The position numbers and the translations under genes were made by a program. From positions 124,001 through 149,213 of the forward strand of contig JAPEUI010000033.1 in NCBI GenBank assembly GCA_026025075.1: a DNA stretch of 25,213 bases, given 5' to 3'. Numbering within the stretch: the stretch's first letter is position 1; the number at the start of each line of letters is the position of its first letter. The notes beneath the pieces are model-generated. The model did not search any database. It was not told the DNA's origin and was given only the letters and a program-made list of their open reading frames with translations. Of this stretch, positions 1-25,213 are shown one piece after another. This stretch comes from Vezdaea acicularis (lineage: Eukaryota).

Positions 1-286
1 TTGACCACAGCTTCGGCTAGGCTCCTGGCATCTCACCTTGCACCGTTCGGACCTTAATCCACGCTGTGCACCCTCTCGCGCTCGGAACGAGGAGAAAAGT
101 TCGTAGCTTAACAACAACGAAAGGCCGTTCTACCATGGCCTTCTCTTGCTATTGCAGTACTTATCATTTATATACCGAACTCCCTTCGCCCAGACTCTGG
201 ATTAAAAAATCTCCTCACATGCCAAAGTTTAAGATAAGTTACCGGAGCCCTCCTATCCCCCTAATAGCTCTACATAGTCCCACAAT

Positions 287-1028
287 ATGAACCACCAGGT
301 GGCCTCTGTTACTGCTGGCCCCTCTACCATCCATGCCGACCAACCAGCTTCCACGCCCTTGGAGCCTTCCCATCGTGTGCTTGCGGTTGCTCTTCAAAAT
401 CTCAACCGATGCTCGTATATCTTCTTAACCGACTTAGATAGCAGAGACCAGAGCGAGCAGGCGCTGCGCAAGGCAAAGGAAGCGTATCGCCGTCTGACAT
501 ATGCACAGTGCAAGAACTCGTGGATTTCTTTGCTCTTAGCGTACCAAACGATCGGGACTGCAGAAGTTGAACATGTAAAGCTCAACTGATCGAGTGTCGT
601 TATGGAACATTGCTCTGACTGACAATATCTTATCATCAAAGATAGCCACGATGGATTCCGAATGGCAACATCGTTTGTTCAGAGCCCACCTGCTCAATGT
701 CAAGCACAATGCTCATCTCGCCGAAGCATGGCAATACCCAGAAATACTCCGCCACGACGTCAACTTCATACCAGACACGTACTGCATCACTGCTAACCCC
801 ACAAACTTGCGAGACACAATTCGCGGCAAGTCTGTCATCGTCATCCGAATTGTAGTGCATAAAGGAAAGGTCGCCCTTTGGCTCACGCTTCCTCTCCATG
901 TGGCACTCGTCCTGGGTATCGCTATAGGTGTTCGCTCACGGCGTGCCGACATTGGCATCGCAATCGGTACCGGTATCTTCTCCTTGGCCACCTTCCTGCT
1001 CTCCTTGGTTGCTTGGTTCTTTGCTTGA
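287..1028 (+). CDS. Hypothetical ~224-aa protein with two C-terminal transmembrane helices (exons 287-574, 642-1028)
   Basis: ORFs 287..589 and 594..1028 are joined in frame by intron 575-641 (GTAAAG donor, CTGAC branch ~615-623, AAG acceptor). The C-terminus VALWLTLPLHVALVLGIAIGV-RSRRAD-IGIAIGTGIFSLATFLLSLVAWFFA forms two hydrophobic segments with a short basic loop. No family recognised. Confidence 0.6.
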
Positions 1029-2885
1029 GTACGCCTTGTGCTCTTTTTTACTAGTCTGTGTCGTAGAATTGCGTTTGAAGATGCTTAGCTAATGCGCTTC
1101 GAGATTTTCGTACGCGCATCCAATGCATGACTGGTGTCATGGAGTCGTACATGTAGGAGTCGGTTGGTTAGGAGAGACCGTGCTTGGGTATTGGCTATGC
1201 AAAGTTTTGTTGGAGGCGAAGGTTATCGTGTTTTAAAAGGCTGATACATGATCTGACAACCAAGACATATTCTGAGAGTATACATCCCGGCCTTAGCATA
1301 ACATTCTCTACCAGAGAGTATTCAAAGCAGTGAAGTTGAATATCCGCTTGACATATGGATAGAGCATCCCCACTATCTGTGCAGCAAGGTCAGGTGACGC
1401 AGCCTTAGCAAAGGCTAGCCGTGACCTAATATCATGGTTGAGTTGGGTTCATGACACCATGGCTACTTATGAGCGATGCCCCTGGTGTTACGCGAAAGAG
1501 CTAACCATGAACGCGACGGGCGAGCTGTCAGTGGTGTACTGGTGGTACCGGATAGGAGGCAACGGTCTCGACTTACAGAGCTTCGAGAACATCTCCCAGT
1601 ACCTGGGCCACCCACGATGGAGCTCAGGAACGGAGCGGCCCCGAACATGATACGTAGCCGGCATGGAAGGCAGGGCCGAAGATCCGACCGAATCAGCTGG
1701 GTATGCGGAGTGTTAATCTCTCTTAAATTCTCTCCGCAACCTCGTCTTCGCGGCCAGTGATAGACAAGCAATTAAGCGAGCGGGATCCATGCCCGTAGTC
1801 GTCCCCTAATGCGACCCTCAACCCCTTACGCGCTACGCGATTAGGGAGCACGGCCCGCATCTTACCCTCAAGTCAGCCAGCCACCCGCTCACCCGTTGCC
1901 ATATTGAGCAGAGTCAATTACGCCTGTCATGGCGTTCACAAAACGCCCTGACATACCGCTAGGTACACTAAACCCCATGTGCTCGGTCAATCCTTCCTTT
2001 CACGTCTTGCTGCATGCCTCTTGTGAATTACCTCCTTTGACGGACATGATACCTTACGATCGAGACCTCGGCTTAATCATCTCAGCTCGCCACAAAGTTC
2101 TTTGTGCGACAGTTCATTTCCACTTTTATCAAGAGCAAATCCAATCGATGATGCTTGCTGTTTCACGGCTTGAGCTTTTGACGGCGAGCGATAGGTCCAA
2201 AAACCTGGCAGCGCAGTGGATTTGATAAACGAGTATCCCGGAGCGCAACTAACCCAAGAGTAACTTCCTCTGTCTGGTATGCTAGATGACAACGAAAGAT
2301 ACGCTTCGAATTCCGCCCCTTCGGGCTGTGCACGCCGCTTGTCTCCTATACTGTGATGGGGTTCTGAAAAAGATGACAATTCCATTGGTTCCTTCTCAAC
2401 TATGGAACGGCCTAGGACTAATCCTGACACCCAAGAGTGGAATCGATCGCTGAGGCCTGCGGAGAGGCCAGATGAGATCGCTCAAGTTTGGGGAATGCTT
2501 GTGGCTTGCTATCTGGGAGAGCGAGTAGCTGAATCAAGTCACGGAGCAAGGATCAGCGCGGACTCCGAGGCTTTGAACCAAAGCTCAGGGTCTTCATCAG
2601 CATTCTACTTTCTCCCTGAGCTCCGCACGAGCCCACCCTAAGCTACTTACGGTCATTTTGGAATATCTTTCCATCCTGGGGAGGTAATCTAGACCGCTTA
2701 TTAAGAATGATCGACTATTGAAAACCCCTCGTCGCCTTGGACTTAGGGGGTGGAAGAGAAGGAGTGGATCGACTCCTATCCCGCATAAAGACCCACAGAC
2801 CGTCCAGAAGACTTTTAAAATTCTCACCAACAGCCAAACTGCTGCTTTCCAGACCATTTGCCGCGAAAAGCTGCTCTTGAACAAC

Positions 2886-5800
2886 ATGTCTTTCAAACTG
2901 TCTCGTTCGGCAGGTTCGAAGAATAAGAGGATATCAGACGGTAAGCTGTTCCCCTATATTTTCCCAGGCCAATTGTACTGATTAGGAGCACGTTGGACGG
3001 CGTAGGTATCATTCCTCAGATTAACGGCTTCTTCAAAGGCAGCTCCACAAACGTTTCGGAAATACAAGCGCCCTCCGAACACAGTGATCAAGATGACTCT
3101 GCTGCGCAGTTGGGTTTAGCTCTCCCAGCGACGCCGGCTTCTATGACATCCCATAGTTCCAATGGCGCAGTTGTTGTCGCTAAACCAGAAATAAGTTTTC
3201 TTAAGGAGACTACTACCGTCGTCTCTGTTCAATGCAAGAAGGAACTAGGCTCTGAAGCGGACGATGTCCTCATGGGCACTCCTACCATCGACAGCCTTCT
3301 TGACTTCATAGCTTCCGAACGTCTAAAAAGCATGCCACACAGAGGCAGTCGATGGGATAAAGTCCTCAAGTGGGCAGAATCTTTCGCGAGGAACGTGTAC
3401 TTGTACTCCCAAGCTATTGAGGCATTTGTCATTCATAGCAGGGAGGCTGCGCGTCTGATATGGGGCAGTTGTCGTCTCTTATTGCAGGTTTGTCCTTAAT
3501 ACAATAAACTCTCCGCGAATAGACCTAGGTTTGGCTTATACTTATTTAGATGGGTCCAAAAAACATAGAGATTCTCGAAAAGGCTTTCGGAGTCTTGCAC
3601 CAGATGGGGGATACCATTAGTTTCTTCTTGCAGAGCAAGCCTTTGTTTACAGCCTCCGAAGAGATATGTCGCATTCTGGCCCGTGCCTACTCGGACATAG
3701 TACAGTTGGCCTCCGATGTGACAATCCTTTACAAGAAGAAAAACACCAGCGAGCACTTCTTCCGTTTGTTTGGGTTGAAGTTCAGCCTCAGCAAAGACCC
3801 TCAAGGCGCATCGAAATTTCTACTTCTTGGCGGGTTTGACTCGCGGTTTGGCCCAGTAATTGACTCATTCTACCGCCACAAAGGCCGCTTCATGGAAGAA
3901 GTATGGGCCGCTGCTTTGAGAGAATCCGCACTTCTCCAGGGTACGTACTCGCGCTCATTATCCGTCTAGTCCAAGATCTAATACATCTCATTCCGCAGCG
4001 TCTGGCGTGAGCATTCGGACTCTTCGCCAGTGGCTTGCACCACACGATCGGACCCTTGAAATCCTCGTGTCTGGTCGTATAGGCACAAACACTGCTAGAC
4101 AAGCCCACACTTGTGAATGGTTCGGCACACATCTGGAAAAGTTCCAGAGAGGCGATGATCATGCACTCGTCGTCACCGGACAACCTGGCTCTGGCAAGAG
4201 CGTCCTTGTGGATTACATAATAGACAGACTTAGACGAAATCCTGGGAGAAAGATAGTTCACGATGTAATCTCCTTTACGATCGGTAAGCATGAATTTTCT
4301 AAGTTTTTCCGCTTTACTTCTAGTGTGAAGGCTGACCTTCTTCGAAGATGCGAATCTCAAGACTCATAGTTCTAGCTTAAGTGTCATTAAGAGCCTGCTG
4401 CTTCAATTGCTGGAGAGAAACGTGGGTGACGCTTCGCTGTACAAGGCTCTCTCCGCCGTATATGAAAGTACTGAGAGGCAATCGACCTTTCAAGGCTTGG
4501 AGAATCGCCTGTGGAAAACTTTGGAATCCGCTCTCAAGAAACGAACCAACCGTTTATTGATCGTCGTGGACGGCTTGGACCAACTTGAAGGCGGAGATAC
4601 CGCAAGCGTTGACTTGTGCAGCCATCTCGTGAAGTTGGCAACGAACATCAAGCCTGTGAAGTGCATTCTACTCTCACGTCCGTTGAGCAAATCTTATCCA
4701 TCAGGTGTCAGACAAATAGTCATTGATTCGACCTATAACGCCGAAGATGTCGCCTGCTTTGTCAAAAATGCCGTTTCTTCATTCACAGAATTCGTGAATT
4801 TAAGAGAATCGGACAAGCAGGCAATTATTCAGAAGGTTTCTAAGATGTCCAACGGCACCTTCATATGGGCGGATCTCACGCTTCAGCTTCTTAAGAGAGA
4901 GAAAACGCTTGCGGCCATCCTTCAGAGCCTCGAAACAACGCCAAAGGCTTTACCGGATCTTCTCCAAAAGCTGTGCTCAAGCCTAGATCTTGAGCAAGCT
5001 GACACCAGGCTAATCATTTCGGCTTTGCTTGTCGCTGAAAGACCGCTGACCTTGCTAGAACTGAAGAATTTTCTTGAACTTGACGTAAGGAACTGCAGCC
5101 ACTCTCCTCGACTTTCAAGCGTTGAAGAAGATATCCACAAAGCTTGTGGCTCTCTCGTTGTAGTCCGAGACGGGATCGTTCGTTTCTCGCACCTCTCTAT
5201 CAAGCAGCACTTGCTTATTCTTGTGTCCTCTGGCAAGCTGCCTTTGACGGTCAAGGGGGCGCACAATGAGTTAACCACCCGGAGTTTAGCTTACATTAAG
5301 ATCTCGCTGAAGGAATCAAAAACCGAACCAACCTTTGAATACAGCTGGGACTCGGACAAGTCGGTATTAAAAAGGCTACTACCAGACTTGCTACAAAAGC
5401 ATCACCTACTCGAGTACTCTATGAGGTATTGGCTCCTTCACTTCCGAAGGTCCTCTATGTACGAGACGAAGAGCAAGTACACCTTCACTTCAGAGTTTAA
5501 AGGCTGCTTCTCCGATTCTACTCTCTGGGCAATGGCGGAAGGAAGTTGGTGGGAGACACAGACTTCTGCAAACGAGGCGGCGGACCTGCATTCACTGGCC
5601 CTCGACCTTCGCAAGTCTATTGTCGGAGCACAGAGTAAGTCTGTCATCCAATGCCATATCAACCTGGGCAGGACAAAGCAAAATATATCGGGCTTCTCGG
5701 AAGCGAGCAAGTGTTTCTTTGACGCTTGGAAAATCAGTCAATCTGTTATAGGCCAGAATAGTGCCATGACCGTGGCTTGTGCCAAAGCTTATACCAAAAT

Positions 5801-8800
5801 CGCCACGAATAAAGTCATGACCACTAAAACTGAAATCACCACTCGTACGGAAGAGATCTATAGATATATCTGGTCATCCTACAAACACGCGCATGGCGAA
5901 GCGCATGAAGAGACAGTCAAATATGCCACCTGCCTTGCCTCGTTCTATACACAGCTTAAGAAGACGGAACAGGCCGCCATCGTTTATCGAGAGGTCTACA
6001 CATCGTGTACCCAGAAATATGGCCTCCTTCACAAGCTTACTATCAGCACATCGCAGAAGTTGACCACCGTTTTACAGCAGCTGTCCAAGCATGAGGAGTG
6101 CCTTCATATCTGCCAATCAACTCTCGAGGTATCCAAAAAGACATTGGAGGTGTGGGAACACGTTCGTATTGCGGCCACGATCCGGATGGTTGAGGCGTTT
6201 GAGAGCCAAAAGCAACTGCAAGAAGCAGAACAGCTCCTGACAAACATCAGAAAGAGCTTGATTGAAGTATGCCACTCACGCCATGAAGATCATATTTACG
6301 AAGCAAAAGTCGAGGTCACGATCCACTACGTCCAATTCCTTAAACGCCACTCGCAGGAGAAGACGGCTAAGAAAATTTTGATAGAGTTGTGGAATGAGTC
6401 TGAACATCTACTAGACGAACAAAGTAGTTGCAGTGAGAGTCTCATAGTCCGCATTAAAGCCATTGGAGAAGAGATGAAGAGACTGGAGGTTACAACTGTT
6501 GCTGAATCCGTCTTTTCTAGAATTTGGGGATTCTTTAAGAAAACAAATCGACACACGAGTAAAGAAGCTATCTCAATTGCTGTCTCGCTTTCGGAGATTT
6601 ACAAGATTCATGAGGAGTCTCACAAAGAGGAGACGATCCTAAAGGAGATCTACGAGGTATCCACGAGCACCAGCACTACCACCACTATCGAGACCACGAC
6701 AGTCACGACGTGCATGAAGCTTGGGGCTTTCTATGAGAGAGAGTCGAGATGGTCAGAAGCAGTCGACGTCTGTTCTAAGGTCCTGCTGAAGCTATGGCCA
6801 TCCATTGACATTCCAGATTCTGAAGATTACTATCTTCCACACTATAACTACGAAGACGTAATCCAGCTCACACATCGACTTGGCCTTTGCCATCATAGAG
6901 CGGGTAGTGTGGAAAAGGCAGAGAACGTCTACCTGCGCCTCTTCCGTGCTTGCAGATCATCGCTCCAGTTGCATGATGAGAAGATTCTCACGACCGCGAA
7001 ATTCCTCGTTAGCTTCTACGAGAGTATAGGGAAGGTCGATCAGTCTCGAACCGTATACACCGAGCTTTTAGAAGAGTACCGAGGATTTTTTGGCAGCTCT
7101 CATCCGCTTACAATCAGAACTACATATCTTCTTGCTCATCATTGCGATCACCACCAGCCTAGAGATGCTGAACGCTTTTATCTCGATATTTTTGCAGCCT
7201 TTAATCAGCATTCTGAGGAATGCGACACCGAATCTATCGAAGCAGCTCTCGCTCTTTGTAAGATATACGAAAAAGACAAGAAGTTTAAGGAAGCGCGAAA
7301 GATTTATCGCCGTCTCTGGTTGACCGTCCACCGCCACGGCACTGAAACTGGCCTTGACTCGGAGGCTATGTCTGACATTTACCACAGGTATCTTCATATA
7401 TTGGAGAAGGATGACGATTTCTCGGTGATATGTGAACTTACCATTCAGTACAAAGATACTTGTGTCAAATACTACGGAGTCAAACACCAAATGACCATCA
7501 AAGCAACCATTCAGCTTGCCAAAATCCTCGAGCGAAAGGAATCTCGTCGTGAGGAAGCGGTGAAGATATATGAAGAATTGTGCCACACGATCTCGGAAAC
7601 TCACGAGCACACCCACATGATCGAATCGACTATGATAGAGATCAGGCTACGGCTAGCACACATATACTCTGCCTACGCCTCGACCACAAAGAAGGCAGAG
7701 ACAATCTACTACGAGTCATGGGATCAATTCAGATGCAAGTACGGCTATGCACACGAGCAAACACTAACCCGCCTGCACGAACTCGTCGTGTTTTTCAAGA
7801 AGCAGAATACAAAAGAATGTAAGCACACTGCTGCTGAGACTCTCCAGAAGACAATCATCGAGGTTATTACAAGGGAAAAGGACAGCCATAAGTTGTTTCA
7901 TTCCGCCGAGGCTATCGCCAGCATGTACCTCGCTCTTGACTTGAAGGAGATAGCTTTTGAGCTACTTGGTGAGATACGCCGGCAACTTATCTCTACAGAG
8001 ATCAGGTCGAGCAAGAAGTTCGGTTTTGCTCTCCGTCAGGGCCATACAGTGGACCGCAGATCTTTCGTCTTCGTCAGGGCCTTCGAAGAAGGATTGAAGG
8101 GCGTATTACGACCGTCTCGGTACAGCGAGATCGTAGGCGAGCTGATGACTGAGACGACCCTCTACGAGTCCTGGATGCGTTCCCTGAAGTACGGCGGTAG
8201 GATTGAGTCTATCTTGGGCGTCGGTGCCCAGCTGAGGTTATTTCTCGAAGGCAAGGATCGCGATGAGGAAAGGGATAAGATCACTGACGAGATGTGGGAG
8301 TTATTCCAGGCTGAGTTTGGAGGCTCAAGCAAGAAATCTGGCACCCTCTGGGACTTGTTCACCGTCTGCTTGAAGAAAATGGGGAATGAAGAACATGAAC
8401 TGACAATCATCGACGCTGGCGCCGCGGCCGTGCTCTCTCACTCTGAGAATGGCGACTTCAAAGGTGCTTACGAGCTGGCCAGCTGGCTGTATAAGCACAT
8501 GCAGGCTCATGGCGGACTCACCATACAGCGGAATCTGGCGGTGGGCCTCAAGTTATCGCTTTGCATGGCGGAGCGCACGTCTCATTCAAAGCGCTGCAAG
8601 GATCAAAACCTCAGCTCTAAGATGATGAGTCTGTCGCGAGAAATCCTCAAGGACGTTCTCAAGGCCAGCGAACAGGAACACATGTCGTTTCACAAGATGT
8701 CTATCAAAGATCTGAACCTCATCGTAGGTCTCTTGGGTGAGCAGCAGAATTTTAAGGATCTTGAGGTAATTAGCCCCAATTATTTACCTTGCTGTGAATC

Positions 8801-9555
8801 ACACTAACATTTTTTCTTCATAGCGGATTCTCCGTGATCTCTGGAACGAGCGCCAGACGCACGACTGGAGCAGTCATACAATCATCTGGATCGGCCGCCG
8901 TCTCTGCGAAGTCCAATTCGCCCATGGCCACAAGGATGAAGCCATTGCCCTGTGCGAGGACATTTGCTACAACCTAAAGCGCGTCCTACGCACCCTTCAC
9001 AAAGACACCATCAGCAGCCTCAACCTCCTCTCCTCATTCTACACCGCCACCGGCAGGTACGAGAAATCGATTGCGGTCCACGAACAGATCCTGCAACAGA
9101 CTCTCGCCGAAGAAAACGACTACGAACTCGCCGACGACGCATCAACCATCATCCTCCACCAGCTGCACCTCTTAAAGCGCGCCTACCAGCGCAACGGCAA
9201 ATGGGACCGCGACGAATCGCACTATCAAGACCTCTGGGACGAGTTTTCCTCTCTCTTCGGCTCTCACCATCCCATGTGGTCCAAGATCGACCCTATCAAG
9301 AAATGGTCCACCAAGCGCGTCCTCGCGGCCAACGAGTCTCTCGGCATGTGGCAGCCGCCCGCGACCTGGGATTTCCCGTCGGAAACCCAGCAGAAGCAGT
9401 TGAAGCGCTACAGCAGCGCGGCCAACTTTTCCAGCCGCCTGGAATATGCTCAGGCGGATGATGGTGTGGCGCTCCCGAATGAGGTACATCATCATTGGCA
9501 TAATGGTATCGGAGGCCGGCAGACTGCTGACTTGAATGCGGAGATTGTTTACTGA
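2886..9555 (+). CDS. NACHT-domain/TPR-repeat STAND protein (fungal NLR-like), ~2120 aa; exons 2886-2940, 3006-3487, 3550-3940, 3999-4283, 4348-8765, 8824-9555
   Basis: Five phase-compatible GT-AG introns (2941-3005, 3488-3549, 3941-3998, 4284-4347, 8766-8823) fuse the track ORFs into one 6363-nt frame. Walker A GQPGSGKS (4178-4201), Walker B LLIVVDGLDQ (4554-4583), ILLSRP, GTFIWADL, ERPLTLLEL and VRFSHLSIKQHL are typical of fungal NACHT plus winged helix. These are followed by ~42-aa helical repeats with G-x-x-H-x-x-T motifs (TPR_10/TPR_12-like). Exon 1 and the start codon are least certain. Confidence 0.88.
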
Positions 9556-10997
9556 AGAGCACCCCCCTTGTGTATAACGGGCGTGGTGGGTTCTGGACGT
9601 GCTTATCCCTCCTTTGACTTTCCCTTTTGTCTGTAAAACATCATGAAAATTCTGTCGAGAACTCGATCACTCCTTAACACGGCTTTTTTCTTTAACTGTC
9701 TATCTGCTCTGACACCTGTCATATCACTTTTCTTATGCCTTTTGTTTTTTGTTTTCCTAGTATTGTCTACTCATCTAATGTTGGACCGGGTTTCTGTATC
9801 TGTAATGAAAATTTTCTCGTTTCCTGCATATTGCTCAACTGCCATTCTCTCTCTCTGTGACCTCTCGAGCGCGATGATCCCTACCTACCTCTCGCTCCGT
9901 CCCTAGATGCATTGGCATAGAATCTGTGTGTATATCTATACCGACTTCCCAACCCCATCCCCGTCCCCAGCCCTACGACACACACCCTTATTTCTGTCTT
10001 CCGTTCCGTGATGCCAGACGCGATACTCTACCTGCGGAATAGCGGCAGGGGCTGGGCGGTGGGGGTGGATGTAGCGTTCAAAGGTAGGTTTGCTCGCGTC
10101 AGGAGCGTGGTAAAGTAGTGTTTAAAGAGAGGATAGCTCGACCTGGGCGGGGTGGGAAAGGAAGGGGTCGCTAGGAAATACAGAGGGGCAAGAAACTTCG
10201 AACCGAGAGGTAGAGATGTGGGGCTACTGCTGCGGAGAAAAGCGTTGAGGAACGAAAGAGTGGGGTTAATCGCTCACTTAAACCAGTAAGGAGGGTCCCA
10301 TGGCGGGCGATATCAGATGAATGACGGGAGGAAGGGTCTCTCTAGATATAATCGAGATTGTCCTGGCTCTATCAAGCGTTCTACCACGCCACCAGCCACC
10401 AGCCACTCCCACCAGCCCCAACCCCTAGCCGCCAAGCTTGACGAGCATGCCCCCCCACACACCAGCCAAATTCCCCTAATCCAGCCCCAAAAGCAGAGCC
10501 AAAGCAAGAAAATCACAAGGTCCGCCCATCCCTAAAATATTCCGTGTTCAGGTAGGGAGGAAGGAGCTCCCGATCGAGCTATACCAAAACGACGCCTGGA
10601 AATGCATGCACAAGAAAAAGTAAGGGTGAGAAAGGTAATGAAGAACATCCCAGGATAAGAGGGGAAGAGTCTTCAAAGGAGGAAAGGGAGGGAGAGAGAG
10701 GGAAAATCGTGAGCCATCTCGAAACACCAGGCGCAAAAAAAAGGAAAGAGAAAAAAGCGCCGCTGAAACGCCGCTTCCATGCTTGAGGACGCCGCGTGTA
10801 TATATATATATGCCGAGGGAAGAAAAGTGTTGGAGAGGGAGGAGGAGGAGTAGTAGGAGGAGACGATGAAGGAGGAAGGGGGAGCCGAATGTCGGATGTC
10901 GGCGTGAAGATTGGTGATAAAGGTAAAGCGTATGAGCAAGAGCCAGCAAGGGACCCATCGTATGCCAAGACACGTGCGCAACACATCAGGCTGCGAG

Positions 10998-12785
10998 TCA
11001 TCGGCGCCATCCGACGTTCCAGATGACATGTGCAATATCCTTAAAGGTATTGACGGTGTCGACCGCTTTCCCAAAGAGGCCTGCAGCGACGACATCGTCT
11101 TCGTCTTCTTCGATCGGCATGAACATCCCCGAAGGCGTTCGTCGAAGGCCCTCGTGCGAGGGACCTTCTTCGTCGGCGCCGAGGCCGCTCAGGCGGTCAC
11201 GGCTGGTGTAGACGTTGTCACGGCGGCCGGAGAATGCGCCAGAAGGCTCCCAGGCAATGTCGGCGTCTTCGTCCTCATCGTCCAAGAGAAAGTTTCGGGA
11301 GGGTTTGGCGGGCCGGAGGGTCTCTTGGGATGGTGAAGGGGAGAGCAGCCTTCCTGAGCCCCAGATCGAATGCGATGTGGACGAGCCCTTTTCCGGCGGC
11401 TCAGGAGTGTCGCCCCGGAGAGTCGTTGATGGTAGCATGGCGATCGTCTTACTTTCGCTGGAAAAACTATTTCGCGGCGTACCCGATCTCGATCGGGGTT
11501 TTATCTTTGAGGTCGTTTTCATCATGATCAACCCGTCATCAGACGAGGAGTCGTCGTCTTGGATAGCGCTGTAGTCCTCCTCTGCATCGTCGTCGTCCCC
11601 TTCCTTGATGTCCACAGCGATACATTGCTCGACTTTGTCGTTCCAGTGGATGTGCTTCCGTTCACCGCTGATACCAGGTGTTTGCAGCCCAGATGAAGAA
11701 CTGGATGGGAATGCATTGGTGCTTTCGTCACTGCCAGCGGTGGATGGGAAAGGGTACGTGACGAAATCAGATGTCGCTCGGGCTAGTTTCGGCCGGCGAT
11801 CATTTTGCTGTGCTTGAACCGCGGCCGCTGCTTGCTGAACTAGCGAGGATGTGGAAAGAGAACGTGATAGCATGATTTCTGAGACGCTCCTCTTCTTCAA
11901 AATTGGCTTCTTGTTGAGAAACGAGTTGCTGGTAGATAGTCGTGGTTCGGCAGGAGATTGAGCAGGTGCGCTGGTCATGGCATCGCCAGTTTGCAAGGGG
12001 CCATACAGCCATGTCACATCATAGTCTTTCATCCTGCAGAAACGTGTCTTAGTACGGGCGAAGGAGGTAGGATAGATTCAAAGATGATAGAGAACGTGAT
12101 TAAAAGATGAAGCAGCATACCAATTCAGAGCCTCCGGTGAGATGGTCCGGAGCTTGTTTTTCGACTTCGTCCATGTTCTCCACGATGCATTCTCGAGCCG
12201 AGCGCTGTTACTGTAGACTTTCCGCTTCGAGACGATATGCCTCCAAGAAGACCAGATATCTTCCTCTTTCCAGTCATGCGACAGATAGTCAACATGTCGT
12301 GATGGATGATTCCGGACAGCGGTATCATCAGATGTCGTTTTCGGTATCAGCTCCGGCGAGTCTGGTCTCGATTGGATATTGGAGGTGGTGTCGGTACTCG
12401 TGGACTTCGAGTAGTCCGTATAAGTATCAACGTTGCTCGTGCTACTGGGGACCTCCAGGTCTTCGGTGTTATCCAAAAAGCCCACGTCGTCGTAAGAAGG
12501 GAAAACGATCTGGTCGTCTTCGTCGGTTTCACACCTGCTGTCGAGAGAAAAGCTACTTGCTGGCGTCGAGGAGAGGGAGGAACGGGTCGATGCTTCACTT
12601 TCGGATGTGCGAGGATGAGTGGTGACAGAGCGGATGTCGTACTTGACGTGAGCTCTGGGTTTGGAAGGCGTTGGGGCGTATGATGTGGGAGAATTGACCA
12701 AGAACGAGGAAGAGTCGCCTCGTGAGTTATGCGTGAAGTATGAAGACCCTTCCGAGTGAGTCGACACGGACAGAACTTCTGTCAT
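10998..12785 (-). CDS. REG1: Protein phosphatase 1 regulatory subunit Reg1/Hex2-like (glucose repression), ~566 aa; exons 12785-12121 and 12033-10998
   Basis: Conserved block RHVDYLSHDWKEEDIWSSWR...RLENASWRTW...ISPEALNW|MKDYDVTWLYGP (DUF1752-type), then KPILKKRSVSE and the PP1-docking motif KHIHW (11657-11643). Intron 12120-12034 (GTATGC...TACTAAG...CAG) restores the Trp codon. Confidence 0.9.
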
Positions 12786-13694
12786 TGTGGCCTCCGGTCC
12801 GCGGCACCGTTGGTGTTGTGCGTTGAACCTTTTCCCGCCCGTTCACAACAATGGGGTGATTTGGATCGTGTAAAATCGCCAGAGTTAATTCTGCCGGCAA
12901 TTGGCTCCGGCGTATCCTAAACCTCCGAAACGGCGCCCAGCATATGAGATTGATTGAGTTGGGGTTATCATCTATCAGACAATCGTACTGATTGTGCTAC
13001 TCGAGGGAGGTGAGGATCGAACGCGGTGAAGGGGAGAAACGAGTGACGAGTTCAAGATGTATTCCGGGAAAGGCGTTCTTGTTGCAAGCGGTGCCTCGTG
13101 AACCCCACACTTGCCTTTCAGGTGGGTTCTTGGAGTCTGTTTGGGTCAAGAGGAAGGAAGGAAGAAATCACTGTCGAACATTCACGGCGGTGGGTCTGGT
13201 GGAGTGTGGCAGGAGGCAAATTGGGGGGATAATGGAGGGTGGAGGCAGTAATTGACGGCGGGCCAGGATGGGATGGATGGTGGGAGGAGCGTGCGGTTGA
13301 GGGACCGTGAGTGTGGCTGCTCGCCGGGCTTTGGGGTCTGGGAGAGCGGCGGGCAGGAGGCAAGAGGCAGGAGCGACGACGGCGATTGGCCGGGCGAAAG
13401 CGGTCAAGGGCGGCGCGATCTCTTGGCGGGCCCTTGGCCGGCCGTTGACGTCGAAGGTGCGCAAAGCCGGACAAAACAGGGACTCGGGGCAGTTCGCCGC
13501 GGCACTAGCCAGTCAGACGCGTGCCGCCGCTCCTGGAGGCTATACCTCCCGTCCTCTCGCGGCGATACAGATGGTATCCATCTCGTAACAGCCTCCTTGT
13601 GGTGTTGTGCACTCCCAACCGCCCTCCCCGGGAATGCGCTGCAGCGGAACAGGCATTGGGCTCGGCCCAGTTTAATTACTGATTAGGGCCTGCA

Positions 13695-13767
13695 CCTCTC
13701 GCCGTCGCAAGAGCCACGGAGATGACGTAGCGGACGAGAGAGATCCTCTCGCGCGTCGCAAGAGCCA
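13695..13767. repeat. Direct repeat of a 22-23-nt unit upstream of REG1
   Basis: cctctcgc-cgtcgcaagagcca (13695-13716) and cctctcgcgcgtcgcaagagcca (13745-13767), with TGACGT (13723-13728) between them. Confidence 0.8.
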
Positions 13768-13856
13768 TCTGGAAAGCAGGACCCGATCGCGCGGACGGCG
13801 AACGCTATATTCGGCTACGATGTGCCGTCCTGAAGGTTCACGCGCGGACCGGCGAT

Positions 13857-13905
13857 AATGGACAATGGACAATGGGCAATAAGCAACAGACGATGGACCA
13901 TGGAC
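13857..13905. repeat. Degenerate 7-nt tandem repeat, 7 copies (consensus AATGGAC)
   Basis: aatggac aatggac aatgggc aataagc aacagac gatggac catggac. Confidence 0.8.
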
Positions 13906-16900
13906 CCTTTCTTCAGCCCACTCACAATGTGCCGAGACCGCGCCCTGCCCGGCGGAGAAGGGGGAGGCGGAAGGCGGCCGCGGATTGGAGGGGTCGATGG
14001 CGGAAGGCGGTCAGTGACTGGGGGGCGCGCTGGGTGCAGTAACCTGGGACGGCGCTGCAGCCACCGAGCAGGTCATCACCCTCTAGGGCCACGAGGAGTG
14101 CGGGCACCATTTGCCTGCCGGTCTGCGCTGCGTGCGCTCTTTTGCCCTCCCCTCTCATTGCGCGGCAGGGCCTGCATCAGAGCCGGAGCAAACCATACCA
14201 AACGGCTTTCCCTCTCTCTCGCTGCTGATGCACCCGCTTGACGAGACTCTCAAGAACGTGAAAAGCATCGCGGCTATTATTAACGAGGGGCAGAACGTCG
14301 GCATTCGAGATCACAAGCGCGACGGCGGAGATCGGCTACTGTAGCGAGGGAGGGGAGACTGGTGGGGATTTGCCGTGACTGCCATTGAGCGAATGGAGGG
14401 CTCGCTCGCGCCCTCGCTTGACCAAACCCTCGGAGGGGCGAAAATCCTCGACTGCTTGGGACGAGTTCGACGGGGACAAAGACCCACCATGACCGGCCAC
14501 CGCAGATGGCCACCAAACCGCATCCTGGAACGGCTCGATGGCACGCAGAAGTGGTGGTGGGGTGCCATTGCAACGTGCAAGATGCGTGCAAACACGACAT
14601 ACTCAAACAACTGACCTCGCCCACACGCTCTCCCTCGGCTTTCAATACCACGAGAGCTGGGTTGTCGAGATGCAGAACGCTAGAAGGTACTTCCGACCCC
14701 CTCCATTCCTTCGAGAAGCGTGATCGTCGATCTGCCGGACGCATGGACTCGATTGACCGTGGATGCCCGCCGTCACGGCATGCGGCGGGCCTCGGACGCT
14801 CGACATGGAAGAGACATTTAAACGTCGTCAGTTTTATACCGCCGCAGGACCCGCAGTAAAGCCGAGCGAGACGTCTCTGTCTCAATACGGCCATTGCCAC
14901 CCAAAAGCTCCATCGAGACAATCTTACGGACTTGCCCGTCGAGAGGGAGTATCGGACGAATGTGTCGTGGGACTGAGAAAATTCTTCCTCGCCGTCTCAT
15001 TAGCCTAACCTGCCTTAACGCAACTCCAAGGCTTACTCTGAGCACGCTTGATCGCACCCTGCCGTTTCTTAGCATCGAACGTGACGCGCAACCCCCCACA
15101 AAGGACAAAGTCGTCTTGACCACCTGCTCGGATGCCTCAGCCATGGTCTGTCCCAAAGGAAGTCAGTCACCCTTTCGGGCCCCTTCGGACGTTCAAAAGG
15201 CCCTCATGCAAACCATCGGAAGATCCGTGAAGGGCTCTGCTACTAGTTTCTCCGTTCAACGCACGATGTGGGGTCACTAGGGCGTTCAAGACGAGAAATG
15301 GATGGAGCGGAGGGTCCTCCGGACAGCTGCGCTCGTCCACTCGACGGCTTCAATGCCGCTATTTTCCCCACATATCCGCTGGGAAGCACATGCAGCGGGT
15401 ACGAATCGATCCCTTGGGAACTACAGAATCTTCCGAGGTGAGCCAATTCGTGGGTTTCATCTCTGGGTTGAATGGGTCTCTTGAGACTTCTTGCATGGGG
15501 TGGTGGCCCATCGTCTAGAGATGCTGGAGTAGATACCATTGAACCAGGACATACAAAGGATCGAAACCGCCCCAACAAATGGAGAAGAGATTGACACCCT
15601 CGTATCCGAGGAAGGCCTCGGCCACGACCCCTCGTTGACGTTCGGTTGCAGATATTGCGATCAATATCTGTTTACAGCCTTATTGTTTGCTTGTTTTCCA
15701 CAATATGGCCTCGTATGCTTGGATAACGGCGTGTAAACAACGCTCCGCCCTCTACCAGCATCTCTTATCATCCTTCAATTGCTTGGGGGAAAGACGCCTC
15801 CGGTCCAGGATCATGCTCAAAGCGTTGCAACGATCGCTCTCGTGAAACTGCAACTGATCGGTTGCATCGAAGTCGCCATTTTCACATGAAAATCGACCGC
15901 CGCGTTTCGTAGGATCTACTGACTGTTTCGGCATCAGCCTCGTGGCCCTGGGCTCAGGCCCATGAGCCCTTTTTGATAACCGTTTTCTTGTACGACCTTC
16001 GCTTCGCGCTGATTTGCCTTTTGAAGGATCAGCACTGCCATTTTGAGCCAGAAGCAGGGGCGGTTTGGGACGGGGGGAGACCCTCCCTCCACGCGCTCCC
16101 GCACCTGCCAACGGCCTAGCTACTGTAAGGAAAGGGGACCACAGTCGAGTCACCCATGGAAAGACGCTCCCAGGCTCGAGATGACGTCTTATGCTCGGCT
16201 CGTGTCACTCGGGGCTCGTTGATGTATTCCCCTGCCGACTGCGGCCGTTGCGCTCGCGGCTTGTCGTGGACCGACGTCCGATCGCGGTGCTCCTATCAGC
16301 GTTGCACGAGCCGCCGTCCATATCTGCGCTGCTGCTCGCTTAAGCAAATGCACAACTCCCTGGCGACTCTGCTGCATTATCAATCTGTCACAATTTCAAC
16401 AGTTTTCCGGCTTCGAGCATCCAGTCGACCCCGTCGCACCAGCCTCTCCTTACATTTCTATCAACTCCGCTCCAGCACCAGCGATCGACATTGCGGCATC
16501 TTCCAGGGTGCGGCGTCGCCCCCCGGTATACAGTGGCATCCTCCGTGGGGTGAGTCTGATAACGTCTGGGGCCGTGAGCCTGATTGATGGTAGCATCGGT
16601 GAAAGCCGCCGCCCACGGCCCAAGGGCGCGCAATATCCCCCAAGCCGCCAGACGCACTGCGCGTGCATAGGCGATCGCGCGCCAAAGCCTTCGGACCCCG
16701 TTGATCTTCACGAGGCGGCGGATGGCACAGGTTTGTCGCGGGCCTCCAATGGCAGCTGGATCTTGCGCACACTCAGGCTGAGTCGCTCGCGGATGAGGAC
16801 GACGCTCGAGCCAGGGTCTCCAATGGCAGGCGGCGGGAAGGGTCCGAGCGCTTCCCGCACGTTTCCTCAACCCTCTTTCTTTGCTTTTCCTTATCGTGCG

Positions 16901-18014
16901 CCTCACGATTTAGCAAGTGCTTACCGCAGGACATGGCGTGGCGCCGTATCCAGATGTTGGAGGTTCAAGCCATCACTCCGCCTGCGTCTGTTTTTTTGAG
17001 GGTTGCGAGCGGTCGTATACAACAATTCGACGACAATTTGACGACCAGTCAATCTGTCCACCCCGCGGAAAGTGGCGGGAAATGTCACGGTACGTCCCGC
17101 GCGTGGACAGCAGGAATCAATCCCGATCATCATCTATCCTGTCCTGTTTGCCCAGCGCGCCGTCATGCACAAACCCCCCCTTCGAGAGGGCAGGCGGGCG
17201 GCATAATCCATCAAACCTGCCCTCGAGGTGGGGGTTTCGGTCGTGGGAGGGGTGACCCCCACGGCCCCTCCCTGCCCGCAAGCCGTCCCTACTCCCACAC
17301 ACGCCGTCTTCCCGCGGAGGCTTGGGACGGAGCGCCTCGCCCCCAAGCCACAACTCCCCAGATTGCCATGTTTTGTGCGACATGGCATTCCTGCACTTTC
17401 GCGCCCCCCTCCGCGGCTTGTGACGGGTCACATCGCCGCCTTTGGCTCTATCGCTCCAACAAGCCGATCTCAGGGGATTGGTGTGTTTATTTTTCGGAGA
17501 TTTAGAATCGAGGCTGGGTCCTTGATATATGGGCCAGGCCCCGCCTCCCCTCTCGCCTCTCCGGTTGATGGGAGAGGGACTGGTCGTGGGAAAGGACTTT
17601 CTCTCTCTATCGGTCGGACAAGTTCGTTGTTTGAGCCACACGTCCTCCCAAGGCCTTTTATACTTGACACAGCAAAGCACACTCCATCAATCATATCTTC
17701 CCCTCTCTCAAACAACCCTCTCCAGCATATCAACCCCATAACCTCCCCATCCAGACCCATATCCCTCATCACACTAAGGAACCCTCCTTCTACCAGCGCA
17801 TTTGCGTCTCGACCGCGCCACGCTAGTCCGTCCCTCATATCTCGATTTTTCCGAGATTTCCCTGTTTTTTTTTTCGCTCGCATATCAGGCAATCACAGAC
17901 GAGCGGCGCACGCATTGAACCCGGATGGCGTTCTTTTCGTTTTTGTTTGGTTGATTGGTTCGGTTAATTGGCTGTGGTGGGAGTGGGAAGGTTGCATGCG
18001 CCACACCCTTCCAT

Positions 18015-18145
18015 ACAACAAACAGCATCCAGCACAATCACAAAGGTTTTTATATGTATTCTATCCTTTCCTTTCTTCCGCACAATAACAGCATCACCGC
18101 AATCACGAAGGTCGGTTATCGTATTCTATCACTTCCCTCCCTTCC
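18015..18145. repeat. Imperfect tandem duplication, period ~65-66 nt
   Basis: Shared blocks aacagcatc (18021/18087), caatcac (18035/18100), aaggt and gtattctatc (18056/18121), each copy followed by a pyrimidine tract. Confidence 0.8.
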
Positions 18146-18956
18146 CACTTTTCCCCCCCCCCCCCCTTTTTTTCCGTCCTCTATCGCGCTCAACCCTAAA
18201 CTAAAATCAACCTCTCCTCCCTATCATCTTACCCCTGTAAGCATCCCTTTTCGGGCGAGCGGAGGATTTGGTGGGAGGCTCTACCCCTCTCTGAACCTTA
18301 TTCCATCCCCCCTCCATCCCGCTTGGGCGCAAGCGATGACGGGTCTCCCATATTCAATCACACAGAATTGGAATTGAAAGTAAGAATGAAACGAGAATAT
18401 TATCAGTGTAGTCGTATATCTCTCCTCCCTGACTTTTCTTGTCCGGGGTATAGCCAGACCAGAGTTTGGTGTAGGGGGTTTATTACCTGGCTTTGAGGAA
18501 ACTATTCATTCCTCCCCCCTCTCCCCTTTCTCACACCATTCCACCCACTTACCCGCCCTTCCTCCCATCCTCTCCGTCTGCCATTAAAATAATGGACTAC
18601 CAACCCCATCCCGTGCCCCCCCCCCACCCCAGTATTCTTCGACAGCTACGTCGCACAACCATCCAGCCCCGCCATTTCCTCCCACGCACAACACTGCCTG
18701 ACTCCCTTAACTCCCCCGAACCCCCGTCTTCACTTGAGTGAAGTATCCGGACATGTAGACCCATTCCGGAAGGGGCGGTTCAACGAGGGATTGATTATTC
18801 TTTCGGCCCCAGCGCGTTAGACGCGCGTCTCCTGTCTTCGAGCGAGAGAAGCGAGAGGAGCGAGACGTGGGGATGGGTGTGATATTCGTAACCCTCGTCG
18901 ATACTCAATAAACTCGTACAAAGCTTCGCTGGAGTATGAAAAAGCCGTATTTTCCA

Positions 18957-18987
18957 CATTCCCAAAGTGAGGCATTCCCAAAGTGAG
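18957..18987. repeat. Perfect 15-nt tandem repeat CATTCCCAAAGTGAG x2
   Basis: Identical copies at 18957-18971 and 18973-18987. Confidence 0.9.
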
Positions 18988-19842
18988 ATAGAGGGCGGTA
19001 TGTGGTTCAGGAGGTGATGGCAGGTTGCTGAGAAACTTGGATGGGAGACTCGCTGGGATGGGGTCCCGAGATACTTGTTAAGGTGAGTGGAATGGTGTTT
19101 AGAGAAGTTGGGAGAGGGGGGGCTCATGGGTGGAAGGAGTGAGGGTGGTATTAATGGATTAGGAGGGTTCGCTTGTTCGGGTTGGGGTGAGTGGGGGTGA
19201 CTGTTATATCGGGTTGGACGCGGGGGAAAGGGGAAGGGGGTCTTCGGGATGTGGAGGTATTGGGTTGAGGCGGTTATTAGGGTTGGTAGGTTGAGTGGGG
19301 TGGTATAGCTTGTTCTGATACCCAATCTTACAATTACAGGCGGTGCGTGATAGATTTGCCGTACGGATCAAGGCAGTTGGGTCTACGCACCCCCCAACGC
19401 CCCTTTATTCCCTATGAGCCTTCTCCAGTGCGATTAAGGAAAGGCCTTCAATGACCTGATGAGACTTGTAGATCACAAGGACTGAGGACTGGTCGAATCG
19501 CGTCTGGTACGTCTTATCCTGCCTTGGTATTATCGTTGTCAACAGCCTGGAGCTAAGAAGAAAAGGGGGGTACTGAGAGCAGCTCCCGCTATCTTTGCTG
19601 ACAAGGTTCCGGCGCAGGGGTGGTGCCTCGAAGGATGATGTAGCTACCCTAGAGTTCCGGATGCGTGCTCATATCGAAACCTAGCTACGGTGAAATCTAG
19701 TTAGTAAAATATTACCCCTGAAAGACCTATTACCCAATCGTTATCGTACCTGTTTAGATGCCCATATCTTTAATCGCAAATGTCTGTCAGGGGTCTACTC
19801 CTCTTGCCCTAAACCCTAATTCAACGCCTAAATGCACCAGCT

Positions 19843-21061
19843 TCAAAGCTCATCAAAGAGGCGTAATCGCGGATCTTCGGGCAGGACCGTCCGAGTCCGC
19901 ACCGCGGGGGAGGGCTTCTTCTTCGTACCAGCTTGCTCCTCCTTCCTGCGCGCTCCAAGTATAGCGCCCCTCCAGCCTTCTGCAGTGTCGCTCACGTTTC
20001 CCGTAATATTAGACAAAAGCCTTGCCGTTTCCTTATAATGCAGCGGCGGGCCAGCCGGTTTGTAATGAATGAAAAGCAGTACCACGACCACGGCCAGTAC
20101 GCCTACGAGCATGCCCCACAGCATCCTCAGTCGCCGCGACATCTGCACATGCCATTCCTCTTCTCGTCGTTCCCAGACCTCGGCTCTACCCCGCACGATT
20201 TCGAGGCGCTGACTGAGGGCTTCTACCTTGCTGCGGCCTTGTTGAAGGCGCGATTCGAGGGAGGATACCTTGGCTTTCTGGTTGCCGAAGGTGTCGAGTG
20301 CGGCGAGCTGCGTGTTGACGTCGGTGCTGAGAGCGCGGGCATCGGATGAGAAGTCTTCATGTAGATTCGAGATGTGGGTGGATAGGTCAATCAAGGCGGA
20401 GGTTGTGGAGTGGAGGGAGGAGACCCTTTCGAGAATGGAATAGTAGCTCATGTCGAGGGAGCGGGAGATAGAAGTTGAAGATGCCATGAGCGCCGTAAGG
20501 GCAGCAGATATCTCTCTATGCAGCACAGGAAATCAGACTCTGCAGAGTGGACATATATCCCTTAGAAAGCAGATATAAAAAGGACGCCTACTCATCGCGT
20601 AGTTGAGACTTCTCTCTACTCTCCCCTCCTCCCCGCTTCGCCGGCCCTCTGTCTATTACTGTTGCTGTTGGCCTTGGAACCTCTAAGCTCCCTCTGCCAC
20701 TTGAGCCTGTTGCTATAACTCTCTCGTGCAGTCCAGCTATGCTCGGGACTCGCGAGTGGCTCCTGCTCTCGGCCGGCGTCCCACCCGCGCTCTTGCTAAC
20801 GCGTCGGTGTAGGCCTGGCGCATCCTCTAGCTTGTGGCTAGGTTGGAATATGTGCGAGGATCGCGGTGAGTCGCGATCTCTGCGGTGTAGATGTGGGTGA
20901 TAGTGGTGGTGGTGGTGATGGTGAGGTTGCTGTGTCGATGAAGCATTTGATTTGCTCAAAGAGGAGGTACTGTCAGTCGGAACGCCCCCACTTGGCGGCC
21001 TAGTATCAGGCTGGCCCGTCGTGTGGGAGCGCTGTAGCGACGGTCGATTGAAGTGCTCCAT
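19843..21061 (-). CDS. Hypothetical ~380-aa membrane protein: disordered His/Ser-rich N-terminus, coiled coil, one TM helix, C-terminal FDEL; exons 21061-20592 and 20515-19843
   Basis: Intron 20591-20516 (GTAGGC...CTGAT...TAG) joins two track ORFs in frame. Heptad-like region QKAKVSSLESRLQQGRSKVEALSQRLE, TM segment LWGMLVGVLAVVVVLLFIHY, ends DPRLRLFDEL*. Confidence 0.8.
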
Positions 21062-21446
21062 GATGGCATTCGAGTGCTGGCAAGAACCAGCGGATGGTCT
21101 GGGCGCTGTCGTGTCACTGGATGTAAGGACGTTTCGAGCATGTGAAGACCACGAAGCGAGTCATGAGGTTAGGAGGCGCATGACTAGAGGAATTTAGAGA
21201 AGATAACTACGCTACTTAGCAGCCGCGCTGTATGCTAACACAAGATTCGTTCACACAGGGTCAATGCTGTAATATGAATATAATGTTTAGAAAATCCCCA
21301 ACCATAATCTTCTCCTCCTCGACTGTTCGCCTTTTACTCGGCAATCAAATGCATATATCAGCAGTGTCCAGATAACGTTATTTTTATGCAAACAATTCCC
21401 TATAAACACCATTCTTTATGCACAAGTCTCAAACATGACTCCTTTT

Positions 21447-21934
21447 TCATGACTTCAGCAGTTTGTTCCTCTTCTCCTTTCTCTTCAATCGCTCAACCCT
21501 CTTTCGATGCATCTTCACTGCCAGCTTCTCATACCGCTCCTTCTCCTCTTTTGCCGCACGCCTATCCTTTATTGCTTGTATACGTCTCTAGCAGAGCAGT
21601 CATCAGAATTTATCATTTGTTTGGAGTGGAGTGGAGGTGCCAGGCTCACCTGTCTTTCCTCTTGCTTCTCATCTTTCATCTCCTTCTCTTTCGCCTTCAT
21701 TGTAGTAGTAGCTTTCCTCTCCTCAAGGCGTTTCGCATAAGTAGATTGCCCGGCCTTGATCCGGAATGCAGATTTTGGAGGGTGCCAGTTCTTGCCTAAA
21801 TCATGCAGTCAGTTGGACTTCAACTTGTGACTATGGCGGGGTCTAGCAATTGTAGTAGAATGCGACGAACCATTCTTTCGCAGGCCAATGGTAGGCGCCG
21901 ACGAAGTGATCGGAGTACTAGACTGAGTAGCCAT
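21447..21934 (-). CDS. CGR1: Nucleolar rRNA-processing protein CgrA/Cgr1, 116 aa; exons 21934-21871, 21795-21650, 21587-21447
   Basis: Manual translation: [49 protein letters not shown]...[63 protein letters not shown], a typical Cgr1 family sequence. Introns 21870-21796 (GTTCGT..TAG) and 21649-21588 (GTGAGC..TAG) are phase-consistent. Confidence 0.93.
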
Positions 21935-22432
21935 CCTAGCAAGTACGACAGGATAACTACTAAAGACCCGTAGTCGACTCCTTCTCGATGGTGATATTGG
22001 ATAGAGAAAATTGAGGCAGCGTGCAAGAGAGGTGCTGCTGTAGCCGGAATTAATTCCGCTTGTCGCTCAGAAAAGGTTTATGTGTGGGCGAAATGCCGCG
22101 CGAGCGGATACCACAACAGATTTGTTCTTCCTCCTCACAGCATCTTCATAATCGCATCAATGTCGAAATGAAACGAAATGGAGCTCGATGAAAATGTACC
22201 CATCCCCCCTTCCAACAAAAGGTGTATCGACTGAATATCAATATTCGACACTCAACGGACCAATCTGCATAGACCCTCCCCTTCACCGCCTCTAGCTGGT
22301 GGAGGCCCTGCAACATGAATACTGTGAAGAGAAGATAATACTATATAATATTTTCTTTCAACGGCATCAAAGCCAAATAAGGCTTTTCTTCTCTTTGTTT
22401 CGTGCTCTAGGCGTTGTAGCGGCATAAGGTGC
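21935..22432. promoter_or_regulatory. Divergent (bidirectional) promoter region between CGR1 and ORT1
   Basis: Head-to-head start codons ~500 nt apart; TATATAA at ~22342-22348 upstream of ORT1. Confidence 0.6.
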
Positions 22433-23578
22433 ATGGATGCCACGCAGCGGCATATATCTGCTATAGCAGATGAAGGCAGCCATGTCTCGGCCAAGCCTGC
22501 ATCTTCTAAACAGAGCAGTCGTTCACGAGAAGCACTAAAGGATATAGCTTTTGGCTCGGTATGTTTGACGCAGATGACTTTGCTCTGAAGCCTTCTTTGG
22601 TTTTGAAGAAAGCCATAGAACTTGAGATGAGGCTGCTAACGATGTCTGCCTTTAGATTGCTGGCATTGTGGGCAAATACATCGAATATCCGTTCGATACA
22701 GTCAAAGTACGGCTACAGTCTCAATCAGACAGTCAAGCATTACGATACCGAGGACCCCTGGATTGCTTTCGACAGTCATTCCAGCAAGATGGCATTCGCG
22801 GCTTTTATCGTGGGATTAGCGCTCCACTTGTAGGGGCTGCTCTCGAGACTAGTAGCCTTTTCTTCAGTGTTGAGTTCCCCAACTCGATAAATTGAGCAAC
22901 TTTTTACTGACGGAATCCTAGTACCGACTCGCTCAATCCGCTCTGCAGGCTACAATCTATACTGATAGGCCACTCACAATTCCAGCACTTGTAGCCTGCG
23001 GCGGCGCATCGGGAGCTTTCACTTCAATTCTTCTCACGCCGATTGAACTTGTTAAATGCAAGATGCAAGTGCCACATTATTCCTCGGGATCTTCGACTGG
23101 AGCTCCAGGCGTCCTTGATCTTATTCGATCAATCCATCGACATCAAGGTTTATCTGGATTTTGGCACGGACAGATGGGAACACTCATTCGTGAAACTGGT
23201 GGTTCTGCGGCATGGTTTGGTAGTTATGAGGCTCTATCTGCGGCCTTCCGACCCTTGAGGTCGCCAGCAACTGAAACCGAGAACACCGGTACCGTAGCTC
23301 TGCCAATATGGCAACAAATGGTAGCAGGAGCAATCGCAGGCATGAGCTACAATCTCGTGTTTTACCCTGCTGACACGATCAAATCGAGGATGCAAACCGA
23401 AAAGCTTGGACTTCCTGGGTCTAGAAAAGAAACATTTCTCGTGGTTGGCAAGGCATTGTGGCGCCAACAAGGTCTTGCAGGGTTTTATCGAGGCTGTGGA
23501 ATAACTGTTGCAAGAGCAGCACCTAGCTCGGCCTTTATTTTTACAGTTTATGAGGCGCTTAGGGCTTGGTTTGGATAG
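22433..23578 (+). CDS. ORT1: Mitochondrial ornithine carrier (Ort1/AmcA/Arg-13 type), ~331 aa; exons 22433-22558, 22656-22868, 22922-23578
   Basis: Three carrier signatures ([33 protein letters not shown]) plus the subfamily motifs [33 protein letters not shown] and [18 protein letters not shown]. Introns 22559-22655 and 22869-22921. Confidence 0.9.
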
Positions 23579-24248
23579 GAATAGGCGTTTGTATAGACAA
23601 AAATGGGTGTTGCCGAGAGAGACGCTCGCGCTGGTCTTTAAAAAGTTGGCTATTTAGAGTAGATTGCGTCGCACGCATGTTAGACGCTCTCATCTTGGGT
23701 TTAAGCCCAAATAGAATTATTGCATCTAATCAGAAGACAGATAGCAATTAGTAGAAGAGCGGTAGAGACTTGAAATGCTAAGCACTGTGGAAGTTTGCCT
23801 CCGAATCCAAGGAGGAATCGATTGCGGAGTTCCTTGAGCGAATCATTAACCAGCGCCAAGGAGGCGTTGCTTAACGAGCCCTCGTACCGGGGTTACAAGG
23901 CTGACAGCCGCCGCGTCTAAAGTCTTGATTTTCAGGAAAGGGTGTCCATTACCACCACCTTCTTGTCGTCTATCACAACCTTCTCCTTTCAGTATTGAGC
24001 TCTGTCCTTTCCAACATAGTACTTGTACCATATATTTTCCATGCGACACCGGTGAAGTAACGATCTGCGACCACACATCACACGATACAACCAACCACTT
24101 CCACCTAGCACCTCAGTCCCCGTCATCAGCTCGCGGAAAGACTTTCAAAGCGACAGTTTCAGCGCCCCACGCTTTCACAGAGGCTCGAGGATCCTCTGTG
24201 GCTTATATCAATGCAGCTTCTTGCATCATTATCTCTTCTCTCGCAACG

Positions 24249-25213
24249 ATGAGGTTCTGGGGCTCACACCATCCGCCGCGACGGCTGCTGCCCTCAGTGT
24301 TGGTGTCTTTGATATGTACATCTCTTTTAGCGTGCGTCGCATCAGCAAAGGCTGGCCCTGAAATCACCAAGACTGCTTTCGATAATATACCAATGTCACT
24401 CTTCTATTTCGATGACACCGACACCATACTCTTCAATGACCGCGATGCTGGGATCGTATACCGAACCACCAACGCCGGAATCAAATGGGATCCAATTGCA
24501 CAAGTCCCTAAAGGAGTCGAGCACTTCTTGTTTGAGCACCCTTATGATAACCACAGAGCATACCTTCTGGGCGGTGCCCTCGATCACTGGGCTACTGATG
24601 ACCGGGGCGAAACGTGGTATCAATTTTCGACAGAACACTACCTTAGTACCTTCAGCGCTCCCTTGAACTTCCATGCTGAAGATCCCGAAAAAATAATCTT
24701 TAATGCAATGAAATGCGACGATCCTTTCATGATGTGTGATGAGATGGTGCGAATAGTTCCTATAGATGTACTCGGAATTCCTCGATGCTGACTGTCATAG
24801 GCTTATCACACCGTTGATGGGTTCAAAACGACCCCTAAACTTCTACGAACGGCGACCAGGGGGTGCTACTTTGCAAAGTCGTCCAACCTTTTCTCCACTG
24901 GTGATCCTAAAACCGATGGGCGGCGAATCCTTTGTGTTGCGGAGGGCAGGTATTCCAATTGGCCAAGAGATAACAGGTTGCTTGTATCCGACGATTACTT
25001 TGATACAGAAGAAGAACCAGATCTTGATAAAGGTCGAACAGTTCCTGGTGTCGTCGACATGGCGATTGTATCTAACTACCTGGTTGTCGCTGTAAAAGCT
25101 GAAGGCACTCAGGAGATGGCTCTCTTCGTTACAACCGACGCCGAGCATTGGCACAGAGCAGAGTTCCCAAGCGACCATAGACTTGAGGAAGATGCTTATA
25201 CTATCTTAGAGTC
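24249..25213 (+). CDS. VPS10: Vacuolar sorting receptor Vps10/Pep1 (sortilin family), 5' part; exons 24249-24746 and 24801 to beyond 25213
   Basis: Signal peptide (LLPSVLVSLICTSLLACVASA), LFYFDDTDTIL, BNR/Asp-box motifs YRTTNAGIKW and WATDDRGETW, LNFHAEDPEKIIF. Intron 24747-24800 (GTGCGA..GCTGAC..TAG) continues as AYHTVDGFKT..RGCYFAKS..EMALFVTTDAEHWHRAEFP..EEDAYTILE. Truncated by the window end. Confidence 0.92.

Follow-up and report, generated by a model that had tools for sequence, protein, structure and literature searches.

A probable telomerase RNA locus in an ascomycete intergenic interval, with a candidate template–pseudoknot core on the minus strand

INTRODUCTION

Telomerase RNAs (TERs) evolve too fast for gene finders and Rfam to catch. 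Among filamentous ascomycetes, the TERs of Aspergillus and Penicillium occupy ~1.6–2.1 kb of an intergenic gap without ORFs and, in an alignment of 10 Aspergillus species, contain the pseudoknot motifs CS3, GGAUG(U/C)U(C/A)UUUGU, and CS4, AAACAAAAAC (Kuprys et al. 2013, PMC3603654, supplement S1). In Neurospora crassa TER, the template–pseudoknot region (T-PK) spans nt 225–1515 and includes two deletable arms at nt 256–433 and 463–1288 (Qi et al. 2013, PMC3592445). The other comparisons made here are with the vertebrate CR4/5 domain (Podlevsky & Chen 2016, PMC4993307) and with fungal TERs whose 3′ ends arise through spliceosomal cleavage (Kannan et al. 2015, PMC4299874).

A literature search for telomerase RNA from Lecanoromycetes found no paper, and the molecule appears to be undescribed in the lichen-type or neighbouring ascomycete lineages that are nearest to the host of the present sequence. 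Here, we analysed a 25,213-nt stretch of DNA (the window), for which a preliminary description had proposed a highly base-paired plus-strand RNA at 17670–19760, either a telomerase RNA or another structured non-coding RNA. We find that this interval is probably a telomerase RNA locus, with a candidate template–pseudoknot core that reads on the strand opposite to the earlier model.

RESULTS

Genomic setting and fold of the interval

As previously proposed, the interval shows no sign of a protein gene. No Pfam family was detected among five ORF translations within or beside it, a homologue search with ORF 17207–18088 found none, and ORF 18795–19367 on the minus strand gave one marginal low-complexity match (E 2.5e-4). 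The flanking genes are a REG1-like gene and one for a membrane protein of no known identity, which differ from the Zpr1 and TATA-box interacting protein genes described beside Aspergillus TER (PMC3603654). Judging by protein similarity, the host is a Pezizomycotina-type fungus, as a flanking carrier protein has its best named relatives among lichen-forming and other ascomycetes (65–69% identity). The folding stretch without genes measures ~1.8 kb, similar to the ORF-free gaps that hold Aspergillus and Penicillium TERs (PMC3603654) and comparable in total size to N. crassa TER (PMC3592445).

All five nested long-range pairings listed in the preliminary description were recovered at their positions (17713–17719/19279–19285, 17730–17752/19247–19268, 17753–17758/19238–19243, 17779–17788/19161–19170 and the compound helix 18514–18550/19079–19121), and four of them are perfect Watson–Crick helices with lengths of 7, 6, 10 and (inner 12 + 16 nt) bp. 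Four of five local hairpins were likewise present in the plus-strand minimum free energy (MFE) structure, while the fifth (19640–19688) appears in the minus-strand MFE structure instead. The limits of the interval were slightly off: a perfect 9-bp outermost helix (17650–17658/19440–19448) closes the domain, whose GC skew runs from −0.31/−0.28 (18001–19000) to +0.45 (19001–19500). The coordinates of all features are listed in Table 1.

The fold is real, and on both strands it is better than that of shuffled sequence (z of about −5 on plus and −2.5 on minus). For 17690–19400, the plus-strand MFE of −595.1 kcal/mol compares with −559.9 ± 7.0 after global dinucleotide shuffling (n = 14, z −5.0), −552.1 ± 8.5 after shuffling inside 100-nt blocks (n = 14, z −5.1) and −552.3 ± 8.2 when 8-nt chunks were shuffled inside 200-nt regions (n = 30, z −5.3, with 0/30 as low). 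Three control regions of equal length elsewhere in the window gave z-scores of +1.7, −1.2 and +2.5 (nine shuffles each). In absolute terms, the minus strand has the lower folding energy (−619.2 kcal/mol; z −2.4 to −2.7), and the energy gained over shuffles is about equal on the two strands (33–36 kcal/mol on minus versus 35–43 on plus). The compound helix has pair probabilities of 0.9–1.0 and a duplex z of −6.0 (0/300 shuffles as good), and the outer arm has pair probabilities of 0.83–0.89 and a duplex z of −3.0 (equalled by 6/300 shuffles). Separate local elements, with z-scores of −1.5 to +1.5, are not better than shuffles. G–U pairs had been taken to indicate selection on a plus-strand RNA, but the strand-specific wobbles in five arm-pair alignments number 10 on plus and 13 on minus.

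Table 1. Positions of the folded domain and of the TER-like elements in the window
Feature	Position	Strand	Description
Folded domain, overall	17650..19448	.	C-rich and G-rich halves (on plus) pairing in nested order
Outer arm, left strand	17693..17758	.	pairs with 19238–19306; on the minus reading, 3′ strand of the core-enclosing helix
Outer arm, right strand	19238..19306	.	holds the minus-strand template candidate
Large hairpin arm, template to pseudoknot	18070..19231	-	minus-strand MFE helices, probabilities about 1.0; takes in compound helix 18514–18550/19079–19121
65-nt tandem duplication	18006..18145	.	2.1 copies, 75% matches; duplicates the CS3-like sequence
Template candidate AACCCUAA	19277..19284	-	DNA AACCCTAA(TA); predicted mostly paired
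Second AACCCUAA	18192..18199	+	template implied by the earlier plus-strand model
CS3-like pseudoknot strand GGAUGCUGUUUGU with GAU element	18018..18030	-	12/13 identical to A. oryzae
CS4-like A-rich pseudoknot strand AAACAAAAAC	17939..17948	-	10/10 identical to 6/10 Aspergillus rows
CR4/5-like three-way junction	19342..19391	+	P5 GGUGCGU/ACGCACC, P6 GAUUUG-CCGUA-CGGAUC, junction A, P6.1 AGGC-AGUUGG-GUCU
Hairpin GAACGCC..GGGUUC, then AA, GC-rich stretch, GUCUGUG	17893..17933	-	flanks resemble the Aspergillus junction, 6/8 and 7/7
A-first intron-like signals	17862..17915	-	AUGCGU 17915–17910, CUGAU 17888–17884, CAG ending 17862; 5′ site 24 nt past CS4
Pyrimidine tract (14/16), then A-first intron-like signals	19398..19471	+	AUGAGC 19414, CUGAU 19456, UAG ending 19471

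Template candidates on both strands

The 8-mer AACCCTAA, which has a CCCUAA core with repeated ends and is complementary to more than one telomere repeat, occurs three times in the window (19284–19277 on minus, 18192–18199 and 19812–19819 on plus) against an expectation of 0.5; at least three sites were reached in 2/100 shuffles. Other permutations of the telomere repeat gave no further 8-mer or 9-mer anywhere in the window. Together with its 3′ flank, the minus-strand site reads AACCCUAAUA (DNA AACCCTAATA), a 10-mer that A. niger shares in the published Aspergillus alignment, whose templates also contain CCCUAA (PMC3603654). As in N. crassa, the template would consist of one repeat plus a short alignment region, with 8 nt here and 9 nt (UAACCCUAA) in that species (PMC3592445).

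On neither strand is the template predicted to be single-stranded beside a boundary helix, although a nested thermodynamic prediction in such G-rich context is a weak test. Six of the eight positions of the minus template have an unpaired probability of ≤0.14, while five of eight in the plus template are paired at 0.8, with 18192–18196 pairing with 19179–19183. The closest upstream helices lie 6–17 nt from the minus template and 1 nt from the plus template. The latter helix (18174–18190/18982–18998) is more stable on plus than on minus (−27.3 versus −20.7 kcal/mol; 0/300 shuffles as good) and has an ensemble probability of 0. A sequence resembling the template-boundary strand TTGGGAATC, with one mismatch at 19325 on minus, is not significant, being present in 9,219/15,332 shuffled strand-scans. 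A plus-strand TER that would use CCCTAAACCCTAA at 19807–19819 was rejected because its transcript would be antisense to a pair of long minus-strand ORFs (229 and 190 aa), which resemble a genuine membrane protein.

Two Aspergillus pseudoknot motifs on the minus strand

The preliminary description had found no U-A-U pseudoknot; this is superseded by a U-rich/A-rich pseudoknot-like pair at 17913–18034. The window contains one exact match to GGATGYTNTTTGT (18030–18018) and one to AAACAAAAAC (17948–17939), both on the minus strand. The CS3-like element comes first and is followed by the CS4-like element after 69 nt, the same order as in Aspergillus, where the alignment spaces the two motifs by ~42 nt (12/13 and 10/10 positions shared, respectively; PMC3603654). 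These U-rich and A-rich strands lie ~1.25 kb 3′ of the minus template, which gives the template and both motifs a canonical order. The exact pair was found in 0/8,635 local-composition shuffles and, with up to one mismatch in each motif, in 1/8,635, frequencies that overstate significance because the motifs were picked once the window was known.

Across 596 Gb of prokaryotic DNA, the CS3 + CS4 pattern gave 25 chance matches, every one in a bacterial record. The possibility that these loci are contaminant fungal TERs was rejected, as the records are bacterial and only 3/25 have AACCCTAA, in one case upstream on the same strand, on a 102-kb bacterial contig. The predicted CS3–CS4 duplex is no more stable than chance (243/500 shuffles as good). 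The pseudoknot region offers runs of U4, U5 and U3 versus A3 on plus, and U3 and U3 versus A5, A3, A5 and A4 on minus; for a U-A-U triple helix, with two U strands and one A strand, this make-up suits the plus reading better. A separate pseudoknot 3′ of the plus template (18430–18443 with 18917–18944) was dropped because its match to Aspergillus CS3, 9/12 only, was estimated to be at chance level.

A CR4/5-like junction on the plus strand

The comparison with Aspergillus used short motifs only. Eight core and processing motifs were scanned, of which the junction motif alone proved productive: GGAUCAAGGC, within the junction at 19342–19391, matches Aspergillus GGAUCAAAGC in register. The GGAUCAA(A/G)GC junction motif is thus shared with Aspergillus, but it lies here on the strand opposite to the pseudoknot motifs (PMC3603654). 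A strict three-way-junction descriptor matched twice in the window, with 19342–19391 the only match on plus, and the descriptor combined with the in-register motif was found in 0/9,750 shuffles. As in vertebrate CR4/5, helices P5 and P6 and a P6.1 of 4 bp can form, one A separates P6 from P6.1, and the P6.1 loop has the U and G; the element differs in having a 6-nt loop rather than the consensus 5 and in a fold that is not the thermodynamic optimum (PMC4993307). A plain hairpin (−24.3 kcal/mol) is favoured over the three-way fold (−19.3 kcal/mol) by 5 kcal/mol. In both vertebrates and Aspergillus, GUC follows P6.1; this conserved trinucleotide is absent from the present junction.

No good CR4/5 candidate was found 3′ of the pseudoknot on the minus strand. 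A search of 16400–17960 on minus for a canonical P6.1 (4-bp stem, NUNGN loop, A before) returned 0 strict candidates, and relaxed junction scans of that strand gave poor candidates only. N. crassa P6/P6.1 (nt 1826–1864), with its 4-bp stem and NUNGN loop, lies ~310 nt past the core on the same strand and has no downstream counterpart on minus here (PMC3592445). A 4-bp P6.1 cannot be drawn for the hairpin at 17893–17933, and its junction-flank pattern is weak, recurring in 196/7,666 shuffled gaps.

Intron-like signals and strand assignment

The canonical 5′ splice site AUAAGU/AUACGU (ATA[AC]GT) is absent from both strands between 12800 and 20000. Compared with Aspergillus TER as described, the AUA(A/C)GU 5′ splice site, the GCUAACU branch site and the CGGC3-5U7-12 tract are all absent here (PMC3603654). 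Two modules with an A-first 5′ site were found in 16800–19900, one per strand, where chance alone predicts ~1.4 such triplets in 3.1 kb with both strands counted (expected density 2.25e-4 per nt per strand). As in fungal TERs that are cleaved by the spliceosome, each combines a 5′ site, a CUGAU branch and a YAG, located 23–24 nt past TER-like elements; unlike the AUA(A/C)GU described there, the 5′ hexamers are AUGAGC and AUGCGU (PMC4299874). AUGAGC lies 23 nt past the plus-strand junction and has a preceding pyrimidine tract, which AUGCGU on minus lacks.

These signals bear on a single plus-strand TER, from ~17690 to ~19413, that would use the template at 18192–18199, a triple-helix pseudoknot formed by the U-rich/A-rich region 17913–18034, the junction at 19342–19391 and a spliceosomal 3′ end at AUGAGC 19414. 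The junction and its in-register motif, the pyrimidine tract and A-first signals beyond it, the make-up of the U and A runs, the stronger z-score on plus and the greater plus-strand stability of helix 18174–18190/18982–18998 all favour such an RNA. However, its pseudoknot region would precede the template, an arrangement that we know of in no TER, and would be the antisense, not the sense, of the Aspergillus pseudoknot. In addition, the helix beside its template has an ensemble probability of 0, 18192–18196 are paired at 0.8, the net G–U bias toward plus is absent, and the junction has an unfavourable fold, a 6-nt P6.1 loop and no GUC. The plus-strand model of the preliminary description is incoherent, with pseudoknot motifs that are sense on minus and a template predicted to be paired, and we consider a plus-strand TER distinctly unlikely.

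A naturally split telomerase RNA would explain together why the pseudoknot is in sense on minus and the junction in sense on plus, and why there are two A-first modules, one 24 nt past CS4 and one 23 nt past the junction. The template–pseudoknot RNA would come from the minus strand (about 19450–17916) and the CR4/5 RNA from plus (ending near 19413), with 3′ processing of each RNA at a separate A-first splice site and assembly of both in trans on TERT. To our knowledge, no known telomerase RNA has its parts on opposite DNA strands. Trans assembly has so far been demonstrated only with separated fragments in vitro, in the experiments of Qi et al. (2013, PMC3592445), and we regard a split RNA as very unlikely.

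The strand conflict could also reflect a rearranged TER locus, in which an inversion of ~17690–19306 reversed the core but not the CR4/5 junction or the 3′ module, leaving a non-functional copy with an intact gene elsewhere, or in which the orientation is an assembly error. Flipping 17690–19306, a segment bounded by the inverted-repeat arms, gives a plus strand that reads template, large arm, sense pseudoknot, closing helix, junction, pyrimidine tract and A-first site, which is fully canonical. Yet the arms are ~70–85% complementary and so a poor substrate for recombination or mis-assembly, exact motifs are not expected to survive in an inactive copy, and the second A-first module, on minus, is left without explanation. 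Such a rearrangement is, in our estimate, likewise very unlikely.

Family-model searches and the case against a telomerase RNA

Rfam contains an ascomycete TER model. No family of Rfam 15 reached its gathering score anywhere in the window, and five sub-region searches at E ≤ 10 yielded no telomerase family. The four Aspergillus core blocks CGTCGGTTT, CCAATGCTGG, GCATGGCGG and GATGTCCAGAG gave weak scattered matches, and TATAAGT and GCTAACT scattered matches only, with no pattern in the interval in either case.

Taken with the strand conflict among the TER-like elements and the absence of a canonical AUA(A/C)GU site, these results favour the view that the interval is not a telomerase RNA but a spacer rich in inverted repeats and skewed in composition, which may act as a promoter region or yield a structured non-coding transcript. 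On this view, TTAGGG-binding factors would bind the 8-mers that resemble telomere sequence, or these would be chance occurrences, and the TER-like motifs would be coincidences from intensive searching. The complementarity of the arms is equal on both strands and their mismatch types are symmetric, as decaying DNA inverted repeats would show, the local elements fold no better than shuffles, and nearly every feature sought gave weak resemblances on both strands. Against this stand the shuffle results for the exact CS3 + CS4 pair, for the junction with its motif and for the three AACCCTAA sites, together with an architecture that is collinear with that of N. crassa TER. We judge a spacer of this kind rather unlikely.

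DISCUSSION

The earlier proposal of a telomerase RNA locus is supported by the telomere-template 8-mers, by exact matches to two Aspergillus pseudoknot motifs, suitably ordered and spaced, and by a CR4/5-like junction, while its plus-strand model is set aside and Rfam provides no match. For the strand, we put at about even the chance that the template–pseudoknot core of a filamentous-ascomycete TER, from a poorly sampled lineage, lies on minus, opposite to the earlier model. Such a minus-strand RNA would open with a hairpin arm, followed by the template AACCCUAA (19284–19277), which would copy TTAGGGTT onto chromosome ends. A ~1.16-kb hairpin arm (19231–18070) would come next, and then the pseudoknot region (about 18057–17939) with the Aspergillus-type CS3 and CS4 sequences, after which strand 17758–17693 would pair back to the template-proximal region and close the core. 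This order of arm, template, large dispensable arm, pseudoknot and closing helix is that described for N. crassa, where the deletable arm at nt 463–1288 corresponds in position to 18070–19231 (PMC3592445). We infer that the minus strand is transcribed and that its product binds TERT and templates telomeres. Evidence against a minus-strand core comes from the best CR4/5-like junction, which is on plus, the failure to find a canonical P6.1 on minus, the U and A runs of the pseudoknot region and its CS3–CS4 duplex of chance stability, the missing AUA(A/C)GU splice site, the predicted pairing of the template and the negative Rfam searches.

If the locus is confirmed, this lineage would gain a telomerase RNA template, an expected telomere repeat and a handle on its telomere biology, and the comparative set for defining the ancestral core of fungal and vertebrate telomerase RNAs would become larger. 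If the domains on opposite strands prove to be both real and functional, this would be the first telomerase RNA in two pieces to be found in nature, and as such a direct test of how much physical linkage between its domains the enzyme requires.

Folding and coding content of the gene-free interval

The five nested pairings between C-rich and G-rich arms in the preliminary description, including the compound helix 18514-18550/19079-19121, were all found in the sequence as described, while four of its local hairpins appear in the plus-strand minimum free energy (MFE) structure and the fifth in that of the minus strand. This complementarity reaches a perfect 9-bp helix (17650-17658/19440-19448). 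The plus-strand MFE of 17690-19400 was -595.1 kcal/mol, which lies beyond chance when set against global dinucleotide shuffles (-559.9 ± 7.0, n = 14, z = -5.0) or shuffles inside 100-nt blocks (-552.1 ± 8.5, n = 14, z = -5.1). The hardest control, in which 8-nt chunks were permuted within 200-nt regions with local motifs and the C-rich/G-rich layout preserved, gave -552.3 ± 8.2 (z = -5.3), and the native value was reached in 0 of 30 permutations. Because the plus-strand fold beats all shuffle controls, whereas three control regions of equal length in the window do not (z = +1.7, -1.2 and +2.5), the nested, collinear complementarity of this interval is real and unusual.

The case made for the plus strand does not hold up. 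G-U pairs had been taken as evidence for the plus strand, but the alignments of the five arm pairs contain 10 mismatches that are G-U on the plus strand only, 13 on the minus strand only and 47 transversions. The minus-strand MFE (-619.2 kcal/mol) is lower in absolute terms, and the gain over each strand's own shuffles is about equal (33-36 kcal/mol for minus, 35-43 for plus). The arms behave as imperfect inverted repeats usable by either strand. The large arm is predicted to end in two adjoining three-way junctions (18720-18776 and 18780-18901). One of them includes GCGCG-UUAGA-CGCGC, a hairpin with a loop that fits NUNGN when read on the plus strand; for a CR4/5, the second essential domain of telomerase RNA (TER), the order of the hairpins is wrong.

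The surrounding DNA is ascomycete. Among named sequences, those most similar to the mitochondrial carrier fragment share just 65-69% identity with it and come mainly from lichen-forming and other Pezizomycotina, so the lineage is poorly sampled. Judged from its sequence, the 1,466-aa product is a putative NLR-like protein of the kind common in filamentous fungi. The ORFs at 19843-21160 feature a coiled-coil-like stretch, a hydrophobic segment and a C-terminus ...RLFDEL, and a search restricted to 'longer' homologues gave none. Between 12842 and 19843, no Pfam family was found in any of the five ORF translations tested; the homologue search with ORF 17207-18088 (+) was empty, and ORF 18795-19367 (-) gave a single marginal, low-complexity match (E 2.5e-4).

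Features of the locus and its surroundings
Feature	Position	Strand	Remarks
Single ORF, 1,466 aa	4407-8807	+	TPR repeats, weak P-loop NTPase matches
REG1-like gene	10998-12842	-	Pfam GATA_AreA domain, E 7e-11
Overlapping ORFs	13000-17600		~4.6 kb, 57-62% G+C; many of 100-260 aa in several frames
TATAAAAG	17658-17665	-	canonical; left edge of folded domain, pointing leftward; overlaps 3' strand of outer 9-bp helix
CS4-like AAACAAAAAC	17948-17939	-	identical to CS4 in 6/10 aligned species
CS3-like GGAUGCUGUUUGU	18030-18018	-	12/13 identical to A. oryzae CS3, GAU element included
Homopolymers C15 then T7	18152-18173	+	just 5' of plus-strand AACCCTAA; over 14 nt, T7 and its flanks show 93% complementarity to GAAGAAAAGGGGGG (19557-19570)
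CATTCCCAAAGTGAG(G)	18957-18987	+	16-nt perfect tandem repeat, 1.9 copies
Junction motif GATCAAGGC	19366-19374	+	inside hairpin 19342-19391
ACGTACCAGACGCGATTCG	19490-19516	-	~200 nt upstream of minus-strand template
Intron-like signals	19507-19617	+	canonical: GUACGU 19507, GCUGAC 19597, CAG ending 19617; DNA otherwise non-coding
CCCTAAACCCTAA	19807-19819	+	two telomere-like units plus one extra A; 24 nt past stop of minus-strand ORF 19843-20532
Pair of adjacent long ORFs (229 aa and 190 aa)	19843-21160	-	without Pfam family
Mitochondrial carrier gene, then Vps10/sortilin gene	right of the 19843-21160 ORFs

Telomerase RNA-like features on the two strands

Taken together, four published accounts (PMC3603654, PMC3592445, PMC4299874 and PMC4993307) describe filamentous-fungal TERs as having a CCCUAA template with a boundary helix, a pseudoknot built from CS3 (U-rich) and CS4 (A-rich), a CR4/5 junction in which an A precedes a 4-bp P6.1 with NUNGN loop, and a 3' end formed at AUA(A/C)GU, 3' of a pyrimidine tract. 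Rfam models gave no match at gathering score for the whole window and no telomerase family at E <= 10 in sub-regions. ATA[AC]GT is absent from either strand of 12800-20000, and of eight Aspergillus motifs scanned the junction motif alone proved productive.

The template candidate AACCCTAA occurs three times in the window (plus 18192, minus 19284-19277 and plus 19812) against 0.5 expected, with at least three copies in 2 of 100 shuffles; it is the only telomere-repeat permutation of at least 8 nt there. The candidates at 18192 (+) and 19284-19277 (-) both come out paired in the predicted fold. CCCTAAACCCTAA could be either a telomere-like repeat in an interstitial position or a site for a TTAGGG-binding factor; it hints that the telomere repeat of this organism is TTAGGG or TTTAGGG.

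On the minus strand, the template lies upstream of the pseudoknot and features the 10-mer AACCCUAAUA, identical to that at the template in the A. niger row of a published alignment (PMC3603654). The CS3-like and CS4-like motifs, with one exact match apiece in the window, are spaced 69 nt apart in the Aspergillus order. The exact pair appeared in 0 of 8,635 local shuffles, and once with at most one mismatch in each. In 596 Gb of prokaryotic genomes, the pattern (gap 40-70) had 25 matches, all in bacterial records, of which three contain AACCCTAA and none is TER-like. The order of template, large arm, pseudoknot and closing helix is that of the 2049-nt N. crassa TER as outlined in PMC3592445, where the core spans nt 225-1515, arms 256-433 and 463-1288 are dispensable and P6/P6.1 lie at nt 1826-1864. 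Aspergillus TER genes have a conserved upstream element, CACGTG then ACGCGTCGCG, which ACGTACCAGACGCGATTCG resembles only loosely. Since the elements follow one another canonically and the motifs match exactly over contiguous stretches, we assign the template-pseudoknot core to the minus strand, a placement we regard as about as likely as not.

On the plus strand, hairpin 19342-19391 can be arranged into a 7-bp P5, a 6-bp P6, a single A at the junction and a P6.1 of AGGC-AGUUGG-GUCU with a 6-nt loop, although this fold (-19.3 kcal/mol) is weaker than a plain hairpin (-24.3). The junction descriptor has two matches in the whole window, both strands included, against a mean of 1.4 in shuffles (0.15 with P5 of at least 7 bp); when the 7-kb gap was shuffled locally, descriptor and motif stood in register in none of 9,750 trials. 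A pyrimidine tract (14/16) follows 23 nt 3' of the junction, then AUGAGC...CUGAU...UAG. Across both strands of 16800-19900, two A-first intron-like triplets were seen versus 1.40 expected; they lie 23 nt downstream of the plus-strand junction and 24 nt downstream of the minus-strand CS4, respectively.

The pseudoknot is thus in sense on the minus strand and the junction on the plus strand, which is a conflict. After the minus-strand pseudoknot, a strict scan for a canonical P6.1 gave no candidates and relaxed scans only poor ones; a hairpin-AA-...-GUCUGUG element at 17933-17893 weakly resembles the Aspergillus junction flanks, a pattern present in 196 of 7,666 shuffled gaps. On the plus strand, the U-rich/A-rich region is antisense to the Aspergillus motifs and lies 5' of the template, unlike the pseudoknot of any TER so far known. 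The template, the CS3/CS4 pair and the architecture lend support to the earlier proposal of a telomerase RNA locus, but the single plus-strand RNA it envisaged requires a core order without precedent and is distinctly unlikely. The U:A make-up for a triple helix is better in that reading, and the CS3-CS4 duplex energy is no better than in shuffles. Flipping 17690-19306 would yield a fully canonical plus-strand gene; a TER copy rearranged by inversion is highly improbable. A telomerase RNA split into two RNAs, counted within the minus-strand core reading, would account for everything seen; it is unprecedented and very unlikely.

Motifs were selected after the sequence had been seen and many features are weakly resembled on both strands, so the shuffle frequencies overstate significance. 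A spacer unrelated to TER would require both TER-specific matches to have arisen by chance, and we consider it unlikely. Given these two independent matches (each below 1 in 8,000), the template and the architecture, the best reading, with all TER-related readings taken together, is that this locus probably derives from a telomerase RNA gene.
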